Made by a program: the position numbers and the translations under genes
Shown: piece by piece, positions 1 through 64,000 of the stretch
How the letters are laid out: each line of letters opens with the position of its first letter
Position numbering within the stretch: the stretch's first letter is position 1
From: Acidobacteriota bacterium
GTDB taxonomy: Bacteria > Acidobacteriota > Thermoanaerobaculia > UBA5066
Reading direction: 5' to 3'
DNA length: 64,000 nucleotides
NCBI GenBank assembly: GCA_029567505.1
Contig: JAKPXO010000168.1
Coordinates: forward strand, 2,828-66,827
The notes under the pieces: model-generated
Database searches by the model: none
Told to the model about the DNA's origin: nothing
Seen by the model: only the letters and a program-made list of their open reading frames with translations

Positions 1-1
1 C

Positions 2-1392
<1,391 letters not shown>

Positions 1393-1396
<4 letters not shown>

Positions 1397-1650
1397 GCGC
1401 GCCCGTGCAGGTGACGCTCTCCCCGGAGGAGTGGAAGCTCGTCTCCTCCCTCCGCGCCATCCCCGAGAGCCCCCTGAAGGAGCGTCTCGACGCCCTCTTC
1501 GGAGAGGTCCTCAAGTTCGCCGTCGACCCGAAGTGCTCCGAGTCGCAGGCGGACGGCGTCCCCTGCACGAACACGAACATGGACTGCGACTCCTGTCGCA
1601 AGGTGACCGACCTGATCGACACCCTCCGGCGCCGCGTCTCCGCCGGCTAG
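1393..1650 (+). CDS. small hypothetical protein with a 4-Cys cluster, translationally coupled to korBC-like gene
   Basis: GTG at 1393 overlaps the upstream TGA (GTGA). Translation VSAPVQVTLSPEEWKLVSSLRAIPESPLKERL...CSESQADGVPCTNTNMDCDSC. GC3-rich codons in this frame. The upstream part of track ORF 142..1650 is out of frame with KorB and looks like junk. Confidence 0.45.
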
Positions 1651-1800
1651 CCTTCTCCGAGAGCCGCCTTTCCCGCCCGCCGGGGCGGCGAGGGGCCGGG
1701 ACCTCCCGGCTCCCTCCCGCAACGGCGGGCGGGTCCGTCTTCGGGCTCGTAGAATCGCCGCGTGGCAGATCAGCCCCTCGAGCCCGACTCCCCCGCCGCG

Positions 1801-1989
1801 CGGATGCGCCTCGCGCTCGAGCTCTCGGCCGTCGCCGACGCCATGCGCGCGCAGCGTTTCCGCCGGGAGCGCCCGAACGCGAGCGAGGACGAGATCGAGG
1901 CGCTCATGGAAGCGTGGAGGGGCGAGCGGCCCGGCGCCGAGCTCGGAGACTCCGCGGGCCGCCCCGTGCCGTGGCCCCGCCGCCGATGA
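1801..1989 (+). CDS. small helical hypothetical protein (possible antitoxin-like)
   Basis: Track ORF 1762..1989 (GTG start), with an internal ATG at 1801 giving MRLALELSAVADAMRAQRFRRERPNASEDEIEALMEAW. No recognisable RBS. A 24-aa ATGA-overlapping mini-ORF follows. Weak call. Confidence 0.25.
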   Translation, partial: RMRLALELSAVADAMRAQRFRRERPNASEDEIEALMEAWRGERPGAELGDSAGRPVPWPRRR

Positions 1990-2067
1990 GCCCGATCGAG
2001 GCGGCCCTCCGGGCAATTGCAGCGGAGCTGGATCGCGCCGTCGCCGACTTCGGTCCCTAGGGACCGG

Positions 2068-2304
2068 TCAAGCCGTCGGGACGTCGATCCCGCGGAGGAC
2101 GCTCGCCGGGACCCGCGCGATCTCGCGTCCCTCCTCGTCCCGAACGACGAGGCGACCGTCGACGTCCTCCTCCCGGATGCAGCCGAGGACGGAGAGGACG
2201 CCCTTGTCGGCCTCCTCGATCGTCAGGCCCGAGTGCCGCGCGATCCGCCGCGCCACGACGCGCCCGGCCTCCTCCCAGTCGGTGATCCGCCTCGATGGCG
2301 ACAT
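2068..2304 (-). CDS. hypothetical small protein, last gene of the MTase–hicBA string
   Basis: Track ORF of 78 aa (MSPSRRITDWEEAGRVVARRIARHSGLTIEEADKG...), co-directional with and 8 nt downstream of hicA. No family recognised. Confidence 0.4.
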   Translation of the reverse strand: MSPSRRITDWEEAGRVVARRIARHSGLTIEEADKGVLSVLGCIREEDVDGRLVVRDEEGREIARVPASVLRGIDVPTA

Positions 2305-2311
2305 CGCGGCC

Positions 2312-2518
2312 CTACCTCGAATCCCCCCGCCGGGACGGCGCCGGGACGCCGAGGTCCTTGCAGATCTTCAGACAGAGGACTTCGTTGACCTCGCGGTGCC
2401 GAGGAACCGTGGAGGCCTTCCTCTCGCGCGCGTTCACGAAGACGCTGTGTGCGCCCTCTTCACGCAGCAGGGTGCAGCCGTTGCGCTCCAGGTGGCGGAT
2501 CAGGTCGAGGCGTTTCAG
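2312..2518 (-). CDS. hicA: HicA-like mRNA interferase toxin (non-canonical start)
   Basis: Hand translation of the minus strand gives LKRLDLIRHLERNGCTLLREEGAHSVFVNARERKASTVPRHREVNEVLCLKICKDLGVPAPSRRGDSR*. This is a typical HicA (YcfA-like) fold signature. No ATG/GTG/TTG lies in frame upstream of the conserved N-terminus. The first sense codon is CTG, overlapping the hicB TGA (cTGAaa). It is absent from the ORF track. Confidence 0.6.
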   Translation of the reverse strand: MKRLDLIRHLERNGCTLLREEGAHSVFVNARERKASTVPRHREVNEVLCLKICKDLGVPAPSRRGDSR

Positions 2519-2736
2519 GCCGTGAGCCTCAGCGGCTCCCGAATGACGTCGCCGTCGCCGATCTCGATCTCGGACATCGCGCGGTTGGCCTCCAGCACGA
2601 GCGCGACCGCCTCCTCGAGGTTACGCCGTGCCTCCTCGAGCGTCGCACCCTGCGCGTTGGCCCCGGGCAGCTCCTCCACGAAGGCGATGAAGCCCTCCGG
2701 GACCTGGCGATAGACGGCGGTGAACGATACGGTCAT
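2515..2736 (-). CDS. hicB: HicB-family antitoxin
   Basis: MTVSFTAVYRQVPEGFIAFVEELPGANAQGATLEEARRNLEEAVALVLEA matches the HicB/UPF0150 N-terminal domain. An ATG follows the GTG of the track ORF. A GAGG motif lies 7 nt upstream. Confidence 0.7.
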   Translation of the reverse strand: MTVSFTAVYRQVPEGFIAFVEELPGANAQGATLEEARRNLEEAVALVLEANRAMSEIEIGDGDVIREPLRLTA

Positions 2737-2791
2737 CACGTGCCTCAGGCCGATTCTAGTCGGTCAGGCCGCGGCCTCTCGCGGCGCCCGG

Positions 2792-5700
2792 CTACGCGCG
2801 AGGCGCGGCGGCGGCCTGCCAGTGGCGGCCGTCGGAGGCGTCGAACGAGACGAGGAGACCAAGGGAGGCGAGGCTCTCGAGGACGGGCTCCACGTCCTTC
2901 GGCTTCGCCTTCGCGAAGGCCGAAGTCACGGCGGCGAGCGAGCGGGGGGACGGCGCGCGGGCCATCAGGTCGCGGACGGCGGCGATCCGCTCGGGGAGCG
3001 CCTTCGGCCACGGGAGCGGCGCGGCCGGCTTCGCGGCCGGCTCCTCCTCCTCGTCATCTCCGCCCGGAAGAGTCTCCTGCGTCGCCGCCTTCGCGCCGCC
3101 CGGGTTCTGGAACTCGGGGCGGAGCCAGCGGACGAGGCCGCGCCTCTCCTCCTCGGCTCGCTCGGCGTTCAGCGCGACGAGCCGCTCGAGGATCTCCTCG
3201 TCGGTCAGCGTCGACGGCCAGCCGTAGGCGTCGAAGACCGCCGCGTCGAGGTCGTCGTGGATCTGCTTCAGGACGGAGACGAGCCCTTGCTCGTGGATCA
3301 CCTTCTCCTTCGCCGTCAGCGCCTCCCCCGACCGGAGCTTCTCGAGGACGTTGTACATCCCGGTGATCGTGAGGCCGGGATGGAGAGCCTGCTGGCGCTT
3401 GCGGTGCGCGTCGAGGGCTTCGCCGAGGGAGCGGATGAGGGCGGTTTGGGCGGGGGTGGAAGGCGGGAAGGGGAAGAGCAAGAAGCATGGCCCGTTCTGA
3501 TAGCGGGGGTCATTGCCCGCGCCCATTCGCCCGCCTCTCCGAAATGCCCATGTTACATGGACGCGAGAAGAAAGGACGCCGAGGTGCCAGGCATCGTCCG
3601 TGGCGATCCCGGCCAAGGAACCATCAGCCAGGGTTCCCGGGAGTGGAAGGAACACGAACGCTCTGTGTTTTGCGACTTCGGAAGTGGCGATGAACCGTCG
3701 AAGCCCCTTCAACGCCCGCCGCAGCTTCGGCGCGTTCTCGCCGAACAACCACCAGTTTCGCCGCCTCGTATCCCGCTTGTTCTGATCCCTTTCGGGCTTC
3801 ACAAGGTGCAAGAGCCGCTGATAACCGGCAGCGAACTCATTTCGCGCTTGCGCCTCGTCCAACCCGTAGAAATCCACGACGTAACGAACGCCTTCGGTCT
3901 GCGTCAGATCCCGGCCGGCAACGTAGCGCGGAAGAAAGGCCTCGGCGCGATGATCAACGGCGATCAAGTTGTCGCGTTCATCAGAGGTCAGAAGGAACCC
4001 GTCGCCCACGAGTTTGCAGCCCTGAAGGCACAGGTCTTGGTTCGCGACGAGCGCCCGAGTGCCGGAAACCGACGGTCCGGTCGTCAGGTCCGCGTGAATC
4101 GTGCCCTTCCGCGATCTGAAATCGACTCGACTTGAACCGTCATCCAGCTGCTCCTCATCGATGAGCGAGAGGAGGATGCCGGCGCCGGAGGATTGGGAGA
4201 GAACCGTCATCGCGACCCGAACCGCGGCCCCATCCGTCGAATCGACCCACGGGTGATCTGGTACCGCGAAGGCGAGATGGCATGCCGACGAAGCCACGAG
4301 GTGTCGCTGAACCACGCGTCGGTTGAACGTCTGCGTGATGCTGTTCGTCGTGATCAGGCCGAACCGCGTCAGCCTTTCTGCCCGCACCAGCGACGCCGCA
4401 TGGTTCCACCAGTACATGACGAGGTCCGCCGTCTCCGGCACGTCGTCGTGCGCGCGCCTCAGCGCCTCGACGTAGCCGTCCCCCAGCGCCGTCCGCATCC
4501 GCTTGTTCCCCACGAACGGCGGATTCCCCACCACGAACTCCGCCTCCGGCCATTCCGCCTTCCGCGGGTTCACGTACCTTTCCACCACCACCCGCGCGGT
4601 CTCGTCGGGGATCGGCTCCCCCGTCACCGGGCTCGGTTTCGTCGTCTCGCCGTCCCAGCGGGTGACGGGCTTCCCCGCCGCGTCCGTCTCCGGCTCGACG
4701 CGGTCCCAGGCGAGGACGGCGTCGCGGCACTCGATGTTCCCGTAGTCGCGGAGGACGGGCTCGTCGGGGGCGGTGTCGCCGTGGGTCCGGAAGTGCCACT
4801 GGAGCCAGCCGATCCAGAGGACGAGCTCGGCGATCTCCTTGGCCCAGCGCTTCACCTCGATTCCGAGGAGCTGGCGGGGCGTGACGCTGACGCCGTGGAG
4901 GTCGAGGAAGCCGCTCGCCCCGGTCTCGGGGCGCAGGTCGCGGAGGAGCCTCACGACCTCGGCCTCCAGCCGCTTGAAGAGGTCGAGCGTCACGTAGAGG
5001 AAGTTGCCGGTGCCGCAGGCGGGGTCGAGGACGCGCGTCGCGCAGAGCTTCTCGTGGAAGGCGCGGACGGCCCTCTCGGCCTCGGCGATCTTCGTCTCCG
5101 AGCCCTCCTCGACGAGGGTCCTCACGAGCGTCCGCACGACGTCCCACTCGGCGCGGAGCGGCTCCTCGACGGTCGCCCTCACGAGCCGCTCGACGTAGGC
5201 GCGCGGCGTGAAGTGGGCGCCGAGGGCGTGGCGCTCCTTCGGGTCGAGGGCCCTTTCGAGGAGCGTCCCGAAGATGGAGGGCTCGACGTTCTTCCAGTCG
5301 CAGCGGGCCGCCTCGTGAAGCATCTCGAGCTGGCGGCGCGTGAGGGCGAGGGCCTGCGGCGCCGCGAAGAGGCCGCCGTTGAAGCGGAGGAGCTCCCCCT
5401 CGAAGCCGAACGACCCGCCCCGGTTCATCGTCGTCCAGAGCGCCTGGACGTCGGGCGCGAACGTCTCCGGGTGCGGGATCCAGCGCTCGTAGAGGGTCCT
5501 CGTGAAGAGGCGGTTCGGGAGGAGGCCGACGTCCTCGGCGAACATCGTGAAGATGGCCCGCATCAGGAACGTCGCGACCGCCTCCGGGGAATGCCCCGCC
5601 TCGGCCAGCTCCTTCGAGAGGCCGGCGAGGTGCGCCGCGACCTCGCGCGTGACGGCGGTCGTCCGCCGGAGCGGGTCGAGGGAGAGCGGCTCCTCCCAGA

Positions 5701-6214
5701 CGGCGTGGAGCGTCGGGAGGAGCTCCTCGAGGTCGGCGAAGAAGGTGCGGTTCGCGAGGGCGTTCGGGAACGGGTGGTAGACGCGCGAGCCGTCGAAGGA
5801 GGCGTAGAGGTCGACGCAGTGGCCGATGTCGACGACGAGGAGGAACGGGGGCGGGGCGTCGAGCGTCTCGACGTAGCGCTTCGCCTGCCCGAGGGCGTCG
5901 GACATCATCCCGTGCCAGGCGTTCGTTCCGCGCCGCGTCCGGCCCGTCCGGGTCGCGTTCGAGCCCTGCTTGGCCTCGAGCAGGAAGCGTCCGTGCCGGT
6001 AGAGGTCGATCTTCCCGATCGTCGGCCTGCCGGCCGCGTGAAGGAGGACGGCCGGCTTCTCGTAGACGTAGAGGTCCTTCTCCGCGTCGCCCGTCGCCGG
6101 GTCGGGACGGGGCACGCCGAGGAGGTCGCAGAGGTCGTTCAGGAACGGGTCTTTGTTGGCCCGTTCTCCCCCCTCGTTCCCGAGCCAGCGGGCCTGGAAG
6201 GCGGCGATGTCCAT
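2792..6214 (-). CDS. MmeI-family single-chain restriction–modification enzyme (nuclease + N6-adenine MTase + TRD)
   Basis: 1140 aa. The N-terminus carries a PD-(D/E)xK-like motif (IDLYRHGRFLLEAKQG). An AdoMet motif I (VLDPACGTGNFL) and catalytic motif IV (NPPF) are present. A long C-terminal target-recognition region follows. The overall architecture matches MmeI/Type IIL enzymes. Confidence 0.8.
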   Translation of the reverse strand: MDIAAFQARWLGNEGGERANKDPFLNDLCDLLGVPRPDPATGDAEKDLYVYEKPAVLLHAAGRPTIGKIDLYRHGRFLLEAKQGSNATRTGRTRRGTNAWHGMMSDALGQAKRYVETLDAPPPFLLVVDIGHCVDLYASFDGSRVYHPFPNALANRTFFADLEELLPTLHAVWEEPLSLDPLRRTTAVTREVAAHLAGLSKELAEAGHSPEAVATFLMRAIFTMFAEDVGLLPNRLFTRTLYERWIPHPETFAPDVQALWTTMNRGGSFGFEGELLRFNGGLFAAPQALALTRRQLEMLHEAARCDWKNVEPSIFGTLLERALDPKERHALGAHFTPRAYVERLVRATVEEPLRAEWDVVRTLVRTLVEEGSETKIAEAERAVRAFHEKLCATRVLDPACGTGNFLYVTLDLFKRLEAEVVRLLRDLRPETGASGFLDLHGVSVTPRQLLGIEVKRWAKEIAELVLWIGWLQWHFRTHGDTAPDEPVLRDYGNIECRDAVLAWDRVEPETDAAGKPVTRWDGETTKPSPVTGEPIPDETARVVVERYVNPRKAEWPEAEFVVGNPPFVGNKRMRTALGDGYVEALRRAHDDVPETADLVMYWWNHAASLVRAERLTRFGLITTNSITQTFNRRVVQRHLVASSACHLAFAVPDHPWVDSTDGAAVRVAMTVLSQSSGAGILLSLIDEEQLDDGSSRVDFRSRKGTIHADLTTGPSVSGTRALVANQDLCLQGCKLVGDGFLLTSDERDNLIAVDHRAEAFLPRYVAGRDLTQTEGVRYVVDFYGLDEAQARNEFAAGYQRLLHLVKPERDQNKRDTRRRNWWLFGENAPKLRRALKGLRRFIATSEVAKHRAFVFLPLPGTLADGSLAGIATDDAWHLGVLSSRVHVTWAFRRGGRMGAGNDPRYQNGPCFLLFPFPPSTPAQTALIRSLGEALDAHRKRQQALHPGLTITGMYNVLEKLRSGEALTAKEKVIHEQGLVSVLKQIHDDLDAAVFDAYGWPSTLTDEEILERLVALNAERAEEERRGLVRWLRPEFQNPGGAKAATQETLPGGDDEEEEPAAKPAAPLPWPKALPERIAAVRDLMARAPSPRSLAAVTSAFAKAKPKDVEPVLESLASLGLLVSFDASDGRHWQAAAAPRA

Positions 6215-6301
6215 GAAGGGCGCGGAGGCGCGGGGGGAGGTTAGCAGAGGGGCGCCGGCCGGCGCCCCGCAAAGCCACGTCCCGGGGGACGGTCTCGACG
6301 C

Positions 6302-7201
6302 CTACATTCCCATACCGGAGCCCGATCCCATCCCCAGGCCCGAGTTCATCATGCTCCCCATCACGACGTAGCCGTCGTTCGTCAGGTTGTCGTTCACGAC
6401 GGCGTAGGCCATGACCATCCCGCCCGCGCCGCGGTCGAGGCGGACCCGGAGCTGCAGGCCGGCACCGCCCGACGGGAAGCGCGAGGCGACGCCAGCGAGG
6501 ACGTCGTCCACCTGCGTCGACGAGTAGCCGGCGATCCGGAAGGGCCAGCTCTTCGGTCCCGCTCCGGCGGGAGCGCTGCCGTCGGCGTCGACGACGTCCA
6601 GCGTCCCGGTCACGGCCGTCGCGGTCGTGTTCACGACGGTGGCGTTCACGCGGGCGCCGGGCTGAGGCAGGAGGCCGAGCATGACCATCTCGAACTGGCG
6701 GTCGTCCCAGGTGCCCGCCATCGGCATCGCCGTGAGCGACATGCGCTGGGGCATCCCCATGAACGCGAGACCGTACGCTCCGGCCCCCGATTGGTTGTAG
6801 ACGCGGGCCACCGCGGCGATCGGGACCGTGGCGCTGATCCGGAGGTTCCCGAACGCTTTCGTCAGGCCGAGCTGCGCGGAGAGGAGGTCCGGGAGGAAGG
6901 TCACGGGCTGCGAGAGCGCCACAGTGGCCGTCACGGCCGGATCGGCGGTGGCGGCGTTCGCCGGGTGGAACGCGATCGTCGCCGTGCCGGTGCCGCTCGC
7001 GCGGATCCAGAGGTCGGTGACGAAGAAGGCGCCGTTCTTCCCGTCGCCTCGGACTCCGGCCGGGACGATGAGGGATTCGGAGCCATTCGACATCATGTCG
7101 CCGGGGCCGTTCCACATCCCACCTCCGCCCATCTGCGCGAGGGCGGGGGACGTGAGCAGCGTCAGGACGAGGAGGCTGGCCGGGCCGAGCGCCTTCTTCA
7201 T
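6302..7201 (-). CDS. secreted hypothetical protein with Met/Gly-rich termini (possible Cu-binding)
   Basis: Signal peptide MKKALGPASLLVLTLLTSPALA. Met-rich N-terminal region (MGGGGMWNGPGDMMSNG) and C-terminal tail (MGSMMNSGLGMGSGSGMGM). Its ATG overlaps the stop of the cytochrome c gene (ATGA). Confidence 0.6.
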   Translation of the reverse strand: MKKALGPASLLVLTLLTSPALAQMGGGGMWNGPGDMMSNGSESLIVPAGVRGDGKNGAFFVTDLWIRASGTGTATIAFHPANAATADPAVTATVALSQPVTFLPDLLSAQLGLTKAFGNLRISATVPIAAVARVYNQSGAGAYGLAFMGMPQRMSLTAMPMAGTWDDRQFEMVMLGLLPQPGARVNATVVNTTATAVTGTLDVVDADGSAPAGAGPKSWPFRIAGYSSTQVDDVLAGVASRFPSGGAGLQLRVRLDRGAGGMVMAYAVVNDNLTNDGYVVMGSMMNSGLGMGSGSGMGM

Positions 7202-7815
7202 TTCATTCTCCTTTCAGGCGAGGACAGAGCCGTCGAGCCGGAGCCGGCGAGGAACGCCTCGATCTGGCGGGCCTTCTCGAACTCGGCGGGGCTCTTCGGG
7301 TTCAGCGCTTCCATCTCCGCGAGCTCCGAGGGCGTCAGCCCGGGAAGGTGGCGGATGAAGTGAACGAGCTCCCACGTGCCGACGTCTTCCTTGGGCGTCC
7401 CGTCGCCCCAGGCGGGCATGCCGGTGAGGCGGATTCCGTTCCGGATGATCGAGAAGAGCTCTCCGTCGGTGAGGCGCTGGGTCTCGCCGCCGCGCATGTC
7501 GGGCGCGCGCGGATAGAGGCGCTGGCCGATCGGCGTCCGGCCGCTCCCGTCGTTTCCGTGGCAGCCGGCGCAGTGGTCGGCGAAGTGGCGGCGCGCCCGG
7601 GTGAGCACCTCGGGGCTCGCGGCGACGGGGTTCGGAACACGGCGTATCGCCTCCGGGGTCGCCCACCGCCGGAAAGCCCGAGCCACGACCTCCTCGGCCC
7701 CGGACGGCTCGTCTCGCGCGCTGAAGCCGCGACGGACGGCGGCGGCGAGCGTGTATCCGCCCCACACGGCAGCGAGGGCCGCCGCGACCAGGAGGACTCG
7801 TGTCGTCCGCCTCAC
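7198..7815 (-). CDS. class I c-type cytochrome (one CxxCH)
   Basis: N-terminal membrane anchor or signal peptide. A single haem motif CAGCHG is followed by a Met ligand region (GMPAWG). Confidence 0.7.
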   Translation of the reverse strand: MRRTTRVLLVAAALAAVWGGYTLAAAVRRGFSARDEPSGAEEVVARAFRRWATPEAIRRVPNPVAASPEVLTRARRHFADHCAGCHGNDGSGRTPIGQRLYPRAPDMRGGETQRLTDGELFSIIRNGIRLTGMPAWGDGTPKEDVGTWELVHFIRHLPGLTPSELAEMEALNPKSPAEFEKARQIEAFLAGSGSTALSSPERRMK

Positions 7816-7843
7816 GGGTCCCCTCCCGCCGTCCGCCTCGTCA

Positions 7844-8263
7844 TCACGCCTTCTTCTTCTCGAGGTGCATGCCGCACTTCGGGCACTTGCCCGGGCCCGC
7901 GCTCTTCACTTCCGGGTGCATCGGGCAGGTCCAGACGACCTCCTCCGACGCTCCCATCCGGACCACCTTCGCTTCGAGCCCCGCCTTCCCGTGGGCGACC
8001 TCGACGGCCACGCGCAGCCCGGCCTTCAGGTCGGTCCTCTTCGCCTCCGTCGTCCCACGGAAGTAGGTGGTCGCGGAGGTGAGCGTGACCGACACCGTCT
8101 TCCCGTCCGGGTCGGCGACGTCGAGGCGATTCCCCTCGATGTGCGCCACCGTGCCGAGGATCGGCTCCATCCCGTGAGCGTGGCCGTCGTGCGCCGTGGC
8201 GAGACCCGGCGCGACGCCGAGCGTGAGAGCGAGGGCCGTGAGGGCAAGGGTCCTTCCGCGCAT
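7844..8263 (-). CDS. periplasmic protein with C-terminal heavy-metal-binding domain (CPMHPE...CPKCGM)
   Basis: Signal peptide, then the C-terminal motif CPMHPEVKSAGPGKCPKCGMHL. The same motif is found at the N-terminus of the CusB/CzcB adaptor encoded downstream. Confidence 0.7.
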   Translation of the reverse strand: MRGRTLALTALALTLGVAPGLATAHDGHAHGMEPILGTVAHIEGNRLDVADPDGKTVSVTLTSATTYFRGTTEAKRTDLKAGLRVAVEVAHGKAGLEAKVVRMGASEEVVWTCPMHPEVKSAGPGKCPKCGMHLEKKKA

Positions 8264-8417
8264 GTCGAATCCTCCTGTCGAGGGGCGTCGGCCGCCGGCG
8301 GCGCCCGCGGCCCCTCTCGTGGCCGGAAAAATACGGCTCCGACCTTAGAGAGCGATTAGAGCGGCCCGAAGCACCGTCTCTCATCGGTTTCCAAGGTTCG
8401 CCTCCCATCCTCGGGCC

Positions 8418-8927
8418 ATGTGCACGGCGACCCGTCCGGATGCTCTGCTCCTGGTCGAGGACGACGTCTCGCTCGCCATCTGTGTCGCGGAGTTCCTGTC
8501 GAGACGCGGACACGACGTCGAGCTCGCTTTCGATCTCGCCTCCGCGTCGTGCGCCCTCGCTCGGCGGGCCTGGCCGGCCGTCGTCACCGACGTCGACCTC
8601 TCGGGCCCGAGTGGCGCGGAAGGCCTGGAGGTCGTGACGGCTGCGGCGGCGCTGCGGCCGCGCCCCGCGATCGTCGTCTGGAGCGGGTGCGTGAGCGAGC
8701 GCCTCCGGCGCGAGGCGCTCCGGCTCGGCGCGGACGCCGTCCTGGAGAAGGGGAGCCTGTGGGAGCTCGAGGCGGAGTTCGCTCGTCAGCTCGCGAGACG
8801 GCAGCCGACCGGGGCGGTTGATGGAGCGGACCGGATGCGGGACCGACCCGCCGCGGAAGGAGGCAGCGAACGCGGGAGACCGGAACGCCCGGCGGAGGCG
8901 GCCACGGTGGGGGGAGGCGCGCGGTGA
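8418..8927 (+). CDS. stand-alone response-regulator receiver (REC) protein
   Basis: LLVEDD acidic pocket, a phospho-acceptor Asp in VVTDVDL, and a conserved Lys (LEKG). No output domain. The stop overlaps the next start (GTGA). Confidence 0.7.
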   Translation: MCTATRPDALLLVEDDVSLAICVAEFLSRRGHDVELAFDLASASCALARRAWPAVVTDVDLSGPSGAEGLEVVTAAAALRPRPAIVVWSGCVSERLRREALRLGADAVLEKGSLWELEAEFARQLARRQPTGAVDGADRMRDRPAAEGGSERGRPERPAEAATVGGGAR

Positions 8928-9595
8928 GCGCGACCGAGCCGTTCGTCCCGGCGCTGAGGTTCCATGCCCTCACCGGTCTCTACGACCCCCTGATGTCTTT
9001 TCTCGTGAACGAGGCGACGCTCCGGCGCCGCACGTTGAGCCTCCTCCGGCCGGAGCCCGGAGAGAGGGTCCTCGACCTGGGGTGCGGCACGGGCTCCCTC
9101 ACGGTCCGGCTCAAGCAGGAGTTCCCGCGGGTCGAAGTGGTCGGTTGCGACGTGGACCCGGGAGCGCTCGGTCTGGCCCGGCGGAAGGCCGCCGAGGCCG
9201 GGGTCTCGATACGGTGGTGCCTCGGGCCCGCCCACGACCCGCCGCTCCCGGACCGATCGGTGGATCTCGTCACCTCGACGCTGCTCTTCCACCACCTCCG
9301 GCCGGACGGCAAGCGCGCTGCGCTGGCCGCCGCCCTGAGGCTGCTCGAGCCGGGCGGACGGCTCGTCGTCGTCGACTTCACGAGGCCATCGGGTTTCCTT
9401 CGTCGGATCGCCTTCTCCGGAGTCCGGCTCCTCGACGGTCTCGAGGTCACGGCGGACCACGCGGCGGGGCGGTTCGCGGAGATCGTGGAGTCCGCCGGGT
9501 TCGAACGCGTGACGGAGGCCGATCGCCTCGACACGCCCGTCGGCACGATCTCCTTCCTCACCGCGGCCCGCCGCCGCGAGGGTCGCGGCGGATGA
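8924..9595 (+). CDS. class I SAM-dependent methyltransferase (Methyltransf_11/25-like)
   Basis: Motif I VLDLGCGTG and the LLEPGGRLVV motif. It is coupled at both ends by 4-nt overlaps. Confidence 0.75.
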   Translation: MSATEPFVPALRFHALTGLYDPLMSFLVNEATLRRRTLSLLRPEPGERVLDLGCGTGSLTVRLKQEFPRVEVVGCDVDPGALGLARRKAAEAGVSIRWCLGPAHDPPLPDRSVDLVTSTLLFHHLRPDGKRAALAAALRLLEPGGRLVVVDFTRPSGFLRRIAFSGVRLLDGLEVTADHAAGRFAEIVESAGFERVTEADRLDTPVGTISFLTAARRREGRGG

Positions 9596-10536
9596 GGAGC
9601 CTCCGCCTCCGCCTCCGCGCCTGGGTCGTGGTGACGACGACCGTCGCCGTCGGAGCGGTGACGGCGGCGGGAAGCCTCGAGGAGCGACGGCAGATCCGAC
9701 GCGCCGAGTCGGCGTACATCGGTGCGTTCCTCGAGCACCTGGCTGCGATGCCGGAGCTTCGGAGCGACTCTTCCACGGTGCAAGCGCACCTCGGTGCCCT
9801 GTCGGGCTCCCTCGCGAGGGCCGGGGGAAAGGTCGCGCTCGTAGCCTTGAAGCCTTCCGATCCGGTCCCGCTCGGCGCCGGGGCCGTCGCCTGCCAGCGT
9901 CTTTCCCTCTCGGACGGCGAGTGGGCGCTGCACTACTGGAGCGACGGCCGATACGTCCGGGCGCAGGTCCGGCGGGCGTTGCTCACGCGGCTCCTGCTCG
10001 CCGTCGGCCTCGTCCTCGCCATCGTCGCAGGGCTCGAATGGATGCTCCGTCGAAACCTCCTCCGACCGCTCTCGACGATCTCGCGCCAGATCGAGCGGAT
10101 CACGGAAGGCGGAGGCTGGCTCGCGCACGTTCCCGACACGGATGAGGAGCTCCAGCGGCTGACACGAGCGCTTCGGGCGCTCGGACCCGGGCTCGAGGAG
10201 CAGACTCGCCAGTGGATCGAGACCGAGCGACGCGTCGCCGCGGCGTCGGTCCTCGCGGGAGTCCGGGCGGTGACCCTCGAGCCGCTTCGATCCGCGCAGC
10301 TCGAGCTGAGCCTGGCGGAGGCGGCTCTCACCACTGACGCCGCGACGAAGACGCGGCTGCGACGCGCTGCCCGTGCCGTCCACCGGTTGACCGAGACTCT
10401 GCGCGACGCGGAGGCCACCTGGTTCCGCGCTCGTGGCGGCGCCGGCGTCTCGACGGACGAGAGCCGTGCCCGAGCGGCGAAAGGGGAGGCCCGTGCTCTT
10501 CGCCCGACGGCCTCAGGGAGCGTGGAGCCCGGCTGA
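9592..10536 (+). CDS. membrane sensor with HAMP domain and degenerate HisKA-like region, no ATPase domain
   Basis: ATG overlaps the upstream TGA. Two TM segments flank a ~120-aa periplasmic region. HAMP (MLRRNLLRPLSTISRQIERITEGGG) is followed by a coiled coil. A HisKA-like stretch VTLEPLRSAQLEL has Thr where the phospho-His should be. No HATPase_c domain. Confidence 0.6.
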   Translation: MRSLRLRLRAWVVVTTTVAVGAVTAAGSLEERRQIRRAESAYIGAFLEHLAAMPELRSDSSTVQAHLGALSGSLARAGGKVALVALKPSDPVPLGAGAVACQRLSLSDGEWALHYWSDGRYVRAQVRRALLTRLLLAVGLVLAIVAGLEWMLRRNLLRPLSTISRQIERITEGGGWLAHVPDTDEELQRLTRALRALGPGLEEQTRQWIETERRVAAASVLAGVRAVTLEPLRSAQLELSLAEAALTTDAATKTRLRRAARAVHRLTETLRDAEATWFRARGGAGVSTDESRARAAKGEARALRPTASGSVEPG

Positions 10537-10869
10537 GGCCCGCTCCCCTTGCCAGCGCCGCCCGGCGAGCCCCGCTTCCGCGAGGCCGACCTTCCGCATC
10601 AGCGAGGCTACGTCGCGGCGACACGTGTCATCGTGACGACGGCCTCGACGAGAGCGGCACCGACCAGGCTGACGTCTACGGAGGAGGCCACAGGGCGGCG
10701 GCGAGCCCAGGTCGTGAGACGCTCTCCGGCCGACGGACGAACGGCATTCACGGGGCGTAGCACGCGACGGCGGCGAATCTCGGCGGCGAGGGCCCGGGCG
10801 GCGGAAGACCGGGCCGGGGGGCCGCTTCGCCTGGATCCCGCGACTGACGGTCGAGAGGGCTTGCCCGGC

Positions 10870-11085
10870 GGCTCGGTTGGGGCGGAAGGGCTTCTCCCGG
10901 CCGAGCTCCTGGCCCATCCTCCTGACGCTGTTGCCGTCGCGTGCCGGAAAGGGGCTCCGGCCCCTGAGGATCTCGCACAGCAGAATCCCGAGCGAGAAGC
11001 CGTCGAAGGCGGTCTCGGCCACGGCGCCTCAGGCCCGCTCGGGTGAGGTGTACGAGGGGGCCCCGGCGACGCCGCGGGCCTCAGC
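10870..11085 (-). pseudogene. remnant of a Ser/Thr protein kinase (activation-loop to alphaF region) interrupted by in-frame TGA
   Basis: The minus strand reads ...GVAGAPSYTSPERA*GAVAETAFDGFSLGILLCEILRGRSPF, aligning with kinase subdomains VIII–IX (GTPxYMAPE...DIWSLGVILYELLTGRPPF). The TGA is at 11029-11031. No HRD/DFG upstream and no sensible C-lobe downstream. Confidence 0.45.
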
Positions 11086-11359
11086 GGCGCCGAGGCGTGC
11101 GGCCGTCCTCGAGCGTCTCTTCCTCGTCCATCACCCCGTCCTTCAGGGTCGCGGCTGTTCCGCCGGCGTTCGCCGGGCCGCCCGGAGGGCCGCGCGAAGT
11201 CGAGCCGGGCGCGACGAAAGCGGGGGGCTGGCGGCGTCCGCTCCCCCTCGGAGACCTCGAGGCTCTGCGAAGGGACGGGGACGCCGCCGCCGCCTCGGGG
11301 GTGACTGCTTTGCCGAGCTCGGCGCGACCCCGAGGCGGGGGCAGAGCCCGGGCTGCCCG

Positions 11360-11884
11360 TTAGTGCTCTCCGTGTCCGGACCGTCCGGAGCCGCACCCGC
11401 CGCCTCGTCTCGGTGGCGCGGCGTCATCGTGTCCTTCGCCCCCGACCCCAGAGGCGACGCCGAGCGTCCGTTCCGCGGCCGCGATCGCGACGTCGAAGCT
11501 CTCGGCGAATGCCGGCAGCGACGCGTCTGCGAGGCCACGGAGGTTCGCGACGCTCTCGCGGGCGGCGGCCGACACCTTCCCCGCGAACCCGGAGCCACCG
11601 TCCCCCGTGAAGTCCGCGTCCACGAGCGCGGCCCGGAGCCCTCGATGCACGCCGGCATACTCGTCGACCGCACGGTTCAGACGATCGAGGTCGCGTGAGC
11701 GGGCGGCTGCCCGAACGGCCCGCAGTGCGGACGCCTCATCGCGGAGCAGAGCCCGAGCGCCGCGGGCGGAGGCGGACGGGGGCTCGGTCCGCGGTGCCGG
11801 CCCCGGCTCGCCGTGAACGTGCTCCTGTGCCGGTGCCGAGGCGTTGACCAGCAGGACGAAGAGGAGGATCGCCGGGGTGCGCAT
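11360..11884 (-). CDS. secreted hypothetical protein with His-rich ends
   Basis: Signal peptide MRTPAILLFVLLVNASAPAQ, then EHVHGEP. The C-terminal tail is GEGHDD...GCGSGRSGHGEH. It is the last gene of the cus string. Confidence 0.5.
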   Translation of the reverse strand: MRTPAILLFVLLVNASAPAQEHVHGEPGPAPRTEPPSASARGARALLRDEASALRAVRAAARSRDLDRLNRAVDEYAGVHRGLRAALVDADFTGDGGSGFAGKVSAAARESVANLRGLADASLPAFAESFDVAIAAAERTLGVASGVGGEGHDDAAPPRRGGGCGSGRSGHGEH

Positions 11885-11895
11885 CGTTCGCCTCC

Positions 11896-12375
11896 TCAGA
11901 AGACGACGTTCTTGTGGTCCATGCCGCCGCAGCCGTTCTTCGCGAACGGGCGGTTGCAGCCGCCCTTGAAGCAGGCGTCACCCGTGTAGCCGGCCGGCCC
12001 GATGAACTTTACCCAGTCGAGGACCGCCGACTTGAGCTCGGCGGCGTTCGCCCCCTTCACGACGAGCATGTAGTTCGAGAGGCCCCAGATCGTCATCGCC
12101 ATGTTGCACGGGCAGCAGCAGGTCTTCATCGAGAACTTCTTGCAGCAGACCGTCGGGATGGCGGAGAGGACGTCATCTTTGATCTTCTCCTGCTCCGGCG
12201 CGAGGCTCATGTCGGCGTACCGCATGAACTCGAGCGTCTGGGCCTTCACGTCCTTGAAGACGGGCGTCTTCGAGGCGGCCCTGGACGGGGCGGTCGGGCC
12301 GGCCAGGGCCGAAGCGGAGAGGACGGCGGCCGCGAGGGCGGCGGTCCAGCGAGGGAGGGGGGAGGCGTGATTCAT
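11896..12375 (-). CDS. secreted Cys-rich hypothetical protein (CCKKFSMKTCCCPC motif)
   Basis: Signal peptide. Clustered cysteines (VCCKKFSMKTCCCPC, CFKGGC, GCGG). It lies 40 nt downstream of the cusA stop on the same strand. Confidence 0.55.
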   Translation of the reverse strand: MNHASPLPRWTAALAAAVLSASALAGPTAPSRAASKTPVFKDVKAQTLEFMRYADMSLAPEQEKIKDDVLSAIPTVCCKKFSMKTCCCPCNMAMTIWGLSNYMLVVKGANAAELKSAVLDWVKFIGPAGYTGDACFKGGCNRPFAKNGCGGMDHKNVVF

Positions 12376-12414
12376 GTCGTGACTCCTGCTTCCGTCAGTT
12401 CGGTTCGATCGGTG

Positions 12415-15400
12415 TCAGGCGGGAAGTGCCGCGCCCTCGAGGCTCGGCTCCGAGTGATCGGGCCCGGGTTTCGGGAGGCTTCGCTGCTTCCAGAGCATGT
12501 AGATGGCGGGATAGACGAGGAGCTCCAGGAGAAACGACGTCGCGAGGCCGCCCACCATCGGGGCGGCGATCCGCTTCATGACGTCGGAGCCGGCCCCGAC
12601 CGACCACATGATCGGGATGAGCCCGAGCATCGCGGCGAAGACGGTCATCGCCTTCGGGCGGACGCGCTTCACGGCGCCGTGGATGATTGCCTCGACCAGC
12701 TCGGCCTTGTTCCGCAGGAGACCCCTGGCCTTCGCCTCGTCGTAGGAGAGGTCGAGGAAAAGCAGCATGAAGATGCCCGTCTCGGCGTCGAGGCCCATGA
12801 GGGCGATGATCCCGACCCAGACGGCGATCGACGTGTTGTAGCCGAGGATCCAGAGGAACCAGACCGCGCCGATGATCGAGAAGGGGACGGCGAGGAGGAC
12901 GATGAACGTCTTCATCGCCGACTTCGTGTTCATGTACATCAGGAGCCAGATCAGGACGAGCGTGATCGGGATGACGACCTTCAGGCGTTCCCGCACGCGG
13001 ATCATGTTCTCGAACTGGCCGCTCCAGACGAGCGTGTACCCCTGCGGGAGCGTGACCCGCTCCGCGACCGCCTTCTTCGCTTCCTCGACGAAGCCGCCGA
13101 CGTCCTCCTTCGAGGTGTCGAAGTCGACGTAGACGTAGCCCGAGAGGAGCCCGTTCTCGTTCCGGATCATCGAGGGGCCCTGGACGAGCCGGATGTCGGC
13201 GAGCTGGCCCATCGGGACCTGGGCTCCCGACATCGTCGGGACGAGGACCCGCTCGAGGCGCGAGACGTCCTCGCGAAGCTCGCGGGGGTAGCGGAGGGAG
13301 ACGGAGTACCGCTCGCGCCCCTTGATGACCGTCGTGATCGGCTCGCCTCCGATCGCCGTCATCACGACCATGTTCGCGTCGTCGACCGTCAGGCCGTAGC
13401 GGGCGAGCTGGTCGCGCTTGAGCTCGAAGTCGATGAAGTAGCCGCCCGCGACCCGCTCGGCGAACGCCGATCGCGTGGCCGGTACGCTCCTCACGGCGGA
13501 CTCGACCTCCTTGCCGATCCGCTCGATCTCCTCGAGGTCCGAGCCGAAGACCTTGATCCCGATCGGCGTGCGGATCCCGGTCGAGAGCATGTCGATGCGG
13601 GCCTTGATCGGCATCGTCCAGGCATTCGTCGTCCCTGGGATCTTCAGCGCCCGGTCCATCTCGTCGACCAGCTCCTCGTGGGAGATCCGGTCCCGCCAGA
13701 CGTGCCGGAAGACCGACGCGAGCCACTCGGGCGCCCACCCGCTGTACCAGCGTTCGCGGGGGCGCCACTCGCTCTCGGGCTTGAGGATGACGGTCGTCTC
13801 CATCATCGAGAACGGGGCCGGGTCGGTCGCGCTGTCGGCGCGGCCGGCCTTCCCGAAGACGCGCTCGACCTCCGGGAACGATCGCAGAATCCGATCCTGC
13901 ACCTGCAGGAGACGGTCGGCCTCGGTCACCGAGATGCCGGGCAGGGTCGTCGGCATGTAGAGGATGCTCCCCTCGTAGAGGGGCGGCATGAACTCCGAGC
14001 CGAGCCTCAGGAAGACCGGCACCGTCGCCGCCATCGCGAGGAGCGCGGCCGCGATCGTCGTCTTCGGGTGCCTCAGGACGAGGCGGCAGGGGGGCTCGTA
14101 GATCCGGTGGAGGAGGCGGCTGACGGGGTGCTTCTCCTCCGCGTAGTACGTCCCGACCGTGATCTGGTTGACGACCCAGGCGAGCCACTTCGGCCGGAAG
14201 CGGAAGTAGTCCATCCGGGCGAAGAGCATCCGCATCGCGGGGTCGAGGGTGATGGCGAGGAACGCCGCGATCGCCATCGCGAGGTTCTTCGAGTAGGCGA
14301 GCGGCTTGAAGAGGCGCCCTTCCTGGTCGACGAGCGTGAAGACGGGGAGGAAGGCGACCGCGATGACGAGGAGCGAGAAGAAGACGGACGGCCCGACCTC
14401 CATGAGGGCCTCGAGACGGACCTTGTGGAAGTCTCCGGGCCTCCCCCCGTCGTTCCAGAGCTGGAGCTTCTTGTAGGCGTTCTCGACCTCGACGATCGCC
14501 CCGTCGACGAGGACGCCGATCGAGATCGCGATGCCCGCGAGCGACATGATGTTGATCGTCAGCCCCATCTGCCCGAACGGGATGAAAGCGAGGACGACCG
14601 AGATCGGGATCGTGAGGATGGGGACGATCGCGCTCGGGAAGTGCCAGAGGAAGATGAGGATGATGATCGAGACGACGATGATCTCCTCGATCAGCTTGGC
14701 CTTCAGGTTCTCGACCGAACGCTCGATCAGGTCGGAGCGGTCGTAGGTCGTGACGACCTTGACGCCCTTCGGCAGGGACGGCTCGATGTCCTTCAGCTTC
14801 TTCTTCACCCGCTCGATGACGTTGAGGGCGTTCTCCCCGCTCCGCATCACGACGATGCCGCCGACGACATCCCCCTTGCCGTCGAGGTCCGCGATCCCGC
14901 GCCGGATCTCGGGGCCGAGCGAGACCCGCCCGACGTCTCCGATGGTGAGCGGCGTACCGCGTTCGTTCGTCTTCAGGACGACCTGCTCGAGGTCCTTCAC
15001 GCTCTTCAGGTACCCGCGCCCGCGGACCATGTACTCCCGGCCGGAGAGCTCGATGAGCCGCCCGCCCACCTCCTCGTTGCTCATCCGGATCGCCTCGGCG
15101 ACGCGGGAGAGCGGCACGCCGTAGGCGGAGAGGACGTTCGGGTCGATCGTGACCTGGTATTGCCGCTGCGTCCCGCCGACCGTGGCCACTTCCGCCACGC
15201 CCGGCACGGACTGGACCGCGTACTTGAGGAACCAGTCCTGATACGACCTCAGCTCGTCGGTCGTGTTCGTCCCCGACTCGTCGACGAGGGCGTACTGAAA
15301 GACCCACCCGACGCTCGTCGCGTCGGAGCCCATCTCGGTCTTGACCCCCTGGGGGAGGCTCCCCTGGATCTTGGAGAGGTATTCGAGGACGCGCGAGCGG

Positions 15401-15744
15401 GCCCAGTAGAGGTCCGTGCCGTCCTCGAAGATGACGTAGACGTAGGAGAAGCCGAAGTCGGAGGAGCCCCGGATCGTCTTGACCTTCGGCGCGCCCAGGA
15501 GCGCGGTGACGATCGGGTAGGTGACCTGGTCCTCGATGATGTCGGGGCTCCGGTCCCACTTCGAATAGATGATGACCTGCGTGTCGGACTGGTCCGGGAT
15601 CGCGTCGAGGGGCGTGCGCTTCATGACCCAGACGGCGATCAGGACCGCGACGACGTACAGGGAGAGGACGAGGTACTTGTTCTCGGCCGAGAAGCGGATG
15701 ATCCGCTTGATGACTCCGCCTTCTCCGGGGCTCGCGTGACTCAT
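12415..15744 (-). CDS. cusA: CusA-type heavy-metal efflux RND permease (HME-RND)
   Basis: The N-terminus MSHASPGEGGVIKRIIRFSAENKYLVLSLYVV...DAIPDQSDTQVIIYS...YVYVIFEDGTDLYWARSRVLEYL is close to E. coli CusA. 12 TM segments. RBS AAGGAGG sits before the ATG. The track ORF 12415..17115 runs through into cusB only because it starts upstream. Confidence 0.95.
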   Translation of the reverse strand: MSHASPGEGGVIKRIIRFSAENKYLVLSLYVVAVLIAVWVMKRTPLDAIPDQSDTQVIIYSKWDRSPDIIEDQVTYPIVTALLGAPKVKTIRGSSDFGFSYVYVIFEDGTDLYWARSRVLEYLSKIQGSLPQGVKTEMGSDATSVGWVFQYALVDESGTNTTDELRSYQDWFLKYAVQSVPGVAEVATVGGTQRQYQVTIDPNVLSAYGVPLSRVAEAIRMSNEEVGGRLIELSGREYMVRGRGYLKSVKDLEQVVLKTNERGTPLTIGDVGRVSLGPEIRRGIADLDGKGDVVGGIVVMRSGENALNVIERVKKKLKDIEPSLPKGVKVVTTYDRSDLIERSVENLKAKLIEEIIVVSIIILIFLWHFPSAIVPILTIPISVVLAFIPFGQMGLTINIMSLAGIAISIGVLVDGAIVEVENAYKKLQLWNDGGRPGDFHKVRLEALMEVGPSVFFSLLVIAVAFLPVFTLVDQEGRLFKPLAYSKNLAMAIAAFLAITLDPAMRMLFARMDYFRFRPKWLAWVVNQITVGTYYAEEKHPVSRLLHRIYEPPCRLVLRHPKTTIAAALLAMAATVPVFLRLGSEFMPPLYEGSILYMPTTLPGISVTEADRLLQVQDRILRSFPEVERVFGKAGRADSATDPAPFSMMETTVILKPESEWRPRERWYSGWAPEWLASVFRHVWRDRISHEELVDEMDRALKIPGTTNAWTMPIKARIDMLSTGIRTPIGIKVFGSDLEEIERIGKEVESAVRSVPATRSAFAERVAGGYFIDFELKRDQLARYGLTVDDANMVVMTAIGGEPITTVIKGRERYSVSLRYPRELREDVSRLERVLVPTMSGAQVPMGQLADIRLVQGPSMIRNENGLLSGYVYVDFDTSKEDVGGFVEEAKKAVAERVTLPQGYTLVWSGQFENMIRVRERLKVVIPITLVLIWLLMYMNTKSAMKTFIVLLAVPFSIIGAVWFLWILGYNTSIAVWVGIIALMGLDAETGIFMLLFLDLSYDEAKARGLLRNKAELVEAIIHGAVKRVRPKAMTVFAAMLGLIPIMWSVGAGSDVMKRIAAPMVGGLATSFLLELLVYPAIYMLWKQRSLPKPGPDHSEPSLEGAALPA

Positions 15745-15755
15745 CGCGGCCTCCT

Positions 15756-17237
15756 TTAGTGTGCGTGGCCGGCGGGGGGCGGCGCGGGGGCCGGAGCGGC
15801 CGCCGGAGCGCGGGCGCCCTCCGGGCTGCCGGCGGGCTTCGCGGCGGGCGCTGGCGCCATCGCGGCGAGGGCCGCCTTCAGGCGCGACTCGGAGTCGACG
15901 AGGAAGCTCGCGCCGCGCGCGAGGACGTCGCCGGCCGAAAGGCCCGACGTCACCTCGACGAGGCCCTCGGCCTGGTCGCCGACCTCGATCTCGCGCGGCA
16001 CAAGGCGGCCCTCCGCCTCCACGAGGAAGACGACCTTGCGCTGGCCGCTGTCGATGACGACGTCGTCGGGAACGACGAGGGCCTGGCGGGGCGCACCCTC
16101 GAGGAGGACCTGCGCGAACATCTCCGGCTTGAGCGTCCCGCCCGGGTTCGGCAGCTCGAGGCGGACCTTGACGGTGCGGGTCGCCTCGTCGACGGCCGGG
16201 TAGACGTACGTGACGCGTCCCGACCAGGAGCGCCCGGGCCAGTACGCGAGGGTGACGGTCGCCTTCTGCCCGACGGCGAGGCGCGGCAGCTCGTACTCGT
16301 AGACGTCGGCGAGCACCCAGACGGTCGAGAGGTCGACGATGTCGAAGAGCGTGTCGGAAGGCATGACCTTCATTCCGTGATAGGCCATTCGGCCCGTCAC
16401 GAATCCCGAGATCGGGGCGTAGACGTTGAGCGTCCGGGTCGGCTCGCCGCGCCTTTCGAGCGCGTCGACGTCGGCCGGGCGGATGTCCCAGAGGAGGAGC
16501 CGCTGCCTCGCGGCGGCGAGGAGGTCCTCCCCTCCCTTCGCCACGCCGTCGGCGCGAGATCCGGCCAGGGACCGCGACGCCGCGAGGGCGAGGAGGTACT
16601 CCTTCTGTGTCGCGTAGAGGTCCGGGCTGTAGACCTTCGCGAGGACCTCTCCCTTCCGGACGAACTTCCCGGTGAAGTCCGCGGTGACGTCCTCGACGTA
16701 CGCCTCGTAGCGCGTGTGGACGTGGTGGACGCGGCGCTCGTCGTACGCGACGCGGCCGACGGTGCGGATCGACGTCGCGAACGGGGCGTGCTCGACCGTG
16801 ACCGTCCTGAGGCCCAGGAGCTGCCGCTTCGTGGCGTCGATCGTGACCGGCGCGAGCCCGGCCGGCCCCGCGGCGCCGTCGAGCTCGTCCTGGTAGACCG
16901 GGACGAAGTCCATCCCCATCGCGTCCTTCTTCGGCGTCGGGGAGGTCTCGTTCGGGTCCATCGGCGAGCGGTGGAACGCGACGCGCCGCTCCCCGGGGGC
17001 GGAGGGGGCCGCGGCCTGGGCGGCCGGCTTCTCCTCCTCGATCGGAACGAGCTTCATCCCGCAGATCGGGCAGTCGCCCGGGCCGTCCTTGACGATCTCC
17101 GGGTGCATCGGGCACTGATAGCGCTCGACGTGGGCCGAATGGGACCCGCTCTTCGAGCAGGCGGTCAGCAGGGTGACGGAGCCGGCGGCCAGAGCGAGCC
17201 CGGCGGCGAGGGCGACGGAGAGAGTCCGCTTGTTCAT
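15756..17237 (-). CDS. cusB: CusB/CzcB-type periplasmic adaptor with N-terminal heavy-metal-binding domain
   Basis: Lipoprotein signal (LLTAC). CPMHPEIVKDGPGDCPICGMKL motif. HlyD-type barrel-sandwich and beta-barrel regions follow. Confidence 0.9.
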   Translation of the reverse strand: MNKRTLSVALAAGLALAAGSVTLLTACSKSGSHSAHVERYQCPMHPEIVKDGPGDCPICGMKLVPIEEEKPAAQAAAPSAPGERRVAFHRSPMDPNETSPTPKKDAMGMDFVPVYQDELDGAAGPAGLAPVTIDATKRQLLGLRTVTVEHAPFATSIRTVGRVAYDERRVHHVHTRYEAYVEDVTADFTGKFVRKGEVLAKVYSPDLYATQKEYLLALAASRSLAGSRADGVAKGGEDLLAAARQRLLLWDIRPADVDALERRGEPTRTLNVYAPISGFVTGRMAYHGMKVMPSDTLFDIVDLSTVWVLADVYEYELPRLAVGQKATVTLAYWPGRSWSGRVTYVYPAVDEATRTVKVRLELPNPGGTLKPEMFAQVLLEGAPRQALVVPDDVVIDSGQRKVVFLVEAEGRLVPREIEVGDQAEGLVEVTSGLSAGDVLARGASFLVDSESRLKAALAAMAPAPAAKPAGSPEGARAPAAAPAPAPPPAGHAH

Positions 17238-17247
17238 CTTTCGATTC

Positions 17248-18582
17248 CTACATCTTTGAGGGAGAGGCCGACGAGGCCGGGCCGGCGGACGGCATGGCCG
17301 GAGTCATCGCGCCGGAGCCGCGCTCCAGGGAAAGCTCGTCGAGGTCGGCCCGGGCCCGCAGGAGGCCGGCGAGCCGGCCCACCGCGGAGCGGCGGTCGGC
17401 GAAGTAGGTGCCAAGAGCCTCGAGGACGGAGACGAAGGGGACGGAGCCGGTGCGATAGCTCGCGAGCGCCGATTCGACGGAGAGCCGGTCCTGCTCGAGG
17501 AGGCCTTCGGCGTCGAGCCGGGCCTCGGCGGCGAGGCGGCGGAGGCGGACCAGGCGCTCTTCCGTCAGGGCCTCGACGAAGCGGCGCAGGGAGGCCTCGG
17601 TCGCGGCGGCGGCCGACGTGAGCCGTTCCGCTTCGGCGATGAGGGGGCGCTGCTTCCGTCCCGCCCAGAGCGGGACGGTGACACCGACGCTCGCGGACCA
17701 CATGAGGGGGAGACGGCCCCGGTTCATGTAGCCGGCGGAGGCGACGAAATCGGGCTTCAGGTTCCGGCGGGCGAGGTCGGCGCCCAGCCGCTCCCGCTCC
17801 TTCGCGAGCGCCGCCTCTCGAAGCTCCGGCGTCGCCTCGAGCGCGCGCGCGATCGACTCCCGGGTCGACGGGACGAGCAGCAGCTCACCCGGAACGAGCC
17901 GTGCCTCGGTCGGGACGGGCGCGTCCGCCGGGCGGTAGAGGAGCTGGCGGACCTCGGAGAGGGCGGTCTCCTCGGCCGCGCGGTCCGCCTCGCGCTGCTG
18001 GGCCAGCCGCGTCCGCTCGGCTTGCGCGCGAAGGACGTCCTGCTGCGTGGCGAGGCCCGCGGCGTAGCGGGCCCGGCTCACCTCCTCGATCCCCTTCCAG
18101 GTCGAGAGCTGCTCCTCGACGAGGCGGAGGTTCTCTCGGGCCTCGAGGAGGCCGGCGTAGGCGCGGCGGACGGCGCCCGTGAGCGAAAGGACCGCCCGGT
18201 CCGGGAGCGTGGCGGCCCGCTCGGCGTCCTTCGTGGCGATCTCCTCGGCGAGCCGGAGCTTCCCGGGGAACGGGAGCTGCTGCTCGGCCATCAGGGAGAG
18301 CCGCGTCATCTCCATCTCGCCCAGCGAGAAGGCCGTGCCGTCGTTCTCGTACGAGAGGGACACCATCGGGTCGGGGAGCGCGCCCGCGGGTCGGACCCGC
18401 TCACGTGCGGCGGACGCGAGGTCCCGCGCCGCGCGCAGCTCGGGGTTCTTCTCGAGGGCCTCCGCCACGAGGCGGTCCACCTCGGTGGACGCCGAGGCCT
18501 GGGCGTGGAGGAGCTGGATGGGGAGGAGCAGCAGGGCGGCCGAGAAGAGCGCCAGGCTTCGGCCACGCGGTCGTACGGGCAT
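17248..18582 (-). CDS. cusC: TolC-family outer-membrane efflux protein (CusC/CzcC-like)
   Basis: Signal peptide. Two outer-membrane-factor repeats with the typical coiled-coil composition. Confidence 0.85.
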   Translation of the reverse strand: MPVRPRGRSLALFSAALLLLPIQLLHAQASASTEVDRLVAEALEKNPELRAARDLASAARERVRPAGALPDPMVSLSYENDGTAFSLGEMEMTRLSLMAEQQLPFPGKLRLAEEIATKDAERAATLPDRAVLSLTGAVRRAYAGLLEARENLRLVEEQLSTWKGIEEVSRARYAAGLATQQDVLRAQAERTRLAQQREADRAAEETALSEVRQLLYRPADAPVPTEARLVPGELLLVPSTRESIARALEATPELREAALAKERERLGADLARRNLKPDFVASAGYMNRGRLPLMWSASVGVTVPLWAGRKQRPLIAEAERLTSAAAATEASLRRFVEALTEERLVRLRRLAAEARLDAEGLLEQDRLSVESALASYRTGSVPFVSVLEALGTYFADRRSAVGRLAGLLRARADLDELSLERGSGAMTPAMPSAGPASSASPSKM

Positions 18583-18643
18583 TCGGCACCTCGTGTTCGG
18601 TCCGGGAACGGGCGGGGGTTACGGCCGAAGGGACGTGGAGCGA

Positions 18644-19141
18644 TCAGTTCCGCAGGACGCAGTTCCGAAGGTGCAGCGACTCACACTTGCCGGGAGACAC
18701 CGGCAGGCGGGTTTCCGTTCGGGCGTCTCCGTGAGGGGTGCCCGAGGCGACGAACGGGGAAGCGGTCGCGGGCGGACCGGCCGATGCGCGTTCGACGCTT
18801 CCCTCCGTCGCGACGAGAGCGGCGCGCAGCGGCAGAGCGGGACCGACGGTGCAGCCGCACCCGCCGACGCGGGCCAGAGAAGAGCCCGGGTCCTCGCCCT
18901 GGCCGTGTCCTTCCGTCGACGGCAGGCACCCGGGGCAGCCGGGGGCGGGACGATCGGCGCCCTGGCAGCAGGGCGAATCCGCCGGACAGACCGAGGCGAG
19001 CCCGGGCGGCACGAGGAGGATCGTGAGGACTCCGGCCGTCGCGAGGGCGAGCGCCGCCCGAAGCACGCTTCGGCCCCGGCCGGCCTCCGGCCGCCCTGGC
19101 TGAGGCGGGGAGGCGATCGGCGAGAGGGGGGGCGCGCTCAT
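18644..19141 (-). CDS. membrane-anchored Cys-rich hypothetical protein upstream of cusC
   Basis: RBS GAGGAAG sits 4 nt before the ATG. A TM helix (VLRAALALATAGVLTILLV) is followed by CPADSPCCQGADRPAPGCPGCLP and GGCGCT. The stop is 62 nt from the cusC start. Confidence 0.4.
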   Translation of the reverse strand: MSAPPLSPIASPPQPGRPEAGRGRSVLRAALALATAGVLTILLVPPGLASVCPADSPCCQGADRPAPGCPGCLPSTEGHGQGEDPGSSLARVGGCGCTVGPALPLRAALVATEGSVERASAGPPATASPFVASGTPHGDARTETRLPVSPGKCESLHLRNCVLRN

Positions 19142-19172
19142 GACTTCCTCGCCGGGAAGGATGCCGCGCGAA

Positions 19173-19201
19173 GATTAGAGGCGGATTAGCCGGACGATTT
19201 C
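19173..19201. promoter_or_regulatory. GATTAG direct repeats (11–12 bp phasing) in the cusC/cusR divergent intergenic region
   Basis: GATTAGaggcgGATTAGccggacGATTTC. Helical-turn spacing is typical for OmpR/PhoB-family regulators. Confidence 0.3.
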
Positions 19202-19230
19202 GTGAGAGTCTCGCGCCGGGAGGGACCGCG

Positions 19231-19905
19231 GTGAGGATCCTGGTCGTCGAGGACGACCCGAAACTGCTCGAGAGCGTCCGCAAGGGACTGAAGGAGGCTG
19301 GTTTCGGCGCCGACGGGGCCTCGGACGGGCGCGAAGGCCTCGAGCGAGCCCTGGAGGACGACTACGACGCGCTCGTCCTCGACGTCATGCTCCCCGGACT
19401 TTCCGGTCTCGACGTCCTTCGCGAGCTCCGGAAGCGGCGCCGGGCGACGCCCGTCCTCGTCCTGAGCGCCCGCTCGGCCGTCGAAGATCGCGTCCGCGGC
19501 CTGGACCTCGGCGCGGACGACTACCTCGCCAAGCCCTTCAGCTTCGCGGAGCTGCTGGCGCGACTCCGGGCGATCACGCGCCGCCCCGCCGTCGAGCCGC
19601 AGACCGTCCTCTCGGCCGGCGATCTGACGGTCGACACCGTCCGGCACGAGGCGCGGCGGGGGGGGCAGCTCCTCGAGCTGACCCCGAAGGAGTTCTCGCT
19701 CCTCGAGTACCTGGCGCGGCGAAAGGGGGTCGTCCTGACGCGGGCCATGATCCTCGACCACGTCTGGGACCTCGACTACGACGGCGGCTCGAACCTCGTC
19801 GAGGTCTACGTCAACTACCTCCGGAAGAAGGTCGACGCGGGGCACGAGGTGAAGCTCATCCACACGGTGCGCGGGGCCGGCTACGTCCTCAGGGAGCCGT
19901 CGTGA
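19231..19905 (+). CDS. cusR: OmpR-family heavy-metal response regulator (CusR/CopR-like)
   Basis: REC domain with a winged-helix output domain (LTPKEFSLLEYLARRKGVVLTR). It is divergent from cusCBA. Confidence 0.9.
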   Translation: MRILVVEDDPKLLESVRKGLKEAGFGADGASDGREGLERALEDDYDALVLDVMLPGLSGLDVLRELRKRRRATPVLVLSARSAVEDRVRGLDLGADDYLAKPFSFAELLARLRAITRRPAVEPQTVLSAGDLTVDTVRHEARRGGQLLELTPKEFSLLEYLARRKGVVLTRAMILDHVWDLDYDGGSNLVEVYVNYLRKKVDAGHEVKLIHTVRGAGYVLREPS

Positions 19906-21320
19906 CCCGGCGCCCGGTCTCCTTCCGGACCCGGCTCGCCCTCGTCTACTCGGGGATCCTCGCCGCGGTCCTCGGCCTCAGCGGCGCCGGGCTCTACTTC
20001 GTCGTCCGCGCCCAGATGATCCGCCACCACGACGGGGAGCTCGCCGAGACCGCCGCCGCCGTCGAGAAGGTCCTGGCGCAGCACGAGGACTGCGCGGACC
20101 TGACGCCCGGGCAGGTGCAGGAGCTGAACCGGTACTCGAAGCTCGTCCTCTTCCACTCGGCCGGCGGGCAGCCCGACGTCTTCTACAGGTCCCCGGACGT
20201 CGCCTCGGTCCCCGGCGCGAGGGAGCTCGCGGCGCGGCCGGAGCTCCTCGAGGAGAGCCCGGGCTATCGGATGTTCGTCGAGGGGCACGACCAGGTCCGC
20301 GTCTACTCCGTCCCGTACCGCTCGCGGGCGGGACGCCGCGGGGTGATCCGGGTGATGGAGCGGATGGGCGACGTGGAGCTGCCGCTCCGGAACCTCCGGC
20401 TGGGGCTCCTCCTCCTCGCTCCCGCGGCGATCGCGCTCTCCGCGATCGTGACGTGGTCGCTTGCCCGGCGCGCACTCGCCCCCGTGGTCGAGGTGACCGC
20501 GCTCGCGCGTGAGATCGAGGCGACGCAGCTCAGCCGGCGGCTCCCCGCCCCGGCCGTGCCGGACGAGATCGGCCGTCTCGTCGAGACGTTCAACCAGATG
20601 ATCGCGAGGCTCGAGTCGTCGTTCGAGGCGATGAAGCGATTCACCGCCGACGCCTCGCACGAGCTCCGGAGCCCGCTCGCGAACGTGAAGAGCACCGTGG
20701 AGCTCGCGCTCGACCGGCCTCGCTCGGACGAGGAGTATCGCTCGGCCCTCGCGAGCGTGGGCGAGGAGGCCGAGCGGCTCCGCCGGATCGTCGAGGACCT
20801 GCTCCTCCTCGCCCGGGCCGACTCGGGCCGCCTCCCGTTCGAGAAGGAGGAGGTCCGCCTCGACGTCCTCGCCCGGGAGGTCGTGGAGTCGTTCGGCCCG
20901 CGCGCCGCGGAGGCCGGGTTGCTGCTCGAGGTCACCGCCGAGCCGGGGACCGTCGTCCTCGGCGACGAGCGCTGGCTCCGGCAGCTCGCGCAGAACCTCG
21001 TGGAGAACGCGGTCCGGTTCTCGCCGCCGGCCGGAGACGGCCTGACTGCGCCCGTAGTGGCGGTCGGCGTCGCGGTCGACGGCCCGATGGCCGTCTTCAC
21101 GGTCGACGACGAGGGGCCCGGGATTCCCGAAGGAGAGCGCAGCCGAGTCTTCGAGCGCTTCTACCGTGTCGACGCCGCGCGCCGTCGGGGAGCCGACACG
21201 GGCGCCGGCCTCGGGCTCGCCATCTGCGCGTGGATCGTCGACGTGCACGGAGGGACGATCGAGGCGCTGGGCCGGGAGGGGTCAGGAACGCGGATGCGCG
21301 TTCGCTTGACGCGGGCTTGA
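19902..21320 (+). CDS. cusS: heavy-metal sensor histidine kinase (CusS/CopS-like)
   Basis: GTGA overlap with cusR. Two TM segments, a HAMP domain, an H-box (ADASHELRSPL) and HATPase motifs (GxGLGL). Confidence 0.9.
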   Translation: MTRRPVSFRTRLALVYSGILAAVLGLSGAGLYFVVRAQMIRHHDGELAETAAAVEKVLAQHEDCADLTPGQVQELNRYSKLVLFHSAGGQPDVFYRSPDVASVPGARELAARPELLEESPGYRMFVEGHDQVRVYSVPYRSRAGRRGVIRVMERMGDVELPLRNLRLGLLLLAPAAIALSAIVTWSLARRALAPVVEVTALAREIEATQLSRRLPAPAVPDEIGRLVETFNQMIARLESSFEAMKRFTADASHELRSPLANVKSTVELALDRPRSDEEYRSALASVGEEAERLRRIVEDLLLLARADSGRLPFEKEEVRLDVLAREVVESFGPRAAEAGLLLEVTAEPGTVVLGDERWLRQLAQNLVENAVRFSPPAGDGLTAPVVAVGVAVDGPMAVFTVDDEGPGIPEGERSRVFERFYRVDAARRRGADTGAGLGLAICAWIVDVHGGTIEALGREGSGTRMRVRLTRA

Positions 21321-21496
21321 CGCGTTCCCGGACGATGCTGTCCGCTGACCGCCAGGCCCGCGCGTTGGCGAGCCAGAGCGCACGGTGAGTCCCTCGCGGG
21401 GTCTTCAGGGAGTCCGCGGCGGACGTGGCCGGGCGGCGCCTCCCGTCTCTCCCTCCGGGCTTCGCGCCCACCAGGCGTGACGTCGCGGCGTGGAAA

Positions 21497-21525
21497 GGGA
21501 GGGAGCCGCCGAGTGGCTCCCTCCC
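21497..21525. terminator. GC-rich hairpin between convergent cusS and cytochrome genes
   Basis: GGGAGGGAGCC-gccgagt-GGCTCCCTCCC, followed on the + strand by TCTCGTTCCGTCTCGT. Confidence 0.3.
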
Positions 21526-21558
21526 TCTCGTTCCGTCTCGTGGGATCGAGGACGGGGT

Positions 21559-23352
21559 TCAGTCCTCCCGGCCCGGCGTCGCGCCACCGGGCGCGTCGGG
21601 ACGAGGTGCAGCCGAAAGTGCCTGCCCGGTCACCGAGCCCGTCGCAGTGGTGTTCCACCACGTCCCACCCGGACCGAAGAAGCCCTTCAGGATCGTGGCC
21701 GTCTCCTTGTCGCTCAGCTCGTTCCACTTCGAGAAGTTGTCGTTCGTGAACGAGGTGTTGAAGTTGAGGGGCCGGCCTCCGTGGCAGCTCGCGGCACAGG
21801 AGCTCGGCATCCCGCCCTTTTCCTGGTAGAGGAGGGTCTTCTCCGGCGGGATGGCCTCCATCGTGTGCGAGACCTCGTCGTACGACCAGTCGCGCTTCGC
21901 CGTCCTCGGCATGTGGCAGGTGATGCAGTTCGACTGCCCGAGAGTCATCTCCGGCGTATAGGCGTGGAAGGTGTGCGCGCCGACGACCTGGGCGATCTCC
22001 GCCTTGTTCTGCTCGTAGGCGCCGACCTTGGCGACCGTCAGCGCCTTGAACGGGCCGAAGCCGGCGTGGCACGAGAGGCACAGCGTGTTGTTCGTGAAGC
22101 TCGTGGCGATGGCGTTCTTCTCCGTGACGGGGAGGCCGCGCTCACCGCTGTGAGGGTTGTGGCAGTCCGAGCAGGTCACCGTGTGGAACGGGTTCGTGAA
22201 GTGAGCGCTGACCATGTGGGACTGGTACTGCTGCTCGCCCTTCGTCGGGGTCTTGCCGTCGGGCCAGCGCCCGCCCTCGTCGTGCAGGTACTTGAAGACG
22301 TCGTCCCCGATCTGGTACGGCTTGTCGGCCGTCTCGTCGTAGGGATAGTCGTGGAGGCCGCCCGGAACGGAGAGCCCGCGGGTGTGGCACTGGGCGCAGA
22401 GCCAGGTCTGCTGCTGCTTCGTCAGGGAGGCGGGGTTGAGGATCTTCGTCTTGTCGCCGCCGGCGAGGATGTGGAGGGAGCCCGGCCCGTGGCACGACTC
22501 GCACGAGACCCCCATGAACTGCTTCGTGCCGTCCTGGTTGAGGTCGGCGTAATGGCGGTCGGTTCCGGAGTACAGGACGACCGTCGGCGCCTTGACCCAC
22601 CATTCTCCGGTCGCCGTCTTGCCGACCTTGTAGCCCGTGACGTGGCAGCCGACGCAGCTCTTCGTCCAGTTCCGGCCGATGGCCGCGACCGCCGCTGCCG
22701 TCATTCCGGGGACGATCTTCGGCTTCCCGTCGGCGGCCCACCACTTGTCCGCGTTGTAGAGGGCGTACTCGCGGTAGCGGGGCGAGTAGGCGAACGGCAG
22801 CATGTAGATCGACTGCGTCATCCCGCCGGGTCCGTCGGTGACGGGAATCCGCACCATGAGGCGCTGCTGGTAGTACCCCCCCTGCTTGATCCCGACGGTG
22901 AGAGTGAGGGAGCCGATGGTGACCCGGTAAGGGTACGGAGCCCCCGCGACGAAGCTCAGGACGGGCGCGTTCGGCTTGTAGACGTCGAAGGGGGACGCGA
23001 TCTTGTTGAAGTCGAGCCCCTCCTTGAAGTCGTCCTCGCCGTTCTTGTTCCCGTCGAAGATGATCCCCTTGTCGGGCAGCATCGAGCCGAGGTCGTCCGG
23101 GACCGTCGCGTGCATCGTCGCGTGGGCGCTCGTCCTCCAGGAGGCGTAATCCCTGTGGCAGGCGATGCAGGTCTCCGGGCCGACGTACATCGCCGTCTCC
23201 GCGGCCTGCGGGGCCATACGGCTCTTCACGAGGGCGACGACCCTAGCCTGCTCCGAGGCCGGGACCACCTCGCGTTTCCCCGCCGATGCCGGGAGCGCAG
23301 AGACGCCGAGCGCCACGACGGCCCCGGCGAGGACTACTCTCGGGAATCGCAT
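21559..23352 (-). CDS. multihaem c-type cytochrome (about 8 haem motifs)
   Basis: Start taken at MRFPRVVLAGAVVALGVSALPASA (signal peptide, RBS GGAGAGGAGAG). Haem motifs are CIACH, CVGCH, CESCH, CAQCH, CSDCH, CLSCH and CITCH, plus a CAASCH variant. Confidence 0.8.
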   Translation of the reverse strand: MRFPRVVLAGAVVALGVSALPASAGKREVVPASEQARVVALVKSRMAPQAAETAMYVGPETCIACHRDYASWRTSAHATMHATVPDDLGSMLPDKGIIFDGNKNGEDDFKEGLDFNKIASPFDVYKPNAPVLSFVAGAPYPYRVTIGSLTLTVGIKQGGYYQQRLMVRIPVTDGPGGMTQSIYMLPFAYSPRYREYALYNADKWWAADGKPKIVPGMTAAAVAAIGRNWTKSCVGCHVTGYKVGKTATGEWWVKAPTVVLYSGTDRHYADLNQDGTKQFMGVSCESCHGPGSLHILAGGDKTKILNPASLTKQQQTWLCAQCHTRGLSVPGGLHDYPYDETADKPYQIGDDVFKYLHDEGGRWPDGKTPTKGEQQYQSHMVSAHFTNPFHTVTCSDCHNPHSGERGLPVTEKNAIATSFTNNTLCLSCHAGFGPFKALTVAKVGAYEQNKAEIAQVVGAHTFHAYTPEMTLGQSNCITCHMPRTAKRDWSYDEVSHTMEAIPPEKTLLYQEKGGMPSSCAASCHGGRPLNFNTSFTNDNFSKWNELSDKETATILKGFFGPGGTWWNTTATGSVTGQALSAAPRPDAPGGATPGRED

Positions 23353-23597
23353 CAGTCTCTCCTCTCCTTCCGTGAGCAGCCGCTCCCTCGTCGACGGAAC
23401 GCGCGGTTCCCGCCTCGCCTCACTCAGGCGGATGCCAGGCGTTCCCGGGCGCACGTAAAGAGAGAATGGCGCTCCATATCGTTTTTCATAATGAACTGCG
23501 AGATACGGAGCTGCATGATGCGAACGCACCAATTTCGCGGAGGGACGGGCTCCCGTGCGCCTCCGGTATCCTCAGGAAGGCCGCGGCCACGATCCTG

Positions 23598-24371
23598 ATG
23601 CACCTCGTGCTCTTCGCTCTCGCTTCGTTCTTCGCGTCGGGGCTCACGCTCTTTTCCGGCTTCGGCCTCGGGACGATCCTCCTGCCCGTCTTCGTCCTGT
23701 ACCTGCCCGTGGACACGGCGGTCGCGCTGACCGCGATCGTCCATCTCGCCAACAGCCTCCTGAAGGTCGGATTCCTCGGCCGCCACGCCGACAGGTCGGT
23801 CGCGCTTCGTTTCGGGGTGCCCGCCGTCCTCGCCGCTCTGGTGGGTGCGTGGGCCCTCCTCTCGCTCGCCAAGGCCCCTCCGCTCTTCTCCTGGACCCTC
23901 GGCGACAGGCTCCTGCACGTCGAGCCCATCAAGCTGGCGGTCGCGGTCCTGATGGTCGCCTTCGCGCTCCTCGAGCTCTCTCCCCGCTTCACCGCCTGGG
24001 CGGTCCCCCCCCGCTGGCTCCCGGTGGGAGGCGCTCTGGCCGGATTCTTCGGAGGACTCTCGGGCCACCAGGGGTCGCTGAGGACGGCCTTCCTGTCGCA
24101 CTGCGGCCTCACGAAGGAGGCGTTTCTCGGCACGGGCGTCGTCATCGCCTGTGCCGTCGACGTGGCGCGCCTCGGCGTCTACGCGCCACGCCTCGCCTCG
24201 GGCGGGCTCGCAGGACATGGTCTCAAGGTCGCGGTCGCGACCGGAGCCGCCTTCCTCGGTGTCTGGTCCGCGAACCGGCTGCTCCCCAGGGTCACGCTCC
24301 GGGGCGTGAGACTCGTCGTAGCGGTCGCCCTCGTCGTCCTCGGTGTCGCCATGGGGGTCGGCCTCGTCTGA
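23598..24371 (+). CDS. TauE/SafE-family permease (sulfite/anion exporter-like)
   Basis: Start MHLVLFALASFF within track ORF 23466..24371. An 8-TM glycine-rich repeat architecture typical of TauE/SafE. Confidence 0.75.
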   Translation: MHLVLFALASFFASGLTLFSGFGLGTILLPVFVLYLPVDTAVALTAIVHLANSLLKVGFLGRHADRSVALRFGVPAVLAALVGAWALLSLAKAPPLFSWTLGDRLLHVEPIKLAVAVLMVAFALLELSPRFTAWAVPPRWLPVGGALAGFFGGLSGHQGSLRTAFLSHCGLTKEAFLGTGVVIACAVDVARLGVYAPRLASGGLAGHGLKVAVATGAAFLGVWSANRLLPRVTLRGVRLVVAVALVVLGVAMGVGLV

Positions 24372-24447
24372 GAGCTCCCTCCGCCAGCGACCTCGACCGG
24401 GGTCGGCTCCAGGACGGGTCGCGCTCCCGGCCCGCTGCTAGACTCCT

Positions 24448-24864
24448 GTGATGAGCAGGCTGGACCCCGACCCGCTGGACCGCGAAGTCCTGCTGGCCTT
24501 TTGGAAGGTCCACATCCTCCATCACGCGTCGAAGGGGCCCGTCTACGGGCTCTGGCTGGTCCAGGAGCTCGCCGAGCACGGCTACCGGCTGAACCCTGGC
24601 ACGCTCTATCCGGTCCTCGACCGGATGGAGCGGAACGGATGGCTCCTGTCGGAACGAGCGCGTGAAGATCACATCCGGAGCCGCCGCTCCTACACCATCA
24701 CGGCGGAGGGCCACGCGGTCCTCGACCGGCTGCGCGGATTCGTCGAAGAGCTGCACCGCGAGGTCTCCGAACGGGCCGAGAGGAAGCGGAGCGCTCCGAA
24801 GGGACGCGCGCCCGTCCAGACGGCGCCGACGCGGGCGCGGGCGACAGGTCGCCCGCGCGCCTGA
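24448..24864 (+). CDS. PadR-family transcriptional regulator
   Basis: Winged-helix signature HGYRLNPGTLYPVLDRMERNGWL. Confidence 0.75.
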   Translation: MMSRLDPDPLDREVLLAFWKVHILHHASKGPVYGLWLVQELAEHGYRLNPGTLYPVLDRMERNGWLLSERAREDHIRSRRSYTITAEGHAVLDRLRGFVEELHREVSERAERKRSAPKGRAPVQTAPTRARATGRPRA

Positions 24865-24944
24865 CCGGGCCGGCCGTCCGGCGCTCGCCGGCTCGCGCTC
24901 CCGGTCGCGACCCGGGACCCCCGGGCTCCTCACAGCGTCGAGAT

Positions 24945-24960
24945 TGATGCGCGCGCATCA
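24945..24960. promoter_or_regulatory. 16-bp perfect palindrome TGATGCGCGCGCATCA between padR and the barrel gene
   Basis: Self-complementary sequence ~90 nt upstream of the barrel-gene ATG, flanked by the AT-richer CGATTCATTTCGATATCG. Confidence 0.3.
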
Positions 24961-25051
24961 TTCCGAGCAGCGGATCGCGGAACTACGATTCATTTCGATA
25001 TCGGTTTTCGAGTTAGCGGGCGGCCCGGCCGCGCGCTTTCGGGGAGAGACG

Positions 25052-26929
25052 ATGAGCACTGGCCCTCGCGCGGCTCCCCTTCTCGCCGCGCTCCTTCTCA
25101 CCGGCGCGCCGCAGCTGGCCCTCGTCGCCGCGGGCCCGACCGTCAAAGGATCGGTTTCCGTGGGAATCGCCGGCACCTCGACCTCCGGGTCGGCGGAGGC
25201 GTTCAAGAGCCAGTTCTTCCTGGGCGAGGGCTTCTTCCTCGAAGGACTCTCGCTCTCGGCGCTCGGGGCGGACGGCCGCGAGAAGCTGAACGTCTCGGCC
25301 TGGGGCTTCGGCGGGGCCGAGCCGGCCCAGGCGGCGCGCCTTTCCTGGCTGCCGAACGACCGCTGGAAGCTCGACCTCGAGTATGACAAGCGCTGGTCGT
25401 TCCTCGGTCTCGCGGAGGCCGACGTCGGTTCCCGATCGGACCTCTGGCGGATCGAGCGCTGGCGCGGCTCGCTGAGCTGGGACGGCCCCTCATGGGGGAA
25501 GCTCTCCCTCCGACTTCGACGTAACGATCGGCGCGGTACCGTCCACCAGACGTTCTTCGGCCTCAACGAGCCCAACCCTCTCCGTGTCGAGCTCGACGAG
25601 TCCTTGACCGAGGCCGCGATACGCTTCGAGACGAAGGCCGATGGGCCGTTCCACCTCTCGGTCGAGCCCTCCTACGGCGTCTTCGAACGGAAGAACCGCT
25701 GGTTCCCCGACGGCTCCGGCGTCGACCCGGACGTCCTCACCGACGTCGCTTCGAGCCGCGAGGACGAGCAGACGATTCCCGGCGCTCGCGCCGCGGCCTC
25801 CTATCGGATCGAGCGCTTCGAGGCCGTCGCGAACGTCCTCTGGAGCGGCTCGGAGCTCGACGTCACGGGGGACCGGTCGGCAGGCTGGAGCGTGGGCGGC
25901 GGCTCGATCGGAACGGTCGAGGACGTCGACAGGACGATCGGCTCGGCCAGCCTCGACACCCTCGCCGGCAACCTGCGCCTCGGCATCGGCCTCGGGGGCG
26001 GCTTCGTCCTCCGGATCACCGGTGACGCCCGCGACCGCACGACCGACTCCACGCTCCTCGGCGAACGGCTCCTCCGCATCTCGAACGCCGGAAGCACGCT
26101 CGAGCTCCCGAGCGTCGTGGACGAATCCGCCCTGTTCGACACCCGCGACCTCATGGGGCGGGCCGAGCTCGCCTTCGAGACGCCTCGTTTCGGTGCCTGG
26201 GTCGGGGGGTTCCTCGCCTCGCGCGAAGTGTCGTGGAGGGCGACGAGCGCCGATGCCCTCGCCGACGTCACGAGGGACACCGAAGGCCTCGCCGCGGGCC
26301 TCAGCATCGTCCTTCCCGCCCGGCTCCGTCTCAACGTCGATTACGAGCACGGCTCCTTCACCGACTACGTCTTCCGCACTGACCCCGAAGCCGTCGACCG
26401 CATCCGCGGCCGCCTCCGCGGTGAGCTCGGCGGCGGCTTCTCGGCCGCTCTACACGGGCGATACGAGAAGGCGGACACCCCCCCATCCGTGGCCCACCTC
26501 GACCGCAAGAACACGTCCGGCGGCCTCTCTCTGGCCTGGGACGCCCCGAAGGGGGCTCATGGCGCTTCTTTCGACGTCGAAGCCGTCGACCTGACGAGCG
26601 AGACCGGAATCGTCTTTCCCGGGTTCGGCGGCGCCACGACGCGGGGGACGTCTGTCTACGACCTTTCCCTTCTCACGCTCACCGCATCGGCCCGCACGGG
26701 ATTCGGCCCCGTGACGCTGAGCCTCGACGGCACGCGCGTCGAGGACCGCGGCGAGACCTGGCCGGCGCGCGCGTGGACGGCGCAGGCGCGACTGTCCGTG
26801 AAGCTACCCGCGTCCGTCGAGGCCTCTGCCTTCGTCCAGTACTGGAAGTACGACGAGGATCGCGCCGACCGTGACGACTACCGTGCCGCGCGCTACGGCC
26901 TCGTCCTCCGTTGGGAGCTCCCCAAGTGA
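25052..26929 (+). CDS. outer-membrane beta-barrel protein, candidate porin partner of the decahaem cytochrome (MtrB/PioB-like role)
   Basis: Signal peptide MSTGPRAAPLLAALLLTGAPQLALVAA. 625 aa with an alternating beta-strand pattern rich in G/S/T/D/R. The stop overlaps the GTG of the next gene. Confidence 0.7.
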   Translation: MSTGPRAAPLLAALLLTGAPQLALVAAGPTVKGSVSVGIAGTSTSGSAEAFKSQFFLGEGFFLEGLSLSALGADGREKLNVSAWGFGGAEPAQAARLSWLPNDRWKLDLEYDKRWSFLGLAEADVGSRSDLWRIERWRGSLSWDGPSWGKLSLRLRRNDRRGTVHQTFFGLNEPNPLRVELDESLTEAAIRFETKADGPFHLSVEPSYGVFERKNRWFPDGSGVDPDVLTDVASSREDEQTIPGARAAASYRIERFEAVANVLWSGSELDVTGDRSAGWSVGGGSIGTVEDVDRTIGSASLDTLAGNLRLGIGLGGGFVLRITGDARDRTTDSTLLGERLLRISNAGSTLELPSVVDESALFDTRDLMGRAELAFETPRFGAWVGGFLASREVSWRATSADALADVTRDTEGLAAGLSIVLPARLRLNVDYEHGSFTDYVFRTDPEAVDRIRGRLRGELGGGFSAALHGRYEKADTPPSVAHLDRKNTSGGLSLAWDAPKGAHGASFDVEAVDLTSETGIVFPGFGGATTRGTSVYDLSLLTLTASARTGFGPVTLSLDGTRVEDRGETWPARAWTAQARLSVKLPASVEASAFVQYWKYDEDRADRDDYRAARYGLVLRWELPK

Positions 26930-27744
26930 AGTCCACCCTTCTTGCCTTCGCCTTCCTCATCTCTCCCGCCGCGCTGGGTGAGCCCGTCGACGCGGCCACC
27001 TGCGCCGCCTGCCACGAGGACGTCGCCTCCGCGTTCGCGCGCGGCCCGCACGGCGCCGCGATGGCGAGACGGAGCCCGAAGGTCTTGTCCTCCTCGTGCG
27101 TCCGCTGCCACGGCGACGGAAAGGCCCACGCCGAGGACCCGAAGGCGGAGAACGTCTCCCGAGCTCCCGCCCCCGGCGCCTGCCTTTCCTGCCACGCGGG
27201 CTCGGGAACCACCCCCCTGACGGATCCCGCCCACGCCCGGGGCCAGGTCGGCTGCCTCTCGTGCCATGCCTCGGGCCACACGGCGCCGGCGGCCGCGCCG
27301 CTCCTTCGAGCGTCCTCCCACGAGCTCTGCGGCGGGTGCCACGCGACCCAGCGGAACGCCTCGAAGCTCGCGTACTCCCACCGCGACGGCTCGCGCCCCT
27401 TCGACTGCACGAGCTGCCACTCGGCTCACGGAAAGTCCCGCATCGGGCGCCTCGCCCTGCTCGGCAACGGCGGCCCCTGCCTCGACTGTCACTCCGAGAA
27501 GGCCGGCCCCTGGGTCTTCGCCCACCCGCCGCGAGAGACCGGCGGCTGCGTCTCCTGCCACCAGCCCCACGGCTCCACGAACCCGCGGCTCCTGGCACGA
27601 CGGGCGGTCGCCCCGCTCTGCCTCGAGTGCCATTCGGGCCTGCCCTCATCCCACAACCCGGCATCGGCCCGCTACCGGAACTGCATCTCGTGCCATCGCG
27701 CCGTCCACGGCTCGAACCACGAGCCGAGGCTCTTCGAGGATTGA
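26926..27744 (+). CDS. periplasmic decahaem c-type cytochrome (MtrA/DmsE/PioA-like)
   Basis: GTG start in the GTGA overlap. Signal peptide MKSTLLAFAFLISPAALG. Ten CxxCH motifs: CAACH, CVRCH, CLSCH x2, CGGCH, CTSCH, CLDCH, CVSCH, CLECH, CISCH. Confidence 0.85.
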   Translation: MKSTLLAFAFLISPAALGEPVDAATCAACHEDVASAFARGPHGAAMARRSPKVLSSSCVRCHGDGKAHAEDPKAENVSRAPAPGACLSCHAGSGTTPLTDPAHARGQVGCLSCHASGHTAPAAAPLLRASSHELCGGCHATQRNASKLAYSHRDGSRPFDCTSCHSAHGKSRIGRLALLGNGGPCLDCHSEKAGPWVFAHPPRETGGCVSCHQPHGSTNPRLLARRAVAPLCLECHSGLPSSHNPASARYRNCISCHRAVHGSNHEPRLFED

Positions 27745-27884
27745 GGGGAGCCCCCGGACCCCGGCACGTGGCGAGGCCCGCCGGGTTCCTTCTTCATGAC
27801 GAGGCGAAGCCTGTAAAGATCGATCCCGCCGGACTCCTCCTTCGGGTCGACGCGCAATCCGGAAGAACGAATCCACCCGGCGGG

Positions 27885-28298
27885 ACGATGGGGCGGGGGG
27901 TCGAAAGGCCCCCTCTTCCTTCGCTTCCCGCGGGGTTCGACGTCCGGCCCGCGCCCCCCTGCGGGACCTGCACGATCCGGCTCGTCGACCTCGCGTACCA
28001 ACGAGCCCCATGGTTCCGTCTCGTCCGTGAGCCGTTCCGCGTCGGAATGCTCGCGCTCTCCCGGCTCCACGGGATCGACCCGACGACGTACGCCGTGAGA
28101 ACCGAAGCCTGCCGCGGCTGTCTCCGCTTCACCAAGGCCGTCCTGAAGGATCGCTCTGCCCTCTTCCGGCTCCTGAACCGGGTCGTCAACCCGTTCTTCG
28201 ACGCGATCCTCGAGCGGATCGTGGGTGCGCAGGCCGTGGCCGACGCGAAGGAGCATGCGCGGCGCGCGACCGCAGGGGAACCGTCCGGATCGCAGTAA
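27885..28298 (+). CDS. hypothetical protein with two CxxC pairs
   Basis: GC3-biased frame ending at the stop shared with track ORF 27096..28298. Contains CGTC...CRGC and LFRLLNRVVNPFFDAILERIVG. The start is uncertain. Confidence 0.35.
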   Translation, partial: TMGRGVERPPLPSLPAGFDVRPAPPCGTCTIRLVDLAYQRAPWFRLVREPFRVGMLALSRLHGIDPTTYAVRTEACRGCLRFTKAVLKDRSALFRLLNRVVNPFFDAILERIVGAQAVADAKEHARRATAGEPSGSQ

Positions 28299-28448
28299 GC
28301 GAAGGCCCCCGGAGGACCCGGGATGCGTGACGTCGACGTGATCGAGAGCCGGGAGACCGACGTCCGGACCGTTCGGCGCGGACGCTCGACACCGCGTGGT
28401 ACGCGGCGCTTCGAGCCGGGCGAAGGGGCCGTGCTACCCTCCGCCCCC

Positions 28449-28817
28449 ATGACCGGGCGCCGGTGCCGAGCACTGCTCCTTCTCGCCGCGGGATGGCTCC
28501 TGCCGGCGGCGTTCTCGGCCGCGCTCATCCTGCACGAGATCGACCACGCGAACGATCCGGGTGCTCCGAGCGCCGCGGAGGCGCTCTTCCACGGACACCT
28601 CCATGCGGACGGCGAGGCGGGGCACCAGCACGCGTTCGTCGGGTCGCCGGACCTCGTCCGGTGCGGGGCGCGTTCGGCGATCGCCGCTCCGCCGTCCACG
28701 GCGGAAAGCCTCGCGCTGGCGCCCGCTGCGCCGCCCCGTGCGACGGTGGCACGGAGGGCCGAGCCCGACCCGGGCGGCCCGTCCCGGCAAGCCTTGCTGG
28801 CCACCTTCCGGATCTGA
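28449..28817 (+). CDS. small His-rich periplasmic hypothetical protein preceding czcCBA
   Basis: ATG within track ORF 28323..28817. A hydrophobic N-terminus is followed by HEIDHANDP and HGHLHADGEAGHQHAF. Confidence 0.45.
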   Translation: MTGRRCRALLLLAAGWLLPAAFSAALILHEIDHANDPGAPSAAEALFHGHLHADGEAGHQHAFVGSPDLVRCGARSAIAAPPSTAESLALAPAAPPRATVARRAEPDPGGPSRQALLATFRI

Positions 28818-28883
28818 GACCCACGGCCGCGGCCGAGAGGCTGCCCGTCCGCTCTCGTTCCCCGTTTCCGAGAGGAGGACCCC

Positions 28884-30122
28884 GTGACGTCCCGATTCCC
28901 GCTGCGCGCTTCGGCCGCGCTCCTCTTCCTCCTTCAGCCCGCCGCGCGGGCGGAGGAGCCTCTCTCCATCACGCAGGCGGAGCTCGTGGAGCGCGTGCTC
29001 GCGAGCGACCCGCGCCTCGCCGCGCTCGACGCCCGCGCCGCGGTCTCCCGGGCGGAGCCTCGCGCGGCGCGCCTGTGGACGAACCCCGCCCTCTCGGTCC
29101 GGCGCGAGTCGGTGTCGGAGGCCGGCGCATCCGCGGACGACACCTACCTCGAGCTGACCCTCCCTCTCGACGTCTCCGGCCGACGCGGGCTCCGGGCCGC
29201 GTCCCTCTCGGCCGGCGCGGAGGCCGTCTCGGGAGACGTGGAGGCGCGGCGCAACGAGCTCGTCCTCGGCGCCCTCGCGGCCTACCGCGACGCCGCCTGG
29301 GCCCGGGCCCGCGAGAGCGTCCTGCGAGAAGGGCGTGACGCCCTCGCCCGTGTGGCCACGGCCCTCCGGTCGCGACATTCGGAAGGCGATGTCTCGGGCT
29401 TCGACCTCGGACGCATCGAGACGGAGCGGGCCTCGTTCGACGACCTCCTCGCGGAGGCGACGACGGAAGCCGCGATCGCCGAAAGGGCCCTCGCGCGCGC
29501 GGCCGGGATTCCCGCCGGCGCGCTCCGGCCCGCGACGCCTCTGGAGGCGCCTGTTCTTCCCGACCCGTCCGCCACGCTCGTCTCAGACGCCCTCGCCTCG
29601 CGGGGGGAGCGGCGCGCCGCCGCGAGCCGCGTCCGCCAGGAGGAGGAGCTGGGCGTCGCGGCCGTGCGCGCCTGGATCCCCGGCTTCGAGCTCGGGGGCG
29701 GAGCGAAGTCGGTGAAGACCGCCGGCGAGACCGCCTCCGGCTGGGTGGCCGGGATCGGCCTGACCCTGCCGCTCTTCGACCGCGGGCAGGCCGAGAGGGA
29801 GAGGTCCCGCGCGCGGATCGCGGAGGCGAAGGCCGAGCTCGACGCGATCGACCGCCGGATCCGCGGCGAGGTCGAGGACGCCGCGACGCGCCTCGCCGAC
29901 GAGGTCTCCCGCCTTCACAACCTCGACACCGAGCAGTCCCCCCGTGCCGAAACGCTCGCCCGGCGCGCCGAGGTCGCCTTCAGCGAGGGCGAGATCGGCG
30001 CCTTCGAGCTGGCCGACGCCCACCGCACCGCCCGCGACGCCCGCCTGCGCGCTCTCGACGTGCGCCGGCAGGCGAGCCGCTCCGAGCTCGAGCTCTGGCG
30101 CGCCACCGGGAAGAGACCGTGA
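28884..30122 (+). CDS. czcC: TolC-family outer-membrane factor (CzcC-like)
   Basis: Signal peptide and OMF repeat architecture. First gene of the second RND operon. Confidence 0.8.
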   Translation: MTSRFPLRASAALLFLLQPAARAEEPLSITQAELVERVLASDPRLAALDARAAVSRAEPRAARLWTNPALSVRRESVSEAGASADDTYLELTLPLDVSGRRGLRAASLSAGAEAVSGDVEARRNELVLGALAAYRDAAWARARESVLREGRDALARVATALRSRHSEGDVSGFDLGRIETERASFDDLLAEATTEAAIAERALARAAGIPAGALRPATPLEAPVLPDPSATLVSDALASRGERRAAASRVRQEEELGVAAVRAWIPGFELGGGAKSVKTAGETASGWVAGIGLTLPLFDRGQAERERSRARIAEAKAELDAIDRRIRGEVEDAATRLADEVSRLHNLDTEQSPRAETLARRAEVAFSEGEIGAFELADAHRTARDARLRALDVRRQASRSELELWRATGKRP

Positions 30123-31687
30123 CGAGAGGACCCATGAACGACGACCGCCGCCTCAGAACGCCCCTTTCCCTCGCCCTCGCGGCCGTACTCCTGACCGGCG
30201 CCTGCGCGAAGACGAGCCACGAGGCCCACGACGAGCTCCCCGCCGTCCCGCTGACGGTCTGGACCGCGAAGACGGAGCTCTTCCTCGAGTACGAGCCGCT
30301 CGTCGCAGGGCGCGAGTCGCGCATGGCAGCCCACCTGACGGCGCTCGAGACGTTCCAGCCGCTCACCGAGGGCGTCGTCACGCTCCGACTCCGGATGGAA
30401 TCGGGCGAGGTGGTCACCGGAGAGGCGAAGGAGGCCGCACGCGCGGGGATCTTCCGGCCGAACGTGACTCCGGCGAAGTCCGGGAAGTGCCGCATCGAGG
30501 TCGAGGTCCGCGCTTCGAGCCTGACCGACCGCCTGGACGGCGGCGCCTGCGAGGTCTTCGCGGACGAGGCGGCCGCCCGGGCCGCGGCTGCCGAAGAGGA
30601 AGAGGCGGCCGGTGCCCGGATCGCGTTCCTGAAGGAGCAGCAGTGGAAGACCGACTTCGCGACGGCCCCGGCCGTCGAGCGCGACGCGCAGGCAACCGTC
30701 GAGGCGAGCGGGTCGCTCGTCCCGGTCGCCGGGCGCGAGGCACGTCTCTCGGCTCCCGCCTCGGGGCGCGTCGCGTTCGGCGAGACGGCTCCGGTGCCGG
30801 GAGCCTGGGTCCGCAAGGGCCAGCTCCTCGGCTGGATCTCGCCACGGCTCCCGGCCGGCAGCGACCGGCCGAGCCTCGAGGCCGAGATGCGGGCCACGGA
30901 GGCGGAGCGGGTCGCGGCCGATTCCCAGCTCGGCCGCGCGGAGCGGCTCCTCGCGGCAGAGGCGATCTCGAAGAGAGCCCACGAAGACGCGCAGGCGCGC
31001 GCGGCCGTCGCTCGCGCCCGAGCCTCGGCGGCCGCGGCGCGGGTCGCACAGTACGACGCCTCCGCCGGCTCGGGCTCGAGCACGGGCCTCTCCGGCCGGT
31101 TCGAGATCCGCTCGCCGCTCGACGGCACGCTCGTCTCGGTGGAGGCGGCCCCGGGCGAGATGGTGGAGGAGGGGCAGGCCCTCTTCCGTGTCGTCGACGC
31201 GGGGCGCGTCTGGCTGGAGGCCCGCGCGAACGAGGCCGACCTCTCGCGCCTCGAGGGGGCGAAGTCCGCCTGGTTCACCGTCGAGGGAGATGCCGCGCTC
31301 CACGAGGCCGGCCGCCTCCTCTCGTTCGGGCGGGTCGTCGATCCGGCGACGCGGACGGTCCCCGTCCTCTTCGCGGTCTCGAACGCGGACGGACGCCTCC
31401 GGGTCGGGCAGGCCGCGCGGGTCCGGCTCGCGACAGGCCCGTCCGTCCGCGCTCTCACGATCCCGGATTCGGCCGTCCTCGACGACGGCGGCAAGCCGGT
31501 GGCGTTCGTCCACGTCTCGGGGGAGGCCTTCGAGAGGCGCGTCCTCTCGCTCGGCGCGCCGGGAAAAGGCTGGGTCCAGGTCCTCGCGGGCCTCGCCCCG
31601 GGCGAGCGCGTCGTGACGAAAGGCGCGTACGAGATCAAGCTCGCCGCGGCCTCGGGCTCGATCCCGACGTCCGGCCACGTCCACTGA
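30119..31687 (+). CDS. czcB: RND periplasmic adaptor subunit (CzcB-like)
   Basis: GTGA overlap with czcC. Lipoprotein-like N-terminus (LLTGAC). HlyD-family coiled-coil and beta-barrel regions. Confidence 0.8.
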   Translation: MTRGPMNDDRRLRTPLSLALAAVLLTGACAKTSHEAHDELPAVPLTVWTAKTELFLEYEPLVAGRESRMAAHLTALETFQPLTEGVVTLRLRMESGEVVTGEAKEAARAGIFRPNVTPAKSGKCRIEVEVRASSLTDRLDGGACEVFADEAAARAAAAEEEEAAGARIAFLKEQQWKTDFATAPAVERDAQATVEASGSLVPVAGREARLSAPASGRVAFGETAPVPGAWVRKGQLLGWISPRLPAGSDRPSLEAEMRATEAERVAADSQLGRAERLLAAEAISKRAHEDAQARAAVARARASAAAARVAQYDASAGSGSSTGLSGRFEIRSPLDGTLVSVEAAPGEMVEEGQALFRVVDAGRVWLEARANEADLSRLEGAKSAWFTVEGDAALHEAGRLLSFGRVVDPATRTVPVLFAVSNADGRLRVGQAARVRLATGPSVRALTIPDSAVLDDGGKPVAFVHVSGEAFERRVLSLGAPGKGWVQVLAGLAPGERVVTKGAYEIKLAAASGSIPTSGHVH

Positions 31688-31701
31688 CGAGGCGGCCCGC
31701 C

Positions 31702-34700
31702 ATGATGGACCGCCTCATTCGCTGGTCGCTCCTCAACCGCCTCTTTGTCGTCGTCGCGGCGATCGCCGTCTCCCTCTACGGAGCGTTCACCGCGCTCCGT
31801 ATGCCCGTCGACGTCTTCCCCGACCTGACCGCGCCGACGGTCACCGTCCTGACGGAGGCCCACGGACTCGCGCCGCAGGAGGTCGAGACGCTCGTCACGT
31901 TCCCGATCGAGTCGGCGATCAACGGGGCGACCGGCGTCCGCCGCGTGCGGTCGGCCTCGGGCATCGGCATCTCGGTCGTCTGGGTCGAGTTCGACTGGGG
32001 GCGCGACATCTACGTCGCGCGTCAGGTCGTCAACGAGAGGCTCCAGCTCGTCGCGACCCAGATCCCTCCCGGCGTCGGGCCCCCGGCCCTCGCCCCGATC
32101 TCCTCGATCATGGGCGAGATCCTCTTCCTCGGCCTCGAGAGCGGCGTCCATTCGGGGCCCGAGCTGCGCGAGGCGGGCGACTGGGTCGTCCGCAAGCGAC
32201 TCCTCGCGCTTCCCGGCGTCGCGCAGGTCATCCCGATCGGCGGGGGCGTCAAGCAGTTCCAGGTCCTCGTCGAGCCGGGGAAGCTCCGCGCCCATGGCGT
32301 CACGTTCGAGGAGGTCGCCCGCGCCCTCGAGGAGTCGAACCAGAACACGAGCGGCGGGTTCCTCGTTCGCGGGCCCCAGGAGTGGCTCATTCGCGGTCTC
32401 GGCCGGATCGCCACGAACGAGGACGTCGCAAGGACCGTCGTGACCCAGCGGAACGGCGTCCCCGTCCTCGTCGGCCACGTCGCGAAGGTCGAGATCGGCC
32501 CGGCGCTGAAGCGGGGCGAGGGCTCGGCGAACGGCAAGCCCGCGGTCATCCTCGGCGTCCTCAAGCAGCCCGGTGCGAACACGCTCACGCTGACGGCCGA
32601 GGTCGATCGCGCCCTCGACGAGATTCAGCCAACGCTGCCGAGGGGTATGACGATCGAGCGCAAGCTCTTCCGTCAGGCCGACTTCATCCGCTCCGCCGTA
32701 AGGAACGTCTCGGTCGCGCTTCGCGACGGGGCGATCCTCGTCGCGATCATCCTCTTCTTCTTCCTCTTCAATTCCCGGACGACGCTCATCTCCCTCGTGG
32801 CGCTCCCCGTCTCGCTGATCGTCGCCGTCCTCGCCCTGAAGGCGATGGGGGCGACGTTCAACACGATGACGCTCGGGGGCCTTACGATCGCGATCGGCAG
32901 CCTCGTCGACGACGCGATCATCGACGTCGAGAACGTGTTCCGGCGCCTGCGTGAGAACCGCGCCCGGCCCCCCGAGGAGCGGGAGTCGGCCCGGGAGGTC
33001 ATCTACGCGGCGTCGACGGAGATCCGCGGCTCGATCGTCTTCGCGACGCTCATCGTCATGCTCGTCTTCGTCCCGCTCTTCTTCCTCACCGGCGTCGAGG
33101 GGCGGCTCCTCGCCCCTCTCGGCCTCGCCTATCTCGTCTCGATCTTCGCCTCCCTCGTCGTCGCCCTCACCGTCACGCCCGCGCTCTGCAGCTACTTCCT
33201 CGGCGACGCGAAGACGCTCGCGCACGGCGACAGCCTCCTCGTCCGCAAGCTCAAGGAGGCCTACCTCCCCTCGCTGAAGGCCGCCCTTCGGCACGGCAAG
33301 CTCGTCATGGCCGCGTCCGTCGTCCTCCTCCTCGGCGCGCTCCTCCTCGTTCCGTTCCTCGGCCGGACCTTCCTGCCGGAGTTCAACGAGGGAGCTCTCA
33401 CGCTGAGCGCCGTGACCCTTCCGGGGACCTCCCTCGAGGAGTCGGACAGGCTCGGGAGGCGCGTCGAGACGATCCTCCTCTCGCACCCCGAGGTGATCTC
33501 GACGGCGCGACGGACCGGCCGGGCCGAGCTCGACGAGCACGCGCAGGACGTCAACTCCGCCGAGATCGACGCGCGGTTCGAGCAGAAGGAACGGTCGAAG
33601 GACGAGTTCCTGAAAGCCCTCCGGGCCGACCTCGCGACGATCCCGGGGATGGTCATCCAGATCGGCGGGCCGCTCTCTCACCGGATCGACCACATGCTCT
33701 CCGGGACTCGCGCGAACATCGCCGTCAAGCTCTTCGGCGACGACATCTCCCAGCTCCGCTCGACCGCGGAGGAGATCCGCCGGGCGATGGAGAAGGTGGA
33801 GGGGATCGCCGACCTCTCCGTCGAGCAGCAGGTCGACATCCCGCAGCTCACCATCGCCTTCGACCGGGACCGGATCGCCCGCTACGGCCTTCGGGCCGGT
33901 CCGCTCGCCGAGACGATCGAGGCGGCCTACGCGGGCCGGAAGGTGACGCAGGTCCTCGAGAGCCAGCGGACGTTCGACGTCGTGATCCGGTACGAGGATT
34001 CGCACCGCGAGAGCGTCGAGGCCGTCCGGGCGACCCTCGTCGACACGCCGTCGGGCGCGAAGGTCCCGCTCGGGGCGCTCGCCACGATCCGCCAGGACGC
34101 GGGGCCGAACGTCGTGATGCGCGAGAACGCCCAGCGGCGCATCGTCGTCATGGCGAACATCGGCGGCCGCGACCTCGGGAGCGTCGTCGCCGACATCCGC
34201 GCCGCCGTGGCGCGCGACGTGAAGCTCCCCTCGGGCTACTACGTCGTCTACGGCGGCCAGTTCGAGAGCGAGGGGGAGGCGACGCGGACGATCGGGCTCC
34301 TCTCCCTCTTCGTCGTCGCCGGGATCTTCCTCCTCCTCTTCCTCGCCTTTCGCTCCGCCCGGACGGCGCTCCTCGTCATGGTGAACCTGCCGCTCGCCCT
34401 CATCGGCGGCGTCGTCGCCGTCAAGCTCGGCGGCGGCATCCTGAGCGTCGCCTCGCTCGTCGGCTTCATCACGCTCTTCGGCATCGCGACGCGCAACGGC
34501 ATCATGATGGTCTCCCACTACGAGCATCTCATGCACCGGGAGAAGGTCTCCTTCGACGAGGCGATCGAGCGCGGGTCGCTCGAGCGGCTCTCGCCGATCC
34601 TGATGACCGCCCTCTGCGCCGGCCTCGCCCTCATCCCGCTGGTCGTCGCCGGGGATCACCCCGGCAACGAGATCCAGGCGCCGATGGGGGTGGTCATCCT

Positions 34701-34812
34701 CGGCGGGCTCCTCTCTTCGACCGCCCTGAACATGCTGGTCCTGCCGGTCCTCTACCGGCGCTTCGCCCGGCCGCGCACGGGCGGCGAGCCCGCGGAGCCG
34801 ATCGAGGGCTGA
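31702..34812 (+). CDS. czcA: CzcA-type heavy-metal efflux RND permease
   Basis: MMDRLIRWSLLNRLFVVVAAIAVSLYGAFTALRMPVDVFPDLTAP... with the RND motifs LVDDAIIDVEN and DxxE. Confidence 0.95.
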   Translation: MMDRLIRWSLLNRLFVVVAAIAVSLYGAFTALRMPVDVFPDLTAPTVTVLTEAHGLAPQEVETLVTFPIESAINGATGVRRVRSASGIGISVVWVEFDWGRDIYVARQVVNERLQLVATQIPPGVGPPALAPISSIMGEILFLGLESGVHSGPELREAGDWVVRKRLLALPGVAQVIPIGGGVKQFQVLVEPGKLRAHGVTFEEVARALEESNQNTSGGFLVRGPQEWLIRGLGRIATNEDVARTVVTQRNGVPVLVGHVAKVEIGPALKRGEGSANGKPAVILGVLKQPGANTLTLTAEVDRALDEIQPTLPRGMTIERKLFRQADFIRSAVRNVSVALRDGAILVAIILFFFLFNSRTTLISLVALPVSLIVAVLALKAMGATFNTMTLGGLTIAIGSLVDDAIIDVENVFRRLRENRARPPEERESAREVIYAASTEIRGSIVFATLIVMLVFVPLFFLTGVEGRLLAPLGLAYLVSIFASLVVALTVTPALCSYFLGDAKTLAHGDSLLVRKLKEAYLPSLKAALRHGKLVMAASVVLLLGALLLVPFLGRTFLPEFNEGALTLSAVTLPGTSLEESDRLGRRVETILLSHPEVISTARRTGRAELDEHAQDVNSAEIDARFEQKERSKDEFLKALRADLATIPGMVIQIGGPLSHRIDHMLSGTRANIAVKLFGDDISQLRSTAEEIRRAMEKVEGIADLSVEQQVDIPQLTIAFDRDRIARYGLRAGPLAETIEAAYAGRKVTQVLESQRTFDVVIRYEDSHRESVEAVRATLVDTPSGAKVPLGALATIRQDAGPNVVMRENAQRRIVVMANIGGRDLGSVVADIRAAVARDVKLPSGYYVVYGGQFESEGEATRTIGLLSLFVVAGIFLLLFLAFRSARTALLVMVNLPLALIGGVVAVKLGGGILSVASLVGFITLFGIATRNGIMMVSHYEHLMHREKVSFDEAIERGSLERLSPILMTALCAGLALIPLVVAGDHPGNEIQAPMGVVILGGLLSSTALNMLVLPVLYRRFARPRTGGEPAEPIEG

Positions 34813-34899
34813 TCGACCGATTCGCCGCGGACCGGCCCGCTACATCCCGTTACATTCGCGACATCCCCCCGAAAGGGGCGGGCCCCAGATTCCTCCCCG

Positions 34900-35981
34900 A
34901 TGAGCAGGAGAATGAAACGGGCCTCCGTCCTCGGGGCGCTCCTCCTTTCGGGGACGATCGCCGCGTTCGTCTTCCGCGCCCCGGCCGCCCGGACTGGGGA
35001 CGGCCTCGAGAGGGTGCGGGTCGCGCGCGGGACGATCGGGACGAGCGTCAAGGCGACCGGGATCCTGAAGCCGATGGTGGGTGCCGAGGTACGGGTGGGG
35101 TCGCGCGCCTCCGGGGTCGTCGAGCGGCTCTTCGTCCGCGTCGGCGACGCGGTCGGGGCCGGCCAGGTCCTCGCGCGCCTCGACACCCGCGAGCTCGAGG
35201 CGCGGCGGGACGAGAGGCGGGCCGCGCTCGCGACGGCGGCCGCCGACCTCGCGTTCGCGCGGGCGGACCTCGCCCGCCGGAGCCGGCTCGCGGCCGAAGG
35301 GCTCCTCCCGCCGAGCGACCTCGAGGTGGCCGAGAGGGCGTTCGCCGTCGCCGGGACGCGAGAGGCGGAGGCACGGGCCGCCCTCATCAGCACCGAGGCG
35401 CAGCTCGGCTACGCGACGATCCGCGCCCCGATCGCCGGCGTCGTCGCGAACGTCGCGACGCAGGAGGGGGAGACGGTCGCCGCGAGCTTCGCCGCGCCGA
35501 CGTTCGTCACGCTCCTCGACCTCTCGCGCCTCGAGCTCTGGGCCTACGTCGACGAGACCGACGTCGGGCGCGTCCGCGCCGGGCAGGAGGTCACGTTCTC
35601 CGTCGACACCTACCCGGGCGTCGAGCTCCCCGGACGCATCGACACCATCTACCCGAAGGCGGAGATCCGCGACAACGTCGTCAACTACGTGGCCGTCGTC
35701 CGCTTCGCGCGCCCCGAGGGACGGGTCCTTCGGCCCGAGATGACCGCCTCCGTCCGCGTCGCGGTCGAGACGCGGACGGGCGTCCTGACGCTGCCGCGCC
35801 GGGCCGTTCGCCGCGACGGCTCCCGGACGTTCGTCCTCCTCGCGCGGCCGGGCTCCGCCCCCGAGCGGCGCCGGGTCACGACGGGGGCGGGCGACGAGAG
35901 CAGCTGGGAGATCCGCGAGGGTCTCTCCGAAGGGGACGAGGTCCTCGTCGGCGAGGCGGGCGGAACGGAAGGAGAGGAAGG

Positions 35982-35985
<4 letters not shown>
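34900..35985 (+). CDS. HlyD/MacA-like periplasmic adaptor of ABC efflux system
   Basis: N-terminal anchor. Coiled-coil hairpin, lipoyl and beta-barrel motifs (IRAPIAGVVANV). Confidence 0.8.
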
Positions 35986-36652
<667 letters not shown>

Positions 36653-36653
<1 letters not shown>

Positions 36654-37897
36654 TGAGGACCGGCCGGCTCGTCCTCGCGGCGTTCGCCTCCCTGCGCCGC
36701 TTCAAGCTCCGGAGCGCCGCGATGGTCGTCGGGAGCTTCGTCGGCGTCGCCGCCCTGACGCTCGTCGTCTCGGTCGGCGGCGGCGTCGAGCGGAAGGTCC
36801 TCTCGACCGTTCGGCAGATCTTCGGCGAGAGGTCGGTCCTCGTCGTCGCCGGGGGAAGCAACCTCCTGACCGGCCCGCGGGCGGGCGCGGCCCGCCTCAC
36901 GCTCGAAGACCTCGAGGCCGTCGCGCGCGAGGTGCCCCAGGTCGAGGCGTGGGACGCGCAGCAGATCCTCCCCGCCGCGCCGATCCGGCGCGCGGGACCC
37001 TCGACGACGGGCGAAGGCGGCCCCTCCGCCACGGCCCGCGTCGTCGGGCAGACCGAGAGGAGCCCGCGGGTCTGGTCGCGGACCGCCTCCGGCGGCGCGT
37101 TCTTCGACGCCGCCGCCGTCTCCTCCTCGGCCCGGGTCGTCGTGATCGGAGAGACGGTGGCCCGCGAGCTCTTCGGCAGCGAGGACCCCGTCGACTCCGA
37201 GATCCTCGTCGGCCCGGTCTCCTTCCGCGTCGTCGGCGTCCTCGAGAGGTTCGGCACCGACGTCCACGGGATGGACCGCGACGACGAGGTCGTCGTCCCA
37301 CTCACGACCGCCATGCGCCGCCTCCTGAACGTCGACACGATCGCGGGCGCCAAGCTCCTCGTCCGTTCCTCCGCCCGGACCGAAGCCGTCGGGCGCGAGG
37401 TGGCGCGCGTCCTCCGGGAACGCCACGGCCTCCCGCCCGGCAGGCCCGACGACTTCATGCTCATCACCGACGTCCAGGTCCGGAAGATGGTGGGGAACGT
37501 GCAGCGCGTCCTCTTCCTCTTCCTCCCGCTTGCAGCGGGCGTCTCTCTCCTCGCGGGGGGCGCGATCTCGGCCGCGCTCATGCTTTCCTCCGTCTCCGCC
37601 CGCGTTTCCGAGATCGGGATCCGGCGCGCCGTCGGCGCGAGGCCCGAGGACATCCGGCTCCAGTTCCTCCTCGAGAGCGCGTCGGCGGCCCTCACGGGGG
37701 CGGTCGCGGGCGTCGCGGTCGGCGCGGCGCTCGCCGAGCTGGCGGCGCGCCGCATGCAGCTCGGGAGCGTCCTCTCGGTCCGGGCGGTGCTCCTCGGCCT
37801 CCTTGCCTCTCTCGCCGTCGGCCTCGCGGCAGGGGTCCTCCCCGCGCGGCGCGCGGCGGCCCTTCCGCCGGCCGAGGCGCTCGCCGCTCGGGGATAG
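36653..37897 (+). CDS. ABC transporter permease, FtsX/MacB family (first of two)
   Basis: ATG overlaps the upstream TGA (TGATG). An N-terminal TM segment, a large periplasmic domain, and a C-terminal 3-TM FtsX domain. Confidence 0.8.
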
Positions 37898-37951
37898 CGT
37901 GAGCCGCCGCGAGATCCGCAACGCCGGTGGCCGGCGCCCGGGGACGGAGCG

Positions 37952-39172
37952 ATGAGGCTCCGGCGGCACCTCGGCCCATCGGTCCGCGCGCTCCTCGCAC
38001 ATGGCCTCCGCGCGCTGCTCGCGGTCGGGAGCGTGGCGGTCGGCATCGCCTCCGTCCTCGTCACGAGCGGCGTCGGAGACGGCGCCCGTGCCGAGGTCGC
38101 GCGGAGCCTCGGCTCGATGGCGACGGACCTCGTCGTCGTCCGGCCCGCGGAGGCGAAGCGCCTGGTGGCGCGGAGGACGGTGCGGGGCGCGGTGCCGACG
38201 CTGACCTCGGAGGACGCCGAGGCGATCGCCCGCCTCGCGTCCGTCTCCGCTGTCTCCCCCGTCGCCGAGGCGCGCGCTCTCGTGAAGGCCGGCGCGGCCT
38301 CGACTCAGGTGAGCGTCCTCGGCACCGGCCCCGCGTACGCGGAGCTGCGGAAGTTTCGGGTGGCGAGGGGGCGCTATCTCGACGAGGAGAACGATCGGAT
38401 CGCGTCGCGCGTGGCGGTCCTCGGCGCCCGGGTCGCCGAGAGCCTCTTCGCGGGCGAAGACCCGGTGGGGCGGACGGTCCGCATCCGCCGCGCCCCCTTC
38501 GAGGTCATCGGCGTCCTCGCCTCGCGCGGGGCGTCGGCGAACGGCTCCGACGAGGACAACCTCGTCGCCGTCCCTCTCCGGACGGCGCTCCGTCGCCTCC
38601 TGAACGTCACCTGGCTCTCGTCGATCGCCGTCACGCTGCGCGAGGACGCCTCTCCGGCCGCGGCCGAGGCCCTGATACGGGACCTCCTGCGTCGCCGCCA
38701 CCGTCTCGACGTCCGCGGCGCACCGGACGACTTCACGATCCAGGGGCAGGAGAAAATGGCGGCGATGCAGAGGACGGCAGTCCGGTCGCTCACTCTCCTG
38801 ACGTCGGGCCTCGCGGGCGTCGCGCTCGCCGTGGGCGGCGCCGGGATCCTCGCGCTGATGCTCCTCTCGGTCCGGGAACGGACCGCCGAGATCGGGGTGC
38901 GTCTCGCCGTGGGCGCCACCCCCGCCGACGTCCTCGTCCAGTTCCTCGGCGAGGCGGCGCTCCTCGCCCTCGCCGGCGGCGCCGGCGGCGCCCTCCTCGG
39001 GGCCGCCGGGGCCTTTGCGGTGGCGTCGGCCACAGGCTGGAAAGTCGTCGTCCCCGCCGGCGCGTACACGGTCGCCCTCGCGACCTCCCTCCTCCTCGGG
39101 CTCGCCTCCGGCGCGGTCCCCGCCGCGCTCGCCTCGCGAGTCCCGCCGATCGAGGCGCTGGCGTCACGATGA
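37952..39172 (+). CDS. ABC transporter permease, FtsX/MacB family (second of two)
   Basis: Same architecture as the preceding gene and a paralogue of it. Confidence 0.8.
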
Positions 39173-39858
39173 CGCTCCGCGTCCTCCTCGTGGACGACGA
39201 CGAGGCGCTCACGGCCCTCCTCGTCGAGTACCTCGCGCGGTTCGACATGGCGGCCACGGCGGCGGCGCACCCGCAGGAGGCCTTCCGGCTCCTCAGGGCC
39301 GCCCCACCCGACGTCCTCGTCCTCGACGTGATGCTCCCCGGGATGGACGGCTTCGCCGTCTGCCGGAAGGTGCGCGAGACGAGCGACGTGCCGATCGTCA
39401 TGCTCACCGCGCGGGGCGACCTCGCCGACCGCGTCGTCGGCCTCGAGCTGGGCGCCGACGACTACGTACCGAAGCCGTTCGAGCCGCGCGAGCTCGTGGC
39501 CCGCATCCAGGCCGTCCACCGCCGCCGCTCGAAGGGGGCAGAGGAGGAGCTCCTCAGGTCCGGCACGGTCGTCGTCGACCTCGCGACGCACACCGCCCGC
39601 CTCGGGGACGAGGAGCTTCCGCTCTCGACCGCGGAGCTCCGCCTCCTCGCGCTCTTCCTCCGCCACCCGGGTCGCGTCCTCTCGCGGGAGCGCCTCCTCG
39701 ACGAGACGCGCGGCGCCGGCTTCGAGGCCTACGACCGGTCGATCGACGTCCTCGTCAGCCGGCTCCGCCAGAAGCTCGGCGACGACGCCCGTCACCCGCG
39801 CTTCGTCCGTACCGTCCGCGGCGCCGGCTACTGCTTCGTGGGGGTCCGCGATGGCTGA
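39169..39858 (+). CDS. OmpR-family response regulator
   Basis: ATGA overlap with the permease gene. REC plus winged-helix domains ([15 protein letters not shown]...). Confidence 0.9.
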   Translation: MTLRVLLVDDDEALTALLVEYLARFDMAATAAAHPQEAFRLLRAAPPDVLVLDVMLPGMDGFAVCRKVRETSDVPIVMLTARGDLADRVVGLELGADDYVPKPFEPRELVARIQAVHRRRSKGAEEELLRSGTVVVDLATHTARLGDEELPLSTAELRLLALFLRHPGRVLSRERLLDETRGAGFEAYDRSIDVLVSRLRQKLGDDARHPRFVRTVRGAGYCFVGVRDG

Positions 39859-41188
39859 ACGCGTCCGGCTCCACCGCTCCGTCTTCGTCCGACTCGTCGC
39901 CGTCATGGCCGCCTCGACGCTCGCGATCGTCGTGATCGTCGCGATGCTCTTCTTCGGAGCCGTCGGCGGGAACATCGCGACCGTCCGCCGGATCGCGGAC
40001 GACCATGCCCGCCTCCTCGCGACGGCAGCCCCGGACGAAGCCCGCGCCCGCGAGATCGCCGCGCGGCTCGACGTCGCGATTCGCTTCGAAGGCCCCACCG
40101 GCTCCTTCACGACCGACCCCGCGCTCCCGACGATCGCCGAGGCCGAGCGCGAGAGGGCCTCGGCCCGCGGTCCGCTCCGCGGCGCCGACACGACGATCGC
40201 CGAGGCGCCCGGGGGCGGCCGCTACCTCTTCTCCTGGGCGCACGAGAGGCGCCTGAGGGCCGCGCACGACCGTTTCCTCGTCCTCGCGCTCCTCCTCGTC
40301 CTCCTCGTCGTCGTCGTCGCGCACGAGCTGATCCGCCGCTCTCTCCGGCCGCTCCGCCTCCTCCACGCCGGCGTCGAGAGGCTCGCCGAGGGGGAGCTGG
40401 CCGTCGCCCTCCCCGCGAAGAGCCGAGACGAGTTCGGGACGCTCTCGGCGGCGTTCAACGCCATGGTGACCCGCGTCCGCGAGATGGTGTCCGCGCGCGA
40501 CCGGCTCCTTCGCGACGTGAGCCACGAGCTCCGCTCACCGCTTGCCCGGATGAAGGTCGCGCTCGCGCTCCTCTCCGAGGACGGCAAGACACGCGGGATG
40601 AAGGCCGACGTCGCCGAGATGGAGGCGCTCATCTCGCAGCTCCTCGAGCTCGAGCGGCTCCGCGACGGCCGCGGGCTGAACGTGGGCGCTCACGACGTCG
40701 GCCCCCTCCTGAGAGCGGCGGCGGCACCGTTCGAAGAGACCCCTCCGGGCGTCCTCGTCGAGCTCCCCGCGGGCGAGCTCCCGGCCCGGATCGACCCGGA
40801 GAGGATCCGCACGGTCCTCCGAAACCTCCTCGAGAACGCGGCCAAGTACGCGCTTCCCGACAGCGCGCCCGTCGTCCTCTCGGCGACGCGCGAGGACGGC
40901 GGCATCGCGTTCCGCGTGTGCGACGACGGTCCCGGGATCCCCGACGCCGACCGCGCCGCCCTCTTCGAGCCCTTCACCCGCGTCGACCGCTCCCGCTCGA
41001 AGAAGACCGGCGGCTACGGCCTGGGCCTCGCGATCTGCCGGGGAATCGTCGAAGCGCACGGCGGAGCGATCTCGCTCGAGAGCCGCGAGGGGCGTGGCAC
41101 GACGTTTCTCGTGCACCTCCCTGGCGCGGACCGCGTCGACCAACCGCCTCTCGTTGCCCCGACACCCGTACCTTCCCGCACCCGTTGA
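39851..41188 (+). CDS. sensor histidine kinase (HAMP–HisKA–HATPase)
   Basis: Two TM segments, H-box VSHELRSPL, and G-boxes. Confidence 0.85.
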   Translation: MAERVRLHRSVFVRLVAVMAASTLAIVVIVAMLFFGAVGGNIATVRRIADDHARLLATAAPDEARAREIAARLDVAIRFEGPTGSFTTDPALPTIAEAERERASARGPLRGADTTIAEAPGGGRYLFSWAHERRLRAAHDRFLVLALLLVLLVVVVAHELIRRSLRPLRLLHAGVERLAEGELAVALPAKSRDEFGTLSAAFNAMVTRVREMVSARDRLLRDVSHELRSPLARMKVALALLSEDGKTRGMKADVAEMEALISQLLELERLRDGRGLNVGAHDVGPLLRAAAAPFEETPPGVLVELPAGELPARIDPERIRTVLRNLLENAAKYALPDSAPVVLSATREDGGIAFRVCDDGPGIPDADRAALFEPFTRVDRSRSKKTGGYGLGLAICRGIVEAHGGAISLESREGRGTTFLVHLPGADRVDQPPLVAPTPVPSRTR

Positions 41189-41224
41189 CACGGAGCCCGC
41201 TCCGTCCCATATTCCCGCGCGACG

Positions 41225-41305
41225 GATGCCTAGGGGTGGCCGGGAAACCGGCCTGAGAGCAGACCCTCGAACCTGATCCGGGTCATACCGGCGAAGGGAA
41301 CGGCA
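41225..41305 (+). ncRNA. TPP (THI-box) riboswitch
   Basis: atgcctaGGGGTGGCCgggaaaccGGCCTGAGAgcagACCCtcgAACCTGATCCGGGTCATACCGGCGAAGGGAAcggc matches the conserved TPP aptamer. The CUGAGA bulge and the ACCUGAUCnGGnUAAUnCCnGCGnAGGGA pyrophosphate-sensor helix are both present. Downstream hairpins (cggaagcGGGTgcttccg; ccccgcGTgcgggg) directly abut the RBS GGAAGGAGG. Confidence 0.8.
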
Positions 41306-41388
41306 AACGGAAGCGGGTGCTTCCGCAAACCTCGAGAGACCCCGACGGATCCGCTTCGATCCCCGCGTGCGGGGAAGGAGGCGCTTCC

Positions 41389-43647
41389 ATGACCCGAGCC
41401 CCGAAGACGAAGACCCGAAGCCTCGCGGGCGCGCTCGCGCTCGCCCCGCTCCTCGCGCTGGCCGGACTCGCGCCGGCGACGGAGCCCGATCGGCCCGCCA
41501 CGCCGGGCGCGATGGCCCCGGCCGATTCGGCCGCGCCCGTGGCCGCTCCCGAAACGCCGGCGACCACGCCCGCCTCGGAGACGGTTTCATCCGAAGGCGA
41601 CCCGGCCGCCGAGAAGGTCCCGCCGATGCCCCGCCGCGTCGAGGAAGTCGTCGTCCAGGCCGTCCGCGCCGACGTCGACACGCCGGTCACGAAGACCGAC
41701 GTCCCGCGCGCGGAGATCGAGAGGAAGAACCTCGGGCAGGAGATGCCCGCGCTCCTCGCCGACCTCCCTGCGATGACCTACTACTCCGACACGGGGGTCG
41801 GGAACGGCTACGCCTACGTCTCGATGCGCGGCGTCGGCCCGACCCGGATCAACTTCACGCTCGACGGCGTCCCTCTCAACGAGCCGGAGGACGGCACCCT
41901 CTACTTCGTCGACTTCGGCGACCTCGGGAGCTCCGTCGAGAGCCTCCAGGTGCAGCGCGGCGTCGGGACGTCGGCCGCGGGGGTCGCGAGCTTCGTCGGC
42001 TCGGTCAACTTCGCGAGCCTCGACCTCGCCGAGGAGACGACGACGACGGCGCGGTTCGCCCTCGGCTCGTTCGGGACGGAGCGGGCGACGGTCGGCGTCC
42101 AGACGGGACGCCTCGGAGACTCGGGCTTCAAGGCCTACGTCCGCGGCTCCTACCAGGCGACGGACGGCTACCGCGAGAACTCCGAGATCCGGCAGCGGAG
42201 CCTCTTCGGCGGCCTCTCGCACGAGAGCGAGAAGGGGTACTTCAAGCTCTTCGGCTTCCTCGGGCGGGAGCGGTCGCAGTCGGCCTACTACGCCGTCGAG
42301 CCGGAGCTCCTCGAGGAGGACCCGCGCTACAACCCGCTCACCCCCGACGACCGGGACCGCTTCGGCCAGCAGTTCGTGGAAGCGCAGTACACGCGTTTCC
42401 TCTCCGAGACGACGAGCCTCGCCGGGCAGCTCTACGTGAACGACGCCGGCGGCTGGTACCGCCTCTGGAACTCGTCGCGGACGGCGCTCCGCGAGTACGG
42501 CCTCGACTGGACGAACCTCGGCGCGGCCGTGACGCTGAAGACGACGCTCGGGCCGCTCGGGGTGACGTGGGGCGTCCACGGGAGCGACTTCGGGAGCCGG
42601 CGGACACGCGACGTCGTCGACGGCGCGCGCTCTTACGAGAACCGCGGCTTCAAGGACGAGGCCTCGACGTTCGTGAAGCTCTCGCGCGACGCCGGCGACT
42701 GGCACCTCTACGCCGACGCGCAGCTCCGCTGGGCCCGCTTCCGCTACGACGGCACCGTCGCCGTCGCCCCGGTCTCCTGGACCTTCTTCAACCCGAAGCT
42801 CGGCGTCCGCCGCGATCTCGGGAAGGACCTTTCCCTCTACGCCTCCGTCGGGATGACGAGCCGCGAGCCGGGCCGGGGCGACCTCCTCCTCGGCGAAGAG
42901 AACATCTCCGTCCCGCACGACCTCGACGCGGTGAAGCCGGAGAAGGTCGTGGCGTTCGAGGTCGGGGCCGCCTGGAAGGGCGGCCCCTTCGCCGCCCAGC
43001 TGAACCTCTACGACATGGAGTTCCGCGACGAGATCGCCCTGACGGGCGAGCAGTCGGAGGTGGGGCTCTCGATCCGACGGAACGCCGAACGGAGCTTCCG
43101 GCGCGGCCTCGAGTGGGACCTGGCCTTCCGCCCGCGCGAGGAGCTCGCGTTCCGCTTCACCGGGAGCTGGAGCTGGAACCGGATCCGCTCCTGGACGCAG
43201 TTCTACGAGGTCTACGACGACGCGGGCGAGTGGGCCGGGACGACGAGCCGGACGTTCTCGGACGTCGAGCCGGTCCTCTCGCCGCCGTTCGTCGGGAACC
43301 TGATCGTGGAGGGCTCGCCCCTCCCCGGCCTGACGCTCGGGGCGACCGGGCGGTACGTGGCGAAGGCGTGGCTCGACAACACGAACGCCGAAGGGATCGC
43401 GACGCCGTCGTGGTGGAAGGTCGACCTCTCGGCCTCGTACGACCTCTCGCGCTTCGTGAAGACGGGAAGCCCGAAGGTGAAGGTCGTCGTCGAGAACCTC
43501 TTCGACGAGGAGAAGATCTGGGCGAACGGCTACAGCTGGCTCTACGCGACGCGCGACGGAGCGGGCCGGGAGGCGCTCGGGGCGATCCCGTACTATTTCC
43601 CCATGGCGACGCGCAGCGTGACGGCCGTCCTCGACCTGGGGTTCTGA
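41389..43647 (+). CDS. TonB-dependent outer-membrane receptor
   Basis: Signal peptide. Plug-domain motifs and a 22-strand barrel ending in the C-terminal Phe (VLDLGF*). Confidence 0.85.
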   Translation: MTRAPKTKTRSLAGALALAPLLALAGLAPATEPDRPATPGAMAPADSAAPVAAPETPATTPASETVSSEGDPAAEKVPPMPRRVEEVVVQAVRADVDTPVTKTDVPRAEIERKNLGQEMPALLADLPAMTYYSDTGVGNGYAYVSMRGVGPTRINFTLDGVPLNEPEDGTLYFVDFGDLGSSVESLQVQRGVGTSAAGVASFVGSVNFASLDLAEETTTTARFALGSFGTERATVGVQTGRLGDSGFKAYVRGSYQATDGYRENSEIRQRSLFGGLSHESEKGYFKLFGFLGRERSQSAYYAVEPELLEEDPRYNPLTPDDRDRFGQQFVEAQYTRFLSETTSLAGQLYVNDAGGWYRLWNSSRTALREYGLDWTNLGAAVTLKTTLGPLGVTWGVHGSDFGSRRTRDVVDGARSYENRGFKDEASTFVKLSRDAGDWHLYADAQLRWARFRYDGTVAVAPVSWTFFNPKLGVRRDLGKDLSLYASVGMTSREPGRGDLLLGEENISVPHDLDAVKPEKVVAFEVGAAWKGGPFAAQLNLYDMEFRDEIALTGEQSEVGLSIRRNAERSFRRGLEWDLAFRPREELAFRFTGSWSWNRIRSWTQFYEVYDDAGEWAGTTSRTFSDVEPVLSPPFVGNLIVEGSPLPGLTLGATGRYVAKAWLDNTNAEGIATPSWWKVDLSASYDLSRFVKTGSPKVKVVVENLFDEEKIWANGYSWLYATRDGAGREALGAIPYYFPMATRSVTAVLDLGF

Positions 43648-43648
43648 C

Positions 43649-44245
43649 CTGAACGCGCTCGAGGTCGCCGGCTTCCTCACGGGGATCCTCGCCGTCTGGC
43701 TGACGGCGAAGGAGAGCCCGTGGTGCTGGCCGACGGGGATCGTCAACGTCTCGCTCTACGCCGTCGTCTTCGCGCAGGCGAAGCTCTACGCCGACATGGG
43801 GCTGCAGGGGGTCTTCCTCGCCGTCTGCGCCTATGGCTGGTGGGAGTGGCTCCACGGCGGCGAGGGAGGCGGCCGGCTCGCGGTCTCGCGCGCCTCGCGA
43901 CCGCTCCTTTTCGGCCTCGTCCTCGCGGGCGCCGTCTTCGCGGCCGCGCTCGGCTGGGGCCTTCACCGCGGCACGGACGCCGCCTTCCCGTTCGTCGACT
44001 CCACGCTCGCCTCCTTCAGCCTCGTGGCCCAGTACCTGCAGTCGGTGAAGAAGCTCGAGACCTGGTGGTTCTGGATCGCCGTCGACGTCGGCTACGTCGG
44101 GATGTACCTCGCGAAGGGGCTCACTCTCACGGCGCTCCTCTACGCGATCTTCCTCGCGCTCTGCGTCATCGGCCTGCGCGACTGGAGGCGCTCGCTCGAG
44201 GCGCCGCCGGCCGCGGACGCCGCCCCGGCCGCGGAGCCCGCGTGA
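43649..44245 (+). CDS. PnuC-family transporter (PnuT-like, given riboswitch context)
   Basis: Conserved PnuC N-terminus LEVAGFLTGILAVWLTAKESPWCWPTGIVNVSLYAVVFAQAKLYADMGLQ...YGWWEW and the WWFWI motif. The only in-frame initiator before the conserved region is CTG at 43649, directly after the receptor TGA. The track ORF starts at the internal ATG 43796. Confidence 0.75.
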   Translation: MNALEVAGFLTGILAVWLTAKESPWCWPTGIVNVSLYAVVFAQAKLYADMGLQGVFLAVCAYGWWEWLHGGEGGGRLAVSRASRPLLFGLVLAGAVFAAALGWGLHRGTDAAFPFVDSTLASFSLVAQYLQSVKKLETWWFWIAVDVGYVGMYLAKGLTLTALLYAIFLALCVIGLRDWRRSLEAPPAADAAPAAEPA

Positions 44246-44790
44246 GGCCGCTCCGCGTCGTCGTCACCGGCTCGGAGTGCACGGGAAAGACGACGCTCGC
44301 GCGCGCGCTCGCAAAGCGATTCGGCGCCCCGTGGGTCCCCGAGTTCTGCCGCGGCTGGCAGGACGCGAAGGGGGCCCCGCTCGAGGCCGGGGACGTCGCG
44401 CCGATCGCGCGCGGGCAGGTCGCGGTGGCCGTCGCCGCCGAGGCGGCCGCGCGGGAGCTCGTCGTCCTCGACACGGACCTCCTCTCCACGGTCGTCTACG
44501 CGCGTCACTACTACGGAGCCTGCCCCGGCTGGGTCGAGGATGCGGCGCGGGCACGCCTCGCCGACCTCTACCTCCTCTGCGCGCCCGACCTGCCCTGGAC
44601 CGCCGACGGCATCCGCGACCGTGGCAAAGCCCGCGAGGAGATGCACCGCCTCTTCGCGGAGGAGCTCGCCCGCGCCGGGGCCCGCGTGACCCCGGTCTCG
44701 GGGCTCGGCCCGGCGCGCGGGGACGAGGCCGCCGCCGCGGTGGCGCGCTCCCTCGCCCGGCGCTCCCCCGGGGCACGGTCCGCCGGATAG
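44242..44790 (+). CDS. NadR-type P-loop kinase (ribosylnicotinamide-kinase-like domain)
   Basis: GTGA overlap with pnuC. Walker A VVVTGSECTGKTTLARALA. VLDTDLLSTVVYARHYYG and WVEDAARARLADLYLL parallel the NadR RNK domain (IDTDFITTQAF; WVDDGLRSLG). Confidence 0.7.
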   Translation: MRPLRVVVTGSECTGKTTLARALAKRFGAPWVPEFCRGWQDAKGAPLEAGDVAPIARGQVAVAVAAEAAARELVVLDTDLLSTVVYARHYYGACPGWVEDAARARLADLYLLCAPDLPWTADGIRDRGKAREEMHRLFAEELARAGARVTPVSGLGPARGDEAAAAVARSLARRSPGARSAG

Positions 44791-44862
44791 ACTCCCTGCA
44801 ACCAACGCCCCCGGCAGCACGGATCGACCCCGCACGGCCCCGAGCCGGAAGAAGGAGGACCC

Positions 44863-45258
44863 ATGAACCGCAGCCGCCTGCCCCTCGCCCTCGTCGTCCT
44901 CGCCCTCCTCGCGACCGCCTACCCCGCGGCGGCGGATCGCTGGGTCCTCCTCGGCGAGAAGCACGTCACCGACCGCGTCGAGAGGGATACGATCGTCGTC
45001 ACCGCCACCCGCGGCGACTTCGAGGCGATCCAGGTCCGGGTGAAACGCGCCGCCGTACGCTTCGTCGACGTCAAGGTCATCTACGGGAACGGCTCGACGG
45101 ACGACCTCGCCATTCGCGACGTCATTCCTGCCGGGGGCGAGTCCCGCGTGATCGACCTGAAGGGAGGCGACCGCGTCCTCCACCGCGTCGACTTCGTCTA
45201 CGAAGCGAAGTCGCTCGGGCGGCGCGGTGCGCTCGTCCAGGTCTGGGGCCGGCGCTGA
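44863..45258 (+). CDS. secreted hypothetical protein
   Basis: Signal peptide MNRSRLPLALVVLALLATAYPAAA, ~100 aa mature. No family recognised. Confidence 0.5.
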   Translation: MNRSRLPLALVVLALLATAYPAAADRWVLLGEKHVTDRVERDTIVVTATRGDFEAIQVRVKRAAVRFVDVKVIYGNGSTDDLAIRDVIPAGGESRVIDLKGGDRVLHRVDFVYEAKSLGRRGALVQVWGRR

Positions 45259-45269
45259 AGGAAGCCGAC

Positions 45270-46157
45270 GTGGGCAAGGACGCGAAGCTCTCCCGCCCCT
45301 ACCGCGTCGAAAGCGGGAAGAAGTTCCGCCTGAAGGACTTCGACCCGGGCGACACCGGCGGACTCAAGCTCGAGAAGGACCACGCCGCCGAGAAGCTCGA
45401 GAAGGGGGTCGATCTCCTCGCCGCGCTCCAGGACAAGCTCTACGCCCAGGACAAGCGGGCCCTCCTCCTCATCTTCCAGGCGATGGACGCCGCCGGGAAG
45501 GACGGCACGATCAAGCACGTCATGTCGGGCGTGAACCCCCAGGGGTGCCAGGTCTTCGCGTTCAAGGCGCCGTCGGCCGAGGAGCTCGACCACGACTTCC
45601 TCTGGAGGACGACGAAGTGCCTCCCGGAGCGAGGGCGGATCGGCATCTTCAACCGCTCGTACTACGAGGAGGTCCTCGTCGTGCGGGTCCACCCGCAGAT
45701 CCTCGCGGGGCAGAAGCTCCCGCCCGAGCTCGTGACGAAGAGGATCTGGGACGAGCGCCTCGAGGACATCGCCGCGATGGAGCGCTACCTGACGCGGAAC
45801 GGGATCGCCGTCGTCAAGTTCTTCCTGAACGTGTCGAAGAAGGAGCAGCGGAAACGCTTCCTCGACCGGCTCGAGGAGCCCGACAAGAACTGGAAGTTCG
45901 CGCTCGGCGACGTCGAGGAGCGGAAGCACTGGGACGCCTACCAGGAGGCCTACGAGGAGGCGATCCGCGCGACGGCGACCCCCTGGGCGCCCTGGTACGT
46001 CGTTCCGGCCGACGCGAAGTGGTACACGCGCCTCGTCGTCGCCTCGGCGGTGATCGACGCGCTCGAGAGGATGGACCTCGCCTACCCGGAGGTCGACGAG
46101 GCGAAGAAGGCGGAGCTCGAGAAGGCGCGGGAGGCGTTGGCGACGGCGAAGGGCTGA
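45270..46157 (+). CDS. ppk2: polyphosphate kinase 2 (PPK2) family nucleotide phosphotransferase
   Basis: GTG with gaaggaag upstream. PPK2 motifs IFQAMDAAGKDGT (Walker A-like) and FNRSYYEEV, and a lid region. Confidence 0.85.
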   Translation: MGKDAKLSRPYRVESGKKFRLKDFDPGDTGGLKLEKDHAAEKLEKGVDLLAALQDKLYAQDKRALLLIFQAMDAAGKDGTIKHVMSGVNPQGCQVFAFKAPSAEELDHDFLWRTTKCLPERGRIGIFNRSYYEEVLVVRVHPQILAGQKLPPELVTKRIWDERLEDIAAMERYLTRNGIAVVKFFLNVSKKEQRKRFLDRLEEPDKNWKFALGDVEERKHWDAYQEAYEEAIRATATPWAPWYVVPADAKWYTRLVVASAVIDALERMDLAYPEVDEAKKAELEKAREALATAKG

Positions 46158-46167
46158 TCGCCCCGGC

Positions 46168-47154
46168 TCAGGAGTGGAGCTCGACGACGTCGCGGTCCGC
46201 GAGGACGTGGGCCCGGTCGACCTGCTGCCCGTCGAACTTCGCGTGCCCCCAGATCCGCGCGAAGCGAAGGGCGGAGGCGACGTCCTTGTGGACGCGTTCC
46301 GCGAGGTCGTGGACCGTCGCGCCGTCGGGGAGGACGAACGGGGCGGCGAGATCGGGCTTCTTCCCGGGCTCCTTCGCGTAGACGCGGATCCGCCGCAGCT
46401 CGCGCCAGAGGAGGAGCCGTAGATCGTCGAGCCCCGCTCCCGAGAGGGCCGAGACCGGATGGAATGGCAGGTCCGTCCCGATCGCCTCGCGCGCCATCTC
46501 GGCGAACGTCCCGTCGTCGAGGTCACTCTTGTTCCCGAGCGCGATGACCGGCCTCACGGCGAGGAAGGGCGGCGCATCAGCGGGGAGCGGCCGCACGCGC
46601 GGCCAGACGCGCGCCTTCTCGAGGAGCTCGAGGAGGAGCTTCGCCGAATCCTCCCCGTCGTCCGCGGCCACGTCGAGGACGAGGAGGACGCCGTCGGCGT
46701 TGTGGGCGAGGTTCGCGAGGTAGGGCTCGGTGTGGCCTGCGGCGACCGCCGGGGTGTCGACGAGCTGCACCTGGACGTCCTCGAACGGCATCATCCCGGG
46801 GAGCGGGACGCGGGTCGTGAAGGGGTACTCCCCGATCTCCGGGTGGGCATGGGTGAGGGCGGCGAGGAGGGTGGACTTCCCCGCGTTCGGCTCGCCGAGG
46901 AGGACCCACTGGCCGGCCCCCTCGCGCTTCACGTGCCCCGGGTCCGCCCGCCGCCCGCCGTGCGCGGCGTGCTCGACCTCGCTCTCGAGCTTCGCGAGCC
47001 TCTTCTTCAGGTCGGCGTAGAGCTTCTCGGTCCCCTTGTGCTTCGGGAGGAGCGCGATCATCTCGCGCATCGCCGCGAGCCTCTCCTCGTGCGTCGCCGC
47101 CGCCTTAAACCGCTCCTCGGCGTCGTGGTAGGGCGGCGTCAGGTTCGCGGGCAC
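46168..47154 (-). CDS. Obg/DRG-like GTPase with C-terminal TGS domain
   Basis: Start taken at GTG (VPANLTPPYHDAEERFK...). G1 GEPNAGKST, G3 DTPAV, G4 NKSD. The C-terminal TGS-like module reads IRVYAKEPGKKPD...ARIWG. Upstream in-frame sequence would overlap the next gene and looks non-coding. Confidence 0.75.
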   Translation of the reverse strand: MPANLTPPYHDAEERFKAAATHEERLAAMREMIALLPKHKGTEKLYADLKKRLAKLESEVEHAAHGGRRADPGHVKREGAGQWVLLGEPNAGKSTLLAALTHAHPEIGEYPFTTRVPLPGMMPFEDVQVQLVDTPAVAAGHTEPYLANLAHNADGVLLVLDVAADDGEDSAKLLLELLEKARVWPRVRPLPADAPPFLAVRPVIALGNKSDLDDGTFAEMAREAIGTDLPFHPVSALSGAGLDDLRLLLWRELRRIRVYAKEPGKKPDLAAPFVLPDGATVHDLAERVHKDVASALRFARIWGHAKFDGQQVDRAHVLADRDVVELHS

Positions 47155-47209
47155 GGCTAAATTATGCTTCCGGACCGGGCGCTCGGGAGACGCTATCCTT
47201 CTGCTCGTC

Positions 47210-49207
47210 GTGAGCGCCCTCGTCGAGACGGTCCTCTCCGCAGGCACGCCCGAGGAGCGCGCCGACGCCTTCGTCCGGCTCCTGCGGGAGTCGCCGCCGC
47301 CGGCGCCCGGCGCGGCCGGCCCGAGGTCCCGGGTCGGTACGATCCTCGACGCCCTCGAGGCGTCCCCCGAGGTCCGGTCGAGCTTCCTGTCGTCGCTCTC
47401 GGCGCTCTTCGCCGAGGGGGACGGGACCGCGCTCTTCGGCGACGTCGGCATTCCGAGCGACAAGGGGTTCTTCGCCGAGCTCGGGAGCCGCGTCTCCGCC
47501 CGGCTGATCCCCTCTCCCCGTGATGCGCACGACCTCGCCGAGATCGCGGCCCGGCTCTTCCGCTCCGAGGCCGACGTCGTCGCCTTCCGGGAGCTTCCGC
47601 TTTCCGACCTCCATCGCCTCGTCCGCCTGCTCGAGACGGGGCTCTCGCGTGAGGCCTCCGCCTCCCTCTCGAGAGCCTTCGCCGACGGGTTCCGTCTCCT
47701 CCTGGCGCGGATCCACGCGCAGGGGCTCTCGCGGGAGCTTCGCTCGCGCGCGACCCCGGGCTCGATCTCGGCGTCCCCCTTCCACCGTCTCCTTCGCTCC
47801 GGGGACGCTCTCCTCGACGCCTGGCTCTGCGGCCGGGAGGTCGGCCCGGCCCTTCAGTCCTTCAACAAGGACTCGGGCGACTGCCGCAAGGAGGTGCGCG
47901 CCATCCAGCGGCGGCTCGAGGAGGCCGGCGTCAGCGTCGACGTCGTCTTCGGCCTCGAAGTGATCGACCGGTGCCTGACCCGCACCGCTCTCATGGCGGA
48001 CGTGATCACGCTCGGGCCCGGGCCGGATCGTTCGCGCGCCCTCCACAGGCTCCTCGCCCGCCTCGTGCTCAACGCGCACGAGGACCGGAGCGTCCTCCAC
48101 CTCGTGAGGTGGAACCTCCACCTCCTCGACCGGAAGATCGTCGACAGGACCGGGAAGACCGGGGAGCACTACGTCGCCGCGACCCGGCCCGAGTACCGCC
48201 ACATCTGGCTCGCGGCCGCCGGCGGCGGAATCGTCACCGTCTTCACGGCGGCGTTCAAGATGCTCGTCCACGAGTGGCACCTCGCCGCGTTTCCGGAGAG
48301 CTTCCTCTACGGCCTCAACTACGCGATCAGCTTCCTCCTGATGCAGGCGTTCGGCCTCATCCTCGCGACGAAGCAGCCCGCGATGACGGCGGCCGCCCTG
48401 GCGAGCATCCTTCGCGAGACGACGGGCGACGACCGGGAGGAGCGGATCGCGGGCTTCTTCGCCCGGCTCACGAGCTCGCAGCTCGCCGCCGCGCTCTCGA
48501 ACGTCCTCGTCGTGAGCGCGGGCGCGGCCGCCTTCGTGGCGGCCTGGAGCGCGCTCGCCGGCCGGCCGTGGGTCGACGAGAAGACGGCGCGCGAGACGTT
48601 CCTCGTCCTCAGCCCGCTCGACAGCGGTACGGTCTTCTTCGCCGCGCTCACGGGAGTCCTCCTCTGGCTCGGGAGCGTGGCCGGCGGCTGGTTCGAGAAC
48701 TGGTCGACCTACCACCGCCTCCCCGAAGGAATCGCCCGCCACCCGATCGGACGACTCGTCGGAGCCGACCGGATGCGGCGCGCCGCCGACGCCCTCTCGC
48801 GCAACGCTTCGGGCTGGGCGACGAACGTCGCGCTCGGCTTCCTGCTCGGGTTCGCTCCCGCGATCGGCCGCTTCTTCGGCATCCCGTTCGACGTCCGCCA
48901 CGTCACCCTCTCCACGGGGCAGCTCGGGCTCGCGGCCTCGAGCCTCGGCCAGGGCTGGTTCGCGGAGGGCGCGTTCCTGCGCGGCCTCGCGGGGATCGGC
49001 GTGATGTTCGTCCTGAACCTCTCGGTGGCTTTCTCGCTGTCGCTCTTCAACGCGGCGCGGGCCTACGAGATGCCGCCCGGGGAGCTTGCTGGCGTCCTGA
49101 AGCACGTCCTTCAGCGAGCGCTTCGCCGCCCGCTGGACTTCGTGCGGCCGCCGCGGCCGACCCCCCGGGAAGGGCCGGCGCAAGAGCCTTCGCCCCCGAC
49201 GGAGTAA
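47210..49207 (+). CDS. large membrane protein, possibly of the so-called 'site-specific recombinase' (PF10136-like) family
   Basis: 665 aa with a soluble N-terminal half and a multi-TM C-terminal half. The family assignment is from memory of the architecture only. Confidence 0.55.
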   Translation: MSALVETVLSAGTPEERADAFVRLLRESPPPAPGAAGPRSRVGTILDALEASPEVRSSFLSSLSALFAEGDGTALFGDVGIPSDKGFFAELGSRVSARLIPSPRDAHDLAEIAARLFRSEADVVAFRELPLSDLHRLVRLLETGLSREASASLSRAFADGFRLLLARIHAQGLSRELRSRATPGSISASPFHRLLRSGDALLDAWLCGREVGPALQSFNKDSGDCRKEVRAIQRRLEEAGVSVDVVFGLEVIDRCLTRTALMADVITLGPGPDRSRALHRLLARLVLNAHEDRSVLHLVRWNLHLLDRKIVDRTGKTGEHYVAATRPEYRHIWLAAAGGGIVTVFTAAFKMLVHEWHLAAFPESFLYGLNYAISFLLMQAFGLILATKQPAMTAAALASILRETTGDDREERIAGFFARLTSSQLAAALSNVLVVSAGAAAFVAAWSALAGRPWVDEKTARETFLVLSPLDSGTVFFAALTGVLLWLGSVAGGWFENWSTYHRLPEGIARHPIGRLVGADRMRRAADALSRNASGWATNVALGFLLGFAPAIGRFFGIPFDVRHVTLSTGQLGLAASSLGQGWFAEGAFLRGLAGIGVMFVLNLSVAFSLSLFNAARAYEMPPGELAGVLKHVLQRALRRPLDFVRPPRPTPREGPAQEPSPPTE

Positions 49208-49279
49208 CTAAGTCTTTTCTGATCAGTAGGATAAAAATGAGTGACACCTCGATGCAAAATATATAATGTAGAGAACATC
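49208..49279. promoter_or_regulatory. AT-rich island (promoter/operator) upstream of GntR-family gene
   Basis: taactaagtcttttCTGATCAGtaggataaaaatgagtgacacctcgatgcaaaatatataatgtagagaacatc has ~30 % GC against ~70 % background. It contains a TATAAT-like box and an 8-bp palindrome CTGATCAG. Confidence 0.35.
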
Positions 49280-49966
49280 ATGCAGGCGCGATCAGGACCC
49301 GAACGACACCGGCAGCTTCGCCAGTGGGTCGCCGACAGGCTTCGGGCCGAGATCCTCGAGGGGCGTCGCAGGCCCGGAGACTGGCTCCGTCAGGAGAGCG
49401 TCGCCCGCGAAGAGGGCGTCAGCCAGACCCCGGTTCGGGAGGCGCTCAAGCAGCTCGTCGCCGAGGGGCTGCTCGAGCATGTCCCCTACCGGGGCATCCG
49501 CGTCGTGACGCTCTCGGTCGAGGACGCCGAGGACCTCTACGCGAGCCGCGCCGTCCTCGAGCCGATGGCGGCGCGGCACGCGGCCGGCTCGATCACGGCC
49601 GACGAGGTCCGGGAGCTCGCCTCGCTCCACGAGCGAATGCTGGCCTGCGAGATCCCGGCCCGCCTCCGCGAGTACCGCGACCTGAACCGGCGCTTTCACG
49701 AGACGATCATCGCGGCCTCCCGCCGACCGTTCCTCACGCGAACGCTCGGCCACCTCTGGTCGGCCTTCCCGACGATGCTCTGGAGCAACGTACCCGGAAT
49801 CGCCTCGACCTCGCTCCCCGAGCGCGAGGACCCCGACGCCGCCGAGCACGCGGAGATCGTCGCGGCCCTCGTCGCGCACGACCCCGATCGCGCCGCCGCC
49901 GCCGTGAAGCGGCACGTCGAGGAGGCGGGACGGACGCTCGTCGCCGCCATGAGGGCCCATCCGTGA
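49280..49966 (+). CDS. GntR-family (FadR/FCD subfamily) transcriptional regulator
   Basis: Winged HTH (ESVAREEGVSQTPVREALKQLVAEGLL) and a C-terminal all-helical FCD-like domain. Confidence 0.8.
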   Translation: MQARSGPERHRQLRQWVADRLRAEILEGRRRPGDWLRQESVAREEGVSQTPVREALKQLVAEGLLEHVPYRGIRVVTLSVEDAEDLYASRAVLEPMAARHAAGSITADEVRELASLHERMLACEIPARLREYRDLNRRFHETIIAASRRPFLTRTLGHLWSAFPTMLWSNVPGIASTSLPEREDPDAAEHAEIVAALVAHDPDRAAAAVKRHVEEAGRTLVAAMRAHP

Positions 49967-50079
49967 TGCGCCCGACGGGGATCCAGTTTCTCTCCCCGCG
50001 TCGGGGCTCGAACGATCGCAAGCGAACACTCGTCCCGCGGGGCTCGAAACAAGCCCGAGGCCGGGCAAGAGGAGGAGTC

Positions 50080-52830
50080 ATGCCACGTCCGATCTCCGTC
50101 GTCACAGGAGCCGTTCTGATCCTGCTGTTGGGCCTCTCGGGCATCGCGAGCGCCCAGGGCACCGTCACTGGCAGCGTCCAGGGAATCGTCCGCGACTCCG
50201 AAGGGGGCGTCCTTCCCGGCGCCACCGTCACCGCCGTCTCGGGCGCTCTCGTTCGCGGTCGCATGACGACCACGACCGACGCACGCGGCGGCTGGCGCTT
50301 CCCCGCGCTCCCGCCGGGAACCTACGCGATCGAGGCCGAGCTGCAGGGCTTCCGGAAGATCCGCCGTGACGACGTGCGGGTCCGCCTCGGGCAGGCGATC
50401 GCCGTCGACCTCGTCCTCGCGCTCGAGAGCGTCGCCGCCGAGGCCATCGTCACGGCGGAGGCACCGCTCGTGAGCGTTGTCGAGAACAGGGTCTCGACGA
50501 GCTTCGGCGAGGACTACATCAGCCGGCAGGCCGTCCCGCGCAACTACTACCAGGTGATCACGACGGCCCCGGGCGTGAACGCCGACACCGGAACGAGCGG
50601 CAGCGCGATCCTCGCCTACGGCGGGACGAGTGAGAGCCAGAACGCCTTCACGCTGGACGGCGTGAACGTGGCCGATTCGGGCTCAGGCCAGCACTGGGTT
50701 CTGCCGAGCATCCAGTGGATGGAGGAGATTCAGATCGGCGGCCTCGGCGCAAACGCCGAGTACGGCGGCTACACGGGCGGCGTCATCAACGGCGTCACGA
50801 AATCGGGCGGCAACGAGTTCAAGGGGGCCCTCGAGGCGTACTACCAGCCCGACTCTTTCACCTCGGACAACTCGCCCGACACCGAGGACGAAACCTTCGA
50901 GTTCGAGAACTACGCCGTCAGCCTCGGCGGGCCGGTCGTGAAAGACCGGCTCTGGTTCTTCGCGAGCGCCGAGTACTGGCACCAGGAGACGACCCCGGTC
51001 GGCGCCACCGCCACCTCCGATCGGAAGATCCCCCGATTCCTCGGGAAGCTGACATACCAGGTGAGCGAAAAGAACCGCGTGTTCGGAATGTTCGAGTACG
51101 ACCACGTCGAGAACGAACGGCGCGGAATCGACGCCTACACCTTCCCCGAGGCGGCCCGCAAGCAGGACGGGCCGGGCGTCTCCTTCTCCGTGAACTGGGA
51201 GTCCATCCTCAACTCGTCCAACTTCCTCAACGTGAAGCTGACGGGCTACGACGGGAACGATGACTACCTCCCCTACAACGGCACCGACACGCCAGGCCAC
51301 GAGGACCTCTACGGCCACACCGGTTGGAGCCTCGTGAACGCGAAGATGCAGGATCTCTCCCATCGGCACCTCGTGACGGGCGACGCCTCGTGGAGCCTCT
51401 TCAAGGACGGCCTCTTCGGCAAGGCCGACTCGCATTCCTTCAAGTTCGGTGCCCTCTACGAGAAGGCCTCCACGACCGACGAGTGGCGGCGAAACGGCGG
51501 CTTCACCTACTACGACGACTCGACTCTCTGCCCCGGCGACACCGAGGCGGAGCAGATCGCGAACTACCTCCGCGACCCGAGCTGCGGCTGGTACGAGCGC
51601 TCGACCGGCTACGGCGAATACGAGGTCCACGCCGAGCACACCGGCTACACGTTCTACGCTCAGGACTCCATCCGCCTGAGCCGCGTGACGATCAACGCAG
51701 GCCTCCGCTACACGAACTACAGCGCCGGCTGGCGCGAGGGTTTCGGGAACCCCGACGTCTACGAGGTCGACTTCGTCGACCCGCGGATCGGATTCTCCTG
51801 GGACGTCCGCGGCGACGGACGCTGGGCGATCAAAGCGCACTGGGGCCGCTACCACTCCTCGATGTACACCTACCTCTTCGACCGCGAGGTCTCCGGCCAC
51901 GCCTCGGTTCCTGACGGCGACTGCTACTGGGACGGCTCGGCCTGGGGCGACTGCTCGTCCTCCACGCCCGACGAGGCGCCGATCGGCGACGTCGACCACC
52001 CGTACGTCGACGAGACCCTCTTCACCGTCGAGCACCAGCTCGGCCGAGACTCGTCGATCGGCGTCGACTTCATCGACCGTCGCTTCCGCAGCCTCATGGG
52101 CCTCTACAACACGAACAGCGACTACGAGCGGGTCACCGGCATCGCGAATCCCTTCGGAGGCGGCGACCTCGAGGTCTGGACGCTGAACGGCGACCCCGTC
52201 TGGTCACTGACGACCGACAACCCCGGCTACCGAGACTACGACTCCCTCGTCCTCCGGTACGACAAGCGGCACGCGAACGGCTGGCAGCTCCGCTCCTCCG
52301 TCGTCTGGACGGACCTCAAGGGGAACGTCCTGAAGAACAATGGCTACGCGCCCGAGCTCGAGGACCGCAACGGCCTCGTCAACGCCGACGGGCGGATGGA
52401 CTCCTCCTTCAACGAGTGGGAGTTCAAGGTGTCCGGCGCGGTCGACCTTCCGCTCGGGATCGTCGCGAGCGGCCAGTACACCTACCTCTCCGGCACCTAC
52501 TGGACGCCCTACGGCGACGTCCGCTCTTACGTCGACGGCAACTTCTACAGCGGCCGGAACGTCTTCCTCACCGAACGCGGATCCGAGAAGCTCCCGGCGC
52601 GGAACATCCTGGACCTCCGGCTCGGATGGGGGATGAACGTCCGCGGGCCGCTCCGCCTCGAGCTCTCCCTCGAGTGCTTCAACGTCCTCAACTCGGACAA
52701 GCCCCTCACCGTCGACAACTACTACGGCCGCTACCGCTCGGGCAGCTGGTCCGAGTACGCGGCCTTCGGCGAGGCTCTCAGCATCGAGGCCCCGCGCCAG
52801 TTCCGGGCCGGGCTCCGCCTGATCTTCTAG
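50080..52830 (+). CDS. Oar-like TonB-dependent receptor with N-terminal CarboxypepD_reg domain
   Basis: RBS GAGGAGGAG. Signal peptide. A CarboxypepD_reg-type beta-sandwich (GTVTGSVQGIVRDSEGGVLPGATVTA...TDARGGWRF), a plug, and a long barrel ending in the C-terminal Phe (RLIF*). Confidence 0.85.
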   Translation: MPRPISVVTGAVLILLLGLSGIASAQGTVTGSVQGIVRDSEGGVLPGATVTAVSGALVRGRMTTTTDARGGWRFPALPPGTYAIEAELQGFRKIRRDDVRVRLGQAIAVDLVLALESVAAEAIVTAEAPLVSVVENRVSTSFGEDYISRQAVPRNYYQVITTAPGVNADTGTSGSAILAYGGTSESQNAFTLDGVNVADSGSGQHWVLPSIQWMEEIQIGGLGANAEYGGYTGGVINGVTKSGGNEFKGALEAYYQPDSFTSDNSPDTEDETFEFENYAVSLGGPVVKDRLWFFASAEYWHQETTPVGATATSDRKIPRFLGKLTYQVSEKNRVFGMFEYDHVENERRGIDAYTFPEAARKQDGPGVSFSVNWESILNSSNFLNVKLTGYDGNDDYLPYNGTDTPGHEDLYGHTGWSLVNAKMQDLSHRHLVTGDASWSLFKDGLFGKADSHSFKFGALYEKASTTDEWRRNGGFTYYDDSTLCPGDTEAEQIANYLRDPSCGWYERSTGYGEYEVHAEHTGYTFYAQDSIRLSRVTINAGLRYTNYSAGWREGFGNPDVYEVDFVDPRIGFSWDVRGDGRWAIKAHWGRYHSSMYTYLFDREVSGHASVPDGDCYWDGSAWGDCSSSTPDEAPIGDVDHPYVDETLFTVEHQLGRDSSIGVDFIDRRFRSLMGLYNTNSDYERVTGIANPFGGGDLEVWTLNGDPVWSLTTDNPGYRDYDSLVLRYDKRHANGWQLRSSVVWTDLKGNVLKNNGYAPELEDRNGLVNADGRMDSSFNEWEFKVSGAVDLPLGIVASGQYTYLSGTYWTPYGDVRSYVDGNFYSGRNVFLTERGSEKLPARNILDLRLGWGMNVRGPLRLELSLECFNVLNSDKPLTVDNYYGRYRSGSWSEYAAFGEALSIEAPRQFRAGLRLIF

Positions 52831-52850
52831 GTCCCTCCTCCTCTCTCATC

Positions 52851-52884
52851 GGGGGCGGCCTGCCGGCCGCCCCCGCTTTTTCTT
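52851..52884 (+). terminator. Rho-independent terminator after the Oar-like receptor gene
   Basis: GGGGGCGGCC-tgcc-GGCCGCCCCC followed by GCTTTTTCTT. Confidence 0.6.
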
Positions 52885-52918
52885 CCGCCCCGCGTCCGCC
52901 GGGCGCCCAGGAGAGCCG

Positions 52919-53791
52919 ATGGTCCGCCGTGATTCCGCTCCACTCGTTCTCCTCGCCCTCCTCCTTGCCGTGCCGTCGATCCCGGCGCGCGCCGATGGAC
53001 CCGCGCCTCGCGCGGGGCATCTCGTTCTGATCGGCGGCGGCGAAAAGCCCGCGGACGCGATGCGCAAGTTCGTCGAGCTGGCCGGCGGGAAGGACGCGCC
53101 GATCGTCGTGATCCCGACGGCGTCCGGCGAGCCCGACGCCGCGGAGTACTACGAGAAGCTCTTCCGCGAGGAGCTCGGCTGTACCGACACCGTCTCGCTC
53201 CGGATCCGGAGCCGCGCCGACGCCGCGCGCCCCGACTTCGTCGCCCTCGCCCGGAAGGCCCGCGGCGTCTTCTTCGGGGGCGGAGACCAGATCCGGATCA
53301 CGAACGCCCTTCTCGGAACGCCGGTCGGGGACGCGATCGCCGCGGCGTTCGCCGAGGGCGCCGTCGTCGGCGGCACGTCGGCCGGAACGGCCTGCCAGAG
53401 CGAGCGGATGATCACCGGCGAAGGAGACTTCACTCAGGTGAGGACCCGCAGCGTGGAGCTCTGGCAGGGCCTCGGCTTCCTCCCCAGCGACGTCGTCGTC
53501 GACCAGCATTTCCTCCGCCGGCAGAGGCAGAACCGCCTCCTCTCGGTGGTCCTCGAGAAACCCGAGCTCCTCGGAGTCGGCGTCGACGAGGAGACGGCCA
53601 TCTGGGTTCGCCCCGACGGGACCTTCCAGGTCCTCGGGGAAAGCGGCGTCATGATCTTCGACGCGAAGGGGGTCTCGCTCTCCCGGCGGCCCCGCCCGAC
53701 CGGCCAGGACCTCCTCGGCGTCCGCGGCCTGACGCTCCACCTCCTCCTGCCTGGCGAGTCCTACGACCTCCGCACCCGCCGTCCCCTGTAG
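52919..53791 (+). CDS. secreted cyanophycinase-like peptidase (family S51)
   Basis: Signal peptide. LVLIGGGE, a nucleophile motif GGTSAG, and GFLP...DQHF. Exported, as extracellular CphE-type enzymes are. Confidence 0.75.
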   Translation: MVRRDSAPLVLLALLLAVPSIPARADGPAPRAGHLVLIGGGEKPADAMRKFVELAGGKDAPIVVIPTASGEPDAAEYYEKLFREELGCTDTVSLRIRSRADAARPDFVALARKARGVFFGGGDQIRITNALLGTPVGDAIAAAFAEGAVVGGTSAGTACQSERMITGEGDFTQVRTRSVELWQGLGFLPSDVVVDQHFLRRQRQNRLLSVVLEKPELLGVGVDEETAIWVRPDGTFQVLGESGVMIFDAKGVSLSRRPRPTGQDLLGVRGLTLHLLLPGESYDLRTRRPL

Positions 53792-53805
53792 CGGGTACCG
53801 GAGGT

Positions 53806-53873
53806 GGTGCCAGGCGTGAAATCGTGCAGTATTCGCAAAGAGGAGAACAATACATGATTTCACGCCTGGCACC
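53806..53873 (+). promoter_or_regulatory. 18-bp perfect inverted repeat enclosing the RBS and start codon of the capA-like gene
   Basis: GGTGCCAGGCGTGAAATC (53806-53823) and GATTTCACGCCTGGCACC (53856-53873), separated by a 32-nt AT-rich loop gtgcagtattcgcaaAGAGGAGaacaatacAT. Immediately downstream are three imperfect ~15-nt direct repeats (GGCACCGYGTGGGG). Confidence 0.5.
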
Positions 53874-55251
53874 GCGTGGGGTGGCACCGTGTGGGGGGGC
53901 ACCGCAGTGGGTGCCACTGATTCGGGTCCTCGCGGCGTTCGTTCTCGTCTCCGGCCTGGCGTCGGCGGAGCCGCCCGGGTGGGACCAGGGGCGGTCCGTG
54001 TACGAGCGGCGGATTCGGCCGCCGGAGGCGCCGGAGAAGGTCGACTGGGAGGCCCGGGTGACGGCGCTCCTGCGCGAGGAGCCGGGAGACCTCGTCGTCG
54101 CCGCCGTCGGCGACCTGATCTTCAATGAGCGGATCAGCCACCTGAAGGAGCCGGAGCGGAAGAACCTTCTCCGCATCCTGCAGGAAGCCGACGTCGCGAT
54201 CGGGAACCTCGAGTTCTCGATCAACGACCGGCCCGAGCTTCAGAAGGTCTTCTACAACTTCCGCGCGCCGCGCGAGTTCGCGTGGGAGCTCGCCGCCACC
54301 GGGATCAACCTCGTGAGCCTGGCGAACAACCACGCCCTCGACTTCGGCCCCGAGGGGCTCCTCGAGTGCCTGCGCGCTCTCGACCTGTCGGGGATCGCCC
54401 ACGCCGGGGCCGGCCGGACCCTCGCAGAGGCGCACGAGGCCGGCACGAAGCGGCCCCCCGGGCAGAAGGGGCGCGTCGCGCTCCTCTCCTACATGCGCTT
54501 CTGGACCGACCGCGACCGCTGCTCGGACCCGGCCGGACCGTGCCTCGCGACGATCGACCCGGCGACCGTCCTCGTCGCCCGACCCGACGGGACGGTCGAG
54601 TCGGTGGAGGGGCCGCAGGAGCGGGACGTGGCGCGCATGGAGGAGGACGTCCTCCTGGCGAAGCGGCGTTTCGGCCCCGTCTTCGTCGCGTACCACGTCC
54701 ACGACGTGAGCCACGCGCGGGTCTTCGGCATCCAGGACACGACCCCGCCGAACGAGGAGATCCCGTTCCGTCGCGCGGTCGACGCGGGAGCCGACGCCGT
54801 CCTCGGGAGCGGCCCGCACGTCCTGCGCGGAATCGAGCTGAGGAACGGACGACCGATCTTCTACAGCCTGAGCAACTTCGTCTACCAGTACCGCACGCCG
54901 AAGGCGATCCCGACGGATCTCCCCCACCAGCGCGACTCCGAGATGCCGCGCCCCGCGAACGTGTCGGTCTGGGACCGGCGCGACTCGCGTGAGGTCATGG
55001 AGAGCGTCGTCGCGCGGATGACGTACCGCGGCGGCGCGCTCCGGAAGCTCGAGCTGATTCCCGTGACGATCGACGACGAGGGACCGCTCTACGGAGTCCC
55101 TCGGCTCGCGTCGACGAAGAGGGCGGAGGAGATCGTCGCGCTCCTCCAGCGGCTCTCCGCGCCGTACGGCACGAAGATCGCGCTGAAGGACTGGTACGGC
55201 GAGGTAGAGCTGTCGGCCGTGAACGACGGCGCGCAGGCCCCCTCGGAGTAA
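53854..55251 (+). CDS. CapA/PgsA-like poly-gamma-glutamate biosynthesis-type metallophosphatase-fold protein
   Basis: ATG at 53854 with AGAGGAG 8 nt upstream. An alternative GTG at 53908 gives a cleaner signal peptide (MPLIRVLAAFVLVSGLASA). CapA motifs GDLIFNE, ANNHALDFG, and the VAYHVHDVSH core. Confidence 0.8.
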   Translation: MISRLAPRGVAPCGGAPQWVPLIRVLAAFVLVSGLASAEPPGWDQGRSVYERRIRPPEAPEKVDWEARVTALLREEPGDLVVAAVGDLIFNERISHLKEPERKNLLRILQEADVAIGNLEFSINDRPELQKVFYNFRAPREFAWELAATGINLVSLANNHALDFGPEGLLECLRALDLSGIAHAGAGRTLAEAHEAGTKRPPGQKGRVALLSYMRFWTDRDRCSDPAGPCLATIDPATVLVARPDGTVESVEGPQERDVARMEEDVLLAKRRFGPVFVAYHVHDVSHARVFGIQDTTPPNEEIPFRRAVDAGADAVLGSGPHVLRGIELRNGRPIFYSLSNFVYQYRTPKAIPTDLPHQRDSEMPRPANVSVWDRRDSREVMESVVARMTYRGGALRKLELIPVTIDDEGPLYGVPRLASTKRAEEIVALLQRLSAPYGTKIALKDWYGEVELSAVNDGAQAPSE

Positions 55252-55278
55252 ACCTCCGCGGGCCCGGCGGCGGTGGCG

Positions 55279-56103
55279 CTACTGCTTCACGAGCTCGACG
55301 CGCCGGTTCTTCGCACGGCCGGGCTCGGCGTCGTTCGAGGCGACGGGGGCGAGGGGGCCGACGCCGTAGCCCCTGAGGCGGGCGACGGCGACGCCATGGG
55401 TGGACGTGAGGGCCGCGACGACGGCCTCGGCACGCGCCTGCGACAGCTTCATGTTTCCGTCGATCGCGCTGACGGAGTCGGTGTGGCCGACGACCCAGAG
55501 CTTCAGCGCCGGGTCTGCGGCGAGGAGCTTCGCGACTTCCTGGAGCGCCGGTGTCGACTCGGGCTTGACGACGGACTTGCCCGTGTCGAAGTAGATCCCT
55601 TCGACGGCCACGTGCCCGGTCGTCTTCAGGGCGTCGCGGAAGGAGGCGGCGTCCGCGACGACGTGCTGCGTCATCTCCTGCCTCTCGACGATCCGGAGCC
55701 AGATCTTGCCGTTTCCGCGCTCCGCTTCGGCCCAGACCTCCTTGCCGTCGACGACGACCGAGCCGTTCACCCACCAGTTCGGCACCGAGTCGGCGACCGT
55801 GCCGCCGATCTTCTTCAGGGCGTTTTCGTAGTTCCGGACCACGGCGAGGCCGGACTGGTCGTCCTTTCGGTCGTCGACGGTGTACGTGATGAAGGTGTAC
55901 CTGCCCTCCACGACGCGCGTCTTTCCCCTCTGGAGCTTGAAGGGCCAGGCGGTGAACTCCTTCGTCTCACATGCCGCGATGGAGTAGTTCGGCATCCGGG
56001 TCGGAAAGAGCGGGTGGTCCTTGCAGCCCGCCTTGTCCGGCCGGACGGCGAGGGCGGAGCCGGAGGCGAGGAGGAGCGCCAGGGCGGCGAGGCGGACTCT
56101 CAT
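55279..56103 (-). CDS. OmpA-family peptidoglycan-binding protein
   Basis: Signal peptide MRVRLAALALLLASGSALA. C-terminal OmpA_C motif GHTDSVSAIDGNMKLSQARAEAVVAAL...GRAKNRRVE. Confidence 0.8.
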   Translation of the reverse strand: MRVRLAALALLLASGSALAVRPDKAGCKDHPLFPTRMPNYSIAACETKEFTAWPFKLQRGKTRVVEGRYTFITYTVDDRKDDQSGLAVVRNYENALKKIGGTVADSVPNWWVNGSVVVDGKEVWAEAERGNGKIWLRIVERQEMTQHVVADAASFRDALKTTGHVAVEGIYFDTGKSVVKPESTPALQEVAKLLAADPALKLWVVGHTDSVSAIDGNMKLSQARAEAVVAALTSTHGVAVARLRGYGVGPLAPVASNDAEPGRAKNRRVELVKQ

Positions 56104-56241
56104 TCGTGCATCCCTTTCGGCCGAGCTCGGCGGACGTCTCTCATCGAAGGCCATCTGGAATTCTAGGGCCGGAAGCGACGGCGGCGGCACGGCGAAGCCC
56201 CGTTTGCATCCCGTTTTGTTCTAGAATATACTCATATAGTT

Positions 56242-56403
56242 ATGTGCCATCCCGTTCGCTGTCCGAAGTGCAGGAAGCCCGCCTGGGCCGGTTGCGGCCG
56301 CCACGTCGAGGAGGCGCTCGCCGGAGTCCCCGTCGAGAGGCGCTGCTCCTGTCCCCCGCCGGAGTCGGTCCTCCCGCGGCCGCTCGGCCCGCGGAGCCGC
56401 TGA
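56242..56403 (+). CDS. small Cys-rich protein, paralogue A (53 aa)
   Basis: MCHPVRCPKCRKPAWAGCGRHVEEALAGVPVERRCSCPPPESVLPRPLGPRSR*. The ATG lies 6 nt after a TATAGT box in an AT-rich island. Shorter than the ORF-track cutoff. Confidence 0.5.
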   Translation: MCHPVRCPKCRKPAWAGCGRHVEEALAGVPVERRCSCPPPESVLPRPLGPRSR

Positions 56404-56437
56404 GGCTCCCACAGGGGCGTGGCAGAATCCGCCTCCC

Positions 56438-56599
56438 ATGTGCCACCAGATCCAGTGCCCCCGCTGCGGCCGCCCCACGTGGGCCGGCTGCGGACGCCAC
56501 GTCGAGCAAGCCCTCGCGAACGTCCCGAAGGAACAGCGTTGCAGCTGCCCTCCGCAGCCGTCCTTCCTTCAGAGGCTCTTCGGCTCGAAGGGGAAGTGA
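56438..56599 (+). CDS. small Cys-rich protein, paralogue B (53 aa)
   Basis: MCHQIQCPRCGRPTWAGCGRHVEQALANVPKEQRCSCPPQPSFLQRLFGSKGK*. The shared motif with paralogue A is MCHx3CPxCx3xWAGCGRHVExALxxVPxExRCSCPP. The copies differ by synonymous third-position changes (ggt/ggc, ggc/gga), indicating purifying selection. Confidence 0.5.
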   Translation: MCHQIQCPRCGRPTWAGCGRHVEQALANVPKEQRCSCPPQPSFLQRLFGSKGK

Positions 56600-56629
56600 G
56601 CGCGACGGACCGCGGGAGGGGCGGGCCCC

Positions 56630-58306
56630 TCAGCGGTCCGCGGCGAGCCAGGCGGTCGCGAGCCCGAGGCGGGTGACGCGGCGAACCTGAGCCGGGTCGA
56701 TCGAGGCGGGCGTGTCCCCCGGGCGGTGGTAGTCCGGGTGGAAGTTGCCGAAGAACCGGACGAAGGGGACGCGCGCCCGCGCGAAGTCGCGGTAGTCGCT
56801 GCCGCCGTTGACCCCCTCGGTCCAGTCGAGGTGCAGGGCGAGCTCGGCCGCGCTCCCGGCCCGCGCGAGGAGCGGCCCGAGGTCGGGCGCGAAGCTCGCC
56901 ACCCCGGGCTCGATGAACGAATCGGGGCGCGCGGCGGCGAGGAACGCCGCCGCGCCGGGGAGCTTCGCCGCGGTGACGAGGTCGCGGATCTCCTCCGCCT
57001 TCCACGGGTGAGCGACCATGTCGAAGTTCAGGTAGACGGCCGTCCTCGCGAGCGGCCAGAGCGGGTCCCGGACCCAGTGCCCCGAGCCGATCTTGTCCTC
57101 CTCTTCGCCGGTCCAGAGCGCGAAGACGAGCGTCCGCTTCGGCTGGACGGGAGACGACGCGAAGGCGCGCGCGATCTCGAGGAGCGCCGCGACGCCCGAG
57201 GCGTTGTCGTCGGCCCCGGGGTGAGTCACCCCGTCCACGCGCCCGAGGTGATCGGCGTGCGCGCCGAGGACGACGGCCTCGCCCTTCAGGGCCGGATCGC
57301 TCCCCGGGAGGATCCCGACGACGTTCCGCGAGAGGCCCGTCTTCTCGACCGCCGTCGCGCGGAGCGTCGCGGAGGCGGGAAGGGCGCGCGAGGGCTCTTC
57401 CGCCTTCGGCGCGGCGCCGAGGAGCGCCTCGAGGACGGCGGGCGCGCAGCGGAAGACGAGCGGCTCGAGCGAGGGCCCCTCCGCCATCGACCGGAACGCG
57501 AACGTCGCGGGCTTCTCGGTCCCGAGGAGGCGCGTTGCCCAGTCGTTCCCCTCGACGGCGAGGACGGCCACCGCGCCGAGCGCCTTCGCCGTCTCCAGCT
57601 TCGCGGCCCAGCGCTCCTCGGTGTCGCCCGCGGCGTACTTCTCGACCAGATCCTTCCTCGCCCACGCTTCTCCCGGCGGGAGCCCCTCGCGGAGGACGAC
57701 GACCCTCCCCTTCACGTCGAGGCCCCTGTAGTCGTCCCGCGCCGGCGCGCTCTCGCGGATGCCGTAGCCCGCGAAGACGAGCGGTCCCGAGACGGAGCGG
57801 GCGGGCTGCGGCGGGACGACGACGTCGACGCCGTGAACGAACGTCCGTCGCGCCGTCGTCTCCCCGGCCCGGCGCTCGATCTCGACGGAGCCCCCCGGCT
57901 CGCGGATCTCGCGCATCGGCACCGGCTGGAAGTACGTGCGTGCGCCCTGTGCGTCGGTGGCGCCGTACGGCGCCACGCCGGCGAGGGCCAGCTGCGCCGC
58001 CCCGTATTCGAGCGCGGCCTCGAGGCCGTCGCTCCCGAGGCCACGCCCCCCGAGAGCCGGCGCGGCGAGGAAGTCGACGTGCGCGCGGAGCGCCGCGGCA
58101 CGAACGCCGTCGAGCGCCGCGCGGAGCGGCGCCGGAATCGCCTCGCCCGCCTTCGGGAGGACGAACCGGGGCCGCGCGGCGTCCGCGGCCGAAGTCGCAG
58201 GAGCAGCGGAAGCCGGAGACGGCTGCGCGACAGCCGGTGGAGCGGCGAGCACGCCGCCGAACGCCGCGGCGATCGTGAGGGCAGGAACGAGCACCGTCTT
58301 CCTCAT
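56630..58306 (-). CDS. M28-family aminopeptidase with PA domain, secreted
   Basis: Start at MRKTVLVPALTIAAAFGGVLAAPPAVA (RBS GGAGAGG). Zn-ligand motifs HADHLG, GADDNASG and EEDKIGS. The ATG overlaps the epimerase stop (ATGA). Confidence 0.8.
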   Translation of the reverse strand: MRKTVLVPALTIAAAFGGVLAAPPAVAQPSPASAAPATSAADAARPRFVLPKAGEAIPAPLRAALDGVRAAALRAHVDFLAAPALGGRGLGSDGLEAALEYGAAQLALAGVAPYGATDAQGARTYFQPVPMREIREPGGSVEIERRAGETTARRTFVHGVDVVVPPQPARSVSGPLVFAGYGIRESAPARDDYRGLDVKGRVVVLREGLPPGEAWARKDLVEKYAAGDTEERWAAKLETAKALGAVAVLAVEGNDWATRLLGTEKPATFAFRSMAEGPSLEPLVFRCAPAVLEALLGAAPKAEEPSRALPASATLRATAVEKTGLSRNVVGILPGSDPALKGEAVVLGAHADHLGRVDGVTHPGADDNASGVAALLEIARAFASSPVQPKRTLVFALWTGEEEDKIGSGHWVRDPLWPLARTAVYLNFDMVAHPWKAEEIRDLVTAAKLPGAAAFLAAARPDSFIEPGVASFAPDLGPLLARAGSAAELALHLDWTEGVNGGSDYRDFARARVPFVRFFGNFHPDYHRPGDTPASIDPAQVRRVTRLGLATAWLAADR

Positions 58307-59457
58307 CTCAGCCTCTCCATCCGAAGCGTGTACTTCTCGAGCCGCTCCGGAATCACGTCGACGCCGATCCCTTCGCCGGCCGGCACCTCGACGAACCCCT
58401 CCGCGTCGAGGACGACGGAGGGGGTCACGAGGTCCTCGCGGAAGTACCGGCTCGTCTCCGACGTGTCGCCCGGAAGCGTGAAGCCCTCCACCGTTTGGAG
58501 GTGGATGTTCACGGCGCGGCCGATGCCCGTCTCGTCCATCCCGCCCGACCAGACCGGGATCCCCCGCTCCCTCGCGAAGGCGAGGAGCCGGAGCGACTCG
58601 AGTAGCCCGCCAACGCGCCCTTCCTTCAGGTTCAGGACCCGGCAGGCGCCGAGCTCGACGGCGGCGCGGAAGTCGGCGAGGTCGTGGATCGACTCGTCGA
58701 GGCAGAGCGGCGTCGCGAGCTCCTTCTCGAGGAGCGAGTGCTCGAAGATGTCGGCATACGAGAGCGGCTGCTCGATCATCGTGAGGCCGAAGGCGTCGAG
58801 CCTCGCGAGGTGCGCGGCGTCCTCGAGGCGGTAGTCGCCGTTCGCGTCGGCCATCAGCGGCAGGTCGGGGAAGCGCTCGCGGACCGCCGCGACGTAGTCG
58901 ACGTCCTTCCCCTTTTTCACCTTCACCTTCACCCGGTGGTAGCCGCGCGCGACCGCCTCCTCGACCACGCGGACGAGCGCCGCGGGCGAGTCCTGCAGGC
59001 CGATGCTGATCCCCGAAGGGATTCGCTTTCGCGCCCCGCCGAGGAGCTCGTGGAGCGGCACGCCCTTCCGCTTCGCCGCGAGGTCCACGAGGGCGTTCTC
59101 GAGCGACGCCTTCGCCATCCGGTTCCCGCGAACGTGGCCGAAGCGCCCGTCGAGCTCGACGAACGTGAGGCCCGGCTCGACGAGCGGGAGGAGGAACTCG
59201 GCCACGACGTGCCGAGCGGAGGTCGTCGTCTCCGGCGCGTAGAACGGGTCGGGATCGGCGACGCACTCGCCCCAGCCGATCTTCCCGCCGCCCTCGACGC
59301 GGACGAGGAACGTCTCCTTCCCCGTCCAGGTCGCCGTGGAGATCGAGAACGGCTTCACGAACGGGAGGCTCACGTGGACGAGGTCGACCCGCTCGAAGGC
59401 GGGGACGCGCTCGGCCTCGAGCGGCAGCGCCGACGCGCGTTCCGCGGGCCCGCTCAC
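58303..59457 (-). CDS. enolase-superfamily dipeptide epimerase / o-succinylbenzoate-synthase-like enzyme (MR/MLE family)
   Basis: Start GTG (GTGA overlap with the M14 stop). N-terminal capping domain (VDLVHVSLPFVKPFSISTATWTGKETFLVRV). The barrel carries KVKVKKG and metal ligands D(ANGDY), E(IEQP) and D(ESI). Compare E. coli YcjG. Confidence 0.8.
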   Translation of the reverse strand: MSGPAERASALPLEAERVPAFERVDLVHVSLPFVKPFSISTATWTGKETFLVRVEGGGKIGWGECVADPDPFYAPETTTSARHVVAEFLLPLVEPGLTFVELDGRFGHVRGNRMAKASLENALVDLAAKRKGVPLHELLGGARKRIPSGISIGLQDSPAALVRVVEEAVARGYHRVKVKVKKGKDVDYVAAVRERFPDLPLMADANGDYRLEDAAHLARLDAFGLTMIEQPLSYADIFEHSLLEKELATPLCLDESIHDLADFRAAVELGACRVLNLKEGRVGGLLESLRLLAFARERGIPVWSGGMDETGIGRAVNIHLQTVEGFTLPGDTSETSRYFREDLVTPSVVLDAEGFVEVPAGEGIGVDVIPERLEKYTLRMERLR

Positions 59458-60992
59458 CGTGGTGATCCTGCCGGCGCCGCGAGGGCGACCACGCGCCGGA
59501 CGGGGATCGTCCCGTCCCACGCGACGAGCGCCTTCAGGCGGGGGTACTGCCAGAGGCCGTACATCGCCGTCGGCTCGAGAAGGATCGCGGCGCGCAGCGC
59601 GTCCGGCCCCTCGAGCGGGACCCAGAGGCTCCCGGCCGGCAGCTCGATCGTCTTCGCCGCGCCGCGCTTCACGATCGTCCGGCCGCCGTACCGGCCGTAG
59701 AGGTCGTCGAACTCCTCCTCCACGCGGAGGAGCGCACACGTCTCGGCCGTCACCGTCCGCGGTGCCGCGAGCGTCTCGTACGCGAGGCCGTGCCGCTTCA
59801 GAAGAGCGCCGATCTCCGCGGCCGCCGCCGGCTCGACGGCGTAGCCGAGCGGCGTCGGGACGCTCCGCTTCACCGCGACGTCGGTCATCACGTTCGCCGT
59901 CGGCACCCGGAGCGCCTTCCCCGTCGCGAGGTCGACGACGGGGAACTCCGTCACCGTCCCCTCCGGGTTCACCCAGAGCGCGTCCGACGGCAGGAACGGC
60001 GGGAGCGGGCGCTTCCACGCCTGCTCGACGACGGCGCGGTCCTCTGCCCTTCGGCCGCCCCCGTCGAGGAACCGCCGGAAGAGGACGAGGTAGGCATCCA
60101 CCCGTTTGCCGAGGTCGGCCTGCGGGTTCGGCGACCTGTGACGGACGGCCGCCTCGATGATGAACGACAGGCCGCCGTAGGCGCCGAGGCCGTTCAGGCC
60201 GCCGTCGGTGTCGGGGGCCGAGTGGCGCTGCTCGTCGTCGGGGGGCGCCCCGCCGACCCAGTAGCGAAGGAAGCGGTGTCCCGCCTTCTCGAGGGGCGCG
60301 GCCGACGCGTCGACCCAGCGCTTCGCCGCCGCGACGCGCTCGCGGTCGAAGTGGGGGTTGTTCAGCCCGTCCATCGTGATGTCGGGCCACTTCTCCCACC
60401 CCTTCCTCGTCCACTCCTCCTGGTCGCGTCCGAACTCGTGAGCGTCGACGGCGAGGTGCGGCCGCACCCGCCGCGCCACGCGGTGGAGCGCCTCCGTCTC
60501 CGGGTGGAAGAGCGTGACGTGGTCGCGGTTCAGGTCGGCACCCGCCGCGTTCCGTCGCGTGGCGGCCTCGGCGCCGTCGGGGTTCACCATCGGCATCACC
60601 CAGAGGTCGACCTCGGGCGGGAGGAGCTTCGGGTCGCGCGCGAGGTCGCGCAGCAGGTAGAGGAGGGCGTCCTTCCCCGACACCTCGTCGCCGTGCTGCT
60701 GGGCGTAGAAGAGGATGCGGAACGTCGGGCTCGCGCTCCCGCGCGCGTTCACGAGGAAGAGGTTTCGGCCCGCCGCCGTCTTCCCCTCGACGGAGACGGC
60801 GATCGACCCCTTCCCGTCGATCGTCTTCAGGAAGGCCGCCATCTCCTCGTACGAGGTCGACCTCGTCAGAGTCCGGTGGTCCTCCGGAAGGGCGACGTTC
60901 GCGAGGCCGGGACGAACTGCGCCCGGCCCGGACGCCGCGACCGGACCGGGGCCGAGGAGGGCCGCCGCGAAGAGGAGCGCGAGCGCTTTCAC
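59454..60992 (-). CDS. M14-family zinc carboxypeptidase, secreted
   Basis: Signal peptide MKALALLFAAALLGPGPVAASG. HGDE zinc-ligand motif, NPDG, and AVDAHE. C-terminal extension of ~200 aa. Confidence 0.8.
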   Translation of the reverse strand: MKALALLFAAALLGPGPVAASGPGAVRPGLANVALPEDHRTLTRSTSYEEMAAFLKTIDGKGSIAVSVEGKTAAGRNLFLVNARGSASPTFRILFYAQQHGDEVSGKDALLYLLRDLARDPKLLPPEVDLWVMPMVNPDGAEAATRRNAAGADLNRDHVTLFHPETEALHRVARRVRPHLAVDAHEFGRDQEEWTRKGWEKWPDITMDGLNNPHFDRERVAAAKRWVDASAAPLEKAGHRFLRYWVGGAPPDDEQRHSAPDTDGGLNGLGAYGGLSFIIEAAVRHRSPNPQADLGKRVDAYLVLFRRFLDGGGRRAEDRAVVEQAWKRPLPPFLPSDALWVNPEGTVTEFPVVDLATGKALRVPTANVMTDVAVKRSVPTPLGYAVEPAAAAEIGALLKRHGLAYETLAAPRTVTAETCALLRVEEEFDDLYGRYGGRTIVKRGAAKTIELPAGSLWVPLEGPDALRAAILLEPTAMYGLWQYPRLKALVAWDGTIPVRRVVALAAPAGSPR

Positions 60993-61002
60993 GGCCGTGC
61001 TC

Positions 61003-62418
61003 CTAGAACGGTCCCCAGTGCATGAGGACGGGCGGAACGAGGAGGAGGAACGCCAGGACCATGAGCGTCAGCATGAGCGGCAGGAACCAGCGCGCCCACC
61101 TCTCCCACGGGATCTTCGCCATGCCGAGGACCCCCATCGTGACGGCGGAGGTCGGGAGGATTGGGTTGATCAGCTCGCAGAGCTGGTAGGCGAAGACGAT
61201 CGTCTGCCGCGTCAGGCCGACGAGGTCGGCGAGCGGCGCCATGATTGGCATCGTGAGCGCGGCCTGCGCCGTCCCCGAGTGGATGAAGAAGTTGATGACG
61301 CACTGGACGACGAACATCACCTGGGCGGCGACGACGCCGGGGAGGTGCGAGATCAGCCCCGCGCCGTGGAAGAGGATCGTGTCGAGGACCTTCGCCTCGC
61401 GCGCGATGATGAGGAGCGCCCGGCCGCAGGCGATGATGAGCGCCACGTTGACCATGTCCTTCGCGCCGGCGACGAACGCCGTCGCGATCCGCGTCCCGCC
61501 GAGGCCCGCGACGACGCCGAGGACGAGCCCCATCGCGAGGAAAAGGGCGCCGATCTCCTCGATGAACCACTGCTTCTTCAGGATCCCCCAGACGAGGACG
61601 CCCATCGTCGTCACGAAGAGCGAGAGGACGAGGGCGTGCCGGACGGTCCACGGCTCCGCCTCGCCGCTCGCCGGGGCGCTCCGCTCGCGCGCGACGTCGA
61701 GGTCGTGGACGGGGCTCGTCTCCGGGCGCTTCTTCACGCGCGCCGCGTAGACCATCACCCACGCGATCATGACGCCCGTCGTCACGAACCAGGTCGCGAC
61801 CCGGTAGCCGAGGCCCGAGTAGAGCGGCAGGCCGACGAGCCCCTGCGCGATGCCGACGGTGAACGGGTTGAAGAAGGCCGCCCCGAAGCCCGCTGCCGCC
61901 CCGAGGAACGGGATCGCGACACCGACGATCGAGTCGTAACCGAGGGAGATCGCGAGCGGGATGCAGAGGACGACGAACGGGATGACCTCCTCGGACATCC
62001 CGAAGACGGAGCCCGCGAGGGAGAAGACCGCCATGAGGACCGGGATGACGAGCTTCTCGAGGAACGGGCGCGCCGCAAGGGCCGCCGTCAGCTTCCGGAT
62101 CGCGAACTCGATCGTCCCGCCCGCCTGGACGATGCCGAAGGCGCCGCCGATGGCGAAGAGGAACGCGATGATGAGCGCCCCGTCGAGGAAGCCGCGGATC
62201 GGGGCGACGACGACCCACTGCGGGCCGAGCCAGACCTTCTCGACCTGCTGGTAGGTCCCCGGCACCGTGACCGTCCGCCCCGCCTTCTCCACGGTCTGGT
62301 ACGTCCCCGACGGGACGAGCCACGCCAGGACCAGGACGAAGACGACGAGGCTCCCGACGATCACCAGAGTGTGGGGCATTCGGAACGTACGTCCGCTGTT
62401 GCTCGCGGCCTCGGCCAT
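61003..62418 (-). CDS. YfcC/DcuC-like membrane transporter (putative peptide or amino-acid carrier)
   Basis: Start at MAEAASNSGRTFRMPHTLVIVGSLVV with RBS GGGAGAGGGAG. ~12 TM segments with the YfcC-family repeat. It is the first gene of the peptidase operon. Confidence 0.75.
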   Translation of the reverse strand: MAEAASNSGRTFRMPHTLVIVGSLVVFVLVLAWLVPSGTYQTVEKAGRTVTVPGTYQQVEKVWLGPQWVVVAPIRGFLDGALIIAFLFAIGGAFGIVQAGGTIEFAIRKLTAALAARPFLEKLVIPVLMAVFSLAGSVFGMSEEVIPFVVLCIPLAISLGYDSIVGVAIPFLGAAAGFGAAFFNPFTVGIAQGLVGLPLYSGLGYRVATWFVTTGVMIAWVMVYAARVKKRPETSPVHDLDVARERSAPASGEAEPWTVRHALVLSLFVTTMGVLVWGILKKQWFIEEIGALFLAMGLVLGVVAGLGGTRIATAFVAGAKDMVNVALIIACGRALLIIAREAKVLDTILFHGAGLISHLPGVVAAQVMFVVQCVINFFIHSGTAQAALTMPIMAPLADLVGLTRQTIVFAYQLCELINPILPTSAVTMGVLGMAKIPWERWARWFLPLMLTLMVLAFLLLVPPVLMHWGPF

Positions 62419-62677
62419 CGCTCCCTCTCCCTTCCCGATTCCGTTCCTTCGTGGACGACGCCCCGGGCGGCTCCCGGCTTCTCGAGCGCTCCGCGGGCGC
62501 TCCGGCATCATAGAGAACGGGCGTCCTTCCGGGGGGCTCGACCGGTCCATTTCGTGCACATTTCCGGTGTTCCCGGGCTCCCCCGCGGCTCTGCGACGGC
62601 GTCGCCATTGGGCACCGCCGCCGCCATCCTCCGCTGGACCGGGAGGGGTCCGGGGCGCGATGATGGCTGATGGCCGA

Positions 62678-62695
62678 GACCCCGGATCCGGGGTC
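62678..62695. promoter_or_regulatory. 18-bp perfect palindrome GACCCCGGATCCGGGGTC upstream of the hydG-like gene
   Basis: Self-complementary sequence 15 nt upstream of the RBS GGGAGAA. It lies in the divergent intergenic region shared with yfcC. Confidence 0.3.
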
Positions 62696-62710
62696 CGCCA
62701 GGGAGAACCC

Positions 62711-64000
62711 ATGACGCATTCCGCCCTCTCACCCGAGCCCGTCGTCCGGATCGACGACGGCGGGATCTGGAGCGATCTCGAATCCGCCTCCCGGTCCGAC
62801 GCCGGAGAAGTCCGCGCCCTCCTCGCGAAGTCGCGGGAGCTGAAGGGCCTGCGCGGCCGCGACCTCGCCGTCCTCGCGAACGTCACCGACCCGGCGCTCC
62901 TCGACGAGCTCTTCCACACGGCCCGCGAGGTGAAGGAGGCGATCTACGGCCGGCGCATCGTCCTCTTCGCGCCGCTCTACATCTCGAACCTCTGCGCGAA
63001 CGAGTGCACCTACTGCGCCTTCCGCGCGCGGAACACGGCGCTCGTCCGCCGGGCGCTCACGCAGGAGGAGATCTCCCGCGAGGTGAAGTGGCTCGAGGAG
63101 CAGGGGCACAAGCGGATCCTCCTCGTGGCGGGCGAGTCGTACCCGCGCGAGGGGTTCGACTACGTCCTCCGCTCGATCGAGACGGTCTACGCGACCTCCA
63201 GCGGCCCGGGCGAGATCCGCCGCGTGAACGTGAACGTCGCGCCGCTCACCGACGGGGAGTTCCGCCGCCTGAAGGAGGCGAAGATCGGGACCTACCAGCT
63301 CTTCCAGGAGACGTACCACCGCGAGACGTACGCCGAGGTGCACGTCGCCGGGAAGAAGCGGGACTACGACTGGCGCGTCACGGCGATGGACCGGGCCATG
63401 AGGGCCGGGATCGACGACGTCGGCATCGGCATCCTCTTCGGCCTCTTCGACTGGCGCTACGAGCTCCTCGCGCTCATGCAGCACGTGGAGCACCTCGAGC
63501 GGACGTTCGGCGTCGGGCCGCACACGATCTCCGTCCCGCGGATCGAGCCGGCCACCGGGTCGGAGGTCGCGGACCACCCGCCGCACGCCGTCTCCGAGGT
63601 CGACTTCCGGAAGGTCATCGCGATCCTCCGCCTCGCCGTCCCGTACACGGGACTGATCCTCTCGACGCGCGAGTCGGCCGAGACGCGGCGCGAGGTCCTC
63701 GGCCTCGGCATCTCCCAGATCTCGGCCGGCAGCCGGACGAACCCCGGCGGCTACGAGGCCGACCCGGGCGACGCGTGCGCGGAGCAGTTCTCGCTCGGCG
63801 ACCACCGCTCGCTCGACGAGGTGATCCGCGACGTCGCGTCGCTCGGCTTCGTCCCCTCGTTCTGCACCGCCTGCTACCGGCTCGGCCGCACCGGCGCCGA
63901 CTTCATGGACGTGGCGAAGCCGGGCGAGATCAAGGAACACTGCAACCCGAACGCCCTCGCGACGTTCCAGGAGTACCTCCTCGACTACGGCTCGGCGGAG
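62711..64000 (+). CDS. hydG: radical-SAM tyrosine lyase HydG ([FeFe]-hydrogenase H-cluster maturase); 3' partial
   Basis: CANECTYCAF radical-SAM cluster motif. The C-terminal domain motif CTACYRLGRTGADFMDVAKPGEIKEHC (Cx2Cx22C) distinguishes HydG from ThiH. The ORF runs off the window end. Confidence 0.75.
   Translation, partial: MTHSALSPEPVVRIDDGGIWSDLESASRSDAGEVRALLAKSRELKGLRGRDLAVLANVTDPALLDELFHTAREVKEAIYGRRIVLFAPLYISNLCANECTYCAFRARNTALVRRALTQEEISREVKWLEEQGHKRILLVAGESYPREGFDYVLRSIETVYATSSGPGEIRRVNVNVAPLTDGEFRRLKEAKIGTYQLFQETYHRETYAEVHVAGKKRDYDWRVTAMDRAMRAGIDDVGIGILFGLFDWRYELLALMQHVEHLERTFGVGPHTISVPRIEPATGSEVADHPPHAVSEVDFRKVIAILRLAVPYTGLILSTRESAETRREVLGLGISQISAGSRTNPGGYEADPGDACAEQFSLGDHRSLDEVIRDVASLGFVPSFCTACYRLGRTGADFMDVAKPGEIKEHCNPNALATFQEYLLDYGSAE

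Follow-up and report, generated by a model that had tools for sequence, protein, structure and literature searches.

We identified an operon with the hallmarks of vitamin uptake in a 64,000-nt stretch of DNA from a genome of the Thermoanaerobaculia (Acidobacteriota), hereafter the window. A TPP riboswitch precedes genes for a TonB-dependent receptor, a Pnu-family transporter and a standalone P-loop kinase related to the ribosylnicotinamide kinase (RNK) domain of NadR. What we regard as established is the riboswitch, what each gene encodes, the coupling of the genes and the conserved synteny. We consider it fairly likely that this is a thiamine-scavenging operon, repressed by TPP, whose kinase traps imported thiamine as thiamine monophosphate (TMP). 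The locus is organized as follows:

41185 to 41213, + strand: sigma-70-like promoter (TTGACA, 17-nt spacer, CATATT)
41222 to 41317, + strand: TPP riboswitch aptamer (THI element, RF00059), 61.5 bits
41318 to 41388, + strand: predicted expression platform with a hairpin covering the Shine-Dalgarno sequence (MFE and centroid folds, conserved leaders)
41389 to 43647, + strand: TonB-dependent outer-membrane receptor, 752 aa (PF07715 and PF00593)
43649 to 44245, + strand: Pnu-family facilitator, PnuT-like, 198 aa, CTG start (PF04973)
44242 to 44790, + strand: standalone NadR-RNK-like P-loop kinase, 182 aa, GTG start (PF13521), candidate thiamine kinase

An earlier sequence-only reading of this locus had described a textbook THI-box aptamer and proposed a covariance search. 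We ran this search on the entire window (Rfam cmscan) and obtained a single match, RF00059 on the + strand, which covered the full model (positions 1-105) and scored above the Rfam gathering threshold (54.3 bits; E = 1.2e-9). The only sigma-70-like site within 41000-46400 matched 10/12 positions (0.0 expected from shuffles) and ends 8 nt before the aptamer. This promoter position yields a leader of approximately 170-200 nt, in line with the ~200 nt originally proposed. Further downstream, CGCUUC (41352-41357) pairs with GAGGCG (41378-41383) in both the MFE and the centroid folds, and the resulting hairpin masks the Shine-Dalgarno sequence GGAGG (41377-41381) located 7 nt 5' of the receptor ATG. 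The helix covering this site was kept in 10 related leaders, with compensatory changes at four pairs of the inner stem, and no terminator-like site was present in the leader. These results suggest that switching operates at the level of translation, through a hairpin that sequesters the Shine-Dalgarno sequence.

The receptor frame extends from an ATG at 41389 to a stop codon at 43647, begins with a hydrophobic stretch resembling a signal peptide and contains plug (PF07715, 40 bits) and barrel (PF00593, 83 bits) domains above Pfam cutoffs. The receptor did not reach any specific equivalog among the NCBIfam profiles; its orthologues were found downstream of the riboswitch in 38 loci, and this linkage would fit thiamine specificity of the OMthi/Omr1 type. 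Direct reading of the sequence recovered both junctions previously put forward as signs of tight coupling: the receptor stop (TGA, 43645-43647) is separated by 1 nt from the CTG (43649-43651) of the Pnu gene, and the latter overlaps the kinase gene by 4 nt (GTGA, 44242-44245). No ATG, GTG or TTG was found between the in-frame upstream stop (43619) and ATG 43796. The start codon is ATG, GTG or TTG in 46 Pnu orthologues and CTG in the six closest relatives of the window's gene, and the same 198-aa product is annotated by NCBI on sibling contigs with an identical kinase. These sequence comparisons indicate that the CTG start is genuine.

The middle gene had been assigned to the PnuC/PnuT family, and this assignment holds: its product matched PF04973 with 184 bits over profile positions 2-175 and carries the WxxW(x)3[D/N] motif as WWFWIAVD. 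The specificity of Pnu-type transporters has been predicted by riboswitch class (PMC7749635), and association with a TPP riboswitch, which we observed for the window's gene, has been used as the criterion for the PnuT subfamily (PMC7749635, PMC5301498). The motif residue is Asp in the window's protein as in PnuT of Shewanella woodyi (PnuT-Sw) and Asn in PnuC of E. coli and N. mucosa. However, Pnu proteins beside distant kinases that have no link to thiamine also carry Asp, and one Pnu-kinase fusion has Asn; across the homologues compared, the motif does not appear to discriminate the thiamine type from the nicotinamide riboside (NR) type. Single-polypeptide Pnu-kinase fusions exist (P0127 and P0135), and their architecture supports the view that transporter and trapping kinase may form a functional unit.

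The kinase (GTG at 44242 to a stop codon at 44790) matched PF13521 (AAA_28) with 121.7 bits, and its NCBIfam matches were confined to the RNK part of NadR models. On this part alone, it scored 89 bits with TIGR01526 (cutoff 341) and 44.7 bits with NF005988 (cutoff 201). With only 182 aa, no NMNAT or HTH domain and scores far below the equivalog cutoffs, it is not a bi- or trifunctional NadR. Searches of Pfam and NCBIfam at E <= 0.01 yielded only AAA-type and NadR matches and none to TPK or ThiK families, and membership in TPK/ThiN/Tnr3 or ThiK was therefore rejected; should the protein prove to phosphorylate thiamine, it would be non-orthologous to these enzymes. The PDB sequence matches above noise were NadR proteins and a 27-residue P-loop match to adenylate kinase 9. 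The AF2 model (pLDDT 91) was most similar to the NadR structures 8x7f, 6gyf and 1lw7 in Foldseek searches, with 8x7f the best match (TM 0.87, 1.7 A). Thus, the sequence and predicted fold match only the RNK domain of NadR, as expected from the initial proposal that the third gene encodes an RNK-like P-loop kinase and not TPK or ThiK. The motifs GSECTGKT, DTDLLST and PDLPWTADGIRDRG are present, and the RNK catalytic set is complete (Walker A, the Walker B DTD and a LID with DGxRDR). Public annotations label this family "NadR type nicotinamide-nucleotide adenylyltransferase" (JGI) or "ATP-binding protein" (NCBI).

The same arrangement was searched for across 80 related loci, a comparison also suggested by the sequence-only reading, all of whose checkable statements were borne out. 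Homologous aptamers were found in the same position in 39 of these loci, and the order riboswitch-TBDR-Pnu-kinase recurred in 37. Because the same element and order recur in these 37 other loci, their association is far beyond chance. The riboswitch was detected in every related locus that contains the TonB-dependent receptor (TBDR) and its upstream DNA (38/38). In one locus (L065) it lies directly 5' of the Pnu-kinase pair with no TBDR, and in another (L079) it is followed by TBDR and kinase with no Pnu gene. Since the kinase is retained in the 37-locus layout and in both of these reduced layouts, it is the kinase itself that tracks the riboswitch. The riboswitch-linked loci represent several lineages of Acidobacteriota; among the labels on their records are Thermoanaerobaculia, Holophagales, Vicinamibacterales and Marinacidobacterales.

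A second thiamine context was found in marine Gammaproteobacteria, whose kinase homologues (~41% identical) are encoded directly upstream of a TPP riboswitch (51.5-66.8 bits) followed by thiB-thiP-thiQ. The marine thiB product reached the TIGR01276 equivalog with 354 bits (cutoff 317). The kinase gene lies upstream of the riboswitch and is not under its control, the entire neighbourhood is syntenic in this lineage, and one locus (L099) retains the kinase without thiBPQ. Taken together, the conserved riboswitch-TBDR association, the two reduced layouts and the thiBPQ neighbours strengthen the thiamine reading on comparative genomic grounds. Weaker support comes from a P-loop cysteine (Cys13) and a serine that follows Walker B (Ser82), which are conserved in both thiamine-linked kinase groups and absent from 9/9 kinase domains of NMNAT-fused proteins or E. 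coli NadR. These are candidate specificity positions, but the Cys/Ser state of the P-loop does not delimit a clade cleanly in the kinase tree, and no feature of the sequences gives clean proof of a change of substrate.

The operon most closely resembles the TPP riboswitch-OMthi-pnuT-tnr3 thiamine uptake operons of Bacteroides (PMC5613172), and the analogy originally drawn to OMthi-PnuT-TPK agrees with this literature. Both systems combine, in the same order, a riboswitch, a TonB-dependent receptor, a Pnu facilitator and a phosphorylating enzyme (predicted here) for uptake and trapping. In contrast, the third gene encodes TPK in Bacteroides and a NadR-RNK/AAA_28 P-loop kinase here, and TPP is formed there in one step, whereas TMP followed by ThiL would be expected here. 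The phyla also differ, and the receptor is likened to OMthi by its position. PnuC-NadR systems of NR salvage (E. coli, H. influenzae, L. lactis; PMC7221760) likewise pair a Pnu facilitator with a homologous RNK-fold kinase, which traps the imported cationic vitamin by phosphorylation of a primary alcohol, as we propose for the window's operon. However, the window's kinase is standalone and scores below the NadR equivalog cutoffs, and its operon is linked to a TonB-dependent receptor under a TPP riboswitch rather than NadR or an NAD riboswitch. PnuT-Sw shares the Pnu family and the WxxW(x)3D motif. PnuT-Sw needs the motif Asp to bind thiamine, and the Asp form is not thiamine-specific across homologues; this protein is a facilitator of diffusion that binds neither TMP nor TPP, which fits metabolic trapping by a kinase (PMC5749112). 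Finally, ThiK (YcfN) of enterobacteria with ThiBPQ catalyses the reaction proposed here (thiamine + ATP -> TMP) and is likewise partnered with a thiamine importer, and the marine relatives of the window's kinase adjoin thiBPQ. ThiK has an aminoglycoside-phosphotransferase-like fold, unrelated to the RNK-like kinase, and the latter has no match to ThiK in Pfam or NCBIfam.

The kinase lineage itself offers the main reason for doubt. NMNAT-RNK fusions, which are presumably genuine NR kinases, share most motifs and 40-44% of residues with the kinase, and two of them nest among standalone kinases in a neighbor-joining tree, so that NR kinase activity is probably ancestral. In addition, 27 orthologous Pnu-kinase pairs (19 from Gemmatimonadota and eight from Acidobacteriota or others) lack both riboswitch and TBDR, have uninformative neighbours and interleave with the riboswitch-linked kinases in the tree. 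These pairs and the fused relatives weaken the case for thiamine as the acceptor. They would fit an ordinary module of NR uptake and phosphorylation, a PnuC with a standalone RNK whose TPP control is incidental or reflects cofactor cross-talk, as would the closest characterised homologues (RNK domains of NadR) and the fact that the transporter formally passes the TIGR01528 PnuC equivalog (77 bits, cutoff 42). We nevertheless regard such a module as unlikely, given the tight coupling conserved in 37 loci of several orders, the layouts of L065 and L079, the independent kinase branch adjoining thiBPQ, and the finding that none of the loci examined contained an NAD-related gene or an NAD riboswitch. 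As far as gene neighbourhoods can indicate, they speak against NR as the substrate in the cell.

Alternatively, the cargo could be a thiamine precursor or breakdown product (HET, cHET or HMP), with a ThiM-like or ThiD-like kinase feeding ThiE. We judge this improbable as well, since the nearest systems of the same layout, OMthi-PnuT of Bacteroides and PnuT of S. woodyi, handle thiamine (PMC5613172, PMC5749112), and since thiB of the second context reaches a thiamine-binding equivalog model. Nonetheless, TPP riboswitches also govern the precursor transporters CytX, ThiW and ThiU (PMC6593275), HET bears the same hydroxyethyl acceptor group as thiamine, and neither the profile matches nor the Cys13/Ser82 comparison separates thiamine, HET and HMP as acceptors. 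It is far less probable that the P-loop protein serves as a regulatory or gating ATPase for the Pnu channel or the receptor. NadR was proposed in the older literature to influence PnuC activity, which would favour such a role, and the Pnu-kinase fusions are equally compatible with a regulatory subunit. However, the full RNK catalytic set is conserved and the predicted fold is superimposable on active RNK domains; moreover, L079 has the kinase but no Pnu gene, and in the marine lineage the kinase adjoins an ABC importer.

Under the thiamine-scavenging reading, transcription would start at the promoter and the 5' leader would fold into the TPP aptamer. When TPP is plentiful, the downstream hairpin would sequester the Shine-Dalgarno sequence of the first gene and thereby lower translation of the coupled genes. 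When TPP is scarce, the receptor would actively import thiamine, or a vitamer close to it, through the outer membrane, and this cargo would diffuse across the inner membrane through the Pnu facilitator, whose translation would start at CTG by coupling to the receptor stop codon. The kinase would then phosphorylate the hydroxyethyl group of thiamine with the gamma-phosphate of ATP, and the vitamin would be trapped because the resulting TMP is not carried by Pnu transporters. ThiL, encoded elsewhere, would finish TPP synthesis. The kinase, which comes from the NadR ribosylnicotinamide-kinase lineage, would thus stand in for TPK (tnr3) of the Bacteroides operons, in place and in function, and carry out the chemistry of E. 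coli ThiK. We infer from these comparisons that all three proteins handle thiamine and that TMP is the product, and the assignment as a thiamine kinase is a well-supported prediction, not a result.

More broadly, we see about an even chance that standalone RNK-like proteins with the motifs GSECTGKT and DTDL.ST constitute an unrecognised, NadR-derived family of thiamine kinases in Acidobacteriota, Gemmatimonadota and marine Gammaproteobacteria, supplying the thiamine-to-TMP step to PnuT-type and ThiBPQ-type importers in bacteria without ThiK and TPK. The riboswitch-receptor-Pnu layout is known from Bacteroides; what is new here is the RNK-like kinase in the TPK slot, and we found no earlier description of such an operon or kinase in the searchable literature. 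In soils, sediments and oceans, thiamine salvage is one of the main routes by which vitamins are exchanged, and both Acidobacteriota and Gemmatimonadota are abundant phyla with few cultured members. The only B1 salvage enzymes considered in metabolic reconstructions are ThiK, ThiM and TPK/ThiN (PMC6593275). If our reading is true, these would be joined by a fourth, unrelated kinase family, auxotrophy would be predicted differently for many MAGs, and widespread mislabelling as NadR/NMN adenylyltransferase would be corrected. It would also provide a clean case in which transporter and kinase of a pair neofunctionalised in parallel, PnuC/RNK giving rise to PnuT/thiamine kinase.

An Rfam covariance search of the whole window confirmed the TPP aptamer that the sequence-only reading had placed in the operon leader: the sole match was to RF00059 (TPP riboswitch), aligned over the full model at 41222-41317 on the + strand; its 61.5 bits exceed the gathering score of 54.3. 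Three co-directional genes lie 3' of it.

Genes of the operon (window coordinates, strand, description)
ATG 41389 to 43647, + strand, TonB-dependent receptor (TBDR) with Plug and barrel domains
43649-44245, + strand, Pnu-family membrane protein (PF04973, 184 bits over the whole profile)
GTG 44242 to 44790, + strand, 182-aa P-loop kinase (PF13521 AAA_28, 121.7 bits)

The sole sigma-70-like promoter within 41000-46400 (TTGACA-17-CATATT, 41185-41213) presents 10/12 matching positions, with 0.0 expected by shuffling, and ends 8 bases before the aptamer. Between the aptamer and the receptor gene, a conserved leader helix formed by CGCUUC (41352-57) and GAGGCG (41378-83) overlaps the GGAGG Shine-Dalgarno, which is located 7 nt 5' of the receptor ATG. 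The inner stem of this helix is variable and shows four compensatory pairs across ten relatives. A site search of 41000-46400 yielded no U-tract terminator in the leader. We infer that the leader functions as a translational OFF switch and that the second and third genes are reached through polarity and coupling.

Both gene junctions are as originally described: the receptor and Pnu genes meet at TGA-c-CTG, the Pnu and kinase genes at GTGA. The Pnu gene accordingly starts at a CTG codon one base 3' of the receptor TGA (window 43645-43651). This unusual start is credible for several reasons: from the upstream stop to a Met located 49 codons inside the Pfam domain, its reading frame in the window contains no canonical start codon; sibling contigs with an identical kinase carry the same 198-aa product in the NCBI annotation; 46 orthologues have ATG, GTG or TTG as the aligned start codon; and CTG at this position is confined to the window and the six relatives closest to it (loci L001, L002, L005, L008, L011 and L013). 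CTG initiation would fit translational coupling to the receptor stop codon. ENA-type gene calls shorten the Pnu protein to 149 aa (ATG 43796).

The whole-profile PF04973 match bears out the assignment of the middle gene to the PnuC/PnuT family; its product aligns to the PnuC of N. mucosa (4QTN) and possesses the motif WxxW(x)3D. The kinase matches only the ribosylnicotinamide kinase (RNK) part of NadR models (TIGR01526, 89 bits against an equivalog cutoff of 341), and thus has neither the NMNAT nor the HTH domain. Above noise, sequence matches in the PDB were limited to NadR proteins and, over a 27-residue P-loop stretch, adenylate kinase 9. The AlphaFold model (pLDDT 91) superposes best on NadR RNK domains (8x7f: TM 0.87, 1.7 A), and thymidylate kinases are the next-best structural matches. 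Walker A (GSECTGKT), Walker B (DTD) and the LID (PDLPWTADGIRDRG) are invariant across the kinase relatives. Since Pfam and NCBIfam profiles gave no match to a thiamine pyrophosphokinase (TPK) or ThiK family, the third gene does encode a NadR-RNK-like P-loop kinase and not a TPK. These kinases are named "ATP-binding protein" or "NadR type nicotinamide-nucleotide adenylyltransferase" in the databases; the adenylyltransferase name given by JGI to 180-aa kinase-only proteins without that domain (representatives P0010, P0037, P0040 and many others) is a systematic over-annotation.

The layout of the operon is the same as that of the riboswitch-OMthi-pnuT-tnr3 operon of Bacteroides (PMC5613172), which, however, has a TPK where the window operon has an RNK-family kinase. 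It is accepted practice to treat a pnuC linked to a TPP riboswitch as pnuT (PMC7749635, PMC5301498), and the B1 salvage enzymes in current reconstructions are limited to ThiK, ThiM and ThiN/TPK (PMC6593275). We found no NadR-like or AAA_28 kinase tied to thiamine in the searchable full-text literature.

The window kinase is 99% identical to a protein of a Thermoanaerobaculia MAG, and a scan of GTDB species genomes yielded 328 relatives. The best 80 of these 328 loci, which belong to Acidobacteriota and Gemmatimonadota, were classified using tblastn, Rfam, a regular expression and a purpose-built covariance model on neighbourhoods with flanks of 6 kb or less.

Gene arrangements at the best 80 of 328 kinase loci
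Riboswitch-TBDR-Pnu-kinase: 37/80
TBDR-Pnu-kinase, 5' end off contig: 4/80
Riboswitch-Pnu-kinase, no TBDR (L065): 1/80
Riboswitch-TBDR-kinase, no Pnu, then PTP-like phosphatase (L079): 1/80
TBDR-kinase, no Pnu, upstream off contig (L064): 1/80
Pnu-kinase, no riboswitch in 300 nt or more of upstream DNA (19 Gemmatimonadota, 8 Acidobacteriota or other): 27/80
Pnu-kinase, too little upstream DNA: 6/80
Kinase alone: 3/80

The synteny of TBDR, pnuC and kinase behind a THI element therefore recurs in related genomes (37 of the 80 loci), and a riboswitch was present in all loci having both a TBDR and its upstream DNA (38/38), in addition to the window. Riboswitch-linked and unlinked kinases interleave in the NJ tree; they are thus orthologous and do not form separate subfamilies. 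The riboswitch-less Pnu-kinase pairs are flanked by GSDH, pyruvate kinase, M20 peptidase, MFS, GFO/IDH, FeoB and similar genes, and no neighbour informative of NAD or thiamine was found beside them. In locus L079 (3759-7129), the order is TPP riboswitch, TBDR, kinase and PTP/DSP-like phosphatase, with a convergent PPK2 downstream. The TPP aptamer of L065 (5091-5429) is located ~240 nt 5' of pnuC-kinase; this long spacer might be left over from deletion of a receptor gene, or form an extended expression platform. Another pair (L076) is Gemmatimonadota/Acidobacteriota-like, with a transporter motif ending in Asn, and is probably a mis-binned contig, its MAG being labelled 'uncultured Bifidobacterium sp.'.

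A protein search of 1.84 billion representatives extended the list to 3949 kinase relatives. One of these, P0187 from a marine metagenome (41% identical to the window kinase), is encoded directly 5' of a TPP riboswitch followed by thiB (TIGR01276 equivalog, 354 bits; cutoff 317) and thiP. A metagenome scan with P0187 gave no more than two contigs, nearly identical to each other; recurrence of the thiBPQ context was established by a homologous-protein search and examination of the contigs. The arrangement is found again on three further contigs, where relatives 49-56% identical to P0187, one of them labelled Acidiferrobacteraceae, are followed by a riboswitch (60.6-66.8 bits) and thiB-P-Q. These marine gammaproteobacterial kinase-riboswitch-thiB-thiP-thiQ loci are L090 (923-3624), L094 and L096-L098 (4501-8562). 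Because the kinase precedes the riboswitch instead of lying under it, the neighbourhood is syntenic throughout, and L099 retains the kinase in the same neighbourhood without thiBPQ, this context represents the arrangement of one lineage and is only suggestive as a second, independent link to thiamine. In two other representatives, P0127 (L086 639-1751; 370 aa), found on two independent contigs, and P0135, a Pnu transporter and an AAA_28 kinase are fused in a single polypeptide, which indicates that the two are functionally tied; the transporter motif ends in Asn in P0127 and in Asp in P0135.

These results support the thiamine interpretation of the operon as a prediction: it very probably serves the uptake, under TPP control, of thiamine or a related compound. 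The physiological substrate of the kinase is more likely than not thiamine itself. A thiamine precursor would be an unlikely substrate, and it is similarly improbable that the enzyme retains nicotinamide riboside (NR) kinase function. Some evidence points towards NR instead: of eight representatives with an N-terminal GKFxPPHxGH nucleotidyltransferase domain, real NadR-type NMNAT-RNK enzymes 40-44% identical to the window kinase, 2/8 nest among the standalone forms (NJ tree, 136 representatives). This places the window kinase near bona fide NR kinases. The 27 riboswitch-less orthologous Pnu-kinase pairs among the 80 loci also speak for NR, and NR activity is probably ancestral, judging from sequence relationships.

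Our search for specificity positions yielded only two columns, Cys13 (P-loop) and Ser82 (following Walker B). The two thiamine-linked groups conserve both residues and 9/9 NMNAT-fused or E. coli NadR domains lack them, but they are also common to riboswitch-less orthologues; they are candidate specificity positions, not proof. The P-loop reads "ES" in 8/8 NMNAT-fused proteins. Using "EC" as a clade marker was rejected, since EC and ES interleave in the tree of 136 representatives, and the position was kept only as a weak specificity candidate. For the transporter, the WxxW(x)3[D/N] motif ends in Asp in the PnuT of Shewanella woodyi and 70/72 orthologues, and in Asn in the PnuC of E. coli and N. 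mucosa; the D166A substitution abolishes thiamine binding in the former (PMC5749112). We discarded this motif as a thiamine/NR discriminator because Asp occurs beside distant kinases without a thiamine link and Asn in one Pnu-kinase fusion.

The kinase gene is followed by genes for a small secreted DUF2541 protein (window 44863-45258) and a PPK2 polyphosphate kinase (window 45270-46157). It is curious to find a polyphosphate-dependent kinase beside such an operon. Only close relatives have PPK2 downstream, and its distance varies, so we rejected a functional link and left both genes outside the operon unit; their adjacency is probably unrelated local synteny. Offsets from the gene calls of locus L081 suggest that the DNA upstream of the operon (~37.2-41.0 kb) encodes a PIN-domain toxin and its small partner, a DUF6922/AbiEii pair of the nucleotidyltransferase-type toxin-antitoxin or abortive-infection kind, and a Helicase_C fragment, and that a PF10136 'SpecificRecomb' protein is encoded further downstream (~47.2-49.2 kb). 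The operon may adjoin mobile or defence-related DNA.

By analogy with characterized systems (PMC5613172, PMC5749112), the receptor would bring thiamine across the outer membrane, the Pnu protein would provide facilitated diffusion across the inner membrane, and the kinase would trap the imported thiamine. Because a P-loop kinase of the RNK fold transfers one phosphate, its expected product would be thiamine monophosphate (TMP), as in the ThiK reaction. Conversion of TMP to TPP needs ThiL, which would be required to complete this predicted salvage route.

Follow-up and report, generated by a model that had tools for sequence, protein, structure and literature searches.

The window (the whole 64-kb stretch of DNA that was analysed) carries a cyanophycinase gene, cphE, followed by a capA-like gene, with an inverted repeat spanning the capA start and direct repeats immediately after it (Table 1). 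The cyanophycinase was called from a TIGR02069 match of 193 bits (cut-off 127) and, with its signal peptide, confirms the original prediction that capA lies next to a secreted cyanophycinase. In orthologous loci without the inverted repeat (IR-less orthologs) cphE and capA are joined as an operon by a GTGA stop/start overlap, and in the window the element occupies a 62-nt gap in this operon. The CapA N-terminus reads MISRLAP(RGVAPCGGAPQWV)PLIRV..., and the equivalent of the ATG at 53854 is the sole start ahead of the hydrophobic core in four related loci (L003, L004, L006, and L012). An alternative GTG start that had been proposed at 53908 does not hold, as the GTG there occupies 53907–53909 and is out of frame; in-frame GTGs lie at 53881 and 53911.

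Table 1. Features of the cphE-capA region, in window coordinates
Feature	Position	Strand	Remarks
Intrinsic terminator	52850–52884	+	11-bp GC stem and T run; 3' of a TonB-dependent-receptor-like gene; start of the cphE-capA transcription unit
Cyanophycinase (Peptidase_S51), cphE	52919–53791	+	Signal peptide; stop TAG 14 nt ahead of the left arm
5' flank of left arm	53797–53805	+	ACCGGAGGT; like CCGGAAAT / CCGAGAnn, which borders other family copies on one side
Imperfect extended arms	53797–53834 and 53845–53882		38 nt each
Left arm of inverted repeat (28-nt TIR/REP-like unit)	53806–53833	+	GGTGCCAGGCGTGAAATCGTGCAGTATT; model R1, 86.9 bits
−10-like hexamer CAGTAT	53827–53832	+	Inner end of left arm
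Inter-arm spacer	53834–53845	+	CGCAAAGAGGAG; 12 nt; contains Shine-Dalgarno (SD) GAGGAG, 53840–53845, 8 nt before ATG
Right arm of inverted repeat	53846–53873	+	AACAATACATGATTTCACGCCTGGCACC; codes for M-I-S-R-L-A-P
CapA-like exported protein (PGA_cap, PF09587), capA	53854–55251	+	465 aa; Pfam match; gene callers predict exactly the 465-aa product
capA start codon ATG	53854–53856	+	Within stem
Three tandem 15-nt units and partial fourth	53867–53917	+	Unit make-up: 7 nt from the outer end of the right arm (TGGCACC), then 8 nt
Direct repeat unit 1	53867–53881	+	TGGCACCGCGTGGGG
Direct repeat unit 2	53882–53896	+	TGGCACCGTGTGGGG
Direct repeat unit 3	53897–53911	+	GGGCACCGCAGTGGG; partial TGCCAC next

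The hairpin over the capA start

The inverted repeat described in the original prediction, perfect over 18 bp, was recovered exactly, with GGTGCCAGGCGTGAAATC at 53806–53823 and its fully complementary reverse copy at 53856–53873, 32 nt apart. No longer inverted repeat occurs in the window, and imperfect arms reach up to 38 nt. When up to three mismatches are allowed, 0.04 matches to the arm are expected by chance, and two matches were reached in 0 of 100 shuffles. Three other assemblies of this species carry both the inverted repeat and the direct repeats without a single base difference, which rules out an assembly artefact. The predicted RNA fold of positions 53780–53940 (−88.2 kcal/mol; z = −5.95) contains an uninterrupted stem of 23 bp, in which 53804–53826 pair with 53853–53875; GAGGAG lies at the apex and the AUG pairs with 53825–53823 (A-U, U.G, G-C, i.e., one G.U). 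The claim that an RNA stem sequesters the SD and the start is thus borne out in the predicted fold, with the SD in the apex and the AUG paired.

Several other identities for the palindrome were rejected. It is not an intrinsic terminator, since the stem is followed by GCGUGGGG and no + strand terminator was called in 53000–54500; nor is it an inverton, as just 12–32 nt separate the arms and a Pfam check of five ORFs showed no recombinase. A sigma-54 site at CTGGCAC was discarded by eye, for only the −24 half is present with no TTGC at the right spacing. Rfam returned nothing for the element at gathering thresholds, and relaxing these gave sub-threshold matches to miRNA hairpins.

A dispersed repeat family and its transposase

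Comparison with other copies shows that in the inverted repeat two 28-nt terminal-inverted-repeat units are joined head to head as a dimer, the unit being canonically GG(T/G)G(C/T)CAGGCGTGAAATCGTGTATTGTT, whose hosts are Thermoanaerobaculia/Holophagales (Acidobacteriota). Family copies were sought with a 16-mer in metagenomes and then with blastn-short; among the 120 loci listed in the 16-mer scan, about a dozen have real elements or arms, most of the rest being chance matches, and viral contigs gave chance matches only (one, L141, has an unrelated CGTGAAATCG array). Near-perfect palindromes of ~58 bp with the same arms were found at unrelated intergenic sites (L056, L059, L074, L081, L055, L088, and L021), L005 and L011 each have a second dimer copy downstream of capA, and solo arms occur in L041, L095, and L118. 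Overall, dimers are present at at least eight non-orthologous sites. The window itself has a single copy in a scan with model R1, and no further dimers turned up in ~270 kb of related loci, so the apparent copy number is low. In copies outside capA the inter-arm loop is only 2–5 nt, and across aligned copies the consensus preceding the arm is CCCCCCGGAAnT. Pairing in the 28-pair helix amounts to 91.9%, a level that none of 500 shuffles attained, and 9 pairs have changed in both partners; G.U cells (19) are not in excess of A.C cells (24), so these data cannot tell an RNA from a DNA role of the hairpin. The arm has neither internal self-complementarity nor a conserved GTAG, and is therefore not a classical REP.

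The same arms, single and in inverted orientation, closely flank a Y1 transposase gene in L130, L152, L155, L156, L161, L165, L168, and L178–180. In L130, two arms 1 kb apart enclose a 310-aa ORF that matches Y1_Tnp (PF01797; 1e-14) and Bac_DnaA_C (PF08299; 2e-9). Its best NCBIfam match is the REP-associated tyrosine transposase NF047646 (72.5 bits, below the cut-off of 80), as against 19 bits for IS200; close homologs are 72–91% identical, several of them named RayT by JGI, and the motifs PNHVHL and RYIHRNP (HUH/Tyr) are present. The neighbourhood of the Y1 gene is constant in eight distinct loci, with a HAD hydrolase downstream in every case, a BMC/EutN operon ahead of it in most, and the arms around it in all eight; the gene is syntenic in all loci fetched and apparently single-copy. 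It is absent from the 64-kb window, and look-ups of close homologs returned only assemblies other than GCA_029571855.1 of the source species. By its domains and flanking arms, the Y1/HUH gene with a C-terminal DnaA-like HTH is shown to correspond to a TIRtron/TIRYT, the RAYT-like branch of the REP/REPIN world. Presumably, by analogy with RAYTs and IS200/IS605, the family was made and kept uniform by the Y1 enzyme acting on a folded single-stranded hairpin. To our knowledge, transposase activity has never been demonstrated for TIRYTs.

Of 12 related loci, 10 share the capA copy by orthology, which makes it old; in the tree, the IR-less L008 is sister to the IR-bearing L007, L010 is nested, and the IR-bearing L011 is the outgroup. 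The right arm carries ATG in 10/10 capA copies versus ACG in 8/8 other copies, and a purine-rich SD lies in an enlarged apex in 9/10 capA copies. Within the arm, the Ile codon ATT is kept in 10/10 orthologs and the Ser codon TCA in 9/10, although locally ATT accounts for just 6% of Ile codons and TCA for 2.4% of Ser codons. By this comparison the capA copy is shown to have been co-opted as a translation start: a change of ACG to ATG in the right arm created the start codon, the arm supplies the first 6–7 residues of the signal peptide, and the hairpin apex was widened to a 12-nt spacer bearing the SD. We consider it very probable that the capA palindrome is a copy of this dispersed, TIRYT-linked repeat family that was co-opted as the capA translation start.

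Direct repeats and expression of capA

The triple direct repeat noted after the capA start is real and consists of the three 15-nt units of Table 1, which lie in frame and give the signal-peptide n-region its APRGV-APCGG-APQWV. Duplications of 14–15 nt built in the same way (outer 7 nt of the arm and ~8 nt of flank) accompany 12 independent family copies, coding and non-coding, and their left edge is invariably the step GCC|TGG, seven nt into the arm. Across these copies the 15-nt repeats are shown to be the usual flank duplication of the family, which the elements generally leave as a by-product. Their number varies by species, with 3 units in the window, 2 in L002, L007, and L011, and 0–1 in L003–L006 and L012, as would be expected of a contingency locus in which copy number changes at high frequency and yields stochastic CapA variants. 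We find such a locus scarcely credible, however: a unit that is a multiple of 3 nt keeps the frame, making on/off switching of the gene impossible; the units in the window are already no longer alike (91% identity over 38 nt); and matching duplications sit at non-coding copies. A comparison of repeat number among strains, which had been proposed as a check, gave no difference across three near-identical, independent assemblies of the same species. The repeats do not behave as a phase-variable tandem repeat.

As for the hairpin, we infer that either it would block initiation in RNA reading through from cphE, or the −10-like box of the left arm would start an mRNA free of the stem. In read-through RNA the predicted 23-bp stem would pair the AUG as well as the ORF's first 20 nt, in which case capA is probably uncoupled from cphE and translated less than it. 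Translational coupling was rejected on the reckoning that a ribosome ending at 53789–53791 reaches only ~53801, too short a reach to open the stem around the AUG. Opening the ribosome-binding site is predicted to cost 31.6 kcal/mol in the window versus 20–25 kcal/mol in IR-less orthologs, all high values in a genome of 70% GC; the window thus exceeds the IR-less orthologs by just 6–12 kcal/mol, and L004 lies below them. An inward promoter with its −10 at the inner end of the arm, as in the transposase promoters of IS ends, is possible, if doubtful. The transposase mRNA of TIRtrons would then be leaderless, and at capA the CAGTAT would start the mRNA at ~53839, at the SD, without the left arm and hence without the stem; the hairpin would then be confined to cphE read-through RNA, which changes the mechanism and leaves the identity of the element unaffected. 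It would account for the hexamer (TATTGT/TATTAT/TAGTAT) that stands exactly 6 nt ahead of the transposase ATG in 8 distinct TIRtrons, where the intervening 6 bases vary and contain no SD, whereas the distance from the transposase stop to the 3' arm ranges from −1 to ~90 nt. All capA copies likewise have a YAnTAT-type hexamer, 6 nt, and then a purine-rich SD tract, with a steady GTG-to-ATG distance of 31–32 nt. On the other hand, CAGTAT agrees with TATAAT at just 3/6 positions, no −35 element is recognisable, and scanning for sigma-70 promoters revealed none in the window element, in the L005 copy, or in a TIRtron 5' arm; the arms lack a two-hexamer sigma-70 match, although that consensus may not be the one of the host class. 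The GTGA overlap of IR-less orthologs marks cphE-capA as an operon, and such a promoter by itself leaves the frozen synonymous sites of the right arm unexplained.

The original prediction had seen in the palindrome a dedicated regulator or operator of capA, which does not hold, as the same arms recur elsewhere and around a RAYT/TIRYT-type transposase gene. Control by a domesticated Y1/DnaA-HTH protein that binds the palindrome as a DNA or RNA site would fit the near intact arms over a CapA divergence down to 76% identity, the syntenic and apparently single-copy Y1 gene, as in domesticated RAYTs, and the outer-arm variants, since the capA copy follows the variant of its own genome's other copy or TIRtron in 4/4 pairs (L004/L152, L012/L161, L005a/b, and L011a/b). 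The outer arm starts with GGGGTCAG in L005, L007, L012, L055, L155–157, L161, and L168, with GGTGCCAG in the window, L001, L002, and L006, and with CGTGCCAG in L004 and L011. These concerted changes may be explained equally well by gene conversion between family copies, the L003 capA copy has hybrid arms (GGTGCC left, GACCCC right), and TIRYT inverted repeats are unlike DnaA boxes in a published analysis (PMC6006769), leaving protein-mediated control of this kind quite improbable. A gene-specific translational switch evolved for capA, be it an RNA thermometer or of another type, is very improbable and largely refuted by the dispersed copies, even with the SD in the apex, the AUG in the stem, and the element kept in 10 orthologs. 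Thermometers such as ROSE and fourU hold the SD or AUG in short, mismatch-rich, gene-specific stems, and initiation here too would require the stem to open; this stem, in contrast, is 23 bp long, near-perfect and mostly G-C (~−40 kcal/mol, within the −88 kcal/mol fold), and unmeltable at physiological temperatures. Its sequence is common to a mobile-element family that recurs at unrelated loci and around the transposase gene, its arm variants track the repeat family of the genome rather than the gene, and it matches no Rfam family.

Co-option of a family copy, the reading we prefer, may also have kept a tie to the enzyme. The capA dimer might still be recognised by the TIRYT protein, so that an arm promoter combined with Y1 binding would place capA under transposase-dependent control and the duplications would be footprints left in vivo by Y1 nicking and strand transfer. 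We regard this combination as unlikely; if true, the flank duplications would be the first sequence-level clue to the TIRYT cut site.

Relation to known elements

Proteins that combine Y1 with Bac_DnaA_C make up the TIRYTs (subclass 2.1.2; Quentin et al., 2018; PMC6006769), and TIRYT inverted repeats, described with an Acidobacteria group among them, share a common GGGGWSAS and are found singly, as dimers, or in groups (Di Nocera et al., 2013; PMC3733652). The family described here resembles TIRtrons/TIRYTs in its RAYT-like Y1 protein with C-terminal Bac_DnaA_C, in having long flanking inverted repeats rather than self-folding REPs, and in repeats that also lie elsewhere in the genome, single or dimeric (as in the same-genome pairs above that include a TIRtron, L004/L152 and L012/L161). 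Agreement with GGGGWSAS is mixed: the GGGGTCAG variant of several genomes fits it, and GGTGCCAG, the variant of the window, L001, L002, and L006, is two changes away. The family differs in its Thermoanaerobaculia/Holophagales host and in this 28-nt unit, neither of which is in PMC3733652 or PMC6006769, and in the regular 15-nt flank duplications, undescribed for TIRtrons. Here, moreover, a dimer has become fixed at a single orthologous site, where it gives a gene its SD, start codon, and signal-peptide start.

As in REPIN-RAYT systems (Bertels and Rainey, 2011, PMC3116915; PMC5581495), two inverted units form one long hairpin, a unit-flanked Y1 transposase gene is vertically inherited and here apparently single-copy, genome-specific variants suggest co-evolution of repeat and enzyme, and intergenic copies lie between same-direction or convergent genes. 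Here, however, there is no GTAG tag, the units are not self-palindromic, the spacer is only 2–5 nt, and the enzyme has an extra DnaA-like domain; apparent copy number is also low (one in the 64-kb window), as opposed to tens to hundreds per genome in REPIN populations. The likeness to IS200/IS605 ends and to the TnpA-REP systems of E. coli and S. maltophilia lies in an HUH/Tyr enzyme with a DNA hairpin as its likely substrate. The RAYTs studied cut single-stranded DNA at CT dinucleotides beside the hairpin (PMC3333891, PMC8266576), and the duplication edge GCC|TGG is likewise a C-T step, with the difference that the putative cut would fall inside the stem base rather than outside it.

The Correia elements of Neisseria are co-transcribed inverted repeats of 100–155 bp that can supply promoters and whose long hairpin can be cleaved by RNase III; we know of no report that they supply a start codon. 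They differ from the element described here in sequence, transposase, and greater length, and as small inverted-repeat elements within operons they offer a model for what the dimer may do to the cphE-capA operon.

A puzzling 'riboswitch-like' palindrome thus becomes a recognisable object, and a striking perfect hairpin at the start of a gene in a high-GC genome is best compared first with the repeat families of that genome. The capA copy documents a co-option in which a RAYT/TIRYT-type repeat is fixed at one orthologous site over a family-level clade and has been rebuilt into a working translation start with SD, ATG, and signal-peptide n-region. The flank duplications with their fixed edge and the 6-nt spacing from the arm to the transposase ATG provide two testable leads on the biochemistry of TIRYTs.

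The palindrome at the capA start

The start codon of capA lies inside an inverted repeat with exact 18-nt arms, as the original prediction had stated, and the palindrome is real and non-random: the 18-nt repeat has a chance expectation of 0.04 matches with 3 mismatches allowed, and two matches were obtained in 0 of 100 shuffles. It is the longest inverted repeat of the 64-kb window, and its imperfect arms measure 38 nt (53797-53834 and 53845-53882). Folding of 53780-53940 as RNA gave -88.2 kcal/mol (z = -5.95) with a 23-bp stem in which 53804-53826 pairs with 53853-53875. The predicted fold places the SD-type GAGGAG (53840-53845) at the apex and keeps the AUG (53854-53856), base-paired with one G.U included, within the stem, in agreement with the earlier claim that the stem encloses the ribosome-binding site and start codon. 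The second-longest inverted repeat of the window is GC-rich and lies at 1672-1733, with 30-nt arms that are 80% complementary and a 2-nt gap.

The neighbouring genes were also identified correctly at the outset: cphE, upstream, encodes a signal-peptide-bearing cyanophycinase (TIGR02069, 193 bits), and capA, downstream, a PGA_cap/CapA-like exported protein. The product starting at 53854 is 465 aa long, exactly as gene callers predict; the GTG proposed near 53908 as an alternative start is not in the capA frame, in which GTGs occur at 53881 and 53911. A terminator scan detected none 3' of the palindrome. The terminator 5' of cphE leaves only ~35 nt for the promoter and RBS of that gene. Elsewhere in the window there is a TPP riboswitch (41222-41317, + strand; RF00059, 61.5 bits, which exceeds the gathering score), and an M28 peptidase gene differs by 13 SNPs in 136 nt (56870-57005) from two assemblies (L158, L160) that are otherwise identical; a recombination tract or a patch that varies among strains could explain this cluster.

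Features of the cphE-capA region in window coordinates
Feature	Position	Strand	Remark
TonB-dependent-receptor-like ORF	49324-52830		5' of the terminator
Strong intrinsic terminator	52850-52884	+	11 G-C pairs, 4-nt loop, T run; 5' of cphE
Perfect left repeat, 18 nt, GGTGCCAGGCGTGAAATC	53806-53823	+	sequence match
Exact reverse complement of GGTGCCAGGCGTGAAATC	53856-53873	+	32 nt apart from left repeat
Three 15-nt units (a partial fourth follows)	53867-53911	+	sequence repeats

The repeat family and its transposase

When all the fetched DNA was searched with the two arms, we found the same palindrome at unrelated intergenic sites (L056, L059, L074 and L081, among the matches listed), along with diverged but still self-complementary versions (L055, L088), a partial version (L021) and solo arms (L041, L095, L118). 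A family copy is a near-perfect ~58-bp palindrome composed of GGTGCCAGGCGTGAAATCGTGTATTGTT, a 2-5 nt loop and AACAATACACGATTTCACGCCTGGCACC. A second canonical dimer, with both arms head-to-head, lies between convergent capA and ompA-like genes in two orthologous loci (L005, 5402-5460; L011, 5395-5453), and the corresponding site of the window (55252-55278), L003 and L008 is empty, which gives a comparison of filled with empty sites. With a covariance model of 18 copies, the capA copy was the sole one recovered in the window (86.9 bits; next hit 15 bits), and no further dimers were recovered in ~270 kb of related loci, so the copy number of the family looks low. Pairing in the 28-bp helix is 91.9%, a level reached in 0 of 500 shuffles, and nine pairs have changed on both sides; the helix cells hold 19 G.U versus 24 A.C, counts that fit either an RNA or a DNA hairpin. 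In an IMG/VR contig (L141, 4472-4537), direct and inverted repeats resembling CGTGAAATCG form an array upstream of an ORF; the array looks unrelated and has only a short core in common with the arms.

At one locus (L130) the arms stand 1 kb apart around a 310-aa ORF with Y1_Tnp (1e-14) and Bac_DnaA_C (2e-9) domains, an HUH motif (PNHVHL) and a tyrosine motif (RYIHRNP). Among NCBIfam models the ORF matched REP-associated tyrosine transposase best (72.5 bits, just below the cut-off of 80), and it scored only 19 bits against IS200. Homologs number in the hundreds and include a tight cluster from Thermoanaerobaculia (72-91%), several members of which are named RayT by JGI. In every distinct fetched locus two inverted arms flank the transposase gene, which is always just upstream of a HAD hydrolase and usually follows a BMC/EutN operon; transposase and orthologous capA loci come from the same MAG in two cases (L152 with L004, L161 with L012). 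In L165 (9690-10927), and likewise in L166 and L167, 1,237 nt separate the arms, versus the usual ~1,020, and the called transposase has only 269 aa; its gene looks disrupted, or expanded by an insertion, in the 5' part. Two loci have a full dimer, not a single arm, 3' of the transposase gene (L179, 1364-1422; L180, 1152-1210).

The combination of Y1 and Bac_DnaA_C corresponds to subclass 2.1.2 of Quentin et al. (PMC6006769), which those authors equated with the TIRYT/TIRtron class of Di Nocera et al. (PMC6006769, PMC3733652). That class consists of RAYT-like genes with long flanking inverted repeats sharing GGGGWSAS; it includes an Acidobacteria-specific group, and its repeat families occur as singles, dimers or groups (PMC3733652). 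The architecture found here fits these descriptions. The arm start GGGGTCAG of L005, L007, L012, L155-157, L161 and L168 fits GGGGWSAS, relative to which the window arm start GGTGCCAG is a two-step derivative. The capA palindrome is a TIRYT/RAYT-associated inverted-repeat dimer, an element of a known kind.

The capA copy and its history

We compared 12 orthologous loci from Holophagales/Thermoanaerobaculia MAGs (CapA 74-89% identical), 11 of which include the capA 5' end, L009 being cut off inside the gene. The palindrome occupies the same place in 9 of the 11 (L001-L007, L011, L012); its arms are nearly invariant, and the intergenic flank and N-terminal coding region are unalignable. L008 and L010 are without it, and there the cyanophycinase stop overlaps the capA GTG start (GTGA), an arrangement that, as read from the sequence, is characteristic of translational coupling within an operon. 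On the CapA tree, L008 is sister to palindrome-bearing L007 (94% identity), L010 is nested and palindrome-bearing L011 is the outgroup, placements indicating that the palindrome is ancestral and was lost twice.

When the 10 capA copies were compared with 8 other family copies, ATG replaced the family ACG in 10/10 versus 0/8. In nine of the ten, the 2-5 nt apex has grown into a spacer that carries a purine-rich SD, 7-10 nt ahead of the ATG, the exception being the L011 copy, a perfect 66-bp palindrome. The distance from the left-arm GTG to the ATG is constant (31-32 nt). The eight other copies lack these features, which mark the capA copies as one old, vertically inherited insertion that was rebuilt into a translation start. 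The right-arm ATG is the sole start codon before the signal-peptide hydrophobic core in L003, L004, L006 and L012. Codon 2 is ATT in all ten copies and codon 3 TCA in nine, and these account locally for only 6% of Ile and 2.4% of Ser codons; the right arm is therefore constrained as nucleotide sequence, not as protein alone.

The outer 6 nt of the arms come in three variants (GGTGCC/GGCACC, CGTGCC/GGCAC(A/G) and GGGGTC/GACCCC) that do not track the CapA tree, and the L003 capA copy is a left/right hybrid. Since the capA variant equals that of the same genome's other copy or TIRtron arms in 4 of 4 testable cases, the capA copy evolves in concert with the family, which could reflect gene conversion or selection exerted by the Y1 protein of the respective genome.

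Flank duplications and expression of capA

The triple direct repeat noted originally is present, with a partial fourth unit, and extends the signal-peptide n-region (APRGV-APCGG-APQWV). Such short tandem flank duplications, that of the window included, numbered 10 at 9 of 18 dimers and two at TIRtron 5' arms (L165, L168), with periods of 15 nt (eight), 14 nt (two), 12 nt and 10 nt (one each). They start 6-7 nt inside the outer arm end and take in ~8 nt of unique flank, and occur in coding (window, L002, L007, L011) and non-coding contexts (L004, L011 5' side, L056, L059, L074, L165, L168); the events are independent because the unique parts differ among loci. Their left edge is fixed between GCC and TGG. 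For the RAYTs studied so far, the cuts in single-stranded DNA fall on CT dinucleotides next to their hairpins (PMC8266576), an analogy that offers a lead. Three independent assemblies of the same species were identical at the repeats and so give no pointer to rapid switching; the stochastic expression suggested earlier is disfavoured.

In RNA reading through from cphE both arms would be present, and the 23-bp stem would take up the AUG together with the first 20 nt of capA. By rough reckoning, a ribosome that terminates at 53789-53791 would reach only ~53801 and could not free the stem. We infer that the stem would uncouple capA from cphE, with capA translated less than cphE. The predicted opening cost of -18 to +13 is 31.6 kcal/mol in the window; the range is 15-51 kcal/mol in palindrome-bearing orthologs versus 20-25 in those without, all of which fold strongly at 70% GC.

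The main rival, less likely by our estimate, is an arm-borne promoter, in which an inward-reading -10 box at the inner arm end would start the capA mRNA at ~53839, without the left arm and hence without the stem. In its favour, TATTGT, TATTAT or TAGTAT stands exactly 6 nt before the transposase ATG in eight TIRtrons (L130, L152, L155, L156, L161, L165, L168, L178), whose 6-nt spacers differ in sequence and carry no SD, and the 3' arm lies anywhere from -1 to ~90 nt from the transposase stop codon; this geometry suggests a transposase mRNA that lacks a leader and starts from a -10 box in the arm. In the capA copies CAGTAT, CATTAT or TATTAT is retained, and the SD tract comes 6 nt further on. 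However, scans of the window element, a TIRtron 5' arm and the L005 copy gave no two-hexamer sigma-70 match, although the sigma-70 consensus may not be that of this clade. We rank the read-through hairpin effect above the arm-borne promoter, and the two could act jointly. At capA, a repeat copy is co-opted as a gene start, and it belongs to TIRYT/RAYT-associated dimers that were previously undescribed in this clade.
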